This document shows positions 1-64,000 of a DNA stretch of 64,000 nt, piece by piece. The position numbers were made by a program, and so were the translations under genes. The notes below the pieces were generated by a model. The model was not told the DNA's origin, searched no databases, and saw only the letters and a list, made by a program, of their open reading frames with translations. This DNA is from a virus (Duplodnaviria; Caudoviricetes): positions 64,001-128,000 of the IMG/VR virus record IMGVR_UViG_3300011862_000001; one strand, written 5' to 3'. Each line of letters begins with the position of its first letter. Position 1 is the stretch's first letter.

Positions 1-264
1 GAAGAGTTGCAGCTGTTAGTGAACTTACACAAAGCCGTACGCAGCGATAACTTTAGCGTCATCAAAACCCTTATCGATTACACGATAGAGGAGTTGGCGC
101 AGTTCTTCTCTACGGCAATTGTGGAAGAGTTCCAGGATGCGGTTACTCTGTTCACTCACCATCATCAACGACCGATATCCAACCTTGCGGTCAGCGTGGA
201 CTTTCCGAAGAGTCAATATAACATCATGGATATGAGACTGCTTATCCACATCCCGGAGGAATAA
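1..264 (+). CDS. hypothetical protein, 5'-truncated by window edge
   Basis: Frame is open from base 1; its stop overlaps the next ATG (TAATG at 262-266), typical of operon coupling. Confidence 0.6.
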   Translation, partial: EELQLLVNLHKAVRSDNFSVIKTLIDYTIEELAQFFSTAIVEEFQDAVTLFTHHHQRPISNLAVSVDFPKSQYNIMDMRLLIHIPEE

Positions 265-671
265 TGTATAACATCAAAACGATCCCAGACGGGGTCGTTG
301 TCAATATCGTCTACGACACGCCCATTCTGCTCTCGGAAACCCGGGTAGTGGTATTGGGTACGTGCGGCTATGAACTGGCCCGCAACTACGAAGACGTCAA
401 TGCCAAGCAAAAGAACATCTATTCAAGCCTGGTGGCTCAGCCGGAAGACAACACGGCCAAGTACACCTACTTGATGTTCAAAGATTCAAATGGCAAAGTG
501 CGTGTGGCAGCCGATGCCTGGATTCGCAACGTCAATATCATTAAGAACCTCAGCGTGCGCTTTGTCGTAACCGTTGATAACCGTGATGAGATTGACGAAA
601 TCACCAAAGCATTAGCAGCGCGCGGCATCGATAAGGTCAGTTACGACATTATCGACAACAGCGCCGGTTAA
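264..671 (+). CDS. conserved hypothetical jumbo-phage protein (135 aa)
   Basis: GGAGG RBS upstream, ATG overlaps previous stop, followed by a terminator. Confidence 0.8.
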   Translation: MYNIKTIPDGVVVNIVYDTPILLSETRVVVLGTCGYELARNYEDVNAKQKNIYSSLVAQPEDNTAKYTYLMFKDSNGKVRVAADAWIRNVNIIKNLSVRFVVTVDNRDEIDEITKALAARGIDKVSYDIIDNSAG

Positions 672-674
672 CCG

Positions 675-710
675 TATCCCGCTTCGGCGGGATATTTTTT
701 TTTTCTTTTT
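675..710 (+). terminator. intrinsic terminator
   Basis: TATCCCGC-TTCG-GCGGGATA stem-loop followed by a long T tract. Confidence 0.9.
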
Positions 711-760
711 CACGGGTGCCCCTAGTCTTATAGCAGAGAACCCACCGTTAGGAGTATCGC

Positions 761-3073
761 GTGGAATACAACGAACCGTTCCGATTATCGCTTGATGAAT
801 ACCATCGTGATATCGATATCCAGGATGCATACCTGGAACAATTAACGCTCTATATTTGGCATCAAACTGAACACAAATACACTCAGGAATATATTCGTAA
901 GCAAGTCGAAGAGATGTTTGCCGAGGGTGGTGAGCTGACCCACAGTTACCCAACGTGTAAATTGTGGGTGCGGAACCAAACCACCGGTGACCGCGAAGAG
1001 AAATACACTACCGTCGATAAATTATTTCGCACGGTAATCGATAAGCAGATTATTTCTGCACCTTCGCTGACCTTTTATTTACCGGAGCATGTCAAGCGTT
1101 CTAAGCTTGCCGAGTTCACCGCAGAAAACGTGCGTAAACGTGCCGTGGTGAAAAACGAGATGTACGCTGCGGCGGCTGCCGGTAACGAAGTCTTAAAGAT
1201 TAACAAGAAGAACGAACAGAACGCCGTAAAGACCCTGAACAACGGGATGTCTGGTGCGTTCTCATCACCGTACACCGTTATCTTCAACCAGTCTTCGCAC
1301 TCGGTGTTGACCTCGACGTGTCGTACGGCGACCTCGTTTGGTAACGCCGGTAACGAACGCTTGTTAGGCGGTTCTCGCCACTATGACTCGCCGTCTCGTG
1401 TTATCGACCACTTCTTGAGCATCGGTACCCTGACTGACTTCCAGGCGTTTAAAGCCTGTATTGAGCGCTACAACCTGCACATCCCAACCGTTGATGAAAC
1501 GATGGATGTTATCCACTACTCCGCTGACCTGTATTGGCGAACCGATGAAGGGGCAGAACGAGTACGTGAGTTTGTGGGACGTGTTTCCGATCTGGAACGT
1601 GCGGCATTCGTTTACATGGGAGACTTCTTCCATTTAGCGAAATACAACGACCAGTTCATGCGCGGTTTCATCGGGGCACTGATTTCCGAACAGATGGTGG
1701 AAGATTGCACTAACTGGACGGACGACGATTGGTCGGCTGCTGAGAAAACCATTGACGGTGACATGAAAATTGTTATCGCCCAGTTCCGTACCGATATCGT
1801 GCCGATGGGCAAATCGTTTAGTGACGTCAAGCTCAAAGACGAGAACACCAAGAAAGCGCTGCCCTGGCACACGCAGGACAAATACAAAGAGCTTATCCGC
1901 TCGGCGGTATTCTTGCAGCGCACCATCGGTGAGTACGCGTGTTTGATTCGTAATATCCTGACCACCAAAAACCTGCCGATTAACATTGCGCGTATGCCAG
2001 ATGTGGTTCGTCGGGTGGGTGTGGTATCGGATACTGACTCCACGATGATGACCGCACAGTGGTGGGCACAGTGGTATTGTGGTAAGCATTACGGTCGTGA
2101 AGCGACCCGTGTGTCGGATGCAATGATTTACATTGCCACCCAGCACCTGCGTCACCTGATGGCCAGTATGTCTGCCAACATCGGTGTAGCGAAAGAGCGT
2201 ATCTTCCTGTACGCCATGAAGAACGAGTATAAGTTTGACTCGTTTGCGCTGACCACCAAAGCCAAACACTACTTCTCGATTATTACCGGACAGGAAGGCC
2301 AGCTTAAGAAAGACCCAGAGCTGGAAGTAAAAGGGGTATCCTTGCGTACCTCGAACATTCCGCCGGTTATCATGAAAGAGTTCAAGAAAACCATTCGTCA
2401 GCTGTGTATCTCGGTGGCCTCTGGTGAGAAAATCGAAATCGTACCGTTGCTTGAGAAAATCGCCGCGATTGAACAAAACGTGGTCGATTCATTGCGTGCG
2501 GGTAATGCGGGTTATCTAAAAACGACCAACATTAAATCACGCGATGCCTACAAGGAAAAGGACGAGAAGAACTATCACTACCACCGCATGTATAACACTA
2601 TCTTTGGGCCGAAGTATGGTTACGTGGAAGAGCCGCCGTATGACGCTGTGAAACTTCCTGTCAACCTGCAAACCAAAACGGCGATTCGTGATTGGCTGAA
2701 AACCATCGACGATCCGATTATCCGTAATGGTGCTGAGCGCTGGTTTGAAGAAACCAACTTCCGCTGTTATCGTACCTTGATTCTGCCAGAGTATCTGGTA
2801 GAGAACCACGGTATCCCACAGGAGTTGATTAATGCAGCCGACGTTCGACGCACTGCCTTTGCAACTGTTGAGCCGTACTATCATGTCCTGGAATGCCTGG
2901 GTGTGTTTATGATGGACAAGAACCGTACGCGGTTGCTTTCCGATTATTACGGCGAATCGTTGGATGTTGAGGAAGTGTTACCGGAACTCAAAGATGTCCG
3001 TTACGTACCGAAAGCGGAACGTGAAGAAGAGGAAGAGGAGGACGAGGATGAAGACGAAGCCAGTGCAGACTAA
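761..3073 (+). CDS. family-B DNA polymerase, polymerase-domain half (phiKZ gp50-like)
   Basis: PolB motif B-like QNAVKTLNNGMSG and motif C SDTDS, KHY...KGV; lacks exonuclease motifs and motif A (these are in 32590-34368); AGGAG RBS before GTG; acidic C-terminal tail. Confidence 0.9.
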   Translation: MEYNEPFRLSLDEYHRDIDIQDAYLEQLTLYIWHQTEHKYTQEYIRKQVEEMFAEGGELTHSYPTCKLWVRNQTTGDREEKYTTVDKLFRTVIDKQIISAPSLTFYLPEHVKRSKLAEFTAENVRKRAVVKNEMYAAAAAGNEVLKINKKNEQNAVKTLNNGMSGAFSSPYTVIFNQSSHSVLTSTCRTATSFGNAGNERLLGGSRHYDSPSRVIDHFLSIGTLTDFQAFKACIERYNLHIPTVDETMDVIHYSADLYWRTDEGAERVREFVGRVSDLERAAFVYMGDFFHLAKYNDQFMRGFIGALISEQMVEDCTNWTDDDWSAAEKTIDGDMKIVIAQFRTDIVPMGKSFSDVKLKDENTKKALPWHTQDKYKELIRSAVFLQRTIGEYACLIRNILTTKNLPINIARMPDVVRRVGVVSDTDSTMMTAQWWAQWYCGKHYGREATRVSDAMIYIATQHLRHLMASMSANIGVAKERIFLYAMKNEYKFDSFALTTKAKHYFSIITGQEGQLKKDPELEVKGVSLRTSNIPPVIMKEFKKTIRQLCISVASGEKIEIVPLLEKIAAIEQNVVDSLRAGNAGYLKTTNIKSRDAYKEKDEKNYHYHRMYNTIFGPKYGYVEEPPYDAVKLPVNLQTKTAIRDWLKTIDDPIIRNGAERWFEETNFRCYRTLILPEYLVENHGIPQELINAADVRRTAFATVEPYYHVLECLGVFMMDKNRTRLLSDYYGESLDVEEVLPELKDVRYVPKAEREEEEEEDEDEDEASAD

Positions 3074-3129
3074 CGAATTATCCACTGTGATTCACAAAGC
3101 GGTGGGTGAATGGACACAGGAGAAATGTA

Positions 3130-3312
3130 ATGGCGTATCGTGATCCAAAGAAAGCCGTCGATATGCTGCGTGAAATCTTAACCGACTTACAAGAGCGTGG
3201 TTGTGAGAACATCTGTCAACTCTCTGGCGGGGAAACGATTCACGTTACGGCGTACGATCCGAAGAAGAAGCGCAACGTCAATGTGATAGGAAAGCCGTAT
3301 GCAAACGGATGA
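3130..3312 (+). CDS. small hypothetical protein (60 aa)
   Basis: AGGAGA RBS before ATG 3130; followed by a hairpin. Confidence 0.6.
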   Translation: MAYRDPKKAVDMLREILTDLQERGCENICQLSGGETIHVTAYDPKKKRNVNVIGKPYANG

Positions 3313-3361
3313 GAGTATCGGTCATGTGTGTAAGGCGCTGAATGTCGCGTTCTACCAACGC

Positions 3362-3400
3362 AAAAAATAAAAAGGGTTCTGCACACCGAAGTGTGCAGAA
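3362..3400 (-). terminator. intrinsic terminator (possibly bidirectional)
   Basis: TTCTGCACAC-CGAA-GTGTGCAGAA; UUCG loop and U-rich tail on the minus strand; lies between convergent genes. Confidence 0.8.
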
Positions 3401-3456
3401 TTATTTCCCTATTATATGTACACTGAATACAGTGTGCGAACAGGGAGACCTTTTTC

Positions 3457-4518
3457 CTAAATCTCGAACTGGTTTTGGAGCGGTAAAAATAAGGTAGACC
3501 GATAGTGGTTAAACACCGGCTTGGGTAACTTACCCAACACCTTACTGTCCAGAAGTCTCTCGAGGTCGACAGCCAGTTCCTTTTTGAACTTGCTCATGAC
3601 CCCGTTATCGTAACGGAAACAGTAATGTGCCCAAGACCAGTTCACCAGTTGAATTGGCCATGACCCTTGTATCGTGGTGCCCGCATCACGAAAGACAATG
3701 CGGTCAAGGGCAGTACGGTCTTCTCCCGGCAGATTGAAAAACTGCGGAATGTGGGCCAACACCACCCCCGGTAACGGATTGCCCGTTAGCAATATCTCGC
3801 GAATACGCTTGGCATTGCGAATGGCCATACCCTGCAACGGAGGAACCGGCAACACACGCATAGGCGCATCGTCTTCGATTTTCTGATCCCGAGCGACGGC
3901 CCGGTGAATATTAAGAAAAGCGATGTCCATATACGACGGTAGCATACGACTCACGACGTGACGTTGTACGTAAACCGGACTGGTAATCGGTTCGCGTTGG
4001 GTACGGTAGTAAAGCTCGGCTTTGACATACTGCCAGAGTAGTGCTACCAGGTTTACTTCAATAATGCTTACCCCGCGTGGTTTATCGTCACCGAGTTGCC
4101 AATTGAGATTGGTGTACTCGTGATACAGATAGCGTGCAGGGGTGTAATCGCGAAACGAGAGTTCGGGGTCGACAGGACGGGCAACAAGCATCACTATCTC
4201 GTCTTGTCCTTCGATGAACTCACCGTTAAACACTTGTCCAAACTCCCCAACAGATGTCAGGCGCATGGCATTGCCGATCCCGGCGAGCCGTCGGCGACAG
4301 GCCCACTCGATATCATCGTAGTCAGGGTCAGCCGCATAGCCTATCTGGGACAGGATCTTTAGGATGATGTGACCGGATGCTACACGAGTCTGGACCGAGT
4401 CAAAGTAGTTGCGAATACGTTGGTGGTTGTTTTTTACAGCAGCAGCTATTTGTATAGCAGAAGGGTCTGCGGTATGACCCTTTATGGCCACTTGCTTTAA
4501 TTCGGCTTGACTGAACAT
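3457..4518 (-). CDS. conserved jumbo-phage protein, probably virion-associated (phiKZ gp52-like by position)
   Basis: 353-aa ORF with CAGGAG RBS before ATG 4518; lies antisense between DNA polymerase and chimallin as in phiKZ-like genomes. Function from synteny only. Confidence 0.6.
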   Translation of the reverse strand: MFSQAELKQVAIKGHTADPSAIQIAAAVKNNHQRIRNYFDSVQTRVASGHIILKILSQIGYAADPDYDDIEWACRRRLAGIGNAMRLTSVGEFGQVFNGEFIEGQDEIVMLVARPVDPELSFRDYTPARYLYHEYTNLNWQLGDDKPRGVSIIEVNLVALLWQYVKAELYYRTQREPITSPVYVQRHVVSRMLPSYMDIAFLNIHRAVARDQKIEDDAPMRVLPVPPLQGMAIRNAKRIREILLTGNPLPGVVLAHIPQFFNLPGEDRTALDRIVFRDAGTTIQGSWPIQLVNWSWAHYCFRYDNGVMSKFKKELAVDLERLLDSKVLGKLPKPVFNHYRSTLFLPLQNQFEI

Positions 4519-4556
4519 GGCGGTCTCCTGTGTGATACATAGGAACGGCCACATTC

Positions 4557-4588
4557 AAAAAAATTACGGATGTATATTATCCATGTGA
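4557..4588 (+). promoter_or_regulatory. early (virion RNAP) promoter, copy 1 upstream of chimallin
   Basis: A-tract, then TATATTAT-N4-GTGA; resembles the phiKZ early consensus TATATTAC; same architecture at 6 other intergenic sites. Confidence 0.7.
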
Positions 4589-4649
4589 CAGTTCCGGCAT
4601 ATCTTGCTGTCCATGGTCGCGCTAAGCGACGGCTTAGTTGTATCCCATG

Positions 4650-4677
4650 AATTCTCAGTTAGATATTATCGCTGTGA
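4650..4677 (+). promoter_or_regulatory. early promoter, copy 2 upstream of chimallin
   Basis: GATATTAT-N4-GTGA at 4662-4677. Confidence 0.6.
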
Positions 4678-4718
4678 ACTCTACAATGTAATTCAACTTA
4701 TTTAAGGAATATTTAACC

Positions 4719-6521
4719 ATGGTTAAAGTCGTAGAAGAAAATCAAGGCACCCACACTACTCCTGGCGCAGAAGCACTGAACATGGCTTCCCCTGAACTGG
4801 GTACCATCAAACCGAAAGCAGATTCCGTGACGGACTTCTCGAACCTCTTTGACCGTGCGCTGGGTTGGGATTCCGCCAGCAGCATGGCCGCTGACTTCGT
4901 TCGCGTGCTGGGCGAGATTGCTGAGAAGAACCCGAAACTCAACCTGTTCAAATACGGCGTTGTGGAAGGCATTGCTGCTGAGATGGGTTCTGCTGCTTAT
5001 GTGGCAGGCGAAAACAACGGCAGCTGGCTGTACGGTGTACTGTTCTTTGAGAAAGGCCAGTCCATGCGTTTCCGCGAGCTGACCAACCGTCAGGAAGATT
5101 ACTTCACCCTGGTCGACCTGATTAACCGCAATGTGCTGGACCGTGTAGAAGAAGCCATTCGTGCCAACGGCATCGATAGCGCGAACTACATGGTAACCAA
5201 CACCGTGCCGGATATCTCCGATCATCGCATGACCCCTGAATGGGCACAGTCTCTGATGGGTCAGATGATGCTTGGCATCTTCGGCCGTATCCCGGGCAAA
5301 CTGGGCAAGATGGTACTGAGCAAAAACGACCGCTTCCAGGTCAACGTTGCTACGCCTGAAACCGGTATCGCGATGGATGATAACGGTCACCCGAGCCGTG
5401 CTGACTTCGCTGTGTATCTTGAGCACACCCCGGTGAGCCAAGACCAGGATAGCGCTACCCTGCTGGATAACACCTCCCATCAGGAATTCCCGCCTGTCCG
5501 TGCAGCAGGTTACACCAACCTGCGTTTCACTGGTCTGAAGCCGCCTAAAGATGGCGTACAGGATCTGAAACAGCTCCAGGGCGAAGTGGTCGTTTCCCTG
5601 ATTGACTCTCAGGCGAAAGGTTCTCGTGCACCGTACGAACGTCAGCTGGTAACTCTGGCAGCGTTTGCAGAAATCGCACAGAACGGCGGCTGGCGTGATA
5701 TGGTTATCAACACGCTGAACACCTCTGACCGTAAGTTCTCTGCACTGGCAGGGTACCTGGTCTGGGGCAACGACGGTGTACCGGATCTGTCCAAACTGGA
5801 TAAGAGCCGTGAGCACATCGACAATGCCCTGAAAGTGTTCGCACCGTCAGCAGCTGCGCTGGTAGTCAACCATCGTGCCGGTAACGGCGTCGGTGGCCTG
5901 TCTAACCTGCTGGCTGAAATCGGCGTGGGTAACCTGAACAGCCTGGCACAGTTGCTGAACATCTGTGATGCCATGTTCTATCAGAGCGGTAAAGACCTGT
6001 TCCGTAAACAACTGGCCACTGCGCTGGAAGTTACTGAACTGAAAACGTCTCACGTTGTTGCGGCGGCCGTACCTTCTATCGCTGGTGTTTACACCGGTGC
6101 TGGTACTAAGCGCACCACGCAGGATATGGACCTGATTTCTGTGACCACCTACCTGGGTGACAAACAGACTGACGTCATGCGTTATGTTCACGCCCAGTCC
6201 TACGCTAACCGTGAAATGCAGTCCAAACCGCAACGTATCTACCTGGCCAAACTGGCTACGGCTATGTACGGTTCTCGCAGCCTGCGCCTGACTGGCGAAT
6301 CGTTGGATATGGCAATCAACCCAACCTTCGCACGTCTGCTGCTGGAGAAAGTGAAAGAACGTGCTGGCTGGCAGGTTAACGGCGTTAACGCGTATAACGA
6401 AATCGACACCAACCTGTTCTACAACACGGGTGCACCGTCCCTCATCCTGAGCGGCAACGGCGCAACCGGTGGCCTGTCCGACTTCGGTCTGGGCATGACC
6501 ATCAGCGATTTCAACGTATAA
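4719..6521 (+). CDS. chmA: chimallin, major phage nuclear-shell protein (phiKZ gp54/PhuN-like)
   Basis: 600 aa; directly upstream of the nvRNAP beta' N gene (conserved Chimalliviridae synteny); strongly biased high-expression codons, tandem early promoters, own terminator. Confidence 0.82.
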   Translation: MVKVVEENQGTHTTPGAEALNMASPELGTIKPKADSVTDFSNLFDRALGWDSASSMAADFVRVLGEIAEKNPKLNLFKYGVVEGIAAEMGSAAYVAGENNGSWLYGVLFFEKGQSMRFRELTNRQEDYFTLVDLINRNVLDRVEEAIRANGIDSANYMVTNTVPDISDHRMTPEWAQSLMGQMMLGIFGRIPGKLGKMVLSKNDRFQVNVATPETGIAMDDNGHPSRADFAVYLEHTPVSQDQDSATLLDNTSHQEFPPVRAAGYTNLRFTGLKPPKDGVQDLKQLQGEVVVSLIDSQAKGSRAPYERQLVTLAAFAEIAQNGGWRDMVINTLNTSDRKFSALAGYLVWGNDGVPDLSKLDKSREHIDNALKVFAPSAAALVVNHRAGNGVGGLSNLLAEIGVGNLNSLAQLLNICDAMFYQSGKDLFRKQLATALEVTELKTSHVVAAAVPSIAGVYTGAGTKRTTQDMDLISVTTYLGDKQTDVMRYVHAQSYANREMQSKPQRIYLAKLATAMYGSRSLRLTGESLDMAINPTFARLLLEKVKERAGWQVNGVNAYNEIDTNLFYNTGAPSLILSGNGATGGLSDFGLGMTISDFNV

Positions 6522-6538
6522 TCGCGTAATAAAGGAAA

Positions 6539-6576
6539 GGGTGGGGGCGAAGGCTCTCACCCTCCCCTCTTTTTTT
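6539..6576 (+). terminator. intrinsic terminator after chimallin
   Basis: GGGTGGGGGC-GAAG-GCTCTCACCC stem (with G-U pairs) and T tract at 6570-6576. Confidence 0.7.
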
Positions 6577-6589
6577 GCCTGAGGTTCAA

Positions 6590-7960
6590 ATGCAGAAAGC
6601 ACCAAAGTTTTATGGAATTTCCGGGAGACTGGAAAGCCAGGACAAATATCTCCTTGACTTGAGGATTCAGGCTGCGGCGAATTCAACCAAACCGCCGACC
6701 ATCATCAACGACATCGCGATAGACGGTGACCCGATTAAGGTCGCTGAGCAAATTGACCTGTTGGTGCAGAACCGAATCGTAGGTGAACAATTAAACTCGA
6801 CACCCATCTGTGACATCATGTGCGAGAATCCGACAGCGCACCGCTATAACCTGGGTAAGATTTGCCCTTGTTGCGGGTACCGCGTTACGGAGAACCGTAT
6901 TGAGTCTGAGGTGTGGCTACGAGCACCTGACGAAATCGGCTACTTTATCAACCCGCGCTTCTGGGCGATGTTCAATGCCTTTTATAACACCAAGAAGACG
7001 CGTAAGTTTGATCGCAATAAACCGACCTCCACCTCGGGTTCGGATTTGTTGATGTGGTTTCTCGATCCCTATTACCGTCCCGATGAAGAAGACTCTAAAC
7101 GGGCAGTGATAGTCAAGCGCATCATGGAAGAACATGGTATCCGTCGTGGCATCAACTACTTTGTTGACCACCACAAAACCATCTTCTCGATCCTGACCAG
7201 TCCCGATGTGTGGCGTGAGATTTATGCGCCCCAGCGTAATAACTTGGCCGCCAGCGAAGTGCTGCGCAGTCAATGGGTAGAGTTCTTTAATACCCAAGGC
7301 TCGGAAATCTTTACCAAGCATTTGCCTATCATCTCCTCGAAACTTATCGTCTCGGAAGAAGGCAAGCGTGGCGTAATGATTGACCCCGTGTTCACGAGTG
7401 CTATTGATGCGGTGAAGAACGTCGCACAGTTGTACACCCGTAAGCGCAGTATCGAATCACGGTTTATGATTAGCCGCGCATTGAAAGCTAACCGTCAACT
7501 GGCCTATTTCTTTATCGACTTCCGTCGTGAGAACTTAGAACAGAAGCCGGGTGCTTATCGTGCGAAGGTGAGTTCTACCCATGTGTGTAACTCTGGTCGT
7601 GCGACGATATCGCCGATTGCTTCTCCACACGATGCCTGGAAGCTTAAAGCACCATGGCGTTGGTCCGTCGGGTTGCTGTCTGTGGATATTGAAGCGAAAC
7701 TCATGCAACGTGGCTATACGTCACGACAGTGTGAGCGCATTGTGGCGAAAGCAGCGATGCAATACGATCCGTTAGTCCATGAGATATTCAAAGAGTTGAT
7801 TGCCGAATCACCGGGCGGCTTAGGTATCCTTGTGCTACCTCTGCGTAACCCGACGCTGGTACAGCTGTCGATTCAGGCTCTGTGGATTGATGAAATCGTT
7901 ACGGATGTTAACCAGTGTTCTATCCGTATTTCGGACCGGGTTATCAAGATGGCAAACGCT
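6590..7960 (+). CDS. rpoC: non-virion RNA polymerase beta' N-terminal subunit, exon 1 (phiKZ gp55-like)
   Basis: Zn-binding CDIMC...CPCC, SGRATISP, LRNPTL, ends ...IKMANA, the first half of the catalytic NADFDGD motif; GAGG RBS before ATG 6590. Confidence 0.92.
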
Positions 7961-9372
7961 TCGACATTTATTCTGCTATTCCTTATTGTTTGGTTTTTAC
8001 TGGTAATAAGGAATGGGCTATGGAGATTTGCAAACTAAGTAGGAAACTGCGTAGCGATCTGGAACCTTCGTATTTGTTTCGTGGGTTTTATCGCCACCCT
8101 GAGCTGCGTGATGTGTTTGCGAATGCTCTTGGTGTTTGTGTTTCAAAAAGAAAGGTCATCCCTTTACCAGTCACCTTCCTGAAAAGTGGCTACTATGGTA
8201 TACGTGGATGTCGTGGCCGAACTCATTTGCACACAGTTATCGCAGAAACATTCTTAGATAGATATAATGTAAAGGATGAGGTTAATCATCGCGATGGTGT
8301 AAAAACCAATCCCAGTGTGGTTAATCTTGAGTGGGTAAGTCGCTCTAAAAATGTCACACATGCTTTCGAAAACGGTCTACGTGATGAAAACATCGAAGTT
8401 GATGTCAGGAATCTGGAAACTGGTGAGGTGGTAGCATGTCGTAGCATTATCGAAGCGGCAAAGGTTGTCGGTATAAATCAACACACAGTTTCAAGTTATC
8501 TAATGCGCGGCCTTCACCGGCAGTATACGCTGAAGGATGTCTATGAAATTAAATTGAAGTGTGAGGATTGGATCTTGACAAAGAATTCGATTGGTAAGAA
8601 TTCTGGTCCCGGCAACAAAGGTGTGGTCGTTAGAAGGATGGGAACTTCACAATACTTCCTGTTCAGTTCAGCGCCCGCCGCAGGAGAATACATTGGTTTG
8701 AAACCACACCTTCTATACTCCCACCTTTCTGGTGGTACCGTTGATTTGAAAAATCACGGATATGAGGCGTGGTATATGGTTGACATCGACGTCCCTATTA
8801 CAGAGATGGTAGACCTGAGAAAACCTAGACCTGCACCCCTAGTCCCAAGACGTGTCGCTCCAATGGTTCGCGTTTACGATAAGTTAAACGAGACGACCAC
8901 AATTTACAACTCATTACAAGAGTTCTGTACGTTGATTGGTAAAAAGAAAGAAACGGTCGGTAAAGCCGTATCAATCAAGGGCGAATACAAACATTATGTC
9001 ATTGCGTACATCTGACAGAATAAATGAGGCCCACCGGGCGAGAAATCCCCGGTGCGTATCTCCTTGAATTGCTGGGAATCCCTAAAGCTCATTTGCCCAT
9101 GTGGAGACGAAAGTCTGAAACAAGTAATGAGATGACCTATGCTAACCAATACGGCTAAGGGTTGTAATAATGGGTTATCTAGCAGCGAAGACCCGAATGG
9201 GTAACGTTCAACGACTAGAGCTGAAATGCTCGTAGGTTCTTAGATTAGAGCCGAAGTGGGGAGAGACCTAAGGGTAGAAATACCTATGGTTAAGATATAG
9301 TCTGTGTCCCAGTGAGAGCTGGGAAGGGTACCTTAGCGTACCTGCTCCAAAGGGAATGGAGTGGACAAGCAG
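7961..9372 (+). mobile_element. group I self-splicing intron (1412 nt) with HNH endonuclease in the P1 loop
   Basis: Exon ends in U (7960) and intron ends in G (9372); splicing restores NADFDGD in frame. P-like AATTGCTGGGAA (~9067), R GTTCAACGACTA (9206-9217), S AAGATATAGTCT (9292-9303); P7 GACTA/TAGTC; P1 7958-7975 pairs with 9016-9030 and puts a U-G pair at the splice site. Confidence 0.95.
8020..9015 (+). CDS. intron-encoded HNH homing endonuclease
   Basis: HTVIAETFL...VNHRDGVKTNPSVVNLEWVSRSKNVTHA (HNH_3 type), followed by repeated NUMOD1/IENR1-like HTH segments (e.g. SIIEAAKVVGI); AAGGA RBS; more AT-rich than its flanks. Confidence 0.92.
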   Translation: MEICKLSRKLRSDLEPSYLFRGFYRHPELRDVFANALGVCVSKRKVIPLPVTFLKSGYYGIRGCRGRTHLHTVIAETFLDRYNVKDEVNHRDGVKTNPSVVNLEWVSRSKNVTHAFENGLRDENIEVDVRNLETGEVVACRSIIEAAKVVGINQHTVSSYLMRGLHRQYTLKDVYEIKLKCEDWILTKNSIGKNSGPGNKGVVVRRMGTSQYFLFSSAPAAGEYIGLKPHLLYSHLSGGTVDLKNHGYEAWYMVDIDVPITEMVDLRKPRPAPLVPRRVAPMVRVYDKLNETTTIYNSLQEFCTLIGKKKETVGKAVSIKGEYKHYVIAYI

Positions 9373-9594
9373 GACTTCGATGGCGACCAGCTTATGGTGT
9401 ACCGCCCAACCGACCAGATCGAAATCGACCTGGCTCTGGCGTACCGTCCAGACAATGGCTTCATGTCATCCACCAACGTCAATCAGGTGGAACGTGGCAT
9501 GGTACTACACAGCGAGCTTATCAGCATGCAGAACCGGTTCCTTATTGAAGCCGATGAAGATGATGAGATAGGCGTAGCGCTTGAAGATCTATAA
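9373..9594 (+). CDS. rpoC: non-virion RNA polymerase beta' N-terminal subunit, exon 2
   Basis: Begins DFDGDQL immediately after the intron terminal G; in frame with exon 1 after splicing. Confidence 0.93.
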   Translation, partial: DFDGDQLMVYRPTDQIEIDLALAYRPDNGFMSSTNVNQVERGMVLHSELISMQNRFLIEADEDDEIGVALEDL

Positions 9595-9608
9595 CGCAGG
9601 AGAAACGT

Positions 9609-10196
9609 ATGGGGATGTGGAATAACCTATCCAGTGCCTACACGAAGCAAGAAGAAGGCAGTGGGATGTTTGAGTATTTCAGACAGAAGTTCGATTACGA
9701 ACGTATCGCCCCTGACATGATCGAACGCGTAAATGAGCACCGGCGTGAGCTGCTCTCCCTGGATATGTTTCGTAAGACGAGCGCAGCCGTACGTAAGCTG
9801 CGCTACAGCGATGGCACTGATTGCATTCGCCAGCTTACGGAAGTGGGTGAGTTCCAACACGCCAACTCATTGTTGCAGCCGTTCCTGGTAGCGATGCCGG
9901 AGTATCGTAAGCTGTATAACGAGAATCTGGCTACAGGGTACGAAACAGGCTTCTCCCAGTACGACCGTTATCGTGGTAATGCGTATATGCACACCGATGA
10001 TAACTATCGTGAGATGACGTCTGATTTCGCAACAGAGTATGACGAAGACAAGATTTGGCACTGGGTCTCCAATGAAGAACGTCAGCACTCTCTTAACAAT
10101 ATCGAGCGTGTCGAATTAACCATTAACCGCGTGCGGATGCGCGATATGGACTGGGAAGATAGCGATCCCTGCTCTGAACTGAACGCGTCCTGTTAA
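9609..10196 (+). CDS. conserved hypothetical jumbo-phage protein (195 aa)
   Basis: AGGAG RBS; followed by a terminator. Confidence 0.8.
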   Translation: MGMWNNLSSAYTKQEEGSGMFEYFRQKFDYERIAPDMIERVNEHRRELLSLDMFRKTSAAVRKLRYSDGTDCIRQLTEVGEFQHANSLLQPFLVAMPEYRKLYNENLATGYETGFSQYDRYRGNAYMHTDDNYREMTSDFATEYDEDKIWHWVSNEERQHSLNNIERVELTINRVRMRDMDWEDSDPCSELNASC

Positions 10197-10201
10197 TACC
10201 G

Positions 10202-10235
10202 TAGAAGGGGTCTAGGCAACCCCTTCTATTTTTTT
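10202..10235 (+). terminator. intrinsic terminator
   Basis: TAGAAGGGGT...ACCCCTTCTA stem and T tract. Confidence 0.85.
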
Positions 10236-10388
10236 CTTTAGGTTGGTTTTGCCTACCCGATCGTGAGTGGAAATTAAACGTCACGGATAATTTATTTGAG
10301 TAGTGCAACGCCTAACTTTACCGGCTGTAGCACGTCAATCTGCACCCTGGCAAATTCTATGTTGAGGTTCATGTTTGGATAGGAGTGG

Positions 10389-10775
10389 ATGATGGCAATC
10401 GCAGTGGGTACTGTTTCAACCCGAGGATGGGCACGCACCACCTCAGAAAAAATTACTGAACTGATGAATAACTACACCGAGGCGGGCTATAGCCAGTCGG
10501 TGATTTATCGGGACAACATTAAATCGTACGCCTTTGCCGTAGCGCAATATTGTCAGCAGCCTGATTTGCTGTGTCAGCAAGTAGAGGCAGACCTTCGTCG
10601 TCTATACGGTAATGTGTTTACCGAAGGCGTTGAAGTCGAGACGGCTTACGAGTTCTTACCTGACAGCGACATTCGCTACCGGGTGGTGATATCCCTGCGC
10701 GTTAAAGTAAACGGCGAATGGGTAGATGCCACGCGTTCTGTAAATGTTGACATGGAGAAGAAAGCAAGTGTCTGA
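10389..10775 (+). CDS. conserved hypothetical protein (128 aa; size and pattern compatible with a T4 gp25-like fold)
   Basis: AGGAG RBS; fold suggestion is tentative. Confidence 0.65.
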   Translation: MMAIAVGTVSTRGWARTTSEKITELMNNYTEAGYSQSVIYRDNIKSYAFAVAQYCQQPDLLCQQVEADLRRLYGNVFTEGVEVETAYEFLPDSDIRYRVVISLRVKVNGEWVDATRSVNVDMEKKASV

Positions 10776-11436
10776 ACAACAAATGGAAAACGCGGAAATG
10801 TATTCGCGTGATAAGATGAAAGCGAGCGAGGTGTATAACCTTGAGCGGGCGTTAGAAGTCGAGAAAGAGATTCTTGAAAATATCGACCCGATGGCGCGCT
10901 TCACGGAAAGCATGTTCCGTCGCCAAGCGTTACCTATCCTCACCGGTTTGCTGGATGATACCTTTGATCACAACCAGTACATTAACTGCGTGGGTTCTCA
11001 GTTTGTGCCGTTACAGGTGGTCGACGATGCCGATCACAGCAAAGTGCTGTTTACCATTCCAGCGCTGATGTATACCGGCGACACCCTGATGCACGTTGAG
11101 GGACAGCAATCGCTTACTGACGAATCGCTTGAAATCCAAAGCTATGCTGAGCTTATCCCCTCTGTGGGTGAGCAGGCCAAACACGACATGATAGTCGGTG
11201 TGTTGGACGGGATTGAAAAGCTGACGTATGAGCGTAATCGTCGTCGTGCGAAAGCCACGATTGACCTCCTCAACGGTCTCTTTAAACGCTACAACGCACA
11301 CGGTCAGATCCCGTATCCCGCAGGTATGGAAGATTTAGTTAACGCACCTGTGGAAGCGCAAAAGGCTGTGGCGGCAGTAGCCACCAACAAAGTGGAATTA
11401 AGTGATGGTGGAATCGAGGACGGCGCGGATCTCTAA
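10768..11436 (+). CDS. conserved hypothetical jumbo-phage protein
   Basis: Long ORF in the operon; start uncertain (GTG 10768 or ATG 10783). Confidence 0.7.
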   Translation: MSEQQMENAEMYSRDKMKASEVYNLERALEVEKEILENIDPMARFTESMFRRQALPILTGLLDDTFDHNQYINCVGSQFVPLQVVDDADHSKVLFTIPALMYTGDTLMHVEGQQSLTDESLEIQSYAELIPSVGEQAKHDMIVGVLDGIEKLTYERNRRRAKATIDLLNGLFKRYNAHGQIPYPAGMEDLVNAPVEAQKAVAAVATNKVELSDGGIEDGADL

Positions 11437-12589
11437 GCGTCCTGTTGCGTCGGCAATTGAAAAAATCTATCAGGTGCCCGCTCTCCCAGAGGGGCAAACG
11501 CGCATTGTCGTGTTGTCTGATGTTCACCTTCTGCACAAGCGGGTACCTACCTGGCACATCATCGCGGTACTGGAAAAGATGTTGGGTCAGGCCGCAAAAA
11601 CGGCAGCTGCAATTTATATAGCGGGGGATCTCTTTGACGACTCCCGCTATCTCCGTCAGGATGATTCTCAGGAAGCAGTTGGCTTCCTCACCTGGCTCCT
11701 CGAATGGTGTCGAGACCACAGAGTTGCGCTACGTATCCTCGAAGGCACGCCTTCACATGACCATGGCCAGAGTCGCATTGTCCAGTCTCTTAACCGAACG
11801 GTAGGAGCAGACTGCAAATATCTGGATGGGATTGGCATCTTTTACGATGAGGCCATACAAGCCACTGTCGGTTGGGTACAGGACGAATACAAGGACAGGG
11901 TTGCTGAGAATACTCAAGCTGAAATGGCGGAGTTAATGGCAACGCGTGGACTGGAGAAGGTTGACTTCTTCTTCATGCACGGCTGCTTTAAATTCCAAGC
12001 TCCAATTGAATCCCCACATTGGTTTGATGAGGACTTTTGGATATCACGTTGTCGATTAGGCATCTATATTGGCCATGACCATCGTGAGAAAGTCTATGGG
12101 ATTATCCGGGTGACCGGGAGTGTGGATAGGTTGGCACACGGTGAGAATGAAGACAAAGGCATGACTATTGTCGACTTCACTGCCAGCGCCGCGAGGAATT
12201 ATTTCTTCGTGAATACCGACGCGTGTCCACAACGCGCGGTCGACGCTATGGAGGACTACGACGCGCAGTATGCGGCGTGCCTTGAAGCTTTGGCCTTTAT
12301 TGATACGCACCCATCGGCAGCCATTGGCCGCTTTAAAGTCGAGTATCATACTGGCTCACCCATCGCTGACCACGTCAGCCGTTGGAAACGGGAATACGCT
12401 TTCCATATCGAGGGTAAGCGTGTTAACACCGCCGATGAGGAAGAGAAACTCATCGCCGTATTCTCTACCGAAGCACAGGTAGATGAAAAGATTGCGCCAG
12501 ACAATGTCGAGCGCCTTCTGCTAAAAGAGATGACGGGAATGAAGTACGATCCCGATATCGTGACTGATATCATTAGGAGCATCCAATGA
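11402..12589 (+). CDS. sbcD: SbcD/Mre11-like metallophosphoesterase nuclease
   Basis: Calcineurin-like motifs LSDVHL, AGDLFD, EGTPSHD, MHG, GHDH; start codon uncertain. Confidence 0.85.
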   Translation: MMVESRTARISKRPVASAIEKIYQVPALPEGQTRIVVLSDVHLLHKRVPTWHIIAVLEKMLGQAAKTAAAIYIAGDLFDDSRYLRQDDSQEAVGFLTWLLEWCRDHRVALRILEGTPSHDHGQSRIVQSLNRTVGADCKYLDGIGIFYDEAIQATVGWVQDEYKDRVAENTQAEMAELMATRGLEKVDFFFMHGCFKFQAPIESPHWFDEDFWISRCRLGIYIGHDHREKVYGIIRVTGSVDRLAHGENEDKGMTIVDFTASAARNYFFVNTDACPQRAVDAMEDYDAQYAACLEALAFIDTHPSAAIGRFKVEYHTGSPIADHVSRWKREYAFHIEGKRVNTADEEEKLIAVFSTEAQVDEKIAPDNVERLLLKEMTGMKYDPDIVTDIIRSIQ

Positions 12590-13410
12590 GTCCCATTAGC
12601 GTTGATCGCAAATTTGGGAGTTATCCGATATCAATCGCCGGTTCGCTGGCGATGGAAGGTTTGTTGCACACCGGCGAATTTGCCGAACGCGATGGCAAAA
12701 TTGTCATCGGCGATTATCAGGCTTTGTACCTGAACTTACGGACGCTATTCCGCAATGCATTTTACGCATTCGAAGAACACCGAGAACGCCTTACGCCCGA
12801 CGTATTGAAGACATGTATCGACGAAGATATTGAAAATATATTTGCCACCGCACGCGCGGTGGCCCCTTCGATGGTATGCGCTCTTTACGTGTGTGAGTAC
12901 CACACGGTGAACAAAGTCTTCCCCAAGGGAGACTTCCGAAATGCCAACACCCCGCTTCAGGTTTTCTATAATTCCGTTGAGCAGGATGTGTTGAAAATGT
13001 ATTTGCGCGAAGAGCCTCGTCGCGACGACTTCCATGTTTTTGATGTCTTCCCCAAAGGCGATAAAGACACCCTGCTATTAACCCACATGCCTGCCGATTT
13101 ATTGGCGGTAAAAGACTTCCCCAAACTGGGCCTGTTGGAATCCCACACCGGTGAAGTCAAAACGCAGCTGCAATGGAACAGCAAGCTGTACAATAAGCCG
13201 GAACGTATCCCGTTTAACAAAGGGTTCCTGACGCTCTTTGGTGACAACGTGATGTTCCACCCGCAAGACCGTAAGATCAGAAACGTGGTATTGAAAACGG
13301 CCGAGAAATATTCTTGGCATCCCAATACCACGATGGATCGTATCTACAACTGTTTGAAACTGGTCAATGAACCACACATCATCGACTACCTGCGTAAGCT
13401 AAATAGCTAA
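12586..13410 (+). CDS. conserved jumbo-phage protein, possible degenerate 5'-nuclease (FEN/PIN-like) fold
   Basis: AGGAG RBS, ATGA overlap with the sbcD-like gene; YLNLRTLFRNAF resembles the first strand/helix of 5' nucleases but lacks the Asp. Confidence 0.55.
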   Translation: MSPISVDRKFGSYPISIAGSLAMEGLLHTGEFAERDGKIVIGDYQALYLNLRTLFRNAFYAFEEHRERLTPDVLKTCIDEDIENIFATARAVAPSMVCALYVCEYHTVNKVFPKGDFRNANTPLQVFYNSVEQDVLKMYLREEPRRDDFHVFDVFPKGDKDTLLLTHMPADLLAVKDFPKLGLLESHTGEVKTQLQWNSKLYNKPERIPFNKGFLTLFGDNVMFHPQDRKIRNVVLKTAEKYSWHPNTTMDRIYNCLKLVNEPHIIDYLRKLNS

Positions 13411-13472
13411 CTTTTTACATCACCAGGGTATCATGTGTGATACCCCTAATTGACTACCGAAGGACCATCGCC

Positions 13473-14153
13473 ATGGGCATGAATACTGAACTCTTTAACA
13501 ATAAATGGTGCTATCCGCAGACTGAGCCGGATAACCAGGGAAAAACCCGTAAGCTGGGTATCGAACCAAACTTCTTCAAAGATAGCCAAGACTGCGAAGG
13601 GCTGAAATTCAGCTACTCCTTTGGCAAAGGCGAAGGGTTGTACTATAACGCTAACCCAGAAATTAGCCAGGCTATCTTGGATGCCCTGCGTGATGTGTTG
13701 CGTAAGTCTGAGAAGGACGTTATCACTATCGGTAACACCTCCGGTAACCGTGGCACCATTAGCATCTCCGTCGGTCGTGGTGATGATCTGGTACCGTTTA
13801 TCGCGATCTCAGGCGAAATTAACGGCCAGCGTCGTAGCAAGAAATTCTTCTTCCCGATCCCGAAAGGGTATATCATCAGCCGTAATGGTCAACCGATCAG
13901 CGATCTGGAAGCAGCTGAACGTATGGCGCGTGTCTTTACTGAACGCTACAGCAAGTTCCAGGAGTGGTTAGACAATTCCTATAAAGCCAAAGTGTGGAAC
14001 CCGACTGGCGGTGGTAACCCAGGCCGTGGTGGCTATAGCGGCGGCGGCCAAGGCGGTGGTGGTAACAATAACTACCAAGGCGGCAATAACAACTATCAAA
14101 GTGGTGGTGCAAGCCAACCGACGGCTACTGATAACTTCGACGACTTCGTGTAA
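13473..14153 (+). CDS. chmC: probable ChmC, phage-nucleus-associated nucleic-acid-binding protein (phiKZ gp67-like)
   Basis: Directly upstream of the gp68-like gene; beta-rich core and Gly/Asn/Tyr/Gln low-complexity tail (GGGQGGGGNNNYQGGNNNYQ) ending in acidic DNFDDFV, as described for ChmC. Confidence 0.72.
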   Translation: MGMNTELFNNKWCYPQTEPDNQGKTRKLGIEPNFFKDSQDCEGLKFSYSFGKGEGLYYNANPEISQAILDALRDVLRKSEKDVITIGNTSGNRGTISISVGRGDDLVPFIAISGEINGQRRSKKFFFPIPKGYIISRNGQPISDLEAAERMARVFTERYSKFQEWLDNSYKAKVWNPTGGGNPGRGGYSGGGQGGGGNNNYQGGNNNYQSGGASQPTATDNFDDFV

Positions 14154-14160
14154 CCGTAAC

Positions 14161-14188
14161 GTTCCCGCAGGGTTTTCCCTGCGGGAAT
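14161..14188 (+). other. strong hairpin after chmC (terminator or mRNA-stabilising stem)
   Basis: GTTCCCGCAGGG-TTTT-CCCTGCGGGAAT; no clear T tract. Confidence 0.55.
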
Positions 14189-14225
14189 ACGCCTGACTGA
14201 TCCCAGGCATATCGTACGGAATTTT

Positions 14226-14248
14226 AGATAGATATTATTTTAGTGAAT
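14226..14248 (+). promoter_or_regulatory. early promoter for the gp68/picA operon
   Basis: AGATAGATATTATTTTAGTGAAT, identical over 23 nt to 63846-63868. Confidence 0.75.
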
Positions 14249-14274
14249 ATAACTCTGTCGGAGCACTGACAATA

Positions 14275-15900
14275 ATGAAAATTGAAAAATATAAAGAGTC
14301 GGCCACCATCACTCACAATGACCAAACCATTGTGTTCGATGGCTTTCCGACCATCCGCAAGCCACAAGGCCCGGAAGTACGCGACGCTCACGGTAAGGTC
14401 ATTACGCGCGATCATCTCCTGTTCAGTGAACTTAATCATTACTGGGCACAGTTGTCCTCAGCGGCACAGGACGAAATCTTTGAAGCCTACACGTTCTTGA
14501 AAGCGATGGACGGTGAAAAAGACGATGTGTTACGTGAACACATGCCCAAGGTGATGGCGGTACTCGCCAAGCACCACACGTTGGAAGGGTTTATGAAGTT
14601 GTATCCCATCCACAAAGTGTTTATCCCAGAGAAGCTGCATACGTCGTTTAACGACATGTCGCCGAACTATACCGAGGCAATGACCTATATTGTCCCGGAC
14701 TATTATCAGCTGTTGATTCTGACGCTGATGGTGAAACCGTTTATGCCTGCTTTCGCTGTGCTCGGCGCATTCATTGGCGGTAAAGGGTTGTCACAAGAAT
14801 CCAAGCGTAAGGTGGTGTACAACATCAACCTGGCGTTTGAGATGCTGGCCCAAACTGAGGTGCTAAACCCAGCAGCCCTCACCAAACTGAGCTTGTTCTT
14901 AAGCAGCTTAGTCGAGAAGTTCCAGAAGGAGTTCGCCAACCGTTCGAACGGAACCAGCCTCGCGGTCCTCGCGTCGGTGTGCGGTTACGGGTCGGATATG
15001 CTGGACGAGTACCTGCTGGCACTGACCGTGATACGTATCCTCGCCCTGCGCCCAGGCTTTGCGGATTACCCGGATGGTCGCATGGAAGATAATTCTATTG
15101 TCTCCAGCATCTATTTTGGCATTAAGTCCGAAGTAGAGAGCGGCTTTGCTGGACGTATCTCTGGACAAAGTGTGCTGATGAAGCAACACCCGACCTCGGT
15201 GGTGTTCAACGGTGAGAAAGGTAAAGTCAGTGCGATTGATATCGTCACCGCGCGCAGTATTGCGCCGATGAAAGAACCAATCCGTACTGGGGTCGCTTTC
15301 CTTAATTACCGCCGCTTTATTAAATCGGCCAATCTCGATATGCCCCCTGCCGATGTCAAAGTGTTGATTGACTCGATGGTGGCGAACCACACCGGCGTAA
15401 CGTACGAACTGCATGAGTGGCTGACTGCGGCTGCCCTGCATCGTTATACCGAACACCGTTCTTTTAAGGACGTTGACCCCGATAAGTTCCCGTGGGGTAT
15501 GGCAATTGCTCAAGCTATCTATCTCAACTACGGCATGTACGAAGTTGCCCAGTTGTTGAGCTGTGAAATGCGTCCCGGCAATATCAGTGGTCATCCCATT
15601 GAGCCTATCGACAATGAAGTGAAAATATCTGTAGATAGATATTATCCACAGGCATACCGTCCTAATCGTAATCAGGATACTCAAAGCGTTGTACGTACAT
15701 CACTGGACCTTTTGGTGCGTAACCATATCAGTCCGTACTACTTCCATCTGAAAGCGACACCGGATGCGGCAGCCTTGCTGCACTGTGCACCCGATATTCC
15801 AGAGTACCGTCCTGGCGGGCGTATTCTGACGCAGTTAACAGAGTTTCTCGGCATTCAGGCGCGGGGCAAACTCAAAGAAGTTGAATGGTTCAACCAATAA
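14275..15900 (+). CDS. non-virion RNAP fifth (sigma-like, promoter-specificity) subunit, phiKZ gp68-like
   Basis: 541 aa, helical; position three genes upstream of nvRNAP beta C on the same strand; early promoter. No catalytic motif, so the call rests on synteny. Confidence 0.7.
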   Translation: MKIEKYKESATITHNDQTIVFDGFPTIRKPQGPEVRDAHGKVITRDHLLFSELNHYWAQLSSAAQDEIFEAYTFLKAMDGEKDDVLREHMPKVMAVLAKHHTLEGFMKLYPIHKVFIPEKLHTSFNDMSPNYTEAMTYIVPDYYQLLILTLMVKPFMPAFAVLGAFIGGKGLSQESKRKVVYNINLAFEMLAQTEVLNPAALTKLSLFLSSLVEKFQKEFANRSNGTSLAVLASVCGYGSDMLDEYLLALTVIRILALRPGFADYPDGRMEDNSIVSSIYFGIKSEVESGFAGRISGQSVLMKQHPTSVVFNGEKGKVSAIDIVTARSIAPMKEPIRTGVAFLNYRRFIKSANLDMPPADVKVLIDSMVANHTGVTYELHEWLTAAALHRYTEHRSFKDVDPDKFPWGMAIAQAIYLNYGMYEVAQLLSCEMRPGNISGHPIEPIDNEVKISVDRYYPQAYRPNRNQDTQSVVRTSLDLLVRNHISPYYFHLKATPDAAALLHCAPDIPEYRPGGRILTQLTEFLGIQARGKLKEVEWFNQ

Positions 15901-15911
15901 GGAGTATTATC

Positions 15912-17618
15912 GTGCTTTTACAAACCCTTGACATTTTCCCGGTCTATGAAGTTCCAGAGCAAATCCGTCGCCGTATTGATATCAACGGCACTACCGGTTC
16001 CCTTACCGAGCTTGCGGATATCGTAGCCCAGAAAGGCCAGTCTGCCACCGGCACGATGGAGTATCAGTCCGCTCTGTCAGGTGTGGTTGGCTTTGACCCG
16101 AAAAAAGACGGGTTCGAGCGCCCGTTGATTAATATCTCCGGTGATGACAAGTACGTCGCGCAGTTCAAATACGAATCGCGTGACACCGGTGTGTTTAACT
16201 TCGTGATGGTGTTGGTTGCCAATCCTATCAACGAAACCCGTTCGCAGGAAATGCGCTACGTGGTCACCGGTTATACCTCACAAGCCGAAGCGTCGCTGCT
16301 CGGTACCTTGCCGGAAGATATGGTGTTGTTCATTAACGACATCTTCGGGATTCAGACCTCGTATACCCGCAACAGCATGGGTGAACGTGTGGTCAACCCG
16401 AACGGCTTTATCATGGTCGACAACTATGTGCTATCGCGTGCACTGGCTGCCGGGGAGTATCAAGAAGCGAGCATCAACGCGATTAACATTACCAAGTCTG
16501 CGGACATGGTGAAGAAGCTGAACCTGGCTAATAACGAGCAGATTCATCTGACTGACGACACGCTGTTTGCGCCGGTGTCTTCTGTTACCCCAACCCTGTT
16601 GGCCGGTAACTTAACCCAGCCCACGAACTTCGTGACCGCTATCAGTAACTCTTATCTGAAAACCATGGGACGCGATGAGTCGCTGAATATGGTGGACAGC
16701 TTCTTCGAAGGTACCGGTGGTTCCTCTGTGGAGCAAGAGTTGCAGTCCATGGGTGTGGTGCGACAGTTCACCAACTACGAGCTCATCAAATCATTCCGCC
16801 AGGCATTGAACAACGCGACCGGCAACAGCCAGGAAGGTTGGAAGATATCTCAGCGGGCGAACTTCCGTCTGCGTGATTTGCGTGCAGCACTGTCCAATAG
16901 CTTTGATCTGGATAACATGTTGAGCCGTTCCTTGGCGATTCATCGCCGTAGCGGTTTAGGCCAGATTGAGCAAACGGATAACTGGGTAGGTAATCGTGGC
17001 TATTCTGTCGCCGGTTCATTGGTGGCGTACGATCTGGCAATGCAGTTGGGTGCGATTCTGTCGCGTGCGCTTATCGGTCGTGTGAGCTTTATGTTTGACA
17101 ACCGTGACGCGGACTTCACCCAACGTCCGGTACTGAACGTGTATGAGAACTCTGTGTCATCGTTAAGCGATGCGCAGCTCACTCGTGCACTGGCCGAGCG
17201 TTTCCACAACGATCTGCATAGCCTGTTCGTGAAGGTCAGTAAACATAACCATCTTCGTTTCTCCATGCATGTGGTTGCGATTCTCGGGTCGGTTACCCGT
17301 ATCGAAGTCACCATGGAAGGCGAGCTGCAAAAAGAGTTCTATACGTTTGCCGGATTTATGTCCTCACGTCTGCATGGCGGTAACACCACCAGTCTGGCGT
17401 ATGCAGGTAAACTGGCACAACAGACCAGCCTGTTGATGGAAGCGATAGAGAATGGCTTTGGTAGCTTTGAGAACAATCGCGGTGTTGAGCGCTTGAAGTC
17501 CAACATCCCGTCCCAACCAAATGGACTGACGGGCAATTCTCTTATTGACAGTATCGATATCCCATCTGACTTCTCTGGTCTGGGCGGGTTAGGTAAACGT
17601 AATAGCCTCCTGGATTAA
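15912..17618 (+). CDS. picA: probable PicA/Imp1 phage-nucleus protein import factor (phiKZ gp69-like)
   Basis: ~568 aa directly after the gp68-like gene; AGGAG RBS before GTG 15912; synteny-based. Confidence 0.65.
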   Translation: MLLQTLDIFPVYEVPEQIRRRIDINGTTGSLTELADIVAQKGQSATGTMEYQSALSGVVGFDPKKDGFERPLINISGDDKYVAQFKYESRDTGVFNFVMVLVANPINETRSQEMRYVVTGYTSQAEASLLGTLPEDMVLFINDIFGIQTSYTRNSMGERVVNPNGFIMVDNYVLSRALAAGEYQEASINAINITKSADMVKKLNLANNEQIHLTDDTLFAPVSSVTPTLLAGNLTQPTNFVTAISNSYLKTMGRDESLNMVDSFFEGTGGSSVEQELQSMGVVRQFTNYELIKSFRQALNNATGNSQEGWKISQRANFRLRDLRAALSNSFDLDNMLSRSLAIHRRSGLGQIEQTDNWVGNRGYSVAGSLVAYDLAMQLGAILSRALIGRVSFMFDNRDADFTQRPVLNVYENSVSSLSDAQLTRALAERFHNDLHSLFVKVSKHNHLRFSMHVVAILGSVTRIEVTMEGELQKEFYTFAGFMSSRLHGGNTTSLAYAGKLAQQTSLLMEAIENGFGSFENNRGVERLKSNIPSQPNGLTGNSLIDSIDIPSDFSGLGGLGKRNSLLD

Positions 17619-17627
17619 GGATAAATA

Positions 17628-18980
17628 ATGCACATCATTAGCTTCTACCAGTCTCAGCTGGAATCGTTGGGCTACGCGCGTGACGGCGATCTGCTGGTTT
17701 ACGCACAAGACGGTACGCCCGCCTACTTTACGTACAATAAAGAGAAGCGCCGCTTGGCGCTTCCTACCAGCGCCATGATCCGCAAGGGCATGGAAGATAC
17801 CAATGGCAACGAATGTCATGCGTATCACCCGCTGTGTGAGTCGGTGTTGCAGGGTGAATCCGGTACCATCCGCTTCTTGAAGAAAGCCATTCGCAATAGC
17901 CTGTGGTGTCGCAGTATGGAACTGATTGATGCCATCATGGAGATTTCCGCGTCTGGTAAATCTATCCGTGCAGCGGCGTACAAGAAGTTCATGACCGAAG
18001 TGATCTGCGAAGGCATCAAAGAGCCGAAGCTTGATGAAAAGCTCAAAGCCAGTTGGGTTGCGCTCAGTAATCATGTCGAATCCACAACGGATGTTAAGAA
18101 GCGTACCAATCTGTTTATCGCCTCTGACATGTCCGTTGACGGCTCCAAGTACGTGCGGGTCGCCAACTTCAAGCACATGTTTGAAGAAGAGACCCTGGAT
18201 GACACAGCGACTTACTTCGGTGTCAAGTTGAACCGTAAGCAAGACAAAGTGATTATTCATCGTCTGCTGATGGCGGTGTTCGGCTGGTATCCAAGCCTGT
18301 GTGGTTCCAATGACAACCGTCCGTACTTCGGTTGCCTGGCACGCGGTTGGGCGCAGTATGTGGTAAACTACAACCAGATTGTCAAGGGGCTGCGTGAACA
18401 CACAGCGCTGAAAACACTCAGTGATGAATGGATTGGTCAGCTGGACTCGTTGTCGCAATACGACAACGTGATTCAGACCCTGCCGTTCAACACCGGTTCG
18501 CAGTCTAAAGAACCGGGTCAGGATACCACCAAGCAAGAGTACCGCATTAAAGCACAACCGGATACGACACCGACACAGCGTTTTGCCTCGAAGGAAAACG
18601 ATGAGCCGAAAGACGAGCTGGATGCGTTCTTTAAGAAACGTCTGGGCACTAGCGATCGCAGTGGGCGTGTGAACATTGCAGCGCTGCCGTTGGTGCAACA
18701 GCAAGCGCTTCAGAAATACGGACAGCTTATCAGTCCGCAGTCTGAAGGTCCAAGCGTGATGGAACTGTCATTGGTGAAAACCCATGGCGGTCGCAAAGCG
18801 CAAAGCGTGCTGGGAACCATGTCGGAACTCACTGCTGCTACACAACAGACCGGTAACTCGCTGTTAGATGGCGGTGGTCCACGTCTGGCGGGTCTCGGCG
18901 GTGGTAATAACGGTCTGCTGAACACCGGGCCGCAGTTGGGTCCGATTAACGGTGGTACCAAAGACGGTTACCACTGGTAA
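17628..18980 (+). CDS. conserved Chimalliviridae core protein (phiKZ gp70-like)
   Basis: AAGGA RBS; FHPLxE-like motif (YHPLCES); disordered Gly-rich C-terminus; synteny. Confidence 0.65.
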   Translation: MHIISFYQSQLESLGYARDGDLLVYAQDGTPAYFTYNKEKRRLALPTSAMIRKGMEDTNGNECHAYHPLCESVLQGESGTIRFLKKAIRNSLWCRSMELIDAIMEISASGKSIRAAAYKKFMTEVICEGIKEPKLDEKLKASWVALSNHVESTTDVKKRTNLFIASDMSVDGSKYVRVANFKHMFEEETLDDTATYFGVKLNRKQDKVIIHRLLMAVFGWYPSLCGSNDNRPYFGCLARGWAQYVVNYNQIVKGLREHTALKTLSDEWIGQLDSLSQYDNVIQTLPFNTGSQSKEPGQDTTKQEYRIKAQPDTTPTQRFASKENDEPKDELDAFFKKRLGTSDRSGRVNIAALPLVQQQALQKYGQLISPQSEGPSVMELSLVKTHGGRKAQSVLGTMSELTAATQQTGNSLLDGGGPRLAGLGGGNNGLLNTGPQLGPINGGTKDGYHW

Positions 18981-19022
18981 AAAAATAAGAGAAAGAAGGG
19001 ACCGAGGTCCCTTCTTTTTTTC
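18981..19022. terminator. bidirectional terminator
   Basis: AAAGAAGGGACC-GA-GGTCCCTTCTTT between convergent genes, with A-rich and T-rich flanks. Confidence 0.8.
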
Positions 19023-19343
19023 TTACAATATCGTGTTCAATACCTCATTCACCGCGAGTGCTGACGGAACTATCAGGGTCTGGTATTTCTCCGCACTGAA
19101 TTGCAGCGGTTCATCGATCCGGTTTAGCAACATCACCGGGTAAACTTGAATGGGGTCGAGATCGATTAAATTACAGTAGGCGTAAAAGTTATGTACCTCA
19201 GGCCAGGCAAACTCCGGGTTAATCGGCACAATCCGGGTGTCTGGGTGCTTGCGCAGATACTCGGTGTGGTCGCGCAACACTCGGCGTTTGGTACTGTCCA
19301 CTGAAGGCACAACTTCAGCGAGGGTGATGAATTTGTCCAGCAT
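19023..19343 (-). CDS. small protein with LysM-like C-terminal pattern (T4 gp53-like baseplate wedge candidate)
   Basis: GAGGAG RBS; MLLNRIDEPLQF...TLIVP resembles the LysM N.I.DP..L..G..L.IP pattern. Confidence 0.55.
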   Translation of the reverse strand: MLDKFITLAEVVPSVDSTKRRVLRDHTEYLRKHPDTRIVPINPEFAWPEVHNFYAYCNLIDLDPIQVYPVMLLNRIDEPLQFSAEKYQTLIVPSALAVNEVLNTIL

Positions 19344-19355
19344 AAGCTCTCCTCG

Positions 19356-19386
19356 AAAAGATTACGAATATATATTATCCTGGTGG
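19356..19386 (+). promoter_or_regulatory. early promoter for nvRNAP beta C / beta' C genes
   Basis: AAAAGATTAC...TATATTAT-N4-GTGG. Confidence 0.7.
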
Positions 19387-19410
19387 AGTAACCAAAAGGA
19401 GTATTAATCA

Positions 19411-21627
19411 ATGAGTACACCGGTACAACTTGTCGGGTCGCACGCAGACCGGGAAACTACCTCACCAGAGCAATCCGGTGCCCGTGCATCAATGGTAGGT
19501 GGGCATATGAAATCGGCAGCGCCGATTGACCATCCCCAACCCACGTTGCATTTTACGGGTGCTGATGTTAACTACCACGATATTGTCTTTAATGACATCG
19601 TGGAAGATTCGGGTACCGTATGCGTTTATAACGATCGGGGTGTCCATAAACGGGCAGTGTTTACTCGTCATTCGCGAGTGGGTCACACTGTGCCTCTAGA
19701 GCATGCCATCTTTTTCCGCCGTAGCGAAACCAGCGCGGCAATGCACCATAAACCGGTTATCGATCTCATCGAGATCAACCACTATACTTCTCACGATAAC
19801 GTCTTTACTTCAGAGAAGCGCACTACCGATAAGCTGCGGGCCATTATCCGTGGTGAAACCTCGGTACTCGATAAAGACGAAATCCTCACCACCATGAACT
19901 GCCTGAAAGATGGCGAGTTCGTCGATGGGGTTAATTTGCCGACGGTGACGATATCCCACCCGGACATTATTGAGGACTCCTATACCATTTCCGAAACGGC
20001 CGCATCGTTGATGCACGCCTACGGTTTGAAAACCATCGAGCTGGTGTTACGCGAAGATGAGTTCTTGCTTGACATCTACGGGACGGATACCCCAGACGGA
20101 CGTCGCCCACAATACTTCCCAGAAGTAGGCCAGGCGATTCGTGACGATGGCTTAGTGATTGCTGCCCGCCAATATGACCCGCTGTATGCGGCGATTAATG
20201 CGAGCATCGGTGAATGTCAACACGCGTCACCGTTCTACGATCACTGCGAGTATGTGGATGCTGACCCGGCACACTACCAGAACCCACAACCGGATAACGG
20301 TTCGCGGGTGGTGGATATTCAGGTCTGGCGTAACGAAACAGAAATCCACAACGGCGTTAACAATATCCGAGCCACCGAAGAAAACAAAACGGTACTCGAC
20401 CAATATGCGTTAGGCCAAAAGCTGTACTACCGGGAAATCGTTCGTTTCTTCTTCTTGATGAAAGACGATGTGGTGTGGACACCGAAAGCCGGGGAGTTTC
20501 TGGAGAAAGCCTTTGCATCGGAAACCCATGAGGTGTACGCCGAGTTTCGTAATGAGATTCGCGAAGTGGTGGATGCCGCTGTGCGTCGTGGTGAATATAA
20601 GCGTACGGATCTGGACAGTAAAATCCTGAACCGTCTTAATTCCCCGGTTGAGCGTTCGCTGCGTGATACCATTAAAACCTACACCATTCGTTTAGTGGTG
20701 CGTTATCCGATCCCGGTGACGGTCTCTTCGAAAATCACTGACCGCTCCGGTACCAAAGGTATCGTCGGTAATGTGCTGCCCGATGAGAAAATGCCGATTA
20801 ACGAGTTTGGTCAACGGGTGCATGTATTGCGTTCCATGAACGCCGTACCGCGCCGTTCAACGTATTCGGGGCTGTTCCACATGTATTGGTCTGCCGCGTC
20901 TGAACAGTTGAAGATGCGTCTCAAGCCGATGTTGGATGAAGGCAAGGTGGATGAATGCTTTGAGATCCTGCTAGACTATCTGGCGTGCTACAATCCCGAT
21001 TGGGCGAATGTGGTTATGCAAGATAACGCCACGCCGGAGCGTAAGCGTGAACTCTTCGAGGAGATTTACGATTTCAGTATCCGCATCTGGTTACCGCATG
21101 AGCTGCCTAAGAGCTCGGTGGAACTGGTGAAGGCACTGGAGGAGAAATACAAGCCGAAGAAATCCAAGCTGCTGCTCACCAACTACGACGGCGTTCAAGA
21201 ATGGACCAAGAACGAGTTCTACGTGGGCTTTGTCGAAACCTTACGTCTGGATAAAACCGGTCGTGAGTTCTCCTCGATATCGTCGATGTACACCAACTAC
21301 TTGGGGATGATTGATGCGTCGAACCAGGGTCGCGGATCGTATCCGATTAACTACTCAGCGAAGAAGTGGGGTGGCGAAGCGGAGCACCGTCTGTGCGATG
21401 GGTACGGACTGGGTATGTTTGATGAGGTACACAACCGCTCAAACTCACCGGATGTCCACCGTCAGATTGTTGAAGGGATGTACAATTCCCCGACGCCGTC
21501 TAACCCAGGTGTGCTGGTTGACCGTGCGAAGTACCCGCTTGGGGATTCGCAGGTTGACCGAATGATTGACAATATTCATCGCTGTGAAGGCTTGATATTG
21601 GTAAGACCGGAACGGGAGGATAATTAA
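19411..21627 (+). CDS. rpoB: non-virion RNAP beta C-terminal subunit (phiKZ gp71-73-like), uninterrupted
   Basis: SGARASM, IEDS, SKITDRSGTKGIVG (RHGNKG equivalent), D.KMP, AVPRR, KKWGGEAE (QRFGEME equivalent). Confidence 0.9.
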   Translation: MSTPVQLVGSHADRETTSPEQSGARASMVGGHMKSAAPIDHPQPTLHFTGADVNYHDIVFNDIVEDSGTVCVYNDRGVHKRAVFTRHSRVGHTVPLEHAIFFRRSETSAAMHHKPVIDLIEINHYTSHDNVFTSEKRTTDKLRAIIRGETSVLDKDEILTTMNCLKDGEFVDGVNLPTVTISHPDIIEDSYTISETAASLMHAYGLKTIELVLREDEFLLDIYGTDTPDGRRPQYFPEVGQAIRDDGLVIAARQYDPLYAAINASIGECQHASPFYDHCEYVDADPAHYQNPQPDNGSRVVDIQVWRNETEIHNGVNNIRATEENKTVLDQYALGQKLYYREIVRFFFLMKDDVVWTPKAGEFLEKAFASETHEVYAEFRNEIREVVDAAVRRGEYKRTDLDSKILNRLNSPVERSLRDTIKTYTIRLVVRYPIPVTVSSKITDRSGTKGIVGNVLPDEKMPINEFGQRVHVLRSMNAVPRRSTYSGLFHMYWSAASEQLKMRLKPMLDEGKVDECFEILLDYLACYNPDWANVVMQDNATPERKRELFEEIYDFSIRIWLPHELPKSSVELVKALEEKYKPKKSKLLLTNYDGVQEWTKNEFYVGFVETLRLDKTGREFSSISSMYTNYLGMIDASNQGRGSYPINYSAKKWGGEAEHRLCDGYGLGMFDEVHNRSNSPDVHRQIVEGMYNSPTPSNPGVLVDRAKYPLGDSQVDRMIDNIHRCEGLILVRPEREDN

Positions 21628-23765
21628 TGGAAGGTCGTGCGGTTCATGTTCGCGAGTTGCGTAATCTTGACTCGAATAAAGTCTGGCGGCTTCGCGGTCG
21701 ATATGAAGTGACGTTTGATGACGGTGTGACGGTACCCATGTCTGGCCGCCACATCAAACTGAGCTGGCCTTATTGGGGCCTGTCGCGCTTCTATCCACAA
21801 ATCCCGACCCCACACACCCTGTGCTATAAGCGCGGCGGTGAATGGTCGACTGATGACCGGCATCTCGATTTGATGTCTGAGGCATCGGTACTGGCGCGTG
21901 AAGTGGGTATTCCCTTAGCGGATACCCGCTACCTGCTCAGTCAGCACATCTATGCAGATGCGTTCAACCTGACGGTGAAGAACCTGCTCTCGTATTGTAC
22001 GACGATTGACGTCGATACGTTGTTGCAGATTTACGACCACCCAAGCTATCAGATTATCAATGAGTGGATGAAACAGTATCCTACCGGGTACGACGCCGAA
22101 GGAACTGACTACGTCGATAAGGCGTATGAAATCATCGACGAAATCATTCGCTCACCGGAATTGTTTGGTAACCCGCTGGCGATGTCAGTGGTGGATCAGA
22201 CGCTGAAGCTTGATCAGGTACTGCAAGCCTTTGTGCGCGGTAAAACCTCAGAGATTGATTCGCGTGTCTATACCAACCAGGTATGGGAAGGCTTCTTTAC
22301 GGGACTGAACACGGTTATCAGTCGTTTGAAAGAAGCCGGGGCAACATCACGTTCGCACCTGTATAACACCGATAAGATTGCCGAAGCAGAATACGGTTCT
22401 CGTAAGTTGCAGCTGGCGGCTAACGTGTTGACCCATTTCACGTTAGACGATTGCGGTACCCCACACGCTCACCGCTTTACCTTCCGTGATAACAGTGATG
22501 ACCGCGCGAAGTATCAGGCGATGGTTGGCATGCGTTATCGCTTCGAAGGGGAAACGGGTCCATGGCGGGTATTCGAGAAAGATATCGGTGAACGGGATGC
22601 TGAGGGCAATGTCCTGACCCCGCAGTTCGATTCGGTGGTCGGTAAGCCGTTGTTGTTCCGTACCGCGATGTGTTGTCTGCATATGCGCAAGCAAGGTGTT
22701 TGCGCCGTGTGCATGGGCGATCTCGTTTATAACCTGTCTGAGAAAACCTCACCGGGTCACCTGGCCTCCACCTCCATCTCGGAGAAAGGTACCCAGGGGA
22801 TTCTCTCCACCAAACACCTGGACTTCTTGCGTTATCTGTTCAAGCTTGTGATCTCGGGCCGTATCGGCGCGTTCTTCACTGAGCACGAACGGGGATCGGA
22901 GAAAGGGTTACGGTTAAAAGAGAAACCGGAGTTCGGTAACTGGGACGAATACGTGTTGGTAGTAAACGACAAGCTGCACTCTGAACTGAGCCAGGTGGCC
23001 TATTATGAAAACCTGGAAGACGTGGATGAAACCAGCCTGCCGGATATTACCGATGTGACCTTTAGCCGCATTAACAAAGACGGTGACGTCATTGGCGGGG
23101 AATCACTGGACGTTCGCATGGGTGTCTGCGGGAACTTCTCCAAACAGTTCCTGGCGTTTTATGTGAAGGTACGTGATAAGGTCAAGTTCGTCCGTAAGGG
23201 TGAGATTCGTATCCCATTAGCCGGGTGGAAAACCAAACAACCGTTCCTGGTCTACACCAACCGTTCTGAATCGATGGCAGAGTTCGTAGCCGGTCTTGAG
23301 ACCAAACTGCGTTCGGTGGCTGCCGATAAGAACGAAGACCCAATTGATTTCACCACCGATGCGACGGTGAAGATGAATAAAGACGGTCGGGTGAAAACCT
23401 TGACGCTTGTCGAGATGGGGGGTTCTACCGAAGCGCAGTGTACCTATGCGCTGTTCGATACGTTCCGTTACATCAAACGTAAGCTCAAAGGGATACCGAT
23501 GACGCATGTGGGGATTATGTTAGCCATCTCCCGTGTGGAATCACCCACCAACCCGTTCCCTGCCGCTGGCTTTGACAGTGAGGAGGCAACCGGAGTAATG
23601 GGTAAACGGTTCTTGGACCACAACACCTTGATTGCGATTCGTTCTGCGGCTCCGATGTTGTTCTTCCAGGGCCAGCAAGACAATCTCAACCAACCGGGGT
23701 TCTACACGAACCGCAAGGTGCCGGCATCGTTGTATGACGGGTCATTCAAGACACGCTTGCATTAA
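21627..23765 (+). CDS. rpoC: non-virion RNAP beta' C-terminal subunit (phiKZ gp74-like)
   Basis: Bridge-helix-like AEYGSRKLQ, DDCGT, RTAMCC...GVCAVCMG zinc site, trigger loop SISEKGTQGILSTKH. Confidence 0.9.
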   Translation: MEGRAVHVRELRNLDSNKVWRLRGRYEVTFDDGVTVPMSGRHIKLSWPYWGLSRFYPQIPTPHTLCYKRGGEWSTDDRHLDLMSEASVLAREVGIPLADTRYLLSQHIYADAFNLTVKNLLSYCTTIDVDTLLQIYDHPSYQIINEWMKQYPTGYDAEGTDYVDKAYEIIDEIIRSPELFGNPLAMSVVDQTLKLDQVLQAFVRGKTSEIDSRVYTNQVWEGFFTGLNTVISRLKEAGATSRSHLYNTDKIAEAEYGSRKLQLAANVLTHFTLDDCGTPHAHRFTFRDNSDDRAKYQAMVGMRYRFEGETGPWRVFEKDIGERDAEGNVLTPQFDSVVGKPLLFRTAMCCLHMRKQGVCAVCMGDLVYNLSEKTSPGHLASTSISEKGTQGILSTKHLDFLRYLFKLVISGRIGAFFTEHERGSEKGLRLKEKPEFGNWDEYVLVVNDKLHSELSQVAYYENLEDVDETSLPDITDVTFSRINKDGDVIGGESLDVRMGVCGNFSKQFLAFYVKVRDKVKFVRKGEIRIPLAGWKTKQPFLVYTNRSESMAEFVAGLETKLRSVAADKNEDPIDFTTDATVKMNKDGRVKTLTLVEMGGSTEAQCTYALFDTFRYIKRKLKGIPMTHVGIMLAISRVESPTNPFPAAGFDSEEATGVMGKRFLDHNTLIAIRSAAPMLFFQGQQDNLNQPGFYTNRKVPASLYDGSFKTRLH

Positions 23766-23768
23766 CAC

Positions 23769-23795
23769 AGAGGGGCCAGGTGCCCCTCTTTTTTT
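23769..23795 (+). terminator. intrinsic terminator
   Basis: AGAGGGGC-CAGGT-GCCCCTCT and T tract. Confidence 0.8.
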
Positions 23796-23807
23796 GTAGA
23801 GGGGTAT

Positions 23808-26558
23808 ATGCACGAGATACACATCACGCACACCTCGATGGGGGTGCGCGTAGAGGCAACGGTTAGGCAGGTGGAGATAGCTCTCAAAACCTGGGCTGAA
23901 CGTTCCCTACACGCCCCGAAAATGGGGAAATCGGACGGCCGAATTACCATCGAGCAGGGTGATGGGTTTTATGCACACTTAGCAGGTTCCCGCACCTTTA
24001 TCTTTCATAAGGCGTTCTTAGAACCGATCCTCTCGATCATCAAGAATGTCGCAGTAGAGTACCGTCTCGACATTCAGGTTATTCACCACGATGCTACCAA
24101 GAATCGTAAGCAACCGTATGGTTGTACATTCCCCAACCACGGGTTTGAATTAAGCGTCGACGATCCTAACTCCAGGTTTTATTACCAGAACGACGTAGTA
24201 GAAGCCGCACTTGATCCACTTCGTGCACAGGTTATCTTTGCCATTCAGACAGGCAGAGGAAAAGCGGCTGCTCATGGAACACGAGTTAGAGTTCCAGGCG
24301 GCTGGAAGAAAATTGAAGAAATAAAAGTGGGAGACTACGTTACCGGCGGTGATGGCCGTCCAACGCGCGTTACTGGGGTGCATCCGCAAGGTATCGTACA
24401 GCTTTATCAGGTTACGTTTGATGATGGGCGAAGCGTTGATGTATGTGGTGAACACTTATGGCAATCGTTTTATGTCAACACGACAGAAAACCGACGTTGG
24501 GGCGTTCGTTCCACCCTAGAGATGAAGCGTCTGATCTCAATGCCGAATCCTCGCGTTTACATCCCACTGCCTGAGCCAGAAGAAACCACTGAAAAAGAAT
24601 TTTCTATCCACCCGTACGTACTTGGTGTATTAATCGGCGACGGCTGTATTAGTAGCGGTTCAGTTAAATACGCTAAAGCAGACATGGAGATTTTTGAACG
24701 CGTATCAGCCCTAGGTCCAGAGCATCATACGCTTGCTCCGACCGAGTATCGTGATATCGTCAAAGGTTTCACTAACCGTGGCCCGAGCGAGGGCCACATT
24801 AGGCGACGGTTAGAACATATGGGTTTATGGGGTTGTCGCTCATGGGAGAAATTTATTCCAGCTGAGTATTTTGAAGGGTCTATTGAACAGCGTTGGGAAC
24901 TGTTGCGTGGCTTGTTCGATACCGATGGCACTACGAACAAGGATGGCGGTCAGCCCTCCTTCACATCGACCAGCAAGGCGCTAGCTATTGGTGTGCAGGA
25001 ATTAGTACGTTCTTTAGGCGGTATTGCTTCGATGTATATCAGGCATACCCACTACACTTGGAAAGGAGAGAAGAAACGTGGGCGTGAGAGCTACACCGTT
25101 CGCGTACGCCACAAGAAACCGTCAAATTTCTTCCATCTACCAAGGAAGAAAAATTTGTGTCGCGATGAAGGTCAATACACCGATATCCTGAAGCTTCGGG
25201 TAAAGTCTATTGAGCCTACTACTCGTGACTTCGCTACTTGTATCAGTGTTGATAACGCCGACAGCCTGTACGTGGTTGATCAGTATATCGTGACACACAA
25301 CACCAAGTCACTCCAGAAGGTCATGGTAAGGATGGGGGTGCGAACGGCGCTTATCATGCGACCGACGTACAAAGACAAATGGCTGTTTGACTGCTGCGAA
25401 GACAAGACCGGTCTGCTCGTGCCCAAAGAACAGGTGTTGGTCTGCCAGGGCGTACAATCTATTTACGACGCCTATGAGATGGGTGAGAACGGGGAACTCG
25501 ATAAGCGCGATATTCGTATTGTGATTATCCCGACCACCACCCTTCAGCTGTTTCTGAAAGAGTATTGCAATACCTCTGCTTCTAACCCAGTGAACCTGGA
25601 TAACTTTTACGACGCCTTGGGCGTCGGCCTTGTAGGGTATGATGAGGTACACGAGCACTTCCTGCTGGTTTACCTCAGTGGTATCATGTTGAACCCGCCG
25701 AAGACCGTGGAGATGTCCGCCACACTCGAACCGGGTGCCAACAAGGTGTTTATCCGTGACCGCTATATGGAACGCTTCCCGCCGCCGTTCAGGCTGTCGG
25801 TGGCCCATATTCCTGTCGTGGATGTGCGTGGCTTCTATTACACCATCGAGGATAAGAAACTCGCCTGGTGGGCTAGTAAGATGACGCCGTATAACCACAA
25901 GGTGTTTGAAGGCAAACTGATGCGTGAGGGTTACCATGAATCGTACGCCCAGATGTGGTACGACATTATGGAGAAAACGTATCTCAAGAATTACCAACCC
26001 GGTCAGAACGTGGTGTTCTTGTTTGCGACCATTGACTTCTGCGAATACTTCACGCAGTTTGTGAAAGCTAAGCTCGCAGCGTCCGACCAGTTCCATGCTT
26101 TAATGGTGTCGAAGTATAACGGTGGCGATTCGTATGATGACTTCATCATGGCGGATATCGGTATCTCGACACCGAGTAAAGCGGGAACGGCAATCGATAA
26201 GCCGGGGATGATACACATGTACGTCTCCACGCCTATTGACGATCAGCAGTTAAACGAACAGATAGCTGGACGTCCGCGTCCAGTGAATCTGACGTTTGGG
26301 TGGGACATGAACCCGACTGTGTGGTTTGGCCATGCCATGAACATTGCTAAACACGGGTCGTACCTTAACTCGCGGATGAAGTCGTTAACATCGAAAGTTC
26401 TCTCATTCAAGATTGCGGCATCGCCGTACGTGATAAGGAAAGGTTATGATCACCCCCCCACTTCCTCTCGATCCAGAAGTCCCTTACGTCGGCTTGAGTT
26501 TAGCAAAGTTTCTCGAAAACGTGCTAAGGGCGTATCCGGGCGTAGAAGACGTCGCTAA
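23808..26558 (+). CDS. SF2 (DExH) helicase containing an intein (phiKZ gp75-like)
   Basis: Q motif YYQ, Walker A QTGRGK|T split by the intein, DEVH, SAT, EQIAGR. Confidence 0.92.
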   Translation: MHEIHITHTSMGVRVEATVRQVEIALKTWAERSLHAPKMGKSDGRITIEQGDGFYAHLAGSRTFIFHKAFLEPILSIIKNVAVEYRLDIQVIHHDATKNRKQPYGCTFPNHGFELSVDDPNSRFYYQNDVVEAALDPLRAQVIFAIQTGRGKAAAHGTRVRVPGGWKKIEEIKVGDYVTGGDGRPTRVTGVHPQGIVQLYQVTFDDGRSVDVCGEHLWQSFYVNTTENRRWGVRSTLEMKRLISMPNPRVYIPLPEPEETTEKEFSIHPYVLGVLIGDGCISSGSVKYAKADMEIFERVSALGPEHHTLAPTEYRDIVKGFTNRGPSEGHIRRRLEHMGLWGCRSWEKFIPAEYFEGSIEQRWELLRGLFDTDGTTNKDGGQPSFTSTSKALAIGVQELVRSLGGIASMYIRHTHYTWKGEKKRGRESYTVRVRHKKPSNFFHLPRKKNLCRDEGQYTDILKLRVKSIEPTTRDFATCISVDNADSLYVVDQYIVTHNTKSLQKVMVRMGVRTALIMRPTYKDKWLFDCCEDKTGLLVPKEQVLVCQGVQSIYDAYEMGENGELDKRDIRIVIIPTTTLQLFLKEYCNTSASNPVNLDNFYDALGVGLVGYDEVHEHFLLVYLSGIMLNPPKTVEMSATLEPGANKVFIRDRYMERFPPPFRLSVAHIPVVDVRGFYYTIEDKKLAWWASKMTPYNHKVFEGKLMREGYHESYAQMWYDIMEKTYLKNYQPGQNVVFLFATIDFCEYFTQFVKAKLAASDQFHALMVSKYNGGDSYDDFIMADIGISTPSKAGTAIDKPGMIHMYVSTPIDDQQLNEQIAGRPRPVNLTFGWDMNPTVWFGHAMNIAKHGSYLNSRMKSLTSKVLSFKIAASPYVIRKGYDHPPTSSRSRSPLRRLEFSKVSRKRAKGVSGRRRRR
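24264..25301 (+). mobile_element. class 3 intein (346 aa) with LAGLIDADG homing endonuclease
   Basis: Starts with Ala (AAAHGTRV) after GK; block B CGEHLW; LAGLIDADG blocks LGVLIGDG and LRGLFDTDG; block F ATCISV; ends VTHN before extein Thr; W-C-T triplet present. Confidence 0.92.
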
Positions 26559-26829
26559 GGTGTTGTGTCAGGACCCGAAGATTAATCGGGCCTTTCACTA
26601 CTACATGGTGACCGAGCGCTGCACCGGTTTGTTTTTGGAGCAACGCGGGTTGCGTTATTACGTGACCCGCACCTCCAGCATTCGCGGCACCGCCGCTTAT
26701 GAACTGTATACCTATACCCTGTGGACGGATAACCCCGCAGGGAATGAGGATCAGAACCCGAAAATGGCGTACGCGCTGTTCTCTGAAAAATGGCACGATT
26801 GGGTGACGGTAGCACACAACGCTGTATAA
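26446..26829 (+). CDS. hypothetical protein (127 aa), overlaps helicase 3' end
   Basis: AAGGAAAGG RBS before ATG 26446. Confidence 0.7.
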   Translation: MITPPLPLDPEVPYVGLSLAKFLENVLRAYPGVEDVAKVLCQDPKINRAFHYYMVTERCTGLFLEQRGLRYYVTRTSSIRGTAAYELYTYTLWTDNPAGNEDQNPKMAYALFSEKWHDWVTVAHNAV

Positions 26830-26882
26830 ACAGGTGTTGCCTTTAATGTGTATTGTCACTCGTTTCAATAAGGAATAATCCC

Positions 26883-27479
26883 ATGTCCCGTCGTAAAAAG
26901 CTTAACGGTTACAACCCTAAACAAGAAGCGCGCGATGCTATCATTCGCCAGATGCGTGCGATTAATAGCACTGAGCATCTCTTTATCCACGAATCCCGTC
27001 TGATGGCGGATAACCTGGATGCGGAAATGGCAAGCCTGGCGGCAATTGCTGATCCTGACCTGCGTACCTATTTGCAGGGGCGTATGGAAATCGTTAAGAA
27101 AGGCTATGCTGGCCTGTTGCAAGAGTTCTTGCAGAAGATTGCTGATGTTCGCACCCCGGCTGATAAAGTTGCCACGGCCATGATGGACCGTCTGGCTAAC
27201 GAGAAGTGGGATGCGGTGCGTGATGTCTTCACACTCACTGAAATCCAGCTCGGCGCAGCTGAAACTGAAGCAGTGGTGCTGGGTCAGTCCGCGATGGGTG
27301 CTGGGATTGATTTGTTTACCGACTACGCCTCACGTCGTGCTGCCGTTGATCGCGGTATCAAGGCCAATGCCTCCACCCAAGATATCCTGGCGCAGATGAC
27401 CGCGCTTGATAAAGAACTGGCTGAAAAACAGACGGCTGCTGAAGATGCGTCCGTCTCTGAGGAACCGAACAATGTCTGA
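26883..27479 (+). CDS. hypothetical alpha-helical protein
   Basis: TAAGGA RBS before ATG 26883; good codon bias. Confidence 0.8.
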   Translation: MSRRKKLNGYNPKQEARDAIIRQMRAINSTEHLFIHESRLMADNLDAEMASLAAIADPDLRTYLQGRMEIVKKGYAGLLQEFLQKIADVRTPADKVATAMMDRLANEKWDAVRDVFTLTEIQLGAAETEAVVLGQSAMGAGIDLFTDYASRRAAVDRGIKANASTQDILAQMTALDKELAEKQTAAEDASVSEEPNNV

Positions 27480-29406
27480 ACAACTTGACCCGCGCCCGTC
27501 TGTGGTGCGTCGTGACGAAACCCCTGCGCCGGAGACTGCATCATTCGTGATGCTTCCCGACGAACAGCTGCGCGTCCTCGATAAGGGGACCGCAGTCATG
27601 GAGCTGCTTCGTACCAACCCCACTTTTTCTTTGATCGAAGCCGGTCGTCGTTACGAAGCGTGGGCTGCTGCACAGGCACCTGCCCCACAGCCAGAACCGG
27701 TTGCTGTTAAACCGGAACCCGTTGTCGAACCCGCACCGGTGGTTCCACCTGCTCCAGCACCAACGCCGGAACCGGAACCGGTCGTGACGGCACCTGTCAC
27801 TCCTGTTGCCGCTGCTGCGGTTAACACTGCCGTGGTAGACCCTGCGACGGTTGCTGCTCAGACCTTGATTGAAGAATCGCGTGCTGATGCCGCCCCGCAA
27901 GTGGCCAGTGTCAAAGTGCGTCGTACCAACTTCGGTACCCAACCGCATCGTGAAGAAATTTCTACGCTGGCGGAAGATGACCCGCACCAGATTCTGATTC
28001 GCTCTGATGAACTGATTGGCAGTACCGTGCCGATTACCGGTGAGGAAGACGTGCGTCGTTTCTTTGCCAGTATCAAGCGTAATGGTAAAGGCCAGCCGAT
28101 GTTCGCCTCCGAAGCAGAAGCGGAACGTTACCAGACCCTGGTCACTGCACTCGAACTGACCCCGCCGAATGGTGGTAACGGTCGTCCGGCGTTTGACACT
28201 GCGCTTGAGCGTGAAGACACGGCCTGGACACAACAGCTGCGTCTGCCTGACGGTAAGTGGGTAGGCCCGGTAACGGACCGTGGTGCTGGGGCACCGGGTG
28301 CACTTGCTGCGCTGCGTCGTCGTCGTCAGTCCGGTTCTCCGGTGTCGGTGTGGTTACCGGCTACCGGTATCTACGTGGGCTTTCGTGCACCGCTTGAGCG
28401 CGAGATGTGCGACTTCGATATTCGTCTGGCTGCGGAAACGGCGCAGATTGGGATGCAGACCTATGGCCTGTTGCTCTCAAGCATGTCGGGTGTGTACCTG
28501 CGTCACATGGTGGAACATTCACTGAACTTCGCTGTGGAAACCACCTTTGACTGTCAGGGTAATGACATCAAAACCGCACTGATTGACATTGTCGATCTCG
28601 ACGATTACTGGTTGCTGCTGCTCGGCCCAATCATCGCCAAGTTCCCAAGCGGGATTCCGTGGAAGCTGATTTGTCCGAAAGACTGTGGGCATGAGCGTGA
28701 TGTACGTTTGAACCTGGCTCGCTGTATCCGTATGGCAGACGGCCTGTTCACTGACCTGCATCGCTCTTTGCTGGCGCGTCAACGCGGTACCACCAACCGC
28801 ATTATCAGCCCGGAAGATTACCTGGCGTACCGTAACGACCTGCCGCACAACCCGGCTGCGGTGTTTGCCCGTCCTGACCTCGGTATCACCATTAACTTTG
28901 GTCGCTCGACCATCGGTGATTACCTGGACAGCACCGACCGTTGGTTAGAAGAAATCAACCGCTCTGCAACCGAAGCCCTGTCGTCTAACGCCAGTGACTA
29001 CGAGCGCAGCCAACACATTCGCTTAACGGCGGAGATTCGTCGTCTGACGCGTCACGCCCACCACATCAAATCCATTACCGTGGAAGAAGAAGTGAAAGGC
29101 GAAGTGGTGGAAGTCGTGGAAACCGACCCGGCCAAGATTGTCGAGATTCTCGAAGAGCTGTCGTCTGACCGTCCGTATGTGTTAGCGTTTGAAGATGCGC
29201 TGGCAAAATACAACGACCTGTCACGCTTAGCAGTCCTCGGCTATATGGGTCACCCGTGTCCACACTGTAAGACACCTGAAGGCGAAGAAGACGGACCGTT
29301 CCGTGGTATTGTTACCATTTCACCGGACCGGGTTTTTTTCGTGCTATCTCGTGTGGTGTCCGAGATACAGAAAGTCTATTTACAACAATTCGCAAATATT
29401 GGCTAG
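27472..29406 (+). CDS. conserved protein with Pro/Ala-rich linker and two CxxC-type motifs; candidate tail/baseplate-hub assembly chaperone (G form)
   Basis: GAGGA RBS; CPKDC and CPHC motifs; slippery TTTTTTC near the 3' end. Confidence 0.7.
   Translation: MSEQLDPRPSVVRRDETPAPETASFVMLPDEQLRVLDKGTAVMELLRTNPTFSLIEAGRRYEAWAAAQAPAPQPEPVAVKPEPVVEPAPVVPPAPAPTPEPEPVVTAPVTPVAAAAVNTAVVDPATVAAQTLIEESRADAAPQVASVKVRRTNFGTQPHREEISTLAEDDPHQILIRSDELIGSTVPITGEEDVRRFFASIKRNGKGQPMFASEAEAERYQTLVTALELTPPNGGNGRPAFDTALEREDTAWTQQLRLPDGKWVGPVTDRGAGAPGALAALRRRRQSGSPVSVWLPATGIYVGFRAPLEREMCDFDIRLAAETAQIGMQTYGLLLSSMSGVYLRHMVEHSLNFAVETTFDCQGNDIKTALIDIVDLDDYWLLLLGPIIAKFPSGIPWKLICPKDCGHERDVRLNLARCIRMADGLFTDLHRSLLARQRGTTNRIISPEDYLAYRNDLPHNPAAVFARPDLGITINFGRSTIGDYLDSTDRWLEEINRSATEALSSNASDYERSQHIRLTAEIRRLTRHAHHIKSITVEEEVKGEVVEVVETDPAKIVEILEELSSDRPYVLAFEDALAKYNDLSRLAVLGYMGHPCPHCKTPEGEEDGPFRGIVTISPDRVFFVLSRVVSEIQKVYLQQFANIG
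29334..29367 (+). promoter_or_regulatory. putative programmed -1 ribosomal frameshift signal
   Basis: In-frame heptamer T TTT TTC (29334-29340), then 4 nt, then hairpin TATCTCG-N9-CGAGATA. Confidence 0.7.
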
Positions 29407-29813
29407 ACGCCGACGACATCCCCTCGGGGACCATCATCAACGCCTTAAAGCTGGATACCACCTCGCTGTTTAAACAGCGCAGCAGCCGTCCCATTACGTA
29501 TCAGGAAGCGCACGACGAGTTATTGTCGACCTACGACGGTGTGTTGGACCTGAACACCGGCGAGAACAACGTCGGGCTGTCTGATTTCGAGAACCCGATG
29601 ATGGGTTCGTTGTACGAAATCTGGATGTCGACGTATGTGCGTGAACAGATTGGGGAAATCTTCCGTGTTAGTTTCGATGAGTTCCTCAATCGACCACGGT
29701 GGGAAATGATGAAGATGTTGGAAGTCGCGAAACGTCGTACTGCGGAGTTGAAAAAGACACACGACAGCGTTGTCCCGGACGATTGGGAGAAGCAGTTGCA
29801 GGGTCGTTTATAA
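29340..29813 (+). CDS. -1 frame extension (T segment) of the 27472 protein; chaperone-like C-terminus
   Basis: Frame is open from 29280 to 29813 with no good RBS/start; C-terminal IFRVSFDEFLNRPRWEMMKML resembles tail-chaperone T / T4 gp51-type segments. Confidence 0.65.
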   Translation, partial: RAISCGVRDTESLFTTIRKYWLDADDIPSGTIINALKLDTTSLFKQRSSRPITYQEAHDELLSTYDGVLDLNTGENNVGLSDFENPMMGSLYEIWMSTYVREQIGEIFRVSFDEFLNRPRWEMMKMLEVAKRRTAELKKTHDSVVPDDWEKQLQGRL

Positions 29814-29816
29814 TAG

Positions 29817-29845
29817 AAGGGGCTTCGGCCCCTTTATTTTTTTTT
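29817..29845 (+). terminator. intrinsic terminator
   Basis: AAGGGGC-TTCG-GCCCCTT and T tract. Confidence 0.9.
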
Positions 29846-29879
29846 GTGTTGATATGAAACCCGCTTTAGGAAAGGTACT

Positions 29880-30734
29880 ATGGAAAACTTGTATGACGAT
29901 TATGCTGACGTATTGGGAATGGTTCGTCAGGAATACCGACTGGCTCCCCTGCTTGATTTGGTGACGCTGGCGATTGACTATGGTTACGATACGACGCTTG
30001 CAGATATCTACTACCAGCCGTTACCTGACCAGAACGAAGAATGCCTGCGTCTGGAGGCGATTATCAACCGCTGTGCCATTGCACTCGCCCAACGCTTAGG
30101 GATTGGGCTACACCCGCAACAGGCCCTCAATAAACCCAAAGAGGTGGTACGTATCCTCCACGGGCTGTTAGAGACCTTTGACGAGTTCGAAGACAAAGAC
30201 AGCCTGTACGGTATCCTGTGCTCTGGTGAACCGCCTCAGTACATTCTGGAGAACCTCTGTCGCCATGTCTACGGGGACAACGAGCTGCACTTTGAAGACT
30301 TAATCACGGTGGTCGAACCACGTTGTTTAACGGTGATGCGTAACTTCCTTGCCGCCAGTGCCAGTGAAGAAGCCGAAGAAGGACTCGCTAATCCTCGCAT
30401 GGCGCGTATCGTACCGTATCTGCGAATCTTTCCGGAAAACCCGTCCTCGTTTGTCTTCCTGAATCTCCCGGATGTGATTGATGAGAACGCGGTTATCCAA
30501 TCGCTGGACTTCAGCGAAGATAACGCCGTCAGTGATATTCAGCTCCTGACGATTTATACGGTGGGGCTGGCAATTATTGCTGCTGACACCTTTGAAGAAG
30601 CGTACGAGTTACTGGAAGACAAATTAGTGCTGCTTAACAACGACGAATTACCGGAAGGTCCTATCCTGAAGGACGCGTTGGCCGCATTAAGAGAAATCTA
30701 CGGTACCCAGGAGGACGAGGATGACGAAGGTTGA
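29880..30734 (+). CDS. acidic conserved protein, probably virion-associated (phiKZ gp79-like by position)
   Basis: Good RBS; directly upstream of the vRNAP beta' C gene. Confidence 0.65.
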   Translation: MENLYDDYADVLGMVRQEYRLAPLLDLVTLAIDYGYDTTLADIYYQPLPDQNEECLRLEAIINRCAIALAQRLGIGLHPQQALNKPKEVVRILHGLLETFDEFEDKDSLYGILCSGEPPQYILENLCRHVYGDNELHFEDLITVVEPRCLTVMRNFLAASASEEAEEGLANPRMARIVPYLRIFPENPSSFVFLNLPDVIDENAVIQSLDFSEDNAVSDIQLLTIYTVGLAIIAADTFEEAYELLEDKLVLLNNDELPEGPILKDALAALREIYGTQEDEDDEG

Positions 30735-32025
30735 GTATTTACTTGCCGCGTGTAAGTCCGGCGCGTGGAAGCGTCTGGTGTGGCGTATGGGCATCTTTAA
30801 CGTGTGTGTCTTCCCCGAACAAGGTGAAGGCCCAAGCCAGTACGACCTGACCTTTATTGAAGGGATGCCGCACTACTGGGAAAGCAGCGACGATGACAGT
30901 CCGGGTGAATGGATTGCCATTACCGATGCGGCAAAAGACGAAGAGTTGTTCTTCCCGGAAACGGTACTGTCATTACCGAAAGATGGCTACCCGGGTCTGG
31001 ACGAAGACATTACTACCACCGTTGGTCGTTACGTGCTGAACTGGATTGTCATTTACTTTGCGTTTGGTACCCGAATGCCGTACCTGCGTGAAGGTGGCCC
31101 GATGAGTTATGCCAAGGTGATGTACGAACGTTGCCTGGAAAACGAAGACGATAATCCTGAGGATGAAGAAGCCATTCGTCCAAGCATGGTAGGACGCTTT
31201 GTAAACGGCCTCAGCGAGCTCGCACCGATGGCTAAGGCAATTTCCCCAACCGGGACGTTGCGCTCGTTCCAGGTGCATCCAGACGCGTACAAGATACGTG
31301 ATGCGCTGTTGCTTAAGCACAAAGACGAGCTGGACAACCCAGCGGTGATTGCCACCATCGAAAAAGCCCTCGATGACCTCGATAAAGAGTGGCTCGCCGG
31401 TGACCAGTCGGTTCAGTTCTACGCCTCGAAGAAAGCGGTGATGCGTCGGCGTAAGCTGATGCTGTTCTACGGGATTGAATCCTCGTTCCACGAAGGGACG
31501 GACTTTACCTTGATTCCTACGGCTCTCGTGGAAGTCGATAAAGCCGGGATGGAAAACCTGGTGGCGAAGTACAACTCGATTCGTGAGGGTTCCTTCTCCC
31601 GTGGTGCTGAAACCGCCAAAGGGGGTGAGCAGGTACGTATCATCCAGATGATTTTCCAGAACCACCGGATTATCCCGGGTGACTGTGGTACCAAGCTTAC
31701 CCATGCTGCGCTTATCACTGAAGTCAACGCCGAACGCTACGTCGGGATGAACGCGATGGTTGATGGCAAGCCGATGCCGATTACCGCTGAGTGGATTGCC
31801 AAACAGCACGGTAAAATTGTGCGTCTGCGCCGCCCCATCTTATGCCAGATGGGCCACGTTGATAGCTGCTCTACCTGTGCATCATCTCACAAGGCTGAAG
31901 AACCGCGCGCAATTGCGGCGGATATCTCAACCGCCTTCTCGAACATCATGGGGGTGGCGATGGCCAAGATGCACGGTTCTGAGAACATTGTGCGTGAGTT
32001 CGTTCCCCGTAAACACATTACTTAA
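30721..32025 (+). CDS. rpoC: virion RNA polymerase beta' C-terminal subunit (phiKZ gp80-like)
   Basis: Bridge helix SIREGSFSRGAETAKGG, DCGT, LRRPILC...CSTC zinc site, MAKMHG trigger-loop end. Confidence 0.88.
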   Translation: MTKVEYLLAACKSGAWKRLVWRMGIFNVCVFPEQGEGPSQYDLTFIEGMPHYWESSDDDSPGEWIAITDAAKDEELFFPETVLSLPKDGYPGLDEDITTTVGRYVLNWIVIYFAFGTRMPYLREGGPMSYAKVMYERCLENEDDNPEDEEAIRPSMVGRFVNGLSELAPMAKAISPTGTLRSFQVHPDAYKIRDALLLKHKDELDNPAVIATIEKALDDLDKEWLAGDQSVQFYASKKAVMRRRKLMLFYGIESSFHEGTDFTLIPTALVEVDKAGMENLVAKYNSIREGSFSRGAETAKGGEQVRIIQMIFQNHRIIPGDCGTKLTHAALITEVNAERYVGMNAMVDGKPMPITAEWIAKQHGKIVRLRRPILCQMGHVDSCSTCASSHKAEEPRAIAADISTAFSNIMGVAMAKMHGSENIVREFVPRKHIT

Positions 32026-32034
32026 GGATTAGCC

Positions 32035-32541
32035 ATGAGCGAAGTCAAATCTACCGAAACCCAGGCGGTGAAACCGTCTACTGTTGAACGTGCCTCCTCG
32101 CCGAACTACGGCCAGGAAGACCAGTATCAGGTCAAGCTGATTGCCGGGATGCTCGATGAAGCCGGTAATACCGTGGGCCGTAGCAAGTCCCCGAAAAAAG
32201 AGCTGGAAGATGCTGCTTATACCAAGCTGCACTCGGCGTTTCGTAATCTGTTCCAGTTACGCGGTCAGCCGTTCCTGGATGGCTTTGCCGCGTTTGTCGA
32301 TGCGGTTAACAAATACCCGAACGGTATCTTCTTCATCTCACTGGTGAATAAGCACCTGGATATGTTTGCCGATCGCAATGAGCGTGAAACCTTTATGGTA
32401 TTCATCAACATGACGGTGCGCTTTGCTCGCTCTGCGAACAAGCAAAACTTCGCGACCAGCAATAACGTTGAACGCTTGGTTAACCGGGTGACCGACCCAG
32501 AGCTACAAGCCCTGTTGCGCTACGCCTTCCTGGCAGCCTAA
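32035..32541 (+). CDS. conserved hypothetical protein (168 aa)
   Basis: AAGGA RBS; followed by a terminator. Confidence 0.8.
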   Translation: MSEVKSTETQAVKPSTVERASSPNYGQEDQYQVKLIAGMLDEAGNTVGRSKSPKKELEDAAYTKLHSAFRNLFQLRGQPFLDGFAAFVDAVNKYPNGIFFISLVNKHLDMFADRNERETFMVFINMTVRFARSANKQNFATSNNVERLVNRVTDPELQALLRYAFLAA

Positions 32542-32590
32542 AAAAAAATAAAAGAGCCTCACTACCCTTAGGTAGTGAGGTTTTCTTTTT
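32540..32590. terminator. bidirectional terminator
   Basis: CCTCACTACC-CTTA-GGTAGTGAGG flanked by A and T tracts between convergent genes. Confidence 0.88.
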
Positions 32591-34368
32591 TAAAAGCCGT
32601 CGGCGTATTCCTTCGGCGGTTCACTGTTAGCAACCCGCGCATTGAACACTTCAAGCACCGTGTCTTTATCCGGTAACAAGAAGAAGTTGTTGGCGATATC
32701 CATGGCATTCACACGACCCGCAGTCAGGTTAACCCCCGCACGACGACGCATCTCCTCAGAGACCCCGTGCACCGACAACAGTTCAATCAACGTGGTTTCA
32801 CGCGATTGGTTCATCATGTTGGTGGCAGACGGGTACGCCTGGGTTAAGTCGGCATCGGCGGTTTGTCCACGGAATGCCGAATAGAACTGCGGCAACTCCT
32901 TCAAGACGTTAAGACCGTTCTCGCTGTTCATACACGCCGTCAGGGTAACAATCCATCCGGTGGTACTGATAACCTCATCGTCGTATTCGTTACGCATCGC
33001 AGAACCCACACAGCCAATGACCAGGTCTTGGGCATACAGGTAGTAGGTAAAGGCAATGCAGATTCGCTTCGGTAACGACGGGAAGATATCATACATCGAG
33101 TAACCGGCGAGAATCGAAATCGCCGAAGAGAGGTCGTTGGTCTTTTTGTCGAGTAACACAATCATCAGGTTATCGAAGATGTTGTAGACACAATACTCGA
33201 GTGAAAAGTCCCGCTGGGCACGTAAGTGCCACTCCAGCTTCTCTTCGTACGGTAACCCGGGGATATCAAGCTTGTTTAAGCCAAGCTCGGTATCGAGAAT
33301 GGCGTTAAGCTTATACGAGGGACGCTGACCTTCGTGCACACGCAGTGAACGGAACAGGCTCATGGCATCGACGAAATAGAATGACGCCATGCAGTACAGA
33401 ACGTGCCACTGTTGTGACGGTGCTTTGGTAAGCGACTTGGACTCTGTTTCTCGAGACGCCAGGTCTTTCTTAAACCACACACGGCGATACTTCTCCGGCA
33501 CCGAAGGGTGAGAGAACACGTCTTCCGGACGAATACCCGAACGGTCAAGCGCTTCCATCATGCGTGAGATATCGAACTCGTGGTTCCAGGCGACCATCAA
33601 ATCCGGTAAGCGTGGGTGAATCTCTTCAAACATACGCTGTACGCACAGCCCTGAGTTTAAACACTCGTAGGTGAAGATTTTATACCCAGCCAACACGTCT
33701 TTGGTAACGATCTCTATCTCGTCGGTCTTTTTGTTTTTCTCCCGGAAGGTGATTTTTGAAAGCAGCTCCTGGGCTTTACTCACCAGGCGGTCTTCCCAGC
33801 CTTTGCCCATGCGCATGGCGTAATCTTTGGTGCAGAAGAAGTGAATCTCGTCGTCGAGCACAAAGCTCATCAACCACGGGTCGCGGCTTTTATCTTCTTC
33901 GCGCGTCTCAACGTCATAGACGCAGAGTCGGTTTGGGGTAACACCGTCTGGCCATTTGGCCAGATACTTTTGTTTAATCCAACTGGTGACCGGTAAGTCC
34001 GCCCAGTAGACGTAGGGGGACGTGCATACCTGTCGCAGCTTCTTACGTGGGTCAGGGAACGACGCCCCCAATCCCATCTGGAGTGCATTGGCCATGTTAA
34101 CATCGGTTGTCATTATCTCCTGGCATTTGCCTTTCTGTTCGTATTCTTTTTTCTCTTTGTGATTACGAAACTCTTTGCGGGTAACGTACACCGGACGTCG
34201 CACGTTTTCTTTACCAAAGATGTGCGGGATACGGCGTCCATCCTTAGTATGGATGACCTCTTTGACGAGGACATAATCGTTTTGTTGTTCATCATCGGTC
34301 GCGTAGGCAACATGCTTACACTCTTTGGAAACTACATCCTCAGGGTGATAATAGCGATTGTCTTCCAT
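32590..34368 (-). CDS. family-B DNA polymerase, 3'-5' exonuclease + motif A half (phiKZ gp82-like)
   Basis: ExoI YDVET, ExoII AWNHEFD, SYKLNAI, ExoIII YNIFD, motif A DLTQAYPS. Confidence 0.9.
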   Translation of the reverse strand: MEDNRYYHPEDVVSKECKHVAYATDDEQQNDYVLVKEVIHTKDGRRIPHIFGKENVRRPVYVTRKEFRNHKEKKEYEQKGKCQEIMTTDVNMANALQMGLGASFPDPRKKLRQVCTSPYVYWADLPVTSWIKQKYLAKWPDGVTPNRLCVYDVETREEDKSRDPWLMSFVLDDEIHFFCTKDYAMRMGKGWEDRLVSKAQELLSKITFREKNKKTDEIEIVTKDVLAGYKIFTYECLNSGLCVQRMFEEIHPRLPDLMVAWNHEFDISRMMEALDRSGIRPEDVFSHPSVPEKYRRVWFKKDLASRETESKSLTKAPSQQWHVLYCMASFYFVDAMSLFRSLRVHEGQRPSYKLNAILDTELGLNKLDIPGLPYEEKLEWHLRAQRDFSLEYCVYNIFDNLMIVLLDKKTNDLSSAISILAGYSMYDIFPSLPKRICIAFTYYLYAQDLVIGCVGSAMRNEYDDEVISTTGWIVTLTACMNSENGLNVLKELPQFYSAFRGQTADADLTQAYPSATNMMNQSRETTLIELLSVHGVSEEMRRRAGVNLTAGRVNAMDIANNFFLLPDKDTVLEVFNARVANSEPPKEYADGF

Positions 34369-34442
34369 CGGTTCTCTCTCATCGACTCATCTTCTATAAT
34401 GATCGGTGGTGACGTAAAAAATTTCTACAAAGGAACGCCAAC

Positions 34443-35795
34443 ATGGGTCACTGGTCCAGACATGCACAAACGGTAGCCGAGTTAAAACTCGTCGCGGCCG
34501 AGTCGATTAAATTTCAAGATAAGAAAAAGCTCGCCACGTTAGCAGACATTGTGGCCCGCTTCCAAGCTGCCGGGGACTACTCCCTGAACGCGTATGATAC
34601 CTCTGGGATTGCCGAATGGGCGCAAACCAATACCGGTATCGGTATTAAGCTGTGCTCGGGGGCCGAGCTCGGTCTTGAGCGTGAACTGTTTGCAGCGGTA
34701 ATGCCGCCACAGCTCGATACCAACAACCCTATCGTTGCCGATTTGCAACGGGTGATGTATCAGGGTAACAAAGACCTCGACCTGTACAGTAAGTTCCTCA
34801 GAGACAATGAGCTGAACGGCGAGTTCGATGACAGTAACGCCATGATTAAAGGTGACCTCAGCAAAATCACCAGCCCGCTGTATGTCACCCCGATGGTCTT
34901 TAAAGGTCGCGCTGAACTGACGGCGTATGAAATCGCTGCCATTATCCTGCACGAACTGGGACACGTTTACTGGTATCTGCGTACCCTGATGCGTGGCGTG
35001 GTGGTCAACCTGATTGCCGATGCTGCGGCTAACCGCATGATGCAAATGGATTCCCCGCAAGAGAAGCTGCGTGTGGTGAAAGATGTTGAGCGCATGCTGA
35101 ACACCAAAATCAACCAACCGGAAACCATCTGCAACGAGTACAAGAAAGAAAACATGTACATGCACCTGGTGACCCAGACGCTGCTCGAGCGCCCGAACAT
35201 CACCGGGGGTCGTGGTTTCGGTAACCGTAGCTGGGAACGTGCCGCCGATGACTTCGCCGCCCGCTTTGGTGCCGCACCGCAACTGGCGTCTGCGCTGTAC
35301 AAGATGGAAATGTCGGACTGGTGGATTTTCCGTAACAACTCCTACACCAACATCTATACCCATATGGTCGCTGAACTGATTAACGTGTCTTGGCTGATTG
35401 TCACCATGACCTCACCGCTCGGGGTGCTTATTGGCTCTATTAGCATCATGTTCGGTTTGATAACCAACGACCCAGGCAACACCACGTATGACCCACCGCA
35501 GGAGCGTTTTGAAGCCCTGCGTCGTAATCTGGTCGAAGAGTTGAACACCTTAAAAGGCGTCAACACCAAACCGGCAAACGAACAGCGTCAGCGTTGCCTG
35601 AACGGCATTGCCCAGCTCGACCAGATTCTCAAAACCGTGAAGGACAAAGACAACCTGTACTCCTTTGTTCTGAAAACCCTTACCCCGACTGGCCGTAAAG
35701 AACGCGCCGCTGTGGACTATCAGCGCCAGCTGGAAAGCTATCTGTCTAACGACTTGCGGATTGCCTCAGCTCGTCTGCAAGCGCACGCCAGCTAA
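34443..35795 (+). CDS. virion/head protein with zinc-metallopeptidase motif
   Basis: IILHELGH plus ERAADDFA (M48/M56-like), hydrophobic segment near residues 310-340, N-terminal AAE|S maturation site. Confidence 0.72.
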   Translation: MGHWSRHAQTVAELKLVAAESIKFQDKKKLATLADIVARFQAAGDYSLNAYDTSGIAEWAQTNTGIGIKLCSGAELGLERELFAAVMPPQLDTNNPIVADLQRVMYQGNKDLDLYSKFLRDNELNGEFDDSNAMIKGDLSKITSPLYVTPMVFKGRAELTAYEIAAIILHELGHVYWYLRTLMRGVVVNLIADAAANRMMQMDSPQEKLRVVKDVERMLNTKINQPETICNEYKKENMYMHLVTQTLLERPNITGGRGFGNRSWERAADDFAARFGAAPQLASALYKMEMSDWWIFRNNSYTNIYTHMVAELINVSWLIVTMTSPLGVLIGSISIMFGLITNDPGNTTYDPPQERFEALRRNLVEELNTLKGVNTKPANEQRQRCLNGIAQLDQILKTVKDKDNLYSFVLKTLTPTGRKERAAVDYQRQLESYLSNDLRIASARLQAHAS

Positions 35796-35817
35796 GACTT
35801 ACTGAAAAGGTATTATC

Positions 35818-36252
35818 ATGACACATAAACTCTCATTAAACAGCCTGGTGCTGGATTACAAACGTGCAACGGAAGGCAAAGGGGTAGAGTCTACCCGTGC
35901 ACTGACCGCTATCGTGGCCTTTTCCCTGGCCTATAGCGTGCCGCTGCCAGACAATGGCCCGTACGGCTCCTCAGAAGCCATCAGCGTGTGTCTGCGCCCG
36001 GTAATGAACTCTCTGGTCTCTGATGTCAATGAGCTCTACTGCATTGATTTGGGTGCCATTGACGACCTTACCATCGCCATGTACTGCAACCGCTACGATG
36101 CCGCTCACGGTGGTCGTCGTGCCCTGGAAGCTTACTCCGTTAAACAAATGGTTGACGAGAGCTTCGGCGAAGATGTGTGGTCTACCACACTGTTGTGGTG
36201 TGAACGCTTTATGGACGCCACGCATTTTTACCTCAGTGAGATGAAGGGGTAA
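35818..36252 (+). CDS. hypothetical protein, probably head-associated
   Basis: ORF in the late structural operon with AAGG RBS. Confidence 0.7.
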   Translation: MTHKLSLNSLVLDYKRATEGKGVESTRALTAIVAFSLAYSVPLPDNGPYGSSEAISVCLRPVMNSLVSDVNELYCIDLGAIDDLTIAMYCNRYDAAHGGRRALEAYSVKQMVDESFGEDVWSTTLLWCERFMDATHFYLSEMKG

Positions 36253-36255
36253 GCC

Positions 36256-37989
36256 ATGACAAGCATGACCATGGTAGGGGGGCTGGTCGCTCCCGCCCCG
36301 CAGTGGCGGTTAGGCGAAATGGGGCAATTGCTCCACGACCATTTGAACACCAAAATCGAAAGCCTTGACCAGTTAACGCTCTACCTCCAACGTAACGATG
36401 CCGACATGCTGTACGGCAGTCGTCTGTTGGCACAGCTGGATGCGATTTTGGATGACGTGCGTCAAAACGGCATCTCGCGTGACTTAGCTGTTGCGGTGGA
36501 ATCGTCTCGCCCGGGGACTATCCCGGCCAACGTGCGTAAGGTACTGACCTCCAACTACACCCGTACGCACCAGAAAGAAACTCTGGTTGCGCTGGAAAGT
36601 TGGCGTGAAGCTGGCAAGCTCGGCTTAGTGATTCTGGTGGTGGTTGCCATCATGAAGATGCTGAGCTGGATTTTGGGCAGCAGCAGTGGTTACGCAGGCT
36701 CCGGTGCGTTGTCTGAAAAATCCGCTGACATTCCGGCGTTCCAGGAAAAAGCCAAAGAGACCACCCAAAAGGTTGCTGCGAAGTTACCGCCGAAAGAAAA
36801 GACCAACTTCTTAGGCGTGGCAGAAGGGCTTAAGAGTGGTTCGGTATTAGCCGCGTACAATGCCGTGTACGAGAAGACCAGCGATAAGATGAAAATCTCT
36901 CGCCAGCTTGATGTGGCCGCACTGAAACTCGATGCCGCAATGCGTCGTGTCGAAGGCGCTATCATGATTGACGCCATTTCATCGATTCGCAAGAAGTCGG
37001 TGTTTGAAGACCTGTTCCAGGGCTACGTGGATGGGGATAAAGAAGTGTCACCGAACAGCGTCATTGAAGATGCCGTCTCTGTGATGCTCGGTACGCTCCA
37101 TCTGGGTGATGCGGTCTTCACCGACGGGGGCGCTAAGAAAATCACCGCGTTTATTCCTGAGAATATCCGCAAACGTGGGGTGCGTGCACCGTCTGAGACC
37201 ATGTTTGAAGTGGTGAACAACCGCTTTATGGAACTCAACTACTACTTCGGTAATCTCCTGACCGGTTTCCGTCGTCTGCGTAAGCTCGATATGAGTAACA
37301 TCAACACAGTCAACTGGAGCATGCACCTTATCGGGCCAGAAATGGGTGACGCGATTCGTGAAATGAACGAATTCGTGAGTACCGTTATTCCAGACGTCAG
37401 TCGCAGCGGTGTGCGGGTCGATACCGTACCAACCATGGCAATGACTGAAGCCCAGGCGCGTACCATGATAGGCTACGGCGAACCGATTGAGTTCCTGGCT
37501 GGCAAAGTGTTGGTGGTCGGTGGCTACGAGTCGTTCTTAAACTCCGCGTCCTTTAACATCATCCGTCAAGAAATGTCGCTCAGCGATTCCGACAGTCAAT
37601 CCCTGTTGGGTGCGGTGTGTCAGATGGCGGTGGTGAAGAACATCTCACGCAATACCCGTGTCACGGAAATGGCCGGTTACCAGAAGCTTGAGAAAGCGGT
37701 CAGCGTGCTGATTAACGAACTGGAAGCCTTCTCCAAAGATGCCCAACGTAACCGCCAGGGTGATGCGATTAACGTCATCAGCCGTGGGGTCATGGAAGTC
37801 ATCAAAGAAGAAAACCCCAACTCGTTAAACGTGGGCCGGGAAATGTCGATGGAATACATGGACAACCCGGACTTCTTCGCTGTGTTGCGTAAGCAGTTAG
37901 GCTACGTGCGCCATGTCTGTCGTGGGGTGGTCGGGTTAAACCGCATCGTCTCTGCCTCGGCACACAACTTCTTGCTCCATAAAGGCTAA
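36256..37989 (+). CDS. internal head (ejection) protein candidate
   Basis: AVE|S and ALE|S A-x-E sites followed by hydrophobic LGLVILVVVAIMKMLSWILG; position matches the SPN3US head-protein cluster. Confidence 0.65.
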   Translation: MTSMTMVGGLVAPAPQWRLGEMGQLLHDHLNTKIESLDQLTLYLQRNDADMLYGSRLLAQLDAILDDVRQNGISRDLAVAVESSRPGTIPANVRKVLTSNYTRTHQKETLVALESWREAGKLGLVILVVVAIMKMLSWILGSSSGYAGSGALSEKSADIPAFQEKAKETTQKVAAKLPPKEKTNFLGVAEGLKSGSVLAAYNAVYEKTSDKMKISRQLDVAALKLDAAMRRVEGAIMIDAISSIRKKSVFEDLFQGYVDGDKEVSPNSVIEDAVSVMLGTLHLGDAVFTDGGAKKITAFIPENIRKRGVRAPSETMFEVVNNRFMELNYYFGNLLTGFRRLRKLDMSNINTVNWSMHLIGPEMGDAIREMNEFVSTVIPDVSRSGVRVDTVPTMAMTEAQARTMIGYGEPIEFLAGKVLVVGGYESFLNSASFNIIRQEMSLSDSDSQSLLGAVCQMAVVKNISRNTRVTEMAGYQKLEKAVSVLINELEAFSKDAQRNRQGDAINVISRGVMEVIKEENPNSLNVGREMSMEYMDNPDFFAVLRKQLGYVRHVCRGVVGLNRIVSASAHNFLLHKG

Positions 37990-37990
37990 G

Positions 37991-38036
37991 AAAAAAAAGA
38001 CCTACCCACTCCCGAAGGAGTGGGTAGACTTTTATT
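37991..38036. terminator. bidirectional terminator
   Basis: CTACCCACTCC-CGAA-GGAGTGGGTAG with A and T tracts. Confidence 0.88.
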
Positions 38037-40982
38037 TTATTTGCTGTCGGTGTCGTGACGGTTAAACGCCGTCACAATATCGTCGACCAGACCGATACTG
38101 CCGTTGGCTTCAATCGCCAGTTTCTTACCGACGGTGACTTGGGCGGAGTCTTCCACCACGGTGAATAAGCGCATGTCCTGGTCAGGCCCCATGTTGCCAA
38201 GCTCCACGCCGATAATCAGTCCGGTGAGGTTATCGCTAAGCAAACGACCGAGTTCTGTGGCAGAGATGGTGCGATGACTGGACAGGTAGCTGTTGATGAC
38301 CTGCGAGGTCTTTTTCTTAATCACGTTAATCACATCGGTGTTCTGACGGTTAGCCACCGTGAGGTAGTATTTCACCGTGAACTGGTTCTCCGCCGGAATC
38401 GGTGTTACCGTACCGTCTTCAGTACGGGCATCGATATACCCCATGGTGGTAATCGGCACGAAGAACGCTTCCGTACGCTCCAGTAAGTTACCTTGCAGTG
38501 AAGGCATGACGTCGGTTATCTGTTTGACCAGGAACCCAATCACTTCTTCGAGGTACTTTTGCACCTCTTCACTGTTGGCAAACTTATACCGGGCATCGAA
38601 CACCGCCATTTCGCTCCTAAAACGAATGCTACGCGGTTTTGCAATGATAGCCTTGCCATTGCTATCAAACTTCTGCTCACCGGCGTAGTGGGCGATTTCC
38701 TGCACCCCATTGGCATCGAGCTTCGGGTCACCTTTACGGTGCAGGTAGACCAGTTGCACCGGTGGGGTTTGGGTTTCGTCAATCACATACTCCGGCACCC
38801 CGTTGGCATTGGTCTTGATTACGTCGTCGCCCCAGTAGGCCAGCTCATCCTGCTCGTAGAACTCGTAGTTGATGCTGTCGGTTACCGCACGCGCTTTACG
38901 CCAGTAAGCTGATAAGGCTTTACCGAGCTCAAGCTTAAAGACTTCATGGGTAATCCCAATTGCATCACGCGACGGCGGGACAATCACCGTGTCCATATCG
39001 ACCCGTTCGTAATTCTTCGGGTAATAGGCCGTACAGCCGTAGAACACGTTAAAGTCCTGCAACAGTGCCACCGGTACGTCAACCGGGTTAGTCGAGGTGA
39101 TACGGGCATTGGTGAGAACCAGCTCGTCGTTACGGTCAACGTCAAGGTTGGTTTCTAACGGGAATTCCCACACGCGCTCACTGCCTTGCTTGCCGACTAA
39201 TGTACCGTTGATGTAGGCGACATTCTCCCCGTTACGTGGAGTAAAGGAAAGCTGGGCAAACACCTGGTCATCAGAGAGCGCTTGATACGGCGGTTCTGAC
39301 TTCGTGACTGTGCGTAGCACATAGCCCCGTTCGGTCATCAGGATTTGATGGTCAGCAGTGACCACAGACAACTCGGTACTGATGTTGGTGCTGATAAAGC
39401 GTTTGCTGGCAAGCGTTGGCTTATCGAGCTGGTAGATACGCACGTCAATGGCGTTGTTGTTGATATCCAGCACGTAGTGGAACGGGGTGAACAGATACGT
39501 TGCCGCATTGCCTGCCACCACCAGGTCGTTCTTACGCATGGTACGGAACAACTCGGTCATCGTCGCATCAACCGCCAGGGCACTGCCGTCGAACTTATAA
39601 ATGGTTCCCGGCAATACCGTCATGCGGTTATCGTTAATGCGCACCGTTGAGAGCTGTGCTAACTCATCCCAGCTGAAATACAGCGGACTGGTCACTGCAC
39701 CAATTGCTGAGCTCACTTTGGAGAGCGAGGACGCCGGTAGTGGCGTGGACATCAAATACGTACGCGAGGTCACGTAGTCGATAGCATTATACAACGACAA
39801 CCCGTAGTCGTTCGCCACGACCGCTACTTGCTTATCGGTAATCGGTAACTGACGAGCACCGACGGCATTATCTACCACCCGTTGCCGCAACTGCTCAAAG
39901 CTTAGGTTGGTCCGCCCCCCAGTGGTACGTGAGCCTTCTTCGGCAATCAGCTGCACGATAGAGAACGATTTCAACGGCGTCCAATACGAGCCATCCACTT
40001 CGTCGTTCAAATCACGCAGGTTCCAGGAGAACTCATCCAGCGTATACGCGGATAAGTCAATGTCAAGCGGGCCAAGCGTGGTGTAGATATCCAGGCGAAT
40101 CTCACCGGAGACTAAGCCGGTATTGAGATACACCGACGGAATGGTACACAACAGCTGGTTACCGTTGACCTGAATCAAGGCGGTCGCCACATTCGGGTCG
40201 TAGACATCACGACTGTGGGTGTGCTGGATTTCTACCCAACCAGTACCGTTCGGTAAATGCTGCCAGACGCGAGCGTAGTAGAACTTGTTGGTAAAGTCAC
40301 GCACCATCTGAAAGGTGTTGTTACCGGTTGTGGTATCGCTGTGGGATTTCACATCGTACTGCATCACTGGGATATTGATACGTAGTAACAACGACGTGGT
40401 GGTCGGCGAGGAACCGAGTTCCCAGTCCAGGGCGTTGGTGGAAACCGGAGCAATCGGTGATTGGTTCTCGGTAATCCACAACACCTGAAACGCCGGGTTC
40501 TCCGGTGTCCCGTAAGGCAGCACACGAATCTCAATCGGGTATTGAATCGAGAAGGTGTAGCCTGCGACCTTAAACTGGGTGTCACGCGGAATCACTACCT
40601 TACGCACCCCGGCAAACTGCAACGGCATCGCTTTGGCCATCAGCGAGTCGACATCGATAATCAGCTGCAAGCCAGTAGACGCCGGTTGGGCGAAGACGTC
40701 AATGTAGTCGACGTCCGACATGTGACGATATAAGTCGTCCATGTTTTGTGCCATCGAGGGAAACACACGCGGTACGGTAGCACGACAGCCTTCGATGGAA
40801 GCATGGGCCAAGGTTACCCCGGCTTCAGCCAAAAACACCACCGGGTCGGTGGGGTCGAGTAACGTAATGTTGTTGGCGCTGTCCTGCGCTTGACTCAGCT
40901 GGTTTAACAGCAGCGTTTGCATGGCTGCTGGGTTGTGCGCCAGCACCACCAGGTTATTCGAAAGGGTTTGCATGGTATCCAT
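38037..40982 (-). CDS. large virion structural protein, probable baseplate wedge (T4 gp6/baseplate-J-like pattern)
   Basis: 981 aa from ATG 40982 (ATGA overlap); DPVVFLAE N-terminus and GG...FEQLRQR...IT..Q pattern typical of wedge proteins. Confidence 0.65.
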   Translation of the reverse strand: MDTMQTLSNNLVVLAHNPAAMQTLLLNQLSQAQDSANNITLLDPTDPVVFLAEAGVTLAHASIEGCRATVPRVFPSMAQNMDDLYRHMSDVDYIDVFAQPASTGLQLIIDVDSLMAKAMPLQFAGVRKVVIPRDTQFKVAGYTFSIQYPIEIRVLPYGTPENPAFQVLWITENQSPIAPVSTNALDWELGSSPTTTSLLLRINIPVMQYDVKSHSDTTTGNNTFQMVRDFTNKFYYARVWQHLPNGTGWVEIQHTHSRDVYDPNVATALIQVNGNQLLCTIPSVYLNTGLVSGEIRLDIYTTLGPLDIDLSAYTLDEFSWNLRDLNDEVDGSYWTPLKSFSIVQLIAEEGSRTTGGRTNLSFEQLRQRVVDNAVGARQLPITDKQVAVVANDYGLSLYNAIDYVTSRTYLMSTPLPASSLSKVSSAIGAVTSPLYFSWDELAQLSTVRINDNRMTVLPGTIYKFDGSALAVDATMTELFRTMRKNDLVVAGNAATYLFTPFHYVLDINNNAIDVRIYQLDKPTLASKRFISTNISTELSVVTADHQILMTERGYVLRTVTKSEPPYQALSDDQVFAQLSFTPRNGENVAYINGTLVGKQGSERVWEFPLETNLDVDRNDELVLTNARITSTNPVDVPVALLQDFNVFYGCTAYYPKNYERVDMDTVIVPPSRDAIGITHEVFKLELGKALSAYWRKARAVTDSINYEFYEQDELAYWGDDVIKTNANGVPEYVIDETQTPPVQLVYLHRKGDPKLDANGVQEIAHYAGEQKFDSNGKAIIAKPRSIRFRSEMAVFDARYKFANSEEVQKYLEEVIGFLVKQITDVMPSLQGNLLERTEAFFVPITTMGYIDARTEDGTVTPIPAENQFTVKYYLTVANRQNTDVINVIKKKTSQVINSYLSSHRTISATELGRLLSDNLTGLIIGVELGNMGPDQDMRLFTVVEDSAQVTVGKKLAIEANGSIGLVDDIVTAFNRHDTDSK

Positions 40983-42247
40983 CAGATAAGTCCTGCCTTT
41001 TTCATGATACGTTGGAAATCGACCTGGTACACCCACCACGTCAGTTTACGGCGTACCGAATCGATATGCGGATAACCGTAATAGTTAAACAGTGGCAGCG
41101 CCTGAGGCGGTACCTGTATCATCACGTCCTGACCCTGCGGGATAAAATTACCGCTACGCACCGCATCCGCAGTCGGGGCCATGTCCGGGTTGAAATACGA
41201 TACCGTGGCGTTAAACATGTCCATGTACAACGGGTCATCGTAACGGGCCCCGATACACTGCCATTGTAACGAGATGGTGGTGTCATCGTTTAACTGTGGC
41301 TTGGTGTTATCGACCTGCGCCATTTGCCCGGCGTTGTTGTTCATCGGCCAGGCTACACAGGCCGTCCAGAAACGCACGATGTTGCCAAGTGGGTCTAAAC
41401 GCATCCCGTAGATACGAGATTGGTAATCGATACGCCGTTGGATGGAGTTACGCATCTTCGGCATAAAGCGCCCTTCTTTCACACCGGACATGTACTCTAC
41501 CCAGATACTGGCTAAGCGCATCACGGCGTTACCGTAGGGGTTAATCAGCGAGGTAGATAAGCTGTATTGGTAGTTCACCTCGTGGGTGGAATCGACCATG
41601 CCCCACTGTTCGCGCTTGATACCTTCATCCGACATCCAGTTATCAACCGACTCATCAGGCATCCCCGACAGACTGACCAATTGGGTCGAGAGTAATGGTA
41701 TGAATGCTTGCAAGTTATCAAACGGGATATCCGGCATAAATGGTGTACCCAGCCGATTACGGCGACGACCTTTGCTGTCGCGTGGATCATCAGCAAACCC
41801 CAATTCAAAATCGGGGTCAAGGGCGGCCAGCAACGAATAATCCAAAGACGACTTGGGCTGCATGGCCATATTCGAAAAGCGGCGCGAGTTGGCAATATTG
41901 TTATACGTGAGATTGAAGTCGGGTCGGGTAAAGAAGGTCAAGCCACCGTATTCGCGGTTCACCGGAATAGGGTTGTTGGCCATCATATGGTTGAATCCCA
42001 TGAGGGGATTGGTCATCCGCTGCGCAGCGATACCTAAACCGACTGTCATGCGAATTCGGTCCTGCCACGCCGACAACTCGTCTTCCAGCCCCATGCGTGA
42101 GGGCGGTTGAGTGGTCGAATTCCGAGCATCAAAATACCCTGTTAGCTTTGGGACGGCCTCCGCACTAGGGGGGTTCGGGATATCGTAATTGATGTCCGTG
42201 TTCGGATCAAAATTAGGATCGTTCTTTTGTTCAGTCTCGTTACTCAT
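40982..42247 (-). CDS. virion structural protein, tail-tube/baseplate gp48/gp54-like candidate
   Basis: FFTRPDFNL motif and tube-like C-terminal pattern (AWPMN...ISLQWQC); coupled to the wedge gene. Confidence 0.6.
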   Translation of the reverse strand: MSNETEQKNDPNFDPNTDINYDIPNPPSAEAVPKLTGYFDARNSTTQPPSRMGLEDELSAWQDRIRMTVGLGIAAQRMTNPLMGFNHMMANNPIPVNREYGGLTFFTRPDFNLTYNNIANSRRFSNMAMQPKSSLDYSLLAALDPDFELGFADDPRDSKGRRRNRLGTPFMPDIPFDNLQAFIPLLSTQLVSLSGMPDESVDNWMSDEGIKREQWGMVDSTHEVNYQYSLSTSLINPYGNAVMRLASIWVEYMSGVKEGRFMPKMRNSIQRRIDYQSRIYGMRLDPLGNIVRFWTACVAWPMNNNAGQMAQVDNTKPQLNDDTTISLQWQCIGARYDDPLYMDMFNATVSYFNPDMAPTADAVRSGNFIPQGQDVMIQVPPQALPLFNYYGYPHIDSVRRKLTWWVYQVDFQRIMKKAGLI

Positions 42248-42252
42248 TCAAA

Positions 42253-42268
42253 TTTACTCCGGAGTAAA
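42253..42268. promoter_or_regulatory. perfect 16-bp palindrome supplying a GGAG RBS to both divergent genes
   Basis: TTTACTCCGGAGTAAA lies between start codons at 42247 (-) and 42276 (+). Confidence 0.75.
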
Positions 42269-42275
42269 GTACAAA

Positions 42276-43616
42276 ATGGCAGAAAACACATTTGAAACCA
42301 GTGTCGTGTCGATGCTGTCAAAGTTTCCAGACTTGTTTCGGCAACGCGCCGATTCACTGGAAGAGTTTAATCAGATTCTGAACAATGATTACACGACGCT
42401 GATTGAGCAAAATTTGTTAGGGCTTGATTACCTGCCGGGTATTCAGGAAAAACTTCAAATCCTTCTGGCCGGTAACCAACTGACCGCCATTTCACTACTG
42501 GTCGGTGTACCTGAAGTGGATGTGTTGGGTACCCTCGACCAAATTTCCACTCGCCGTAATGCAGCCGATGCTGCTGCCCGTTCGGGCGCACGTTTGGGTA
42601 AAATGGTAGCGGGTGAAAGTCGTGGCCGGTTTGGTTTGCCGTCATACGATAACCTTGCCATCGCCGTAGGCGAATCTCGCCGTCCAGGTGGTCGTGGTGG
42701 GAACTTCCAGGGCAACAACGCCCGCTATGAAGATTTCTCCTCGGTCGGCAATGACACCAATATCAACAGCAACAACGACAGCAGCCGTGTTGACAACCGT
42801 GTTGATAATCGCGTGACCAACCGTAACCAGACCAACACCCACAACCAGACGTATAACAACAGCGATAACCATTCGGTGATTAACAACAACTACGACAGCA
42901 AAGCGGGCAAAGTTAGCTCCACGCTGCCGCAGAACTTCCCGAAAATGCTGGCGGAGCAAGAAGGCTTGTCACAAGGCAAACACTTCACCGCAACGTTTGA
43001 GCGTAATGGTAATAAGGTGGAAATCCCGATGCGTGTGCGTCTGGATGTCAAATCCGTGTCAAGCGAAGTGATTGCAACCCTGATTGCCTTTAGCGACCAG
43101 AACAAAGACCTTTGGGAACGCTACCTGCGTTTGCAATATAAAGGTGGTCGTAAGGGTTCGTTCATCGACAAAATTGCCGCTGCTAAAGACGTGGCGTTCT
43201 CCAACGACCTGATGGAAGAGTACCGTAAGAATCGCTATCGCGATAAGTCCGGCTACTACACCAAGATGATGGAGAAGCGCAATGGTAACTGGCTGTCTGG
43301 CCTGCTGACCCTGTCCCCGTCTATCAACAACGCCTCCGGTGTGATGATTGTTTCCCAGGAAACCATCGACGGCCTGGAAGCGCAGCTCGGTGGAAGCTTT
43401 GACGACTTCAACGTGCGTCAACGTGTGTTCAAAGACACCTTGACCGTGTACTACGTCGTGGTTGATACCACCTGGAACCGCGTTACCATTTATACCCGTG
43501 GTATGAACGGTTCGCAGGAGCTGAGCAAAGACGACTTCTCTAAATCTAAAGCCGGTAGTGCCGATGTCAACAAAGTCATCGAAGCTTACCGCGCTGGCGC
43601 ACAACCGGTTCTCTAA
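42276..43616 (+). CDS. internal head protein (phiKZ gp89-like by position) with Asn-rich insertion
   Basis: AGE|S and VGE|S sites; N/D-rich tract with RVDN repeats. Confidence 0.65.
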   Translation: MAENTFETSVVSMLSKFPDLFRQRADSLEEFNQILNNDYTTLIEQNLLGLDYLPGIQEKLQILLAGNQLTAISLLVGVPEVDVLGTLDQISTRRNAADAAARSGARLGKMVAGESRGRFGLPSYDNLAIAVGESRRPGGRGGNFQGNNARYEDFSSVGNDTNINSNNDSSRVDNRVDNRVTNRNQTNTHNQTYNNSDNHSVINNNYDSKAGKVSSTLPQNFPKMLAEQEGLSQGKHFTATFERNGNKVEIPMRVRLDVKSVSSEVIATLIAFSDQNKDLWERYLRLQYKGGRKGSFIDKIAAAKDVAFSNDLMEEYRKNRYRDKSGYYTKMMEKRNGNWLSGLLTLSPSINNASGVMIVSQETIDGLEAQLGGSFDDFNVRQRVFKDTLTVYYVVVDTTWNRVTIYTRGMNGSQELSKDDFSKSKAGSADVNKVIEAYRAGAQPVL

Positions 43617-43628
43617 GGGGTTACGCGA

Positions 43629-44564
43629 ATGGCTATTCCGAATATGCTGGCGATGTTACTGCCAAGCTTTGAAGCTACCAACCTGAAGAACACGCTGTCT
43701 TCGAACTGCGATGCCATCGGGGAAATGTTACTGCCGCAGTACCAGAACCTGCAAGAGCTGGTTGGTACCGTGCAAGGTAAGAAGTTCAATTCCAAGACTG
43801 TTCAGGAAATGAACGATTCGCTAGTGAAATACCTGCGTGAAACCAAACTGGAACACAAAGCGTTACGTGAGCCGAGCGTGCTGGAGTTTATCATCGCTGC
43901 GATGGAAAACACGCTGGCACTGCGCCCGTTCCTGGAACAGTGCATCAACCGTGACGTCGGTAAAACTATCGTCACCGCGTCGATGACGTTCAACAAACAG
44001 ACCCTGTTGCAAATCCTGGACTTGTTGGACTTCTTCACTATTTATAGCGCAACGCTGCTGAACTTCATTACCGCAGAAGAGCTGGCCTCGGTACAGGACT
44101 CCAACATCAAAGCGCAGGGCGTTGGCCCGAACGACCTGGTGTTCTTGAATACCCGCATCGTGACCTTTGGTATCGCGTTACGTGTCCTGGCAACGCCTGC
44201 CAACAAGCTGAAAGCCGACTACGGTGAAATCCCGGATGCCGTATTCAGTGAAGACACCTATAACGAGCTCGTCAGCGCGTTCGGTGTGAAAGCGACTGAC
44301 CCGTTAGGGCTGTCTGCCGTCCCGTTCCCGCTGTCGATTGTTTTCCGTGTCAAGCTGGCGTGGGCCGAATACCAGATGGACAAATACGACGAGTGCGTCG
44401 AAGCCGCGAAAGCCGCTGAACTGCGCGTGCTGTTGTATAAAAAGCAGCTGGCAGAGAAAGGCGGTGATGCGGCGTTAGAGAAACTCATCGAGCGTCACGA
44501 AAAACGCCTGATGGAACTCAAATACAAGCGCGAGCGTTTGGAGAAGAAGTACAAACTCGACTAA
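43629..44564 (+). CDS. internal head protein (phiKZ gp90-like by position)
   Basis: In the head-protein operon; C-terminal coiled coil. Confidence 0.65.
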   Translation: MAIPNMLAMLLPSFEATNLKNTLSSNCDAIGEMLLPQYQNLQELVGTVQGKKFNSKTVQEMNDSLVKYLRETKLEHKALREPSVLEFIIAAMENTLALRPFLEQCINRDVGKTIVTASMTFNKQTLLQILDLLDFFTIYSATLLNFITAEELASVQDSNIKAQGVGPNDLVFLNTRIVTFGIALRVLATPANKLKADYGEIPDAVFSEDTYNELVSAFGVKATDPLGLSAVPFPLSIVFRVKLAWAEYQMDKYDECVEAAKAAELRVLLYKKQLAEKGGDAALEKLIERHEKRLMELKYKRERLEKKYKLD

Positions 44565-44582
44565 ACGCCGCAGGAGTGCACG

Positions 44583-45146
44583 ATGCAACAAACTATCAAC
44601 AACCCGGACTTTAACCAGGCGGAGCGTATTTTAAAGGCGTATATGGACATGCTCAACGAGAACCCGGTATTGGTTCACGATGATGAGATTATCCATAACA
44701 CCCTGCCTGCGGTGGCCATTGTGTTGCCCTATTTCCGCTTAGTGGCGGCTGAGAGTGTGCAACAGGTATTATATGACGAATATCCGCAAATCGGTTTTAC
44801 GTTCAATACCTTTTACAACGAAACGGTGGCCTTTCTACTCGACGGTAAACGTCGTACCATCAGCGTTGGTACCTTTTCGGTCTTGATGTCAACGTATATG
44901 CGTGACGTTCAGGGAACAAAGTACGTGGCTGAAGCAGGCAGTATTGGGGCACGCATGGTAAATGCCGCCTTTGGTAAGTCAGGTCAGGTTCGCTCGATGG
45001 GTAAAGCTATTCAATCGATGCAGCCAGATTTGCGCCTATTATCATATGCAGACCACGAACTGCTGGCACGGTGGATGACGCGTACTAACGGATTGTCCGA
45101 TATGATTACGTCGTTGGCAGTGTTCTTGAAAATCGCACGTCCCTAA
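44583..45146 (+). CDS. head-associated protein candidate
   Basis: AGGAG RBS; AAE|S site; in operon. Confidence 0.65.
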   Translation: MQQTINNPDFNQAERILKAYMDMLNENPVLVHDDEIIHNTLPAVAIVLPYFRLVAAESVQQVLYDEYPQIGFTFNTFYNETVAFLLDGKRRTISVGTFSVLMSTYMRDVQGTKYVAEAGSIGARMVNAAFGKSGQVRSMGKAIQSMQPDLRLLSYADHELLARWMTRTNGLSDMITSLAVFLKIARP

Positions 45147-45202
45147 GGGGGCCCCTTTCTAGGGGCGTGTAATTCGGTTATAACCAAACAGGAAATAAGT
45201 AA

Positions 45203-46471
45203 ATGGCAAATTTTGCACAACGTAAAATCGCCCGCGAATCCATCGAGGGTAACCCGAGCGAAATCGACGGCCTGAGCAACATCGAATCAGGCGAAGAGAA
45301 CCTGGACACTCAACTGGCTGAAATGACGTCAGAAGATGCCCAGCTGGAACAACTCGAAGGCGACGGTGCTACCCTGACCTCCGATATCGAACGTACCGAA
45401 GCGGCCGTAGGCGCAGCTGATGAAGCCGTTGCTAACGGTGACGAACTGAGCGAAGAATCCATTGCGCACACCGAAGTGGCGCAGGAATCTATCCGTCGTC
45501 GTTGGGGCCTGGACGTGCGCAAAGTAGCACGCGAATCCTACCGTCGTAGCCGTGGCATGACCAAAGCTGCTGGCGAAGGCTGGAAAGAAACCCTGCAAGG
45601 CCTGTGGGATCGTTTCATTGAGTTCGTGAACTCTGTGATTGCTAAAATCAAAGATATCAAACTCAAGTACATCAACGTCGGTAAATCTGCACAGAAACGT
45701 GCTAAGAAATACCAAGAAGCCATTCGCTCTCTGACTAAGAAAGAGAAAGACGAAATCGGTGGTAGCTGGATTTCCAAACTCTCCATCGAAGGTAAGTTTA
45801 ACCTGGACGCTTCTGTCGCTGCTGCGAAAGACGTGACCGCAGGTAAAGCGAAAGCTGCTGTTGCTGCGATGCAGCACCAGGCTGGCGAAGTTGTGGCGAT
45901 GGTTACCAAAACGGCTGACGGCGAAGTTGAAGCATTCAACTTTGGCGTTGAGAAAGTTGAGCTGTTTGGTACCACTGCAACTAAACTTCAGAACCTGCCA
46001 GGTTTCGAAGATGGTGATGGCCAGAAACTGTCCGCTCTGCCGGGCAACGCCTACATCCAGTCCGGTACTAAAACCAACCACGGCCACCAACTGGTTGCGA
46101 TTGCGTTTATGTCTACTGGCGACAGCTCCGATGAGAAGACCATCCCGACGCCGGAAACCGGCAAACTGCAATCTGCCGCTTCTGCGCTGGATGCTATCGG
46201 TAAAGGCTTCGAAAAAGTGCTGATGGACTTCCGTGCTTACGACTCAGAAGTTGATAAGCTGTCTCGTGCTGCTCAGAAAGCGAAAGCTGCGCTGTCTAAA
46301 GCGTCTGACAACAATGCACAAGACGAGCTGGGTGCCGCTCGCGGTGCTGCTGATCAGGCTGTGAAGAACTACCAGAACCTGCATCGTGCAGTGTCCTACG
46401 TTGCTAACACCGTTATCTCTGGCCTGAACGGCTATATCGGTGCTGGTATCGGCGCTTACAGCAAGAAATAA
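45203..46471 (+). CDS. abundant internal head/ejection protein, paralog 1 (SPN3US gp53 / phiKZ gp93 family)
   Basis: Acidic propeptide with repeated ARE|S, AQE|S and AGE sites; strong codon bias; paralogous to 46547-47842. Confidence 0.8.
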   Translation: MANFAQRKIARESIEGNPSEIDGLSNIESGEENLDTQLAEMTSEDAQLEQLEGDGATLTSDIERTEAAVGAADEAVANGDELSEESIAHTEVAQESIRRRWGLDVRKVARESYRRSRGMTKAAGEGWKETLQGLWDRFIEFVNSVIAKIKDIKLKYINVGKSAQKRAKKYQEAIRSLTKKEKDEIGGSWISKLSIEGKFNLDASVAAAKDVTAGKAKAAVAAMQHQAGEVVAMVTKTADGEVEAFNFGVEKVELFGTTATKLQNLPGFEDGDGQKLSALPGNAYIQSGTKTNHGHQLVAIAFMSTGDSSDEKTIPTPETGKLQSAASALDAIGKGFEKVLMDFRAYDSEVDKLSRAAQKAKAALSKASDNNAQDELGAARGAADQAVKNYQNLHRAVSYVANTVISGLNGYIGAGIGAYSKK

Positions 46472-46546
46472 TCGTCTGTCTCGTTGACGTTCGGTTTGTA
46501 ATCATGTAAAGCGGGGCAGCAAGCCCCGCTTAGAGGAAGAGATCAA

Positions 46547-47842
46547 ATGGCAAATTTTGCACAACGTAAAATCGCTCGTGAGTCCATCGAAGGCACCGGT
46601 ACTGTAGTTCCGGATGGCCTGGAACTGCCGGCGGAATCCGTAGAAGGTATTCTGGCCGAGCTGGCTCAGGACGAAAAAGAAATCGACCAGCACGATGCTG
46701 AAGGCGATGTACTGGCGGAAGACGTCACTGAAACCGAAGAGCAGTTTGATGCGGTTGGCGAAGCCGATGCTGCTGCAAACGGCGAAGGCGGTGATGACGC
46801 CATGGACGCGGAAGAAGACATGCCTGACGAAGCAGCCGCAGCGCTGGACGTGGCACAAGAATCTATCCGCCGTCGTTGGGGCTTCGATCACCGCGTAAGC
46901 GTTGCTCGTGAATCCTACGGTTCTCGCAACCGCCGTAAAGTGGCGCGTGAGTCCCTGTGGGATGACATCAAGGCATTCTTCAAACGTATTTGGGAATGGC
47001 TGAAAGAGCAAGGCCGCAAAGTGAAAGACCGCTGGCTGAAATTCAGCAACCAGGGTAAATCGATTCAGAAACGCTCTAAGCAGTATGGCGAACTGATCAA
47101 GAAACTGGGCAAAGTGAAAACCGGCAAAGAAGAGATCAAAGGCGGCTTCATTAAAGCTCTGTCTATTGGCGGTAAGTTCATCGGTGATAACGTCACTGAG
47201 CTGAAAAACACCGTTGAGCTGGCAAGCGAAGCTCAGAAAGTACAGGCTGGCTTCCTGGAAGACATGACCAAAGTTGCTGATAACGTTGAACGTTCTATCG
47301 CTGACTCTGCTGGTCATCAGGCTGCTGCCGGTTCTGCTGCCTTGTTTGAACACACCGGTCTGGTTAAAGACCTGCACGACATGGCTGGCGAAGAAGAAAT
47401 TCTTGGCAACATGGTCGGTAAAGTCGAAGTTAGTGGCGAAGGCGAAGACATCTCTGTTAGCGCGTCTGCTGTAGAAAGCGAACGTGATGTTGCAAGCGAA
47501 GTCAAAACGCCGACCACTGCGGTGCTGACTGCTGTGAACGGCTACTACAACCAACTCGGTAAAGATATCGAGAAGTTTGTACAGGCGTACCAGAAAAACA
47601 ACCAGCTGCGTGAGAAATACGAAAAAGGTCTTGAGAAGATCATTAAACGTCTGGATAACATCAAGGTCGAAGGTATGGACCCTGACTTGTCCAAACTGAT
47701 TCGTGTTACTCGTCGTTTCATCACGGCTACCCAGTCCGCGATGAGCGCTGCTGAGCGTCAGACTGCAACGATCACTAAAAATGCGATCGCTGGTATCAAC
47801 GGCTACCTGCAAGCAGGTATCGCTGCGTACGAGAAGAAATAA
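46547..47842 (+). CDS. abundant internal head/ejection protein, paralog 2 (SPN3US gp54 family)
   Basis: Same N-terminus MANFAQRKIARESIEG, shared AQESIRRRWG and G(L/I)NGY..AGI.AY.KK end. Confidence 0.8.
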   Translation: MANFAQRKIARESIEGTGTVVPDGLELPAESVEGILAELAQDEKEIDQHDAEGDVLAEDVTETEEQFDAVGEADAAANGEGGDDAMDAEEDMPDEAAAALDVAQESIRRRWGFDHRVSVARESYGSRNRRKVARESLWDDIKAFFKRIWEWLKEQGRKVKDRWLKFSNQGKSIQKRSKQYGELIKKLGKVKTGKEEIKGGFIKALSIGGKFIGDNVTELKNTVELASEAQKVQAGFLEDMTKVADNVERSIADSAGHQAAAGSAALFEHTGLVKDLHDMAGEEEILGNMVGKVEVSGEGEDISVSASAVESERDVASEVKTPTTAVLTAVNGYYNQLGKDIEKFVQAYQKNNQLREKYEKGLEKIIKRLDNIKVEGMDPDLSKLIRVTRRFITATQSAMSAAERQTATITKNAIAGINGYLQAGIAAYEKK

Positions 47843-47858
47843 TTCTTGTCGTGGAATC

Positions 47859-47898
47859 CCCCTCTCTTCGGAGAGGGGATTTTCCTTTTTTATTTTTT
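47859..47898 (+). terminator. intrinsic terminator
   Basis: CCCCTCTC-TTCG-GAGAGGGG and T-rich tail. Confidence 0.88.
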
Positions 47899-47904
47899 CT
47901 AAGT

Positions 47905-47937
47905 GAAAAACTTTTGAGATATATGTTACCAAGGTGA
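47905..47937 (+). promoter_or_regulatory. early promoter for the DHFR operon
   Basis: AAAAA...GAGATA-TATGTTAC-N4-GTGA. Confidence 0.7.
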
Positions 47938-48003
47938 AGTAGTTCTCTACTTTTTTACGTCACCGCCTTAAACATATGGCTGACCCCCGAAGGAGAATCA
48001 TTT

Positions 48004-48507
48004 ATGCGTATCCGATTGATCGATCTAGCGTCTGTCGACAGACAGACCTCCTCTGTGACTTTGACCTTTAAATCTTCTCAGCCTTTCGTCTTGAAAGTCC
48101 CTGAAGCAATACTGGTAGGATTGGCCATGGTTATCATGCGTGCCTATCACACTGCCACGACTTACCGTGTGAAGTACGGTGATTATCTGTTTGAAATCGA
48201 TGCACTCGACTACGAACAGTATCTGAGCCTCAAACACGTTTGGCAATGGCTTACCAACGAGGATTATACGCCGTATTCCAAAGTGTACAGTGCGGACTAT
48301 ACCGCGATGTGTCACTACTTTCGTAAACGTAACCAACGTACCCCTGCAATCTTTGATGGCATGGAGGTGATGCTGGTTCATCCTGCCGTCCAGAGTCGTT
48401 TGATGGAAGGTACCCTGTTGGTTCGCCAGACTCGCTATTGCGATGACCTTATCGAACCACTTGATAACGTTATGCCCCATGTCAACTTTACCCGGAAGGA
48501 AGCGTAA
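48004..48507 (+). CDS. hypothetical protein (167 aa)
   Basis: AAGGAG RBS. Confidence 0.75.
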   Translation: MRIRLIDLASVDRQTSSVTLTFKSSQPFVLKVPEAILVGLAMVIMRAYHTATTYRVKYGDYLFEIDALDYEQYLSLKHVWQWLTNEDYTPYSKVYSADYTAMCHYFRKRNQRTPAIFDGMEVMLVHPAVQSRLMEGTLLVRQTRYCDDLIEPLDNVMPHVNFTRKEA

Positions 48508-48878
48508 TGCCAAAATCGTTAGACTTCTCTTTAAAGATGGAAGCCATTGTCTATCCGGTGATGCGCTTTAAATCCGGCCAGTCAGCAGAAATCAAATTGC
48601 AGGTGGTCATGGAAGACCTGGAAGCGGCCCTGGTGCAATTGGGTGACCGTAACTACCGTGGCCCGGTACAGATTCGCATGGCCGTTCCCTGGTACGGACG
48701 GGATATGTTTGCGGGCAATCGCATGGACCACGTTCTGTTCGAAGTGGACTTTAGGGAAGTCACCTGCATGGTGATTACCGACACTATTGAAACCTTCACC
48801 TTCTCACGCCAGACCTTCGTCAGCTATCTGCGCTCGGTGGTGAAAGAAATCAATAAACGTAAGGACAGCTTAGAATGA
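48507..48878 (+). CDS. hypothetical protein (123 aa)
   Basis: TAATG coupling and AAGGA RBS. Confidence 0.75.
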   Translation: MPKSLDFSLKMEAIVYPVMRFKSGQSAEIKLQVVMEDLEAALVQLGDRNYRGPVQIRMAVPWYGRDMFAGNRMDHVLFEVDFREVTCMVITDTIETFTFSRQTFVSYLRSVVKEINKRKDSLE

Positions 48879-49132
48879 TTACCTCGCTGTTGGAAGACAT
48901 CAATCGGGTGTATGTCGAGATGTATCCCAAGCGTAATATCGAACTGATTAACTTCCACACCTGCGAACGTCAACTCCTTGCCGACAAGACGTGGATAAAG
49001 ACACCCATGGATGACACGGGCATCTGTTTCGGTGTCGCGATGTTTGCACAAGACTATCTCCGTCTGCACGGTGTGGCGATACAGGCAGCCGTGAAGCCAT
49101 TGTCAATCACATCACGCCGGAACTGTACATGA
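48875..49132 (+). CDS. hypothetical protein (85 aa)
   Basis: ATGA overlap and AAGGA RBS. Confidence 0.65.
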   Translation: MITSLLEDINRVYVEMYPKRNIELINFHTCERQLLADKTWIKTPMDDTGICFGVAMFAQDYLRLHGVAIQAAVKPLSITSRRNCT

Positions 49133-49173
49133 CATTAGAAACCACACTTCACTATCCCCAGAAGGAGTATTAA

Positions 49174-49734
49174 TTGAAAATTTCGATGATTGCTGCCGTT
49201 GACCGTAACAACGCCATCGGCAAAGACAACAAGCTCGCCTGGCGTTTACCCGCCGACCTGGAAAACTTCAAAGCCCTGACCAGCGGCAAGATTATCATCA
49301 TGGGGCGCAAGACCTGGGACTCGCTCGGTCGTAAGCCATTACCCAACCGCAAGAGTATTGTGGTGAGCAGTAACCCGCGTGGTGTGCTGTTAGCGGATAT
49401 CCCGCAAGATAATGGAGTGGTGGCCGTGCCGAGCTTACACGAAGCGCGACGTTGCGCACAACTCCTTATCGACAACGGTGGCTACCCGCAAGAGGTGTTC
49501 GTGATTGGAGGTGGACAGATTTATAGCGCCTTCCTGCCGATTGCTGACAGTATCTATCTTTCCCGGATAGACCTGGCGGTAGAAGACCCGGATGCGTTCT
49601 TCCCGGAAATCGACCGTGACGACTGGCAGCTGGAAATCTCGCTGCGCCATCTCAAAGACGGGTTCAAGCACACGCACGACTGGCACTACCAAATCTGGAA
49701 CCGTATCGCTGCCAGGGAAATCAAAGGGGTATAA
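49174..49734 (+). CDS. folA: dihydrofolate reductase
   Basis: ISMIAA..N.AIG..NKLAWRLPADL..FK, IMGRKTWDSLGRKPLPNR, VIGGGQIY, DAFFP. Confidence 0.97.
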   Translation: MKISMIAAVDRNNAIGKDNKLAWRLPADLENFKALTSGKIIIMGRKTWDSLGRKPLPNRKSIVVSSNPRGVLLADIPQDNGVVAVPSLHEARRCAQLLIDNGGYPQEVFVIGGGQIYSAFLPIADSIYLSRIDLAVEDPDAFFPEIDRDDWQLEISLRHLKDGFKHTHDWHYQIWNRIAAREIKGV

Positions 49735-49745
49735 CAGAACTAACC

Positions 49746-49773
49746 GGGAGCTTCGGCTCCCTGTTTTTTTTTT
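49746..49773 (+). terminator. intrinsic terminator
   Basis: GGGAGC-TTCG-GCTCCC and T tract. Confidence 0.9.
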
Positions 49774-49821
49774 GTTTCTACACCACCGACCAGTGATATG
49801 TACAGAATGAGGGACAAGCCA

Positions 49822-51339
49822 ATGCAACAGTATTTTGAAGTACCATCGCTGGACTTGACCGTGCGTAAATCAGTGATTGACGGGATAGTGCAGCGCGTCC
49901 TGAACGAGTCGGGGATAGAACAGCCGGATATCGTTTACCTGGATACCTTTAACACAGCCCATCAGCCCGACTCCACGCTAGGCGACGAGACCAAAGTAGA
50001 GTACAGCTCGACGCAGCGCGTGTATGTCGAAGTGGAAGAAGAGCGTGATGAGATGGCGCGCATTAACCGAGCTATCGGCATGGGGAATGAAATCCCGTTC
50101 TTTAATAACCCGGTAGACCAAGTCAAAGCGTGGGCGATTCGCACCAACTACAAAGTGCGCATTACTCTGCGTCGCAATTCGCAATCCCAGGACGAACTGC
50201 TGCGTTGGACCAACCGGTTAAACAGCTTAATCGATATGGGTCGCTATGCGCTGGTAACCGAGTCGGAAGCCTACTATTTTATTCCCAAGCCGTTATTGAA
50301 GTTATTGAACGAAGCGTATTTGGCCTCCGAAGTCCGGGTACCGAAATACGAGAAGTTCGTGGATTACCTGAAAGCCTATTTCCACCCGTCGGTATTTGTC
50401 GCCGGTAACGTCGCCGGTGGTCAAGCCACACTTGCGGTACGCTACTCGCCTACCCGTGTGGAAGTGGTGTATGACGTCACACCACCTGCCTGGGAGAAAG
50501 ACGAGAAGCACTACGAAGCCACCTTTACCGTGGACTTCGAATACCAGAAGCCGGAAGAAGTCGGGTGCGCTTACCCGTACATCATCAACCAGACCCCGTT
50601 GCCGGAAGAATACCAGCCGGAGATTGACCCACCGTGGATGGCCGAAGAAGAAGCGATTGAGCGCTCCGAGCAGCAGAAAGAGTTTGACGGGACCTGGTGG
50701 GATAATGAATCCCGCAAGTTGATTCGTCTGCCGTATCTGTTGTGTCCGAAAGAACAGTTCCACCGCACCCACACGCCGATTGAGCGTATCTCGCTGCCTA
50801 TCTTTGGCACCGACGTCTGCTTTGGTGAAGACAACATGGCACATCCAGTGGTGTGTACCACTGACGATTTGCCCTACGTCTGGAACCCGGTGTTACTGCC
50901 GTATATCGAACACTGCCGTATCATCGACCCCACCGGGCAGAAAGGCGTGTTTCGCATGGAGCTGTTTGAAGACGGGGTCTTAGTGCAGCCGAGTGCCTAC
51001 CACTGGGAAGGCAACGAGTTCTCAGTGCGTCACGACATCCAGGTGAACAAAAGTTATTTCTTGACCGAGCGGGTGATTCACGATTGGCGAGGACTGGACT
51101 TGTGGCCGCTGCAACGCTACCCGAAAGCCGCTGAGCTACTGATTAAGTGGTTGTTCCCGCAGTGGGATACCCCAGATTGGTGGTGGGACTTACCGGTACT
51201 GCCGCCGGGTGTGTGGGATGAAATTGAAAAGCAAACCGTCTACCCGGAAAAAGGGTTGTTCTTGACGGTGTTCAACACAACAATCATTGCAATACGAGGT
51301 GTGAGCGATGCTACAAGCGAACGGGAAGGGGAACACTAA
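49822..51339 (+). CDS. virion structural protein (neck/tail-terminator candidate; phiKZ gp98-like by position)
   Basis: Long beta-rich ORF heading a four-gene coupled operon; synteny only. Confidence 0.55.
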   Translation: MQQYFEVPSLDLTVRKSVIDGIVQRVLNESGIEQPDIVYLDTFNTAHQPDSTLGDETKVEYSSTQRVYVEVEEERDEMARINRAIGMGNEIPFFNNPVDQVKAWAIRTNYKVRITLRRNSQSQDELLRWTNRLNSLIDMGRYALVTESEAYYFIPKPLLKLLNEAYLASEVRVPKYEKFVDYLKAYFHPSVFVAGNVAGGQATLAVRYSPTRVEVVYDVTPPAWEKDEKHYEATFTVDFEYQKPEEVGCAYPYIINQTPLPEEYQPEIDPPWMAEEEAIERSEQQKEFDGTWWDNESRKLIRLPYLLCPKEQFHRTHTPIERISLPIFGTDVCFGEDNMAHPVVCTTDDLPYVWNPVLLPYIEHCRIIDPTGQKGVFRMELFEDGVLVQPSAYHWEGNEFSVRHDIQVNKSYFLTERVIHDWRGLDLWPLQRYPKAAELLIKWLFPQWDTPDWWWDLPVLPPGVWDEIEKQTVYPEKGLFLTVFNTTIIAIRGVSDATSEREGEH

Positions 51340-52639
51340 GTTTATTCCCCCGGAACCAGCGACCCCGGTTCTCAACCAACCTCAGGATGGGGTGAAAGAA
51401 AAGACTAACATCGTCACCAACCCGGAACGGACCACGGTGGTCGATATGGAGCGGGTGCCTAAAACCCAGATGCTCCAGTTTGTTGAAGGGTCGTCCTGGA
51501 CTATTCTTAACTGGTACCGCTCGTTAAAAGGCAAGAACGACCCCAAACAGTTGTTCGACCCGAAAGTGGAAAACCCGACCCAACAGTTCGATTGTATCCA
51601 CAACCTTGAGCTGCGTGTCACCTCACCGCTTGAGCGTAGTCAGGATGGGGAAAACAAAACCTATACTCTGACGGGTTCGGCAACCGTGGTCAACTCGGTG
51701 CCGGTAAACGAAGCCGATTTATTCACCGCCACTATCGGCGATGGTCGTATCGGTCTTTTTACCGTGACCGCGTCGATGCGCCCGTCCAACAACAAAATCT
51801 CGACCTACCAGATAGAGTACGGGATGTTGTTTGAGCTCACCGAGTTCCACCAACGCATTCTGAACCAGTGTACGGTGCGTGAGTTCTACTACATCAAAGA
51901 GCGCGCCTACACCAACAGTGACACGCTGCTCAGTCCGAATGAGTATCGTCAGTTCCTGCAAGTCGGTGAGTATTTAAAAGCCATTGAAGAAACCTACGTC
52001 AAGCGCTTTTATAATGCCGATGCACAGACGCTGTTGTACCCCAACCAAACCTGGGGTTACGCCTACGATGTGTTCCTGGCGCTCTTCGTCCGTGACATTG
52101 GACTTAAGATGGTTGGCAAGGACATTCGTATCTATCCGCATCAGCGTACCAACGTCAAAGACGTGGAAACCCTGTTCTCGCTTATCATCAAACAAAGCGC
52201 GTTGTTCTTAAGTGATGCTAACCGGGTTAACCGGCCGTATCTCACCAGTTCGTTTCGCACGTTGCAAACCAGCAACAGTGTGGCCTGGTCGAAGATTGAG
52301 GTGACACGCTTCTTTGATGAAGACATGCCACAGGCACAGCGGGAAGGGAACTGGGAGCCGTTCACGGCGTTTGCCCCGACGCTTTATAAGCTTGCGGGCA
52401 GTGGCGATGAGCTGCCGTTGTTCAACCCGATAACCTATACCCCGTACGTGCTCTCTGAGGCGTTCTATAACGGCGGCTACACGTCGGTGTTGGAATACGC
52501 AGTGATGCTCTACCTTACCAATAAACCACTCTCCAGCGAGCTCGCAGTGGCCTTAGCGGCCGAGGTACACAAACTGCCTCGTGATAGCCAGTTCTACTAC
52601 GTGCCGTTGGTGTATGTGTTATTGAAGTATGCGAGGTAA
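51308..52639 (+). CDS. virion structural protein (neck candidate; phiKZ gp99-like by position)
   Basis: GAGGTG RBS; synteny only. Confidence 0.55.
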   Translation: MLQANGKGNTKFIPPEPATPVLNQPQDGVKEKTNIVTNPERTTVVDMERVPKTQMLQFVEGSSWTILNWYRSLKGKNDPKQLFDPKVENPTQQFDCIHNLELRVTSPLERSQDGENKTYTLTGSATVVNSVPVNEADLFTATIGDGRIGLFTVTASMRPSNNKISTYQIEYGMLFELTEFHQRILNQCTVREFYYIKERAYTNSDTLLSPNEYRQFLQVGEYLKAIEETYVKRFYNADAQTLLYPNQTWGYAYDVFLALFVRDIGLKMVGKDIRIYPHQRTNVKDVETLFSLIIKQSALFLSDANRVNRPYLTSSFRTLQTSNSVAWSKIEVTRFFDEDMPQAQREGNWEPFTAFAPTLYKLAGSGDELPLFNPITYTPYVLSEAFYNGGYTSVLEYAVMLYLTNKPLSSELAVALAAEVHKLPRDSQFYYVPLVYVLLKYAR

Positions 52640-52641
52640 GT

Positions 52642-53184
52642 ATGGCCGATAACAAAAGCGCAGCGTATTATCTCTTTCACGCCTGGGTCGGTTGGCGGAT
52701 TCCTGAGTATGCCACCATGACCCGCTTCGCCACCGAAGTCCACGGTGTGTTTTTGCCCGAAGACCGCAACAAGGCAAAGGCGCTGCTGTTGAACAAAAAG
52801 TTTGTCATGTACCGTCCGTTTGAAATCGCCGACTATGTCACCTCAGGTGGGGCGTTAGACATTAACGACCCTAACGATGCGATAAAGGTCTACGGCTGGA
52901 TTATGGAACACATGTCCAACTGGCTACACCATCTGGAAACCCCGCAGATGTTACCGAAGCCCACCCCGATGATAGGACTGCGTAAGTTCAACAACCTCGC
53001 TAACATGCTGTTCCCGGTTGCTAACCGCTACGGTTACTTTAAGAAGTCTGAGGTGACGATGTCTGGTGCGCTCCAGTCGTTGTTTACGCCTGACGTGCAA
53101 GTTGAGCAAGCCCGTCATCGGTTTAATGATACCATCATGCGCCGTATCGAAGCGGCACATCGTCGTGGCGGAGGTGTGCGATGA
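52642..53184 (+). CDS. conserved hypothetical protein (180 aa)
   Basis: GAGGT RBS; in operon. Confidence 0.7.
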   Translation: MADNKSAAYYLFHAWVGWRIPEYATMTRFATEVHGVFLPEDRNKAKALLLNKKFVMYRPFEIADYVTSGGALDINDPNDAIKVYGWIMEHMSNWLHHLETPQMLPKPTPMIGLRKFNNLANMLFPVANRYGYFKKSEVTMSGALQSLFTPDVQVEQARHRFNDTIMRRIEAAHRRGGGVR

Positions 53185-54488
53185 TTCCACGCTTTCAACA
53201 GCTGGTCAACGCCCATATCGCCCAAGCGGTCGGGATGCCTCCCTTGACGTACGATGCGGTGGTGACGGTAAAAGGGTTGCCGTTGACGATTATCAAAGTC
53301 CACTCGGTGATTCACAGTGAGGATTACCTCAACAACATCACCGGACTGTGTCATGTCACCGCGTTCATTCCACTCACCCAAATGCGTATCGCGACCTCCT
53401 CAGCCGATGGCGATTTGCGGGTGCAGTTGATTGTCCGTTATGGCAACGGCAAGCTGGCAGGGGTGATGTCGTATCGGGGGATTGTTATCAATAACCGTAA
53501 CCGCGATATGGAAGCCCCAACCGCCTTCCTCGGTGAGTCCGGCGATAAGTCACTCTCGATGGTGACCTTTGAGCTGATGGAAGAGAACGTGTGGTACCTG
53601 CGCACCCAAAACGTGCGGGTCAACTATCACGAGACCGACCCCCTTACCGTGGCGCGCAAAATCCTGGCGGATACTTGCACCACGTCGGGTTCAGAAGGGG
53701 CCGAGGCGTTATCGCTGGACTACGAGCAAGATGAGCAACAGATGTACAAGGATATTCTGCTGCCGGACTCAACCACCTTTCTCGGGGTGTTTGATAAACT
53801 GCAAAAGAACTACGGCATCTACAGCAAAGGACTTGGCGTCTACCACCATCAAAAGCGCTGGTATCTGTTTCAGCCGTTTGATTTGGAGAAGTTCAACAAC
53901 GCCAAAGAAAAGCTCGTCATCATGAACTTACCGCGTGAGATGTCAGCCCATCTCGACAAAACCATCCACCGCACGCCGGGCGTCACTTACCTGATTACCG
54001 GGGGTGACAGTCGTACCGTCGAGAACCGCGATGATAACGCCCTGAACCGTGGCACAGGCTATCGGGTAGGGTCGATACGTGCACTCGATAATCGCGCCTC
54101 CTCGTTTACGCCAGGCGGTGTGAGTATGACTACCCCGGATAAGTTCGTCTCCCAAGCGAACCCGGTCGAGTACGCGGGTAAGATTGTCAATGCGCCGGTG
54201 GCCAAAGAACACTTTACCGATAACGATAAACCCCTGCGCTCAAAGCTTGCGGGTACCCTCGGTACGGTGGCGAAGGTCACCTGGAACTTTTCCACCTACG
54301 GGTTAGTGAAACCGGGGATGGCGGTGAAGTACATGTACGCCAACGAGTTTGGTATTTACTCCAAGTACGGTACGGTCATCGGCGAAGTGTTTCACGCCAT
54401 GGTGGATGGCGGCGGATTAGCGTCTGGTCGCTACAACACCCAAACCGAATTGACATTGTGGTTGGGTGATCAAAAAATTACGGCATAA
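53181..54488 (+). CDS. virion structural protein, baseplate-hub (gp27/GPD-like) candidate
   Basis: GGAGGT RBS, ATGA overlap; C-terminal VKPGMAV...YGTVIGEVFH...TELTL pattern seen in hub proteins. Confidence 0.55.
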   Translation: MIPRFQQLVNAHIAQAVGMPPLTYDAVVTVKGLPLTIIKVHSVIHSEDYLNNITGLCHVTAFIPLTQMRIATSSADGDLRVQLIVRYGNGKLAGVMSYRGIVINNRNRDMEAPTAFLGESGDKSLSMVTFELMEENVWYLRTQNVRVNYHETDPLTVARKILADTCTTSGSEGAEALSLDYEQDEQQMYKDILLPDSTTFLGVFDKLQKNYGIYSKGLGVYHHQKRWYLFQPFDLEKFNNAKEKLVIMNLPREMSAHLDKTIHRTPGVTYLITGGDSRTVENRDDNALNRGTGYRVGSIRALDNRASSFTPGGVSMTTPDKFVSQANPVEYAGKIVNAPVAKEHFTDNDKPLRSKLAGTLGTVAKVTWNFSTYGLVKPGMAVKYMYANEFGIYSKYGTVIGEVFHAMVDGGGLASGRYNTQTELTLWLGDQKITA

Positions 54489-54531
54489 TCTCTCTATATG
54501 TCAACCGTTAACCAAAAGGACATTTTGCAGA

Positions 54532-55329
54532 ATGAATACTATCTACTGCCTCCGTATGCCAGGTCAACTGATCCAGGCTATCGATGCTCACGAACAGGCC
54601 AACTTTTCCAAACCCTCTAAGCTGTTTGAGCGTATTGTCAAAACGCTTCCGGGTGTCGGTGAAGTGGAACTGCTGTACGTGATGGCAAGCAGTCAGGATA
54701 AAACCATCTCCATCATCCACCGTGTGGATGGCGTAGAAGCCTGTAAGTCACTGCCTATCCATGAACCGGGTACGCTTGGTAACTTACTGTTCCTGCACTG
54801 CATGACAACGCTGCCGGTTTGGATGGCGTTGAGTGGTCAAGTCGATTTTGATTACATTTATTTCTACGCGCAGAAGTTGGCCAATCAGATTGATGTTAAC
54901 GACATCACCACCCTGCCGCAGTACGTTCAACGTATCACGCCAGAAATGGTAGCACGTCAGGGCGACGATTGCGTATTCAACATGTTCCGCTTTGTCAGCG
55001 TCGGTGAATCCCGTGACCCGGAATACACCGTGGCAATGCGTGCCTGTGTACGCTACGTGGCACGTTCGGTTTCCAAAGAGCTGAACACCAACTTCAACGA
55101 AGTGTATCCGGTGCTGCAATTCGGCCCGTACATCACCTTCAACTCCTACGTCCCGCATTGGGCGCAGATTCTTGGCCCGGTAGATAACGAGAACATTCTG
55201 CCGATTGCTGAAGAGTTGGATCTGTATGCCAAAGACTCTGTTACTGTCGTTGGCCAAAACCGCGTAACCTACCACGCGCTGTACGGTCTGCAAGAAAAAC
55301 CGGCCATTCCGCTAATGACCACGCTGTAA
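54532..55329 (+). CDS. hypothetical protein (265 aa)
   Basis: AAGGA RBS before ATG 54532; good codon bias; terminator follows. Confidence 0.75.
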   Translation: MNTIYCLRMPGQLIQAIDAHEQANFSKPSKLFERIVKTLPGVGEVELLYVMASSQDKTISIIHRVDGVEACKSLPIHEPGTLGNLLFLHCMTTLPVWMALSGQVDFDYIYFYAQKLANQIDVNDITTLPQYVQRITPEMVARQGDDCVFNMFRFVSVGESRDPEYTVAMRACVRYVARSVSKELNTNFNEVYPVLQFGPYITFNSYVPHWAQILGPVDNENILPIAEELDLYAKDSVTVVGQNRVTYHALYGLQEKPAIPLMTTL

Positions 55330-55333
55330 CTGA

Positions 55334-55366
55334 ATACCTGATCTCTTCGGAGGTCAGGTATCCTTT
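55334..55366 (+). terminator. intrinsic terminator
   Basis: ATACCTGATCTC-TTCG-GAGGTCAGGTAT. Confidence 0.8.
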
Positions 55367-55485
55367 AATTTAAATGGCCTATACGGCTTTGCGTAAGATG
55401 GACAGGTGATTTATCCTCTTAGTGGATAAAGCCGCTTAGAATGCGTTCTAGAGCGTTTTAAGGCTATATACGACGCAGATCGATT

Positions 55486-55518
55486 AAAAAAGATTTCAGA
55501 TATATATTACTTAGGTGA
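55486..55518 (+). promoter_or_regulatory. strong early promoter heading the cassette array
   Basis: Exact phiKZ-type TATATTAC (55503-55510), then N4-GTGA, with upstream A tract. Confidence 0.8.
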
Positions 55519-55567
55519 GAGTAAAGTATTAAACCCCTTTAAACATTGACCATCAAGGAATATTATC

Positions 55568-55843
55568 ATGGAAATTACTTCTAAATCTACTGCCTCTAAA
55601 TCCCAGAACAAAATCGCTGTTCAGGTTGACATGGTTATCGACAACATGCCGGTTAGCTTCGACATGAAGTTTATCGAAGACGAGAGCGGTGCACCGACTG
55701 CGGTTATGACCCTGACCCAACCGGGTGTGGATATTGCCGTCCACAGTCAAGTGGTGTGGGATTATCCTGCTGCCCTGAACATGATGGTACGTGTGTACAA
55801 ATCAGGCGAAGCCCTGGTTCACAACATCCACCACGCATTCTAA
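55568..55843 (+). CDS. early hypothetical protein (91 aa)
   Basis: Leader repeat with RBS; first gene after the early promoter. Confidence 0.8.
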   Translation: MEITSKSTASKSQNKIAVQVDMVIDNMPVSFDMKFIEDESGAPTAVMTLTQPGVDIAVHSQVVWDYPAALNMMVRVYKSGEALVHNIHHAF

Positions 55844-55868
55844 TCGTCTAGCCTTACGGAGAGCTACC

Positions 55869-56243
55869 ATGAATACTGAACAACGTGAACGTCTGACTAT
55901 CCTGCGTGCTAATCAAGCAGCACGTCGTGCAGCAATTCTGGCTGCTAACCAACCGCCTGAACCGGTTCGCATGACCGACGAACAGCGGGTACGTTTAGAA
56001 GAGCTGCGTGCGATTCGTGCCGAGCGTCAAAAGGCTACCCCGGCTGTGGTGTGCGAACCACCACGTAAGCCTGTGGCACCGGTGCGTATCACAGCCGAAC
56101 AACGCCAGCGGTTAGAAGAACTGCGCGCTGCCCGTGCTGCTCGTGAACAAGATATTGAAGCCGAGATTCTCAATGGCCCAGAGCTCATTGCAGAATTGAC
56201 GAGCCTGGTATTAAACACCCGCGAATTACTGCGTAACAACTAA
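55869..56243 (+). CDS. early protein with three T.EQR.RL..LRA repeats
   Basis: GGAG RBS before ATG 55869; internal repeats visible. Confidence 0.8.
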   Translation: MNTEQRERLTILRANQAARRAAILAANQPPEPVRMTDEQRVRLEELRAIRAERQKATPAVVCEPPRKPVAPVRITAEQRQRLEELRAARAAREQDIEAEILNGPELIAELTSLVLNTRELLRNN

Positions 56244-56281
56244 TCCACCCTTTTACTTAATTGACTATCAAGGAATACATC

Positions 56282-56833
56282 ATGAAAATCATCAACAAAA
56301 ACACCAACGTTATCACCGGCAACCTGGTAAAAACTATCCAGCCGAAATACTCTGCCTTCGTTGTGCAGGTGTACGATAACGTCATCACCATCCTTTATGG
56401 TGACGAACTGATTGCGTATCAGAACATCGACCACGATGCTCAAGACCGCGAGATTGAACTGGTGCAAGCCATGGATAGCGCCTACCGTAAAGCGGCACTG
56501 TTCCTGACCCTGAATAACCCGTTCTGTCTGAGCGCGCTGTATCGCCATATCGTGCGTCACTACACCGCCGACTCGGTTAAGCCGACCGTGTGGCCAAGCG
56601 ACAAGCATTACCTGCGTGGCATTATTAACATGACCACCCGGGCGAACGATATCGCACTGCCGGCTATCAGTGAAACCGAACTTGCCGATAGCACAGAGAA
56701 AGAATTCACCCTGTGCATCAGCCGCGACGGTCGCCTGTATACCCCAGACGGCACCAGCTTCCAGATTGAACTGGCGAATATCCTGACCAACCTCACAGTG
56801 GTAGGTCGTCCGGAATTAACGCCAAACTACTAA
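56282..56833 (+). CDS. early hypothetical protein, paralog A
   Basis: Leader repeat; shares TEKEFTLC, DGTSFQIE and GRPEL with 57181-57741. Confidence 0.85.
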   Translation: MKIINKNTNVITGNLVKTIQPKYSAFVVQVYDNVITILYGDELIAYQNIDHDAQDREIELVQAMDSAYRKAALFLTLNNPFCLSALYRHIVRHYTADSVKPTVWPSDKHYLRGIINMTTRANDIALPAISETELADSTEKEFTLCISRDGRLYTPDGTSFQIELANILTNLTVVGRPELTPNY

Positions 56834-56883
56834 TCGTAATCGGGGGGTCTAGCGCCCCCCATCGACTATCAAGGAATATTATC

Positions 56884-57138
56884 ATGGCCCTGACGCTGAC
56901 TGCTCGTACCACTGCTAACCTGTCTCGTATCGCTGAAAACTGCGAATCCGTTTCCCGTGCCTGTGCCGCAATGATGAGCACCTCGAAAAAGAGCACGCTG
57001 CTTAGCGAAGAACAAATGACGAAAATCGAAGCCACGAATGCGCTGTTCGAACAGTACGTGGCGGCGAACAAAGCCGGTGACTATGCCCTGGCACAACGCC
57101 TGTCCATCCGCTGGATGGCAGCAACCGCTGCACTGTAA
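56884..57138 (+). CDS. early hypothetical helical protein (84 aa)
   Basis: Leader repeat with RBS. Confidence 0.8.
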   Translation: MALTLTARTTANLSRIAENCESVSRACAAMMSTSKKSTLLSEEQMTKIEATNALFEQYVAANKAGDYALAQRLSIRWMAATAAL

Positions 57139-57180
57139 GACAACCCCCTTTCCCCCAAAAAGACTATCAAGGAACGCATC

Positions 57181-57741
57181 ATGAAAACTATCGAAACCAA
57201 AGCAATCAACTTCCGTGGCGATATCGTAGAAATCATCATCCCGAAATTCTCATCGTTCGTTGTAACGGTTAAAGAAGGTGGCGTCTCGATTAACTTCGCC
57301 GGTACCATCATTGGCCAGAAGCACATCAATACCGTGGGTCATGACGAAGACTTCGCCCGTCAGGTCGCGCTCGATACCGCGTATCGTGAAGCCATGGTGT
57401 GGTTGCTCATCAATGAGCGTTTCACGGTGCAAGCACTGTACCGTCATCTGGTACGCGCCACTTCCGACGGTCTGGTTGAGCCAGAAATGATTAACAGTGT
57501 CGCTGACCATGTGACCGGTATCATGAAGCTCACCAGCAAAGCCAACGACGTGACCATGCGTCTGCTGAGTGAAGTCGAACTCAACGATGCCACCGAAAAA
57601 GAATTCACCCTGTGCTTAACCCACGGCGGTGAAATCTTCACGCACGACGGCACCAGCTTCCAGATTGAAATGTTAAACGTATTGACAGGTTTGCCGGTAC
57701 TGGGTCGCCCAGAACTGAGCGACGTTGCCACCACCCACTAA
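57181..57741 (+). CDS. early hypothetical protein, paralog B
   Basis: Leader repeat; paralog of 56282-56833. Confidence 0.85.
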   Translation: MKTIETKAINFRGDIVEIIIPKFSSFVVTVKEGGVSINFAGTIIGQKHINTVGHDEDFARQVALDTAYREAMVWLLINERFTVQALYRHLVRATSDGLVEPEMINSVADHVTGIMKLTSKANDVTMRLLSEVELNDATEKEFTLCLTHGGEIFTHDGTSFQIEMLNVLTGLPVLGRPELSDVATTH

Positions 57742-57789
57742 TAAAAACTCGGGGGGCAACCGCCCCCATCGACTTTCAAGGACTATCTC

Positions 57790-57930
57790 ATGACTTCTGC
57801 ACACAAACGTTCTATCAAAGCAATCATCATCTTCGTGGTACTGGCTTGTGGTTTCATCACCATGTCTCAGGACTACAACACCTGCCGGAACAACGGCAAC
57901 TCTGTGGCTATGTGCACAGGACGCAGCTAA
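57790..57930 (+). CDS. 46-aa single-pass membrane protein (not in the ORF track)
   Basis: MTSAHKRSIKAIIIFVVLACGFITMSQDYNTCRNNGNSVAMCTGRS; leader repeat RBS; TAATG coupling to the next ORF. Confidence 0.8.
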   Translation: MTSAHKRSIKAIIIFVVLACGFITMSQDYNTCRNNGNSVAMCTGRS

Positions 57931-58115
57931 TGACATTCACCGACCAACAGTTTTCCGAGTTCTTAAACAACCCACGCCAGAAACGCGAATGGGACAACTT
58001 CTCAAACGGCGTGAAACACCGTCTCCAGCCGGACGACGTCGTGGTTCATGTGACCGCCCAGGTTACGTTGCTTGATGTGGATACCGCATCACTTCAAACC
58101 TGCGACCTTTATTAA
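57930..58115 (+). CDS. early hypothetical protein (61 aa)
   Basis: ATG overlaps previous stop; AGGA RBS; terminator follows. Confidence 0.7.
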   Translation: MTFTDQQFSEFLNNPRQKREWDNFSNGVKHRLQPDDVVVHVTAQVTLLDVDTASLQTCDLY

Positions 58116-58120
58116 ACCGT

Positions 58121-58146
58121 GCCACCTTCGGGTGGCTTTATTTTTT
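58121..58146 (+). terminator. intrinsic terminator
   Basis: GCCACC-TTCG-GGTGGC and T tract. Confidence 0.88.
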
Positions 58147-58167
58147 GTAACCCTCAAGGATCAAATT

Positions 58168-58875
58168 ATGTTAACCTTAGCCCACTTCAACCTGCGCACC
58201 GTGTTTCCTCGCTTAAACGGCAAGTACGAGACCGTGTTGCAATCGGAACACTTTCACCTTCAACGGGTTGAAAACGAACACAACGTCTACTTTCTTATCT
58301 CTGATAACGAAGGCAATTCCTTAGGCGGGGGTTGTGTGGAAAAACGTGAAGGCGATGAGCGCATTCGTGGGTCAGCCTACACCACCATGGGCCGGGCGAT
58401 GTCTACCGTTCTCGTTACCCTGCCCGATGTCGAAACCCGCCTGGCACGCCTTGCTGAACTGGTGGAGATGGTCAAACAACTCACCGGACTTGCGGATTAT
58501 AGCGACCTGCGTATTGCCGCCCGTGTCGACGGTGAAGGCCAGGTTAAACTGGAGATGGGCAAGCTCTCGGGTAACGACACGATAGCCGCCGCCTCTGAAC
58601 TCTGGCACGTCTATCCAACCTTTAGCGAGATTACCGTCAAAAGCAAATACGAAGACATCCAGCTCGAGCTAATGGCCTTCTGGGGCATTGAGAAAATCCA
58701 AGCTACCGTTACCCTTAACCGTGGCGATTATGTCTTGTCACGCAAATGCAAGGTCGGCTTTGCCGCCGACTACACCGCTGAAATCGATGCGGCACTCACG
58801 GAGTTCGCAGCCGTCGTTGAGCGCATTCCCCATCCCCCGATTCCTGAGGAAAACCAAAATGAAACTATGGAATAA
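58168..58875 (+). CDS. hypothetical protein (235 aa)
   Basis: TCAAGGA RBS before ATG 58168. Confidence 0.75.
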   Translation: MLTLAHFNLRTVFPRLNGKYETVLQSEHFHLQRVENEHNVYFLISDNEGNSLGGGCVEKREGDERIRGSAYTTMGRAMSTVLVTLPDVETRLARLAELVEMVKQLTGLADYSDLRIAARVDGEGQVKLEMGKLSGNDTIAAASELWHVYPTFSEITVKSKYEDIQLELMAFWGIEKIQATVTLNRGDYVLSRKCKVGFAADYTAEIDAALTEFAAVVERIPHPPIPEENQNETME

Positions 58876-59242
58876 GGTACGCCGGGCGTTTATCACGCTC
58901 CAGCTCTTAAGCCAGTACCGACTCGCCCAAGTCAAAGACCTGGTGCTGGGGCCGAAACAAAACCATTTGATTGAACCGTGCACCGCGTGGATGCAGATAA
59001 CCGACCATCATAACCGTATCGTGGTCTATCGCATGGTCTACTACTGGCACGGTCGTCGTTTCTCACCGATGCGGAGGATGTTCGGCAAAGGGGTGGAGAT
59101 TGACGGCAAAGGTATTGTGCCGTTCAACACCATCGAATCCTACCTCAACACCTTCCAACACTTAGACGTGATGTACTCGCAGACCTTGCGAATGCTTGAG
59201 GTCTCGGTAAATAAGATGGTGGTCGGTAGCATGCAAGCTTAA
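58859..59242 (+). CDS. hypothetical protein (127 aa)
   Basis: GAGGA RBS before ATG 58859. Confidence 0.7.
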   Translation: MKLWNKVRRAFITLQLLSQYRLAQVKDLVLGPKQNHLIEPCTAWMQITDHHNRIVVYRMVYYWHGRRFSPMRRMFGKGVEIDGKGIVPFNTIESYLNTFQHLDVMYSQTLRMLEVSVNKMVVGSMQA

Positions 59243-59303
59243 AAAAATAAGCTGGACTCGTACCCCGAAAAGGGTACGAGTTTCGTCACTTTATTTTTTT
59301 TTT
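59241..59303. terminator. bidirectional terminator region
   Basis: ACTCGTACCC-CGAAAA-GGGTACGAGT with A and T tracts; a second UUCG hairpin lies on the minus strand at ~59329-59348. Confidence 0.75.
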
Positions 59304-59357
59304 GTGCCAGGACACATAAGCTCCCCTGTGCCGACCCGAAGGTCGGCAGATGGCTCT

Positions 59358-60923
59358 CTAGCCAAACAGGTCATCACCCATGCCACCGGTAAAGTGGTTA
59401 ATAGACGAAGCAGTAACGGTCATCTCTTTATCGCAATCCCAAGGCAAAATGCCCACATCAGCAAATGGAATAACAGTATAGTGGTGTTTCTCGTTCGTAT
59501 CGATAATGGTACGGTGCTTCCCGCGTTGCACTTCTAAGAAGCTGTGACCGGAGACCACACGCTTGTTGAAATACATTTCGCCGTCGGCCTCGTTATCGAG
59601 ACTGGTACAGTTGTCGTACAAACCACGACCGGGTAAGTTCTTACAAAAGCCAACCGGGTCAGCAGCCTTCTGACGTTTCCCTTCTGGAGAGATTTGGTGC
59701 GGTGCTATCAAAAACCCGTGGTTACGCACAACCTGGATGTTACGCGCCATACGGTAGATTTCTTTGATGTCACTACCGGCAATGCCATTACCGTGACCCG
59801 CTTTGTTGATGGTACCGAGGTAATCTGCTCGGATACCGACCACATGAAAGCCGTCACGTTTGTATTCACTAATCAAGTCGTTCATGTAGTGCACACGGAA
59901 GTCACTGTTGGTGTGTTTCTCAAACGAGTATTCCCAACCGTTAGAACGAATCTTGTTAATCAGGTAATCAGCCATCTGGCGAACGTGTTTCGTTTTCTCT
60001 TCTTCAGAGGCATCGTCTGAAATGGTGAGTGTCGGGGCGTGACCTTCGAAGTGGCCGTAGATGGCCTGGTACGCGTACGCGATATTCACATCCAGTTCGT
60101 TCTCCAAACTGAGGTCGAGAATCAGCGGGGCCAAATCACCCTTAATGTCCGCCATCACTTTCTCAGGTGAGTTAAACAATGGAATCGAAATGGTCATCAA
60201 CAAACTGAACAGCGACTTACAGTTAAACGGGAGAGCAGGCATCAGCCACAGCTCTTCGGTAATCCCGTTGTTACAACCGAGCATTTGGTTAATCGCTTTC
60301 CAACCTACCCGCAATCCGTTACCGGCTGCTTTCTTGTTGATATTATTGAAGACCCGTACAAACGGAGCACTGTCGGTGGTGATAAGCTTGTCTACTTGCG
60401 AAGGAATCTTATTATGAGAGCGTTCGCCGTAGGAGGTTAACGATCCTTTGAGTTCGTCAATCGCCGTTTGCAAGTCAACCCGGGACTCGGTACCGTTGAG
60501 GACACCCAGAGTGCGACCCAGTTTTTGTCTCAGCTGCACGCCTTGCAGGCCTTGGCGCATCTGAAAGTAATACTGCTGTTGTTGCTTCGCGAAGAATTCT
60601 TGCAGCTTGTCTTCTTCGGTTGGGATATCGTCCTCAAGAAATTTCTGTATTGTATCGTATAGAGGGCGAGTTTGCGTCGTGGCCAGTTTCAAACGCTTCA
60701 TGACGCTGGCGTGGTCGTATGTCATGCCACCGTCAATGATTAATGTAATAATGTCCTTGATCTCAGCTAACGCCGAGCGCTCATCGCTGTCGTCGATAAA
60801 CTCCGGCAGCTTCGTCTCGAGTAAAACTTTTCTTATGACTTCGTGATCCTTTTGAGGGTCGGTCAGAAAGCTTTCTGCGTAGAGGGTGGCCAAGGCTGTT
60901 ATCAACATCATTTTACTATTCAT
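59358..60923 (-). CDS. dnaB: DnaB-like replicative helicase (phiKZ gp118-like)
   Basis: GLRVGWKAINQMLG, divergent Walker A ALPFNCKS, LSLEN, ADYL, PHQIS, LDNEAD, RGKHR; conserved position upstream of the capsid gene. Confidence 0.85.
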   Translation of the reverse strand: MNSKMMLITALATLYAESFLTDPQKDHEVIRKVLLETKLPEFIDDSDERSALAEIKDIITLIIDGGMTYDHASVMKRLKLATTQTRPLYDTIQKFLEDDIPTEEDKLQEFFAKQQQQYYFQMRQGLQGVQLRQKLGRTLGVLNGTESRVDLQTAIDELKGSLTSYGERSHNKIPSQVDKLITTDSAPFVRVFNNINKKAAGNGLRVGWKAINQMLGCNNGITEELWLMPALPFNCKSLFSLLMTISIPLFNSPEKVMADIKGDLAPLILDLSLENELDVNIAYAYQAIYGHFEGHAPTLTISDDASEEEKTKHVRQMADYLINKIRSNGWEYSFEKHTNSDFRVHYMNDLISEYKRDGFHVVGIRADYLGTINKAGHGNGIAGSDIKEIYRMARNIQVVRNHGFLIAPHQISPEGKRQKAADPVGFCKNLPGRGLYDNCTSLDNEADGEMYFNKRVVSGHSFLEVQRGKHRTIIDTNEKHHYTVIPFADVGILPWDCDKEMTVTASSINHFTGGMGDDLFG

Positions 60924-60936
60924 GGAGCATCCTTCA

Positions 60937-61470
60937 ATGCGAATTCGTTTTAGCCCACCGTGGGAAGTTCAACCTAACATAGATAAAGCAGCGAGCGTTA
61001 AAAAGTTAGAAATGCTGCAAGCTGAATTCTTTAACTGGTTATATGACTGCACTCCCGTACGGTTTAGCTCTATCATCCTGCCTGATTGCTCGCGTGAAGC
61101 CATTTACAAAGCGTTTATGGCCCCACCTGTGCTTCCAGGTCAATACTATGACCAAGTGTTGAACTTGGTTAAGAATGGTACGGACGAATCCCTTACTGAT
61201 TTATATGGGGAAGCGTTCACCGGTCGATTACGCTGGGTGTTCACCCAACGTGGCGACGTGACTGTAGCGTCGCTCGCTGAAGCGAAGGCGGATAAACCCG
61301 GTTTTACTTTGGACGAACAACACGCTGCGAAAAAGATGTTCTGCGCAGAACTTTTTAAATATGTGCGTACCAAGACCCGCGTCGTGGATGATTCATTCAG
61401 TACCTCAACGCAGTTTGCTGCTCATGAAGTGCTGACGCAACTCTACGCATGTCATTTACAAACAAGGTAA
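60937..61470 (+). CDS. conserved protein upstream of the capsid gene (phiKZ gp119-like)
   Basis: GGAG RBS before ATG 60937; synteny. Confidence 0.7.
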   Translation: MRIRFSPPWEVQPNIDKAASVKKLEMLQAEFFNWLYDCTPVRFSSIILPDCSREAIYKAFMAPPVLPGQYYDQVLNLVKNGTDESLTDLYGEAFTGRLRWVFTQRGDVTVASLAEAKADKPGFTLDEQHAAKKMFCAELFKYVRTKTRVVDDSFSTSTQFAAHEVLTQLYACHLQTR

Positions 61471-61477
61471 TTTGAAG

Positions 61478-63760
61478 ATGAAAGAAACTCGTATCTCCAA
61501 TATGGAGAAGCTGATTGAGCAGGGTAGCCAACTCGTTGCCAATGCGTCAGTACAGCAATCCACTAAAGACCTGTGGTCTACTCTCGTCGCACGCGAATCT
61601 ATCCGCACTGACGTACGTAACTTCGATCAGGTAGCGACCTCAGCTGACCAGGCATACGCTAACGTATTCCCGGGCCGCACGATGTCTCACGCTGCCCGTA
61701 CTGCTTCTGCCATCATCCTGGCGGCGCAGGGTAACGAAGATGAGTTCTTAGCTAAACCGGCGCGCGAATCCTCTGCTAAAGAGTGGGCGGGCGCAATGGA
61801 AACGGCTATCCCTGGCGCACACGCGCTGAACGCTGACTACGGTAAAACGCCGCTGGTTGCGACTGAGTATTACACCAACAAAGACCTGGACAAAAACCTG
61901 GGCCTGACTTGGACGCTGAACGTACGTGCACTGGAAACCCAGTCTGCGTTCGCAGAAAAACTGTTCCCGACTATCACCGTTGAAACGAACGACGTTGGTA
62001 TCACTGTGCGTACCAAAATCACCACCGTTACTCGTGGTATTCTGAACGCGCTGCTGAGCAAAGATAGCGTGCTGGACGATCGTAAACCGCTGCACAACGC
62101 GTTGACCGACCACACCGTACTGCAAGACGACGCTATCCGCATCGTGCCGTACGTAATGGAAACTGGTGAGAACAGCGAGTTCTTCATCAGCGAAAGCGTT
62201 ATCGAGAACGAAACCGTGCGTCTGGGCCGTGTGCCGTCTTACCCGACCAACTATCTGGATATTAAGAAAGAGAAAGGCAACCTGTTCCGTCTTTCTGCGC
62301 ATCCTGGTATCGTGGCTGAAGGTTACGACGAAACTGACGAAATCGCACCGGGTGCTGCGCTGGGTGGTCTGCTGATCTCCGTACGCAAACCGGGCGATGC
62401 CGTTGAAGACGGTTCCATGATCAAGCTGGCAACTCGCGACATGCAGTTTGCTACCTTCCAGCGTCCTCCAGAAGGTGAAGGTCGTGAGCTGGTACTGCAA
62501 TTCCGTCGTACCCAGTTTGCACTGAACGGCAAGTCCCTGGACTGGAAAGGTAAAGACATTCCGGCTCTGGCTGCACTTCAGCAGAACAAATACACCCTGC
62601 GTTACGTGATCAGTATCTCCATGAGCCTGTTCACTAACGGCCAGCGTTCTGGCCAGTACGACATCTCCGGCGCTCGCCTGGATGTTGAAGCACTGGTTGA
62701 TGCTGCGGGTAACGAAGTGTCAATGGAAAGCGGCGTGGGTAAAACCATCCGTGACAACCTGAAACTGGAACTCCTGGGCTGGAAATTCGACGGTACTCGT
62801 ACCAACGAAAACCGGAGAAGCCAGGGTCTTCTGCTTGACCCAGTTTGGGAGCAGGAGAACTACAAACTCCAGTACGGTTCACCGATGATGACCAAACAGC
62901 CTGTTGGTCAGGAATACGATGACGCTGAGCGTCTGGATGACCTGGTTTCTGCGGTTAACATCCGTAACGAAATGCTGGCCATCACTCAGACTCTGAGCTA
63001 CACCGATGCGGTGAAACAAGCGGTTGACACCCTGGTTACTCAGTGGGATAAATCTGCAATCCGTGGTCTGGGCCGTCACTGGGTGCGTCCGTGGTTCGAA
63101 GAAGCTGATTTCAACGTTGATGAAATCGTTCAGTCTCTGGAAACCAAAGATGCGCTGATTAACGCCCGTCAGGCGCTGCTGCAACGTATCGCTGACCAGG
63201 TAACTCGTGCAATCCAGGACAGCCGCTACATGCCGGCTCTGCGTCTGCTGACCTCCAACCCGCAAGCGACTCCGAAAGTCATCATCGCGACCGATGAACC
63301 GACTGCCGCAATGTTGCTGCTTCAGGTTGGCGAAACTCGTCTGCTGGGCGACCGCTACGAATACGAAGTGGTTACCACCAACGATGACCGCTGGCGTATC
63401 AAGAACGAGGCCGATGGTTCCTGGACTCGTCGTCTGCAATGGGTGCTGAAAGTTGAAGGCACTGATGAAGGTTCTTACTGTGTTCTGAACTGGGGTAACC
63501 ACTTCTGGTCTCCGATCATGGTAACCAACATCAACATCCAGCGTAACGGCGCGACCTCTAAAGAACTGGCTGTGCAGCCGCGCAACGCGCATATCTGCCA
63601 CTGCCCGGTTACTGGCCTGTTCTGGGTTAAAGGTATCACCGATCTGGTTGCTAAGAAACTGGCTTACAACATCACTGGTCTGGCTAATGGTCAGGCAACC
63701 ACTCCTGGCGGCAACGCTGGTGACGTAGGTGGTGCTGCTCCGGCTCCGGCTGGTCAGTAA
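61478..63760 (+). CDS. major capsid protein (phiKZ gp120 / SPN3US gp75-like)
   Basis: 760 aa; propeptide with ARE|S sites and ATE at residue 130; FAEKLFPTI, RTNENRRSQG, QPRNAHI; extreme codon bias; strong terminator. Confidence 0.92.
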   Translation: MKETRISNMEKLIEQGSQLVANASVQQSTKDLWSTLVARESIRTDVRNFDQVATSADQAYANVFPGRTMSHAARTASAIILAAQGNEDEFLAKPARESSAKEWAGAMETAIPGAHALNADYGKTPLVATEYYTNKDLDKNLGLTWTLNVRALETQSAFAEKLFPTITVETNDVGITVRTKITTVTRGILNALLSKDSVLDDRKPLHNALTDHTVLQDDAIRIVPYVMETGENSEFFISESVIENETVRLGRVPSYPTNYLDIKKEKGNLFRLSAHPGIVAEGYDETDEIAPGAALGGLLISVRKPGDAVEDGSMIKLATRDMQFATFQRPPEGEGRELVLQFRRTQFALNGKSLDWKGKDIPALAALQQNKYTLRYVISISMSLFTNGQRSGQYDISGARLDVEALVDAAGNEVSMESGVGKTIRDNLKLELLGWKFDGTRTNENRRSQGLLLDPVWEQENYKLQYGSPMMTKQPVGQEYDDAERLDDLVSAVNIRNEMLAITQTLSYTDAVKQAVDTLVTQWDKSAIRGLGRHWVRPWFEEADFNVDEIVQSLETKDALINARQALLQRIADQVTRAIQDSRYMPALRLLTSNPQATPKVIIATDEPTAAMLLLQVGETRLLGDRYEYEVVTTNDDRWRIKNEADGSWTRRLQWVLKVEGTDEGSYCVLNWGNHFWSPIMVTNINIQRNGATSKELAVQPRNAHICHCPVTGLFWVKGITDLVAKKLAYNITGLANGQATTPGGNAGDVGGAAPAPAGQ

Positions 63761-63792
63761 ACTGTCTTCTCTTTGAGAACATAGTTGGACTG

Positions 63793-63833
63793 CCCTACTC
63801 CCTTCGGGGAGTAGGGTTTTTCTTTTTTTTTTT
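63793..63833 (+). terminator. intrinsic terminator
   Basis: CCCTACTCCC-TTCG-GGGAGTAGGG and long T tract. Confidence 0.92.
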
Positions 63834-63834
63834 C

Positions 63835-63868
63835 AAAAATCTTTGAGATAGATATTATTTTAGTGAAT
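63835..63868 (+). promoter_or_regulatory. early promoter
   Basis: A tract plus AGATAGATATTATTTTAGTGAAT, identical to 14226-14248. Confidence 0.75.
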
Positions 63869-63899
63869 GTCCCCGTTTAAGACACTAAGGAGAATAAAA

Positions 63900-64000
63900 A
63901 TGCAATACATTTTAGAGCAGAGCAAAATCAAAGCGAGCCTCTTTACTACCCGTGGCTTTTTAATTGAAGCACGCGACATGTCCCCTACCCGTGGTGCAGC
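63900..64000 (+). CDS. hypothetical protein, 3'-truncated by window edge
   Basis: AAGGAG RBS, ATG 63900, open to the end. Confidence 0.7.
   Translation, partial: MQYILEQSKIKASLFTTRGFLIEARDMSPTRGA

Follow-up and report, generated by a model that had tools for sequence, protein, structure and literature searches.

Organization of the locus

The analyzed window (64,000 nt, positions 64,001 to 128,000 of the IMG/VR virus record IMGVR_UViG_3300011862_000001) carries a 644-aa ORF that is, by sequence comparison, the homologue of phiKZ gp077, Goslar gp081, RAY gp267, and SPN3US gp39, i.e., of the Chimalliviridae core gene cg18. This assignment follows the supplement of PMC10299810, in which cg18 is listed as a "hypothetical protein" and the small ORF downstream of it in RAY, gp266, is absent. 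With the 644-aa protein as a query, tblastn retrieved phiKZ gp77 (E = 2e-14), Goslar (1e-10), RAY (3e-12), and 201phi2-1 (2e-13), and the protein matches PHROGs 8054 and 4585, both of unknown function. In the Goslar structure preprint, the name "gp77" denotes another protein, which decorates the capsid. The neighborhood comprises a helicase gene, a gp78-like gene, a gene for a 284-aa protein, and an RNA-polymerase subunit gene. The features of the locus are as follows.

26853-27479, plus strand: gene upstream of cg18, positioned like phiKZ gp78; same gene order in relatives
27472-29406, plus strand: 0-frame ORF of the short form, 644 aa, ATG at 27472 and TAG at 29404-29406
29333-29339, plus strand: T7 homopolymer run, kept as T6 to T8 in 37/37 related loci
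29334-29340, plus strand: in-frame slippery heptamer T_TTT_TTC, the proposed -1 shift site
29340-29813, plus strand: extension in the -1 frame, 157 sense codons and then TAA (29811-29813)
29341-29403, plus strand: zone putatively read in both frames, as the 21-aa tail of the short form (0 frame) and as the start of the linker (-1 frame)
29345-29367, plus strand: 7-bp inverted repeat TATCTCG (29345-29351) / CGAGATA (29361-29367), 4 nt past the heptamer
29404-29406, plus strand: TAG stop of the short form, exactly 67 nt past the T run in 25/25 SPN3US-type loci
29407-29522, plus strand: stretch annotated as intergenic, coding in the -1 frame by its substitution pattern, without a start codon
29523-29813, plus strand: 96-aa ORF of the ORF callers with a TTG start, apparently a truncated reading of the extension
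29816-29844, plus strand: intrinsic terminator, 8-bp GC-rich stem (29816-29835) followed by T9, past the -1 frame stop

The stop codon of the upstream gene overlaps the ATG of the 644-aa ORF (ATGTCTGA). Across the T run the 0-frame codons are CGG GTT TTT TTC, with GTT TTT TTC (29332-29340) specifying Val-Phe-Phe. The original prediction had placed a T_TTT_TTC in frame within the 644-aa ORF at 29334-29340, a -1 frame open from 29280 to 29813, and a terminator after 29813 rather than after 29406, and all three readings were borne out: the heptamer is present, no stop interrupts the -1 frame from 29280 through the TAA at 29811-29813, and no intrinsic terminator follows 29406, whereas a strong one, the 8-bp stem with T9 at 29816-29844, ends the transcription unit past the -1 frame stop.

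The 644-aa protein begins with a Pro/Ala-rich region of ~135 aa that is predicted to be disordered, contains the invariant residues Cys401, Cys405, Cys596, and Cys599, and ends in a conserved 21-aa tail with a C-terminal Ile-Gly. The long form would have 780 aa, comprising residues 1 to 623, a linker of ~35 aa, and a helical C-terminal domain of ~120 residues (PHROG 7580). No Pfam family matched the 644-aa protein at an E value of ≤1, and its structure model was mediocre (pLDDT of 59) and had no PDB match at an E value of ≤0.001. The extension domain was modeled with a pLDDT of 80, but no solved structure matched it above a Z score of 4.8, a level that is not meaningful for helical proteins, and a complex prediction with two copies of the domain (score of 0.01) gave "no answer."

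Conservation of the proposed slip site

The comparison set consisted of 37 loci, 22 from GenBank (Chimalliviridae, at least 15 genera) and 15 from IMG/VR, with some phages represented in both. A small downstream ORF lies in the -1 frame in all 22 GenBank loci, among them SPN3US gp39/40, phiKZ gp77/76.4, 201phi2-1 gp136/135, PhiPA3 gp074/073, RAY gp267/266, Goslar gp081/082, PCH45, and loci of Ralstonia, Vibrio, Xanthomonas, and Klebsiella phages; the 15 IMG/VR loci are alike. In the GenBank loci the -1 frame is open over a run of T6 to T8 that encodes Phe-Phe and lies 27 to 135 nt before the 0-frame stop. Site, phase, and overlap are kept in 37/37 loci, down to ~22% protein identity with phiKZ, and the extension measures 151 to 173 codons in every lineage of both sources.

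An in-frame T_TTT_TTY is present in 20 of the 22 GenBank loci and in all 15 IMG/VR loci. Whichever of Val, Leu, Thr, Gly, Ile, or Tyr the codon preceding the heptamer specifies, its last base is T in each of those 20 GenBank loci, and a Vibrio phage with a run of T6 only has it in the exact phase that gives T_TTT_TTC. PhiPA3 (G_TTT_TTT) and D6 (A_TTT_TTT) are without the full heptamer. The comparison with orthologous loci from SPN3US, phiKZ, 201phi2-1, and Goslar upheld the heptamer class and the -1 overlap, whereas covariation lent no support to the hairpin of the original prediction (see below).

Among the window ORFs of at least 150 aa there are 25 in-frame X_XXY_YYZ heptamers, of which that at 29334-29340 alone opens into a long -1 extension, with 157 codons versus 42 for the next best; moreover, TTT-TTY is a rare spelling of Phe-Phe in the window (8 of 68 pairs). 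Since only 1 of 25 heptamers has such an extension and the spelling is rare, the slip site is more than a chance occurrence. U_UU.U_UU.C and U_UU.U_UU.U belong to the H_HH.U_UU.Y class, which is among the most efficient -1 motifs in Escherichia coli, and U_UU.Y is the second-best tetramer for a -1 shift in that study (PMC4066793).

Sequence accuracy and the search for fused forms

Homopolymers are prone to error, and a sequencing error in the T run that splits one ORF, or decay to a pseudogene, would be an alternative explanation. In this sense, the record of phage SEGD1 has a single annotated ORF of 795 aa, and one Logan contig has T6. However, many groups assembled the 37 loci, and all of these agree in having the 0-frame stop and a T run of T6 to T8; in addition, a 490-nt pig-gut metagenome contig covering 28990-29479 differs from the window by five substitutions without a gap. 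SEGD1 retains T7, and its fusion results from a scrambled patch of ~15 nt that lies 25 nt upstream, has one base too many, and abolishes an invariant motif; the Logan contig with T6 has two separate 1-nt deletions. Together with the purifying selection on both reading frames described below, these comparisons leave an artefact or decay with a negligible probability, and for practical purposes both may be regarded as refuted by the sequences. A T-run sequencing error, which the original prediction had listed among its possible refutations, does not account for the T7 length.

No natural single-frame fused form was detected among 38 near-length homologues, and none in a scan of 1.84 billion representatives. 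Two candidates were rejected, namely, the 795-aa ORF of SEGD1, with its scrambled patch upstream of an intact T7, and P0040 (312 aa), whose Logan contig has two separate 1-nt deletions. A further candidate, P0066 (580 aa), matched at an E value of 1.7e-4 in five short stretches.

Coding capacity of the -1 frame

The first ATG, GTG, or TTG in the -1 frame of the window is the TTG at 29523, and none occurs in the 61 codons past the slip site; the corresponding start-free stretch is 85 codons long in phiKZ and 68 in RAY. Nevertheless, the -1 product aligns from residue 1 with those of SPN3US-type phages, with 58.6% identity to SPN3US over all 157 residues, and in the family-wide alignment of the extension, conserved motifs lie upstream of the first start codons of the window, phiKZ, and RAY. 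Within the 116 nt of 29407-29522, the 31 variable columns fall on 28 third, 3 first, and 0 second positions of the -1 frame. In the zone shared by both frames (29341-29403), the five closest genomes differ at just 6 of 63 columns, compared with 69 of 181 upstream, and four of the six variable columns are third positions of the -1 frame. An independent metagenome contig has eight SNPs, including one at 29522, and every one of them is at a wobble position if, as predicted, the 0 frame is read upstream and the -1 frame downstream of the slip site. According to these substitution patterns, both reading frames are under purifying selection.

The locus might nonetheless contain two separate genes, as annotated in all 21 related GenBank loci except SEGD1. 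In this reading, translation of the small ORF would begin at TTG 29523 or ATG 29598, possibly with ribosomes that reinitiate past the upstream stop, and the lack of a -1 stop across the T run would be a coincidence. A 4-nt stop/start overlap is by itself enough to bring a downstream gene into the -1 frame, and 201phi2-1 is annotated in this way. However, the annotated starts lie 8 to 85 codons past the slip site at nonhomologous positions, the 61 start-free codons of the window are conserved as protein with a third-position pattern, and no Shine-Dalgarno sequence precedes 29523 or 29598. The lack of a convincing ribosome-binding site before the TTG, already pointed out in the original prediction, was confirmed, as no motif of the GGAG/AGGA type is located just 5' of it. 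The -1 phase and the open frame over the T run in 37/37 loci would also be unexpected for independent genes, and we consider two genes highly improbable. The TTG start is, as far as the sequence can tell, a truncation artefact of the ORF caller and the 96-aa ORF not a separate gene. In SPN3US and Machina, an ATG is found ~36 codons into the extension and could additionally start a free small protein.

Recoding at this locus is very likely on the comparative evidence, namely, the phase, the open frame, the T run, and the constant extension length across the relatives and the third-position pattern among the closest genomes. The two products of the original prediction, i.e., the 644-aa protein and a trans-frame protein of ~780 aa, are very probably made, by a -1 shift at the T run.

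Probable mechanism of the frame change

Our preferred reading is a programmed -1 ribosomal frameshift in the cg18/gp77-family gene that yields the short and the long form (probability of roughly 0.7). Ribosomes on the mRNA would reach U_UUU_UUC with tRNA-Phe occupying the P site as well as the A site, and the majority would stay in frame, add the conserved 21-residue tail, and terminate at the TAG ending at 29406, resulting in the 644-aa form. A fraction would slip back by one base, with both tRNAs re-pairing on UUU, and would then decode 157 codons in the -1 frame up to the TAA ending at 29813, resulting in the 780-aa form.

None of the public sequencing runs listed for this stretch is recorded as RNA, and no proteomics of the frame junction was found. 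The same proteins would be the outcome of transcriptional slippage, in which an extra U is inserted as RNA polymerase, probably a multisubunit enzyme encoded by the phage, copies the A7 template tract; the share of the mRNA that then has U8 would encode the long form in a single frame. This explanation is possible, albeit clearly less probable than a ribosomal shift. It agrees with the homopolymer of 6 to 8 T in every lineage, with the lack of a conserved RNA structure at the T run, and with PhiPA3 and D6, which have no perfect heptamer. On the other hand, for the bacterial polymerases examined so far, a run of 6 or 7 is on the short side for slippage at high efficiency. A further point for it is that U7 and A7 are depleted from E. 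coli genes whichever of the three frames is considered, a depletion for which transcriptional slippage is a possible cause (PMC4066793). However, the run is phased for the re-pairing of both tRNAs in 20 of 22 loci, a phase that transcription would not need, and the T6 of the Vibrio phage in the exact T_TTT_TTC register likewise argues against a slipping polymerase. Overall, ribosomal slippage is favored over transcriptional slippage. Should one of the highly divergent multisubunit polymerases of the phage be responsible after all, which we regard as rather unlikely, it would generate a fixed share of U8 mRNAs, and programmed transcriptional recoding would for the first time be ascribed to a polymerase of a jumbo phage, in a form kept throughout the family of nucleus-forming phages.

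With respect to stimulators of the ribosomal shift, the original prediction had proposed a hairpin 4 nt past the heptamer. The 7-bp repeat exists, and a 5-bp core of it is kept in 7 of 8 SPN3US-type sequences, but its role as a signal is not backed by the folding results: the minimum free energy of 29334-29420 (-16.3 kcal/mol) equals that of shuffled sequence (z = 0.0), and neither covariation nor a compensatory change was found in the stem among the SPN3US-type sequences. Across the 18 loci that were folded, no shared structure emerged in the 60 nt downstream of the slip site (z of -2.3 to +1.0). A GG(G) lies directly 5' of the T run in many lineages; its distance to the slip site differs from the spacing known to stimulate -1 shifts and, since the spacing is not the stimulating one, it was not counted as a Shine-Dalgarno-like stimulator.

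Possible function of the two isoforms

The original prediction had likened the two products, encoded far from the usual tail operon, to the tail-assembly chaperones G and GT and had seen a resemblance to the T4 hub chaperones gp26/gp51. The recoding logic is indeed that of lambda G/GT, with a shared N terminus and a -1 shift near the 3' end, and the position outside the usual tail operon was correct, as the genes adjoining cg18 are the helicase, gp78-like, and RNA-polymerase genes instead of those for the tail tube and tape measure. However, the label of a G/GT-like chaperone could not be upheld beyond this logic: there is no homology, the tail neighbors are missing, and with 644 aa the protein is ~5 times the size of G proteins, which have ~140 aa.

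For T4 gp26/gp51, hints came from fold and features. Foldseek against viral models gave a weak match to a "baseplate hub assembly protein, T4-like" (E = 0.018, 128 columns, for a query model with a pLDDT of 59), and PF12322 occurs in 24% of the members of Atlas clusters alike by features (score of 0.90) and in 14% of those alike by structure (TM score of 0.53). The C terminus of T4 gp26, CPxC...RG...FFELL, resembles CPxC...RGIV...VFFVL around the slip site. Moreover, 201phi2-1 gp136/gp135 are without a mass-spectrometry note, unlike their neighbor gp138, which fits a nonvirion factor. In contrast, PF12322 was absent from the 644-aa protein, from a whole-genome scan, and from ten orthologues at an E value of ≤10, while the positive controls T4 gp26 and gp51 scored 216 and 178 bits. 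The 644-aa protein lacks any Pfam family at an E value of ≤1, and neither its model nor the extension domain has a fold match in the PDB. In hhalign comparisons with T4 gp26 and gp51, the probability was 10% or less (gp26: 10%, E = 0.003), and the family profile compared with the gp26-family profile gave 0.4% (E = 0.15). The weak fold and feature hints stand next to a Pfam and profile-profile comparison without significance, and a chaperone pair of either type is unlikely. The best functional lead, and a weak one, is a nonvirion assembly factor distantly like T4 gp26/gp51.

Because one form only would carry the helical C-terminal domain, the isoforms may differ in their destination, cytoplasm versus phage nucleus.

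Comparison with known recoding systems

In T7 gene 10A/10B, a -1 ribosomal shift adds ~50 residues to the capsid protein as 10B, which form no separate domain. The putative cg18 shift resembles it in the U-rich slippery site near the 3' end of a phage gene and in a major short and a minor C-terminally extended form, but here the extension is a conserved linker plus domain of ~157 residues, which databases list as a gene of its own, in a family-wide core gene. For lambda G/GT, shift site and phase have been maintained between distant phages even where the surrounding sequence has diverged. Two products with a common N terminus and a site and phase kept across divergent phages are the likeness to cg18, and in both cases selection presumably acts on a constant proportion of the short and the long form; the differences are the lack of homology, the location of cg18 away from the tail-tube and tape-measure genes, and a U run instead of a G_GGA_AAG-type site.

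The dnaX tau/gamma and IS-element orfAB systems also represent -1 shifts of bacterial ribosomes on X_XXY_YYZ heptamers. The dnaX shift shortens the protein and uses an upstream Shine-Dalgarno sequence and a strong hairpin, whereas the proposed cg18 shift would lengthen it, with no conserved stimulator found. U_UU.U_UU.C is among the heptamers found in IS elements (PMC4066793). T4 gene 26, which like gene 51 (PF12322, T4_baseplate) shares a weak fold and feature similarity with cg18 and has the C-terminal CPxC...RG...FFxL whose Phe-Phe corresponds to the cg18 slip site, also has two products, the full-length protein and 26'. However, gp26 has 208 aa, 26' originates from an internal in-frame start and not from a frameshift, and the Phe-Phe of gene 26 is spelled TTC TTT, which is not slippery.

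Implications

No description of the cg18 slip site was found in the full-text literature on phiKZ, SPN3US, and Chimalliviridae genes, on jumbo-phage frameshifting, or on phiKZ ribosome profiling, in line with the original prediction that the site was undescribed in phiKZ-like phages, and the main text of the transposon-mutagenesis papers does not mention the gene. The kind of mechanism is well known, and the cg18 site would be a new instance rather than a new principle. If the frameshift is true, every genome of the family is misannotated at the cg18 locus, where arbitrary starts cut the small ORF short; two isoforms of the core gene exist in proportions set by the slip site; the extension domain is a universal part of the family proteome; and bacterial viruses offer a deeply conserved case of -1 recoding beyond those of tail chaperones and transposases. 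For the nucleus-forming jumbo phages, which are under intensive study and have a catalogued core genome, the isoforms would then provide a handle on the function of cg18. Mutants restricted to the short or the long form would, in that case, be a concrete route to it.

Organization of the locus

The large protein of the window is encoded by an ORF whose ATG overlaps the stop codon of the upstream gene (ATGTCTGA) and whose 0 frame reads CGG GTT TTT TTC near its end, thus fixing the positions of a T7 run and an in-frame slippery heptamer. A re-reading of the sequence bore out the original prediction in its description of the following features:

27472-29406, + strand: 0-frame ORF, ATG 27472 to TAG 29404-29406, 644 codons
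29280-29813, + strand: open -1 frame, ending with TAA 29811-29813
29333-29339, + strand: T7 run in the codons CGG GTT TTT TTC near the ORF end
29334-29340, + strand: in-frame heptamer T_TTT_TTC (proposed slip site)
29345-29351 / 29361-29367, + strand: 7-bp inverted repeat, beginning 4 nt past the heptamer
29816-29835 plus T9, + strand: strong intrinsic terminator, 3' of the -1 stop

A -1 slip on the T run near the 3' end would yield a short and a long form from one gene, the latter comprising residues 1 to 623 plus 157 more, i.e., 780 aa, with a predicted junction of ...SPDRVFF|RAIS.... Judged by residue number, the two forms would have masses of roughly 71 and 86 kDa. TTG 29523, which ORF callers choose as the start of a separate gene, is the earliest ATG/GTG/TTG of the -1 frame. 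It had been described as lacking a convincing ribosome-binding site, and inspection of the preceding sequence indeed revealed no Shine-Dalgarno-like motif; the starts at 27472 and 29880, by contrast, are preceded by GAGGA and AGGAAAGG, respectively. The terminator was likewise found where it had been placed, i.e., after 29813, and none is present after the 0-frame stop at 29406.

The ORFs of at least 150 aa in the window contain 25 in-frame X_XXY_YYZ heptamers, and the one at 29334-29340 alone has a -1 frame reaching far beyond the 0-frame stop (157 codons; next best, 42). Phe-Phe is spelled TTC-TTC 39 times and TTC-TTT 21 times in the window, compared with seven slippery TTT-TTC and a single slippery TTT-TTT. 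A sequencing error in the T run, named in advance as an observation that would speak against recoding, was not seen: a pig gut metagenome contig aligns without gaps over 28990-29479, from which it differs by five substitutions, and T7 is therefore the true run length. A second contig of the same run carries three further substitutions downstream. All eight are located at the wobble position of the frame predicted by the frameshift model, the five upstream ones in the 0 frame and the three downstream ones in the -1 frame, including one at 29522, immediately 5' of the supposed TTG start. The contigs of this metagenome (run X1) are ~99% identical to window positions 28990-29813 and may represent the source sample of the window or a close strain.

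Coding signature in close relatives

The parent viral record comprises 236,909 bp with terminal repeats, and the nearest GenBank relatives of the window are Erwinia Machinavirus phages (~78% nucleotide identity). In a junction alignment with four of them, the T run, the TAG, and the surrounding ~130 nt are nearly invariant, while the flanks vary at each third base; 3' of the TAG, this period-3 variation follows the -1 frame.

Variable columns in the junction alignment (five genomes: the window and four Erwinia Machinavirus phages)
29099-29279, upstream: 69 of 181 columns variable, 44 of them 0-frame third positions
29341-29403, dual-frame zone: 6 of 63 columns variable, 4 of the 6 being -1-frame third positions
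29407-29522, 0-frame stop to TTG: 31 variable columns; -1-frame positions: 28 third, 3 first, 0 second

The ~50 nt that precede the T run (29280-29332) are as invariant in the five closest genomes as the dual-coding zone (5/53 columns variable), synonymous sites included, compared with 69/181 further upstream; across all ten SPN3US-type genomes, 16 of the 18 third positions do vary. This low variation could reflect an upstream element or merely local low divergence.

Based on tblastn, the -1 product aligns from residue 1 in SPN3US, Kwan, EarlPhillipIV, and other SPN3US-type phages, whose records have no start codon at this first aligned residue; in CR5, the local alignment ends at residue 133. 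For the 0-frame product, the alignments in the same records extend to the last residue. The 64-nt overlap is hence conserved.

Conservation in the gp77 family

Homologues of the large protein are phiKZ gp77, PhiPA3 gp074, 201phi2-1 gp136, RAY gp267, and Goslar gp081. A core-genome supplement lists phiKZ gp077, Goslar gp081, and RAY gp267 as core gene cg18, a "hypothetical protein," and the small downstream ORF RAY gp266 is absent from the entire supplement (PMC10299810). The extension domain, i.e., the C-terminal domain of the -1-frame product, is nonetheless present in every family member examined, and inconsistent start-codon calls probably hid the small ORF from the core-genome list.

The ortholog comparison proposed in the original prediction for the heptamer and the -1 overlap was performed with 21 annotated GenBank loci from at least 15 genera plus the window. 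All 22 loci have a small downstream ORF in the -1 frame, which is open back over a T6-T8 run encoding Phe-Phe, 27 to 135 nt upstream of the 0-frame stop. An in-frame T_TTT_TTY is present in 20 of them; the preceding codon encodes six different amino acids, yet ends with T in all 20. PhiPA3 and D6 have N_TTT_TTT only. Counted from the slip site, the -1 product is 151 to 173 residues long in all 22 loci, of which the last ~110 are alignable family-wide and the first ~40 are variable, Gly/Pro/Ser-rich, and linker-like. The earliest possible -1 start is located 8 to 85 codons past the slip site at nonhomologous positions, and downstream of conserved motifs in phiKZ (85 codons), RAY (68), and the window (61). 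The same arrangement was found in 15/15 IMG/VR loci, several of them uncultured, with [GC]TT TTT TTC, 151 to 162 open -1 codons, and a TAG ending 67 nt past the T run.

The 0-frame tail after Phe-Phe is also conserved family-wide (FF-[TIVAQ]-L...[QR]-K) and comprises 21 residues with an Ile-Gly end in the SPN3US group, which makes the short form resemble a complete protein rather than a by-product. GG or GGG directly 5' of the T run is common to distant lineages (loci L010, L011, L015, and L005 and the window), in differing codon phase: the window and RAY read CGG GTT, and PCH45, KpLz-2_45, and SPLA10 read xxG GGT.

No ~780-aa protein was found among the near-length homologues (633 to 706 aa), and a scan of 1.84 billion representative proteins showed the extension domain in ORFs of 71 to 165 aa that begin mid-domain. 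Two apparent fusions were rejected. The 312-aa "fused" protein P0040 from a Logan contig of a close relative (SRR24775682, L022:630-760) is a gene call caused by two 1-nt deletions, one situated ~95 nt 5' of the run and the other leaving T6 instead of T7, and the contig looks like assembly noise rather than a natural variant. The 795-aa ORF of SEGD1 (KU726251.1, L024:2160-2185) retains an intact T7 and results from a scrambled patch of ~15 nt with one extra base, ~25 nt upstream of T7, which destroys the invariant RGIVTISPD motif and is therefore probably a sequencing or assembly error. Without a natural fusion, selection has kept two frames, and hence presumably two products, throughout the family.

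Mechanism of the proposed -1 shift

U_UU.U_UU.C and U_UU.U_UU.U belong to the H_HH.U_UU.Y class, one of those listed as promoting -1 shifts most efficiently in Escherichia coli (Sharma et al., PMC4066793), and the sites of PhiPA3 and D6 may be covered by U_UU.Y, the second-best tetramer of that study. Slippage of the RNA polymerase at the U run would be another source of the shift, and U7 runs are underrepresented in every frame of E. coli genes, a depletion possibly due to such transcriptional slippage (PMC4066793). The gp77-family genes are, moreover, likely transcribed by phage polymerases. Ribosomal slippage is favored and the transcriptional route appears less likely, because in 20 of the 22 lineages the phase of the run would allow both tRNAs to re-pair, a Vibrio phage makes the full heptamer with just six T's, and 6 to 7 U's are a short run for polymerase slippage.

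The proposed hairpin exists as an inverted repeat, but a role as stimulator is not supported: folding showed no excess stability over shuffled sequences (z = 0.0), conservation in 7/8 SPN3US-type sequences is limited to a 5-bp core, and compensatory changes are absent from these eight. A structure common to 18 loci was not detected (z between -2.3 and +1.0).

Relation to known proteins

In lambda G/GT and T7 10A/10B, as is proposed for the locus, a short and a long form arise from a -1 shift close to the 3' end. Location, size, and homology all speak against membership in the lambda-type tail-assembly chaperones, and the initial G/GT-like label was abandoned. The proposed frameshift mechanism itself is of the classical kind. 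As had been supposed for phiKZ-like phages, we found no paper or database record marking the slip site. Of the 21 GenBank relatives, all carry two annotated genes except SEGD1 (a single ORF by error).

Neither the large protein nor the extension contains a Pfam family, and the PHROG matches (8054/4585 and 7580/12109) are all without assigned function. AlphaFold modeled the 644-aa protein with mediocre confidence (pLDDT 59), predicting a Pro/Ala-rich disordered N terminus and better-defined regions at 190-300 and 430-585, both of them within the conserved core (residues ~190-623). Cys401, Cys405, Cys596, and Cys599 do not vary within the SPN3US group and are candidates for a zinc site. The extension domain is modeled as all-helical (pLDDT 80; >95 for residues ~90-140), and no informative match was obtained for it.

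The suggested resemblance to the T4 baseplate hub assembly proteins gp26 and gp51, both members of PF12322, was retained as a weak lead. The 644-aa model had no PDB match, and its viral-model matches were orthologues plus a weak one to a T4-like baseplate hub assembly protein. In the ESM Atlas, the structure match was a cluster at TM 0.53 (14% of members with PF12322) and the feature match scored 0.90 (24%). Against the resemblance, the PF12322 HMM had no match in the whole genome of the window or in ten orthologues, and profile comparisons with gp26/gp51 were not significant. A distant relationship to gp26/gp51, with the gp77 family as a non-virion assembly factor, is the best lead. The end of gp26, CPECGKTH...RGLKEFFELL, resembles CPHC...RGIV...VFFVL around the slip site, with CPxC in the family motif, which suggests that the slip site falls on the Phe-Phe that closes gp26. 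The compared stretches were L023:3803-3860 (T4 gene 26, minus strand) and window 29257-29346, with an hhalign probability of only 10%. T4 spells this closing Phe-Phe TTC TTT, which is nonslippery.

Follow-up and report, generated by a model that had tools for sequence, protein, structure and literature searches.

A start-associated leader shared by early accessory genes of SPN3US-like jumbo phages, with a probable role in translation

In one early operon of a 237-kb giant phage, an SPN3US-like myovirus, five of the seven small genes share a start leader, a repeated tag of 12 bases joined to the ribosome-binding site. The same leader recurs elsewhere in the genome and in related phages, on the coding strand and in operons behind early promoters, and judged from its sequence conservation its core is under selection. 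The leader probably controls the translation of early accessory genes. We consider it reasonably likely that it is a start-associated control element of these genes that works at the RNA level, is read by a sequence-specific partner and serves secondarily as a junction site.

The leaders and their operon

The pattern GACYWTCAAGGA has five matches at 55548-57782 of the window (the whole stretch of 64,000 nucleotides that was analysed), compared with 0.01 expected from shuffles of the window. A sequence-only reading of this DNA had reported five near-identical leaders before five of seven small genes, and all of them are in place: the 12-nt cores start on the plus strand at 55548, 56263, 56864, 57162 and 57771, and the ATGs that follow lie at 55568, 56282, 56884, 57181 and 57790, with a leader-to-ATG distance of 19-20 nt in all five copies. 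The layout is a G-poor tract, a GACYAT box, the SD core AAGGA, an A/U-rich spacer of 7-8 nt and the AUG. The features of the array, in window positions, are as follows.

55334-55361, plus strand: terminator-like hairpin ending the upstream gene (266 aa, phrog_8163)
55498-55519, plus strand: putative class-I early promoter of the phiKZ-type virion RNAP, a perfect match to the genome consensus
55548-55570, plus strand: leader 1 (box, AAGGA, 8-nt spacer, ATG), in the 5' UTR of the first gene
55568-55843, plus strand: 91-aa ORFan; no PHROG and no tblastn match in the phage collection
55869-56243, plus strand: ORFan of 124 aa that contains internal repeats and has a GGAG site of its own instead of a leader
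56263-56284, plus strand: leader 2, predicted unstructured
56282-56833, plus strand: paralog A, 183 aa, phrog_30672, the divergent copy
56842-56860, plus strand: G-run/C-run hairpin 1, no T-run, kept after the paralog in relatives
56864-56886, plus strand: leader 3
56884-57138, plus strand: 84-aa gene, homolog of Caitlin gp75 in the same slot (pairwise E 8e-12)
57162-57183, plus strand: leader 4
57181-57741, plus strand: paralog B, phrog_30672, 186 aa; this ortholog-like copy shows 57-63% identity to relatives
57749-57772, plus strand: G-run/C-run hairpin 2
57771-57792, plus strand: leader 5
57790-57930, plus strand: 46-aa membrane-type peptide gene, phrog_8574
57930-58115, plus strand: 61-aa gene, phrog_14868, its start overlapping the preceding stop, no leader
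58121-58146, plus strand: intrinsic-terminator-like hairpin and T-run, operon end

The array unit, noted earlier as recurring at about 900 bp, repeats after 899 bp (from 56263 to 57162). The two genes of ~185 aa are paralogs as had been proposed (42% identity, E 3e-53); for this family, phrog_30672, there was no Pfam match and no ESM Atlas lead, and the PHROG function is unassigned. The genes behind the two hairpin leaders, of 84 and 46 aa, were likewise correctly described as unrelated, and an all-against-all BLAST found no mutual similarity among the 91-, 84- and 46-aa genes. Database searches returned no matches for the 91-, 124- and 84-aa genes, which are thus ORFans; the similarity of the 84-aa gene to Caitlin gp75 is pairwise and not significant at the database level. 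Two genes of the operon can do without a leader, the 124-aa gene because it has a GGAG site of its own and the 61-aa gene because its start overlaps the stop of the 46-aa gene, so that it would be translationally coupled.

The two leader subtypes that had been distinguished fared differently. G-run/C-run hairpins precede two of the five leaders, 3 and 5 (-14.9 and -14.8 kcal/mol), lack a T-run behind them and are kept in relatives, where the hairpin subtype shows one compensatory pair; leaders 2 and 4 have no hairpin. The CCCTTT of the other subtype is not a conserved motif, being part of the pyrimidine-rich, G-poor tract 5' of the box, which has a low information content. Sigma-70-like sites are not in excess (three, with 2.6 expected) and the internal leaders have no promoter, so we rejected a sigma-70 promoter within the leaders. 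In Rfam, the region gave no family and only two sub-threshold chance matches on the opposite strand.

Folding predictions show the leaders as open in the RNA. Their accessibility is slightly higher than that of other genes (0.53 vs 0.48, p = 0.03), a gain too small for exceptional openness of the ribosome site to be retained as an explanation. The AAGGA core pairs with the 16S rRNA's 3' end, and GACYAUC lies 5' of it, beyond the 16S end. The best box-16S match has 7-8 pairs including G-U at 16S positions 794-809 and was equalled by 460 of 500 shuffles, and the GACCAUC variant has no 16S match; since these matches are at chance level, an extended SD or 16S-pairing enhancer was rejected. The same applies to a phage small RNA directed against the leader: none was found in the same genome, where the only full-length complements are the leaders' own opposite strand and other complementary 8-9-mers are at chance level.

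Genomic distribution, early promoters and conservation

The 237-kb genome holds ten exact copies of the leader, all on the coding strand and 19-20 nt before an ATG. Nearly all genes lie on one strand, so strand bias alone cannot tell a role in RNA from a role in DNA. Most genes have ribosome sites of the TAAGGAG type and many AAGGA sites elsewhere are without the box; the leader is therefore not simply the ribosome-site context of the genome. GACYATC by itself is common inside genes (75 matches on the plus and 36 on the minus strand) and was rejected as a signal on its own. E. coli K-12 has no copy, which led us to reject host mimicry or a host feature.

The element at 55498-55519, which heads the array as the earlier reading had claimed, has the sequence characters of a phiKZ-type virion-RNAP early promoter: it is AT-rich, repeated and placed ahead of presumed early operons. 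Its consensus has 18 sites within five mismatches, compared with 0-2 in shuffles, all on the plus strand and mostly just upstream of a gene start; it is conserved in relatives, with a core 95% identical in Erwinia and Salmonella jumbo phages. Fifteen of the 16 start-linked leader copies lie at most 2.5 kb downstream of such a promoter (binomial p = 8e-11). Counted by genes, on rough ORF-based calls made for this analysis, 14 of 15 motif genes are within that distance vs 50 of 179 other genes (Fisher p = 7e-7). Three Machinavirus relatives show the same link (binomial p = 6e-8, 3e-9 and 3e-8), and each genome has five to seven leader copies at first genes no more than 75 nt from the promoter. 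The genes for RNAP beta-like subunits, which are also behind an early promoter, have no box. By the gene calls of this analysis, the box is also absent before the ~760-aa gene at window position 61478, the major capsid gene according to the annotation of the syntenic ChrisDB record. An nvRNAP promoter was rejected on this ground and because the late motif, published as TATG (PMC7598289), differs.

IMG/VR and JGI scans for further relatives returned only Caitlin and ChrisDB, or nothing, and Logan contigs gave four proteins at 56-91% identity, which mark closer relatives. Four relatives contain 22 exact copies of the leader, all on the coding strand, with no match for a control pattern, and outside the locus 10 of 12 copies are directly behind an early promoter. 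The 12-nt core has a pairwise identity of 95% among relatives, compared with 69%, 78% and 51% at codon positions 1, 2 and 3 and with 42% in the 20 nt upstream of the core. The conservation of about 7 nt 5' of the SD, pointed out previously, is indeed higher than that of second codon positions, in lineages with 40-60% protein identity, and the leader at genome position 34417 is kept in an ortholog pair with 74% amino-acid identity. Co-regulation, one of the earlier suggestions, agrees with these data, as in four genomes the leader is confined to operons behind early promoters and is more conserved than coding sequence. Part of the conservation could come from repeated copying of the cassette, not from selection on each copy.

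In the early leaders of SPN3US, Erskinevirus (Asesino/phiEaH2) and Wellingtonvirus, GACYAT is found 3-8 nt from the SD, a gap suggesting that the box is a separate element. In several genera it is retained ahead of unrelated genes, at a genus-specific spacing, and GACTAT before the gene family of leader 5 persists in Machina, pEa_SNUABM_6, pSal-SNUABM-04, Wellington and SPN3US.

Gene turnover at the leaders and competing explanations

The locus is hypervariable across the clade and differs in every genus compared, in gene content as well as order. ChrisDB has one hybrid leader where pEa_SNUABM_9 (SNU9) has two leaders around a 216-aa gene, and a second hybrid-leader indel between these phages involves a 417-nt gene; both junctions fall within the ATCAAGGA core, and one cargo replacement between the two also has its junction in the motif. 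Between pEa_SNUABM_4 and Machina, the indel is a 610-nt unit of paralog plus hairpin with a leader on each side. The 60-aa family phrog_27029 is the first post-leader gene in three different operons, ChrisDB and Caitlin have a promoter, UTR and leader in common at ~116 kb and unrelated cargo behind them, and a complete promoter-leader-gene cassette of pEa_SNUABM_9 is missing from ChrisDB. As far as these alignments indicate, the leader marks sites of gene gain, loss and duplication.

All of these observations, together with the three ORFans of the array, would fit leaders or cassettes that are mainly recombination modules like the PeSLs of T4, kept for swapping, duplicating and deleting cargo, with an expression role no different from that of an ordinary ribosome site. 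We regard this as unlikely. Only 4 of the 38 ChrisDB/SNU9 discontinuities (counted at ≥100 nt) touch a leader, and since leaders fill most intergenic gaps of these operons, viable breakpoints lie near them by default. The identity shared between leaders is 15-26 nt, and 8-10 nt at junctions, so short that it represents microhomology and not a dedicated site. Moreover, evolvability does not account for a box that is near-invariant across genera and retained before orthologs. The earlier proposal that the leaders are recombination points is thus partly supported: it holds as an evolutionary pattern (two leader-by-leader junctions, the 610-nt indel, reuse of the 60-aa gene), but the 4 of 38 discontinuities and the identity of 8-26 nt limit it, and an active shuffling system with circles is not supported.

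The leader could alternatively be nothing special, that is, a good ribosome site inherited by cassette duplication and conserved through common descent; the two paralogs, and perhaps other cassettes, did arise by duplication, and the SD core and spacing are ordinary by themselves. This is decidedly improbable in view of the 7 nt 5' of the SD, which exceed second codon positions in conservation next to 20 nt that are only 42% identical, of the box before unrelated genes with a spacing particular to each genus, and of the many AAGGA sites that lack it. The ribosome sites of early messages are the targets of T4 RegB, and the box with its preceding hairpin might be a comparable RNA-processing signal, at which an endoribonuclease, from the host or the phage, would cut the polycistronic early message, either to release stable monocistronic units or to inactivate early ribosome sites once the early phase is over. 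In many copies the box is directly behind a hairpin, at the message 5' end or as an intercistronic GC hairpin, and the motif is confined to ribosome sites of early messages; however, leaders 2 and 4 have no hairpin and the box is unlike the RNase E preference, which makes this explanation rather improbable. Binding of host CsrA/RsmA or of the phage nucleus-associated RNA-binding protein ChmC, both raised by the sequence-only reading, appears highly improbable. The minimal A(N)GGA core is matched by CAAGGA; however, CsrA sites usually consist of paired GGA motifs shown in hairpin loops, and every leader has a single GGA, in RNA for which no structure is predicted. Only the CARGGA part matches the CsrA consensus (6 of 12 SELEX positions), and GACYAT, the most conserved part, is outside it and separable from GGA in other genera. 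ChmC does bind phage mRNAs near start codons, but its eCLIP peaks are centred 25-30 nt downstream of them and show no motif (PMC11077065).

Proposed function and comparison with known systems

In the explanation we prefer, an RNA-level control element of early accessory genes, the repeats would be copies of a start-associated leader found across the clade of SPN3US-like jumbo phages. The leader would form the 3' part of a composite cassette for early expression, made up of terminator, class-I virion-RNAP promoter, hairpin at the message 5' end and box with SD, and would also be reused alone before internal cistrons, sometimes behind a GC hairpin. Acting on RNA at the ribosome-binding site, it would set the translation, and perhaps the stability, of a subset of early messages. 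Because the box has no specific 16S pairing and core early genes lack it, we propose that it is read by a sequence-specific partner, a phage or host protein, and is not a general enhancer; action on RNA, the effect on translation and the existence of the partner are what we infer from the pattern as a whole. The array itself may be a hyperplastic early operon that grew when the phrog_30672 gene underwent an old tandem duplication and ORFans were gained, and in which the leaders would be the sole remaining identity between neighbouring cistrons and, as short direct repeats, would secondarily host the junctions of deletions, duplications and cargo replacements.

More tentatively, the GACYAT box is possibly the RNA address of a dedicated factor that selects accessory or host-takeover messages of the virion RNAP for selective translation, timed shut-off or decay. 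If so, nucleus-forming SPN3US-like phages would have a post-transcriptional early regulon with a T4 RegA/RegB-like logic and an unrelated signal. In jumbo phages with a nucleus, early expression is understood at the promoter level only, and the box would add a second, post-transcriptional layer. It would also flag early accessory genes, likely of host takeover or counter-defence, across the SPN3US-like clade and fix their start codons. The leader-by-leader junctions suggest a way for tandem arrays of small early genes to grow and shrink in these phages and would carry the PeSL idea over to a phage family independent of host RNA polymerase; the cassette may serve as a compact and portable unit for early expression when such phages are engineered.

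A literature search for the literal motif returned unrelated primers only and no early-gene ribosome-site box, and the 600-aa early protein, searched against PDB sequences as a chimallin check, gave no match. The T4 RegB and RegA sites resemble the leader as short ribosome-site motifs on many early messages that allow post-transcriptional control of a whole class; however, RegB cleaves the GGAG itself and RegA has AU-rich, loosely defined sites, whereas the leader has a separate GACYAT box upstream of AAGGA. The early promoters of phiKZ-type phages also have an AT-rich element of ~10 nt, of the TATATTAC type, upstream of early operons, but the review describing them covers promoters only and no ribosome-site box (PMC7598289).

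In T4-type phages, the PeSL (promoter-early stem-loop) cassettes (Arbiol et al. 2010) are likewise repeated intergenic cassettes in hyperplastic early regions before ORFans, often with a polyG/polyC stem-loop and with SD and start codon at the end, and junctions of gene indels or replacements between relatives fall in the cassette (PMC2839356). PeSLs are further characterised by a terminator or attenuator function of the stem-loop and by mini-circles that arise when neighbouring copies exchange (PMC2839356). Every PeSL, however, has a sigma-70 promoter, whereas the internal leaders have none and the full cassette has one of the virion-RNAP type; PeSLs share ~50-70 nt, compared with 8-26 nt of leader identity; and the conserved part of the leader is a ribosome-site box, not a promoter (PMC2839356).

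Alongside the PeSLs, the nearest known counterparts are the start-associated sequences (SAS/ESAS) that Pope et al. (2011) described in Cluster K mycobacteriophages (PMC3203893). Like the 12-nt leader, SAS (13 bp) are short asymmetric repeats lying a few bases ahead of the start codons of some non-structural genes, in a single orientation and mostly with ATG, and in both an SD core is joined to conserved positions unable to pair with 16S rRNA (PMC3203893). Both are absent from the host, kept across sub-lineages before unrelated gene families and accompanied by an optional upstream element (ESAS there, the hairpin here), and for both a role in translation initiation is suspected (PMC3203893). 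The sequences are nevertheless unrelated, SAS occurring in siphoviruses of Mycobacterium and the leader in an SPN3US-like myovirus; SAS were not linked to a virion-RNAP early promoter and have no described role in indels, and the ESAS inverted repeats show no RNA covariation, whereas the leader hairpin has one compensatory pair (PMC3203893). The leader is thus an analogue of SAS and not a member of that group.

A leader repeated within and beyond an early operon

The phage genome (G000:C1; 236,909 bp, 51% G+C), of which the window is bases 64001-128000, has its closest public relatives among the SPN3US-like Erwinia and Salmonella jumbo phages, Machinavirus first, followed by Wellingtonvirus, Seoulvirus and Erskinevirus. 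The window also encodes RNA polymerase (RNAP) beta-like subunits. The studied operon comprises seven genes of 91, 124, 183, 84, 186, 46 and 61 aa, in this order, with the following features (window coordinates):

55498-55519, + strand: early promoter (phiKZ-type), perfect consensus match, operon start
55548-57782, + strand: five copies of GACYWTCAAGGA
58121-58146, + strand: terminator, operon end

The five near-identical leaders quoted in the sequence-only reading, each consisting of a GACYAT box, the Shine-Dalgarno (SD) core AAGGA, a short spacer and the ATG, were all found exactly as described. The five GACYWTCAAGGA copies, against 0.01 expected, each lie 19-20 nt from the downstream ATG. 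The 183- and 186-aa genes share 42% identity and both belong to phrog_30672, and they are paralogs of old origin; the remaining leader-bearing genes are not related to one another. As for the two genes without the leader, one has its own GGAG site and the other starts in overlap with the preceding stop. We also noticed that the 124-aa ORFan (window 55869-56243) consists of three internal copies of an EQR..RLEELRA..RA-type helix motif; PHROGs, Pfam and the phage collection contained no homolog of this protein.

Exact copies of the motif (n=10 genome-wide) are all on the coding strand and all precede an ATG; when one mismatch was allowed, 16 of the 18 copies were upstream of a start. The prevailing ribosome site of the genome is TAAGGAG-like, and numerous AAGGA sites have no GACYATC upstream. 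The leader is thus distinct from the general ribosome site of the genome, and not simply its preferred context, the outcome against which the earlier proposal had been set. GACYATC alone was rejected as a signal, since it is frequent within genes and meaningless there.

When the phrog_30672 gene was aligned with both flanking leaders for six loci, identity reached 95% in the 12-nt core, in comparison to 69%, 78% and 51% at codon positions 1, 2 and 3 and 42% in the 20 nt upstream. From this alignment, the leader appears to be under selection. It is retained before the 223-aa gene (genome position 34417) and before orthologs of 74% identity, and a GACTAT element before the 46-aa gene is kept in Machina, pEa_SNUABM_6 (SNU6), pSal-SNUABM-04, Wellington and SPN3US. 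In SPN3US, the element (consensus approximately ATCGACYAT) occurs in eight early leaders, 6-7 nt 5ʹ of AAGGAG and often immediately 3ʹ of a hairpin at the message 5ʹ end, and in Erskinevirus and Wellingtonvirus the box-to-SD distance is 3-8 nt. Since GACYAT is spaced from the SD in these three groups, we regard it as a distinct box, which in the present phage and the Machinavirus lineage has fused with the SD.

GC hairpins without a T-run are indeed located directly upstream of leaders 3 and 5 (numbered along the operon), as the proposed hairpin subtype requires; leaders 2 and 4 are fully open by prediction. In the second proposed subtype, the preceding CCCTTT proved to be only part of a G-poor pyrimidine tract.

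Leaders and early promoters

Early promoters were mapped with a 22-nt consensus at up to five mismatches, which gave 18 sites in the genome versus 0-2 in shuffles. With simple ORF-based gene calls, an early promoter lay at most 2.5 kb upstream of 14 of the 15 motif genes, in comparison to 50 of 179 other + strand genes (p = 7e-7), and six motif genes were first genes with the ATG 63-76 nt from the promoter start. The association was equally strong in ChrisDB, pEa_SNUABM_9 (SNU9) and pEa_SNUABM_4 (SNU4) (p = 6e-8 to 3e-9), which fits the suggested co-regulation in the phage itself and in three relatives. Outside the studied locus, 10 of 12 leader copies in four relatives are directly downstream of an early promoter. 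The leader accompanies mainly the best-consensus promoters; the box is missing from core early genes with an early-type promoter, e.g. those for the RNAP beta-like subunits. Taken together, these results place the leader in the early regulon.

Several further observations concern the early genes. Two promoter flavours were seen across the genome: class I (…ATATATTACYTAGGTGAG), upstream of accessory genes and usually with the leader, and class II (…AGATATTATYTTAGTGAA), which includes sites before conserved genes and is mostly without it. Early transcripts appear to open with a hairpin that varies in sequence; the promoter-proximal GTGAGA forms its 5ʹ arm, and a short run of U comes after it. 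A comparable hairpin is present in the relatives and SPN3US, and it may serve in 5ʹ-end protection or transcription attenuation.

G000:C1 119498, 169514, 211003: class I early promoters (examples)
G000:C1 34353, 78226, 127846: class II early promoters (examples)
G000:C1 50567-50588, 148146-148167, 211025-211046: apparent 5ʹ hairpins of early transcripts
Window 55515-55545: apparent 5ʹ hairpin of an early transcript

One leader-bearing early gene (G000:C1 153356-153706) encodes a 116-aa helix-turn-helix protein (PF01381, phrog_7126), a candidate early regulator. Just upstream of the early promoter of the studied operon, a conserved non-coding block (window 55400-55480) contains two or three AGAGCGTT-like repeats and had no Rfam match; possible readings are an operator or a small RNA. 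Its syntenic position is kept in ChrisDB, Caitlin, SNU9, Machina, Wellington and SPN3US, even though identity of the flanking proteins is no more than 50-67%; in SNU4, SNU6 and pSal-SNUABM-04, block and promoter are set apart by roughly 380 inserted nt carrying an ORF annotation (134-137 aa). Two public annotations look doubtful: the pSal-SNUABM-04 'putative DNA ligase' (L003/L011) is a 134-aa ORF beginning inside this block, and ChrisDB gp83 (L001 4702-4932) has its annotated start inside the 46-aa gene, the relatives starting at the overlapping ATG. A 1.3-kb gap without called genes, outside the window, includes a stretch of extreme AT content with inverted repeats (G000:C1 ~52600-52720).

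Variability of the locus and junctions at leaders

Gene content and order are not identical in the relatives, as the DNA that separates the helicase from the conserved 266-aa gene is different in each lineage compared. ChrisDB has a 61-aa gene, the paralog, a hairpin and the 46-aa gene, and Caitlin has the paralog, a hairpin, gp75 (the homolog of the window's 84-aa gene) and the 46-aa gene; in Caitlin, gp75 has captured the hairpin-leader, and the 46-aa gene uses another ribosome site. The paralog is entirely missing from Machina, which differs from SNU4 by a 610-nt paralog-plus-hairpin unit between two leader copies. Three separate operons have a member of a 60-aa family (phrog_27029) as first gene after promoter, UTR and leader: at the studied locus in ChrisDB and SNU9, upstream of the 223-aa gene in Machina and Caitlin, and upstream of a 213-aa gene in the present genome. 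The 223-aa gene is directly behind the leader in ChrisDB and the present genome.

In a whole-genome comparison of ChrisDB and SNU9 (about 85-95% DNA identity), four of the 38 discontinuities of at least 100 nt touched a leader. In two clean cases, SNU9 has a gene between two leaders (one of 216 aa, the other of 417 nt) and ChrisDB has one leader alone, whose 5ʹ flank is that of the first copy and whose spacer is that of the second, thus placing the junction inside the ATCAAGGA core. The third was a cargo replacement beginning at a leader, and in the fourth the entire promoter-leader-gene cassette is absent from ChrisDB. Leaders are therefore genuine junction sites, but for a minority of indels; they offer only 8-26 nt of identity, and since they fill most intergenic gaps of their operons, some coincidence with breakpoints is expected. 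The suggestion that leaders are points of cargo swapping holds to this extent, the 610-nt indel included. We read the junctions as probable deletions or duplications between short direct repeats, which would follow from the repeated use of one expression signal and not from a dedicated shuffling system.

Possible roles of the leader and known systems

The box is 5ʹ of the message part that pairs with the 16S 3ʹ end, and pairing elsewhere in 16S was at chance level only, so that 16S pairing was rejected. The search for a complementary small RNA in the genome was negative, Rfam gave no family match for the leader region, the leaders contain no sigma-70 promoter, and the same leader is absent from E. 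coli K-12. Openness of the ribosome site is only slightly higher in box genes than in the others. A literal motif search returned no description of the leader in the papers covered, and a review of jumbo-phage RNAPs describes early promoters only (PMC7598289).

The leader is probably a start-associated RNA element of an early accessory regulon, its use as a recombination junction being secondary. A sequence-specific partner would most likely recognise it, and it would set translation or stability of early messages. That it is primarily a recombination module like the promoter-early stem-loop (PeSL) of T4-type phages could account for the hypervariable locus, the two leader-by-leader junctions, the cargo replacement and the cassette indel, but the small share of discontinuities at leaders, their short identity and the coincidence expected from their filling of gaps make this unlikely. 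We give a still lower probability to an RNA-processing signal, and a slightly lower one again to an ordinary ribosome site passed on by common descent. Least probable by a good measure is a site for CsrA or ChmC, as had been considered for the leader: the ChmC study reports no binding motif, and its binding peaks are downstream of start codons (PMC11077065).

Among known systems, the closest look-alike is the start-associated sequence (SAS) of Cluster K mycobacteriophages, which has no known function (PMC3203893). Both are short asymmetric repeats that combine an SD core with non-pairing conserved bases, and both precede a subset of non-structural genes and are absent from the host. In evolutionary behaviour the leader is closest to PeSL (PMC2839356); however, PeSL is defined by a sigma-70 promoter in each copy, which the leader does not have. 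The leader is outside both the SAS and the PeSL families.
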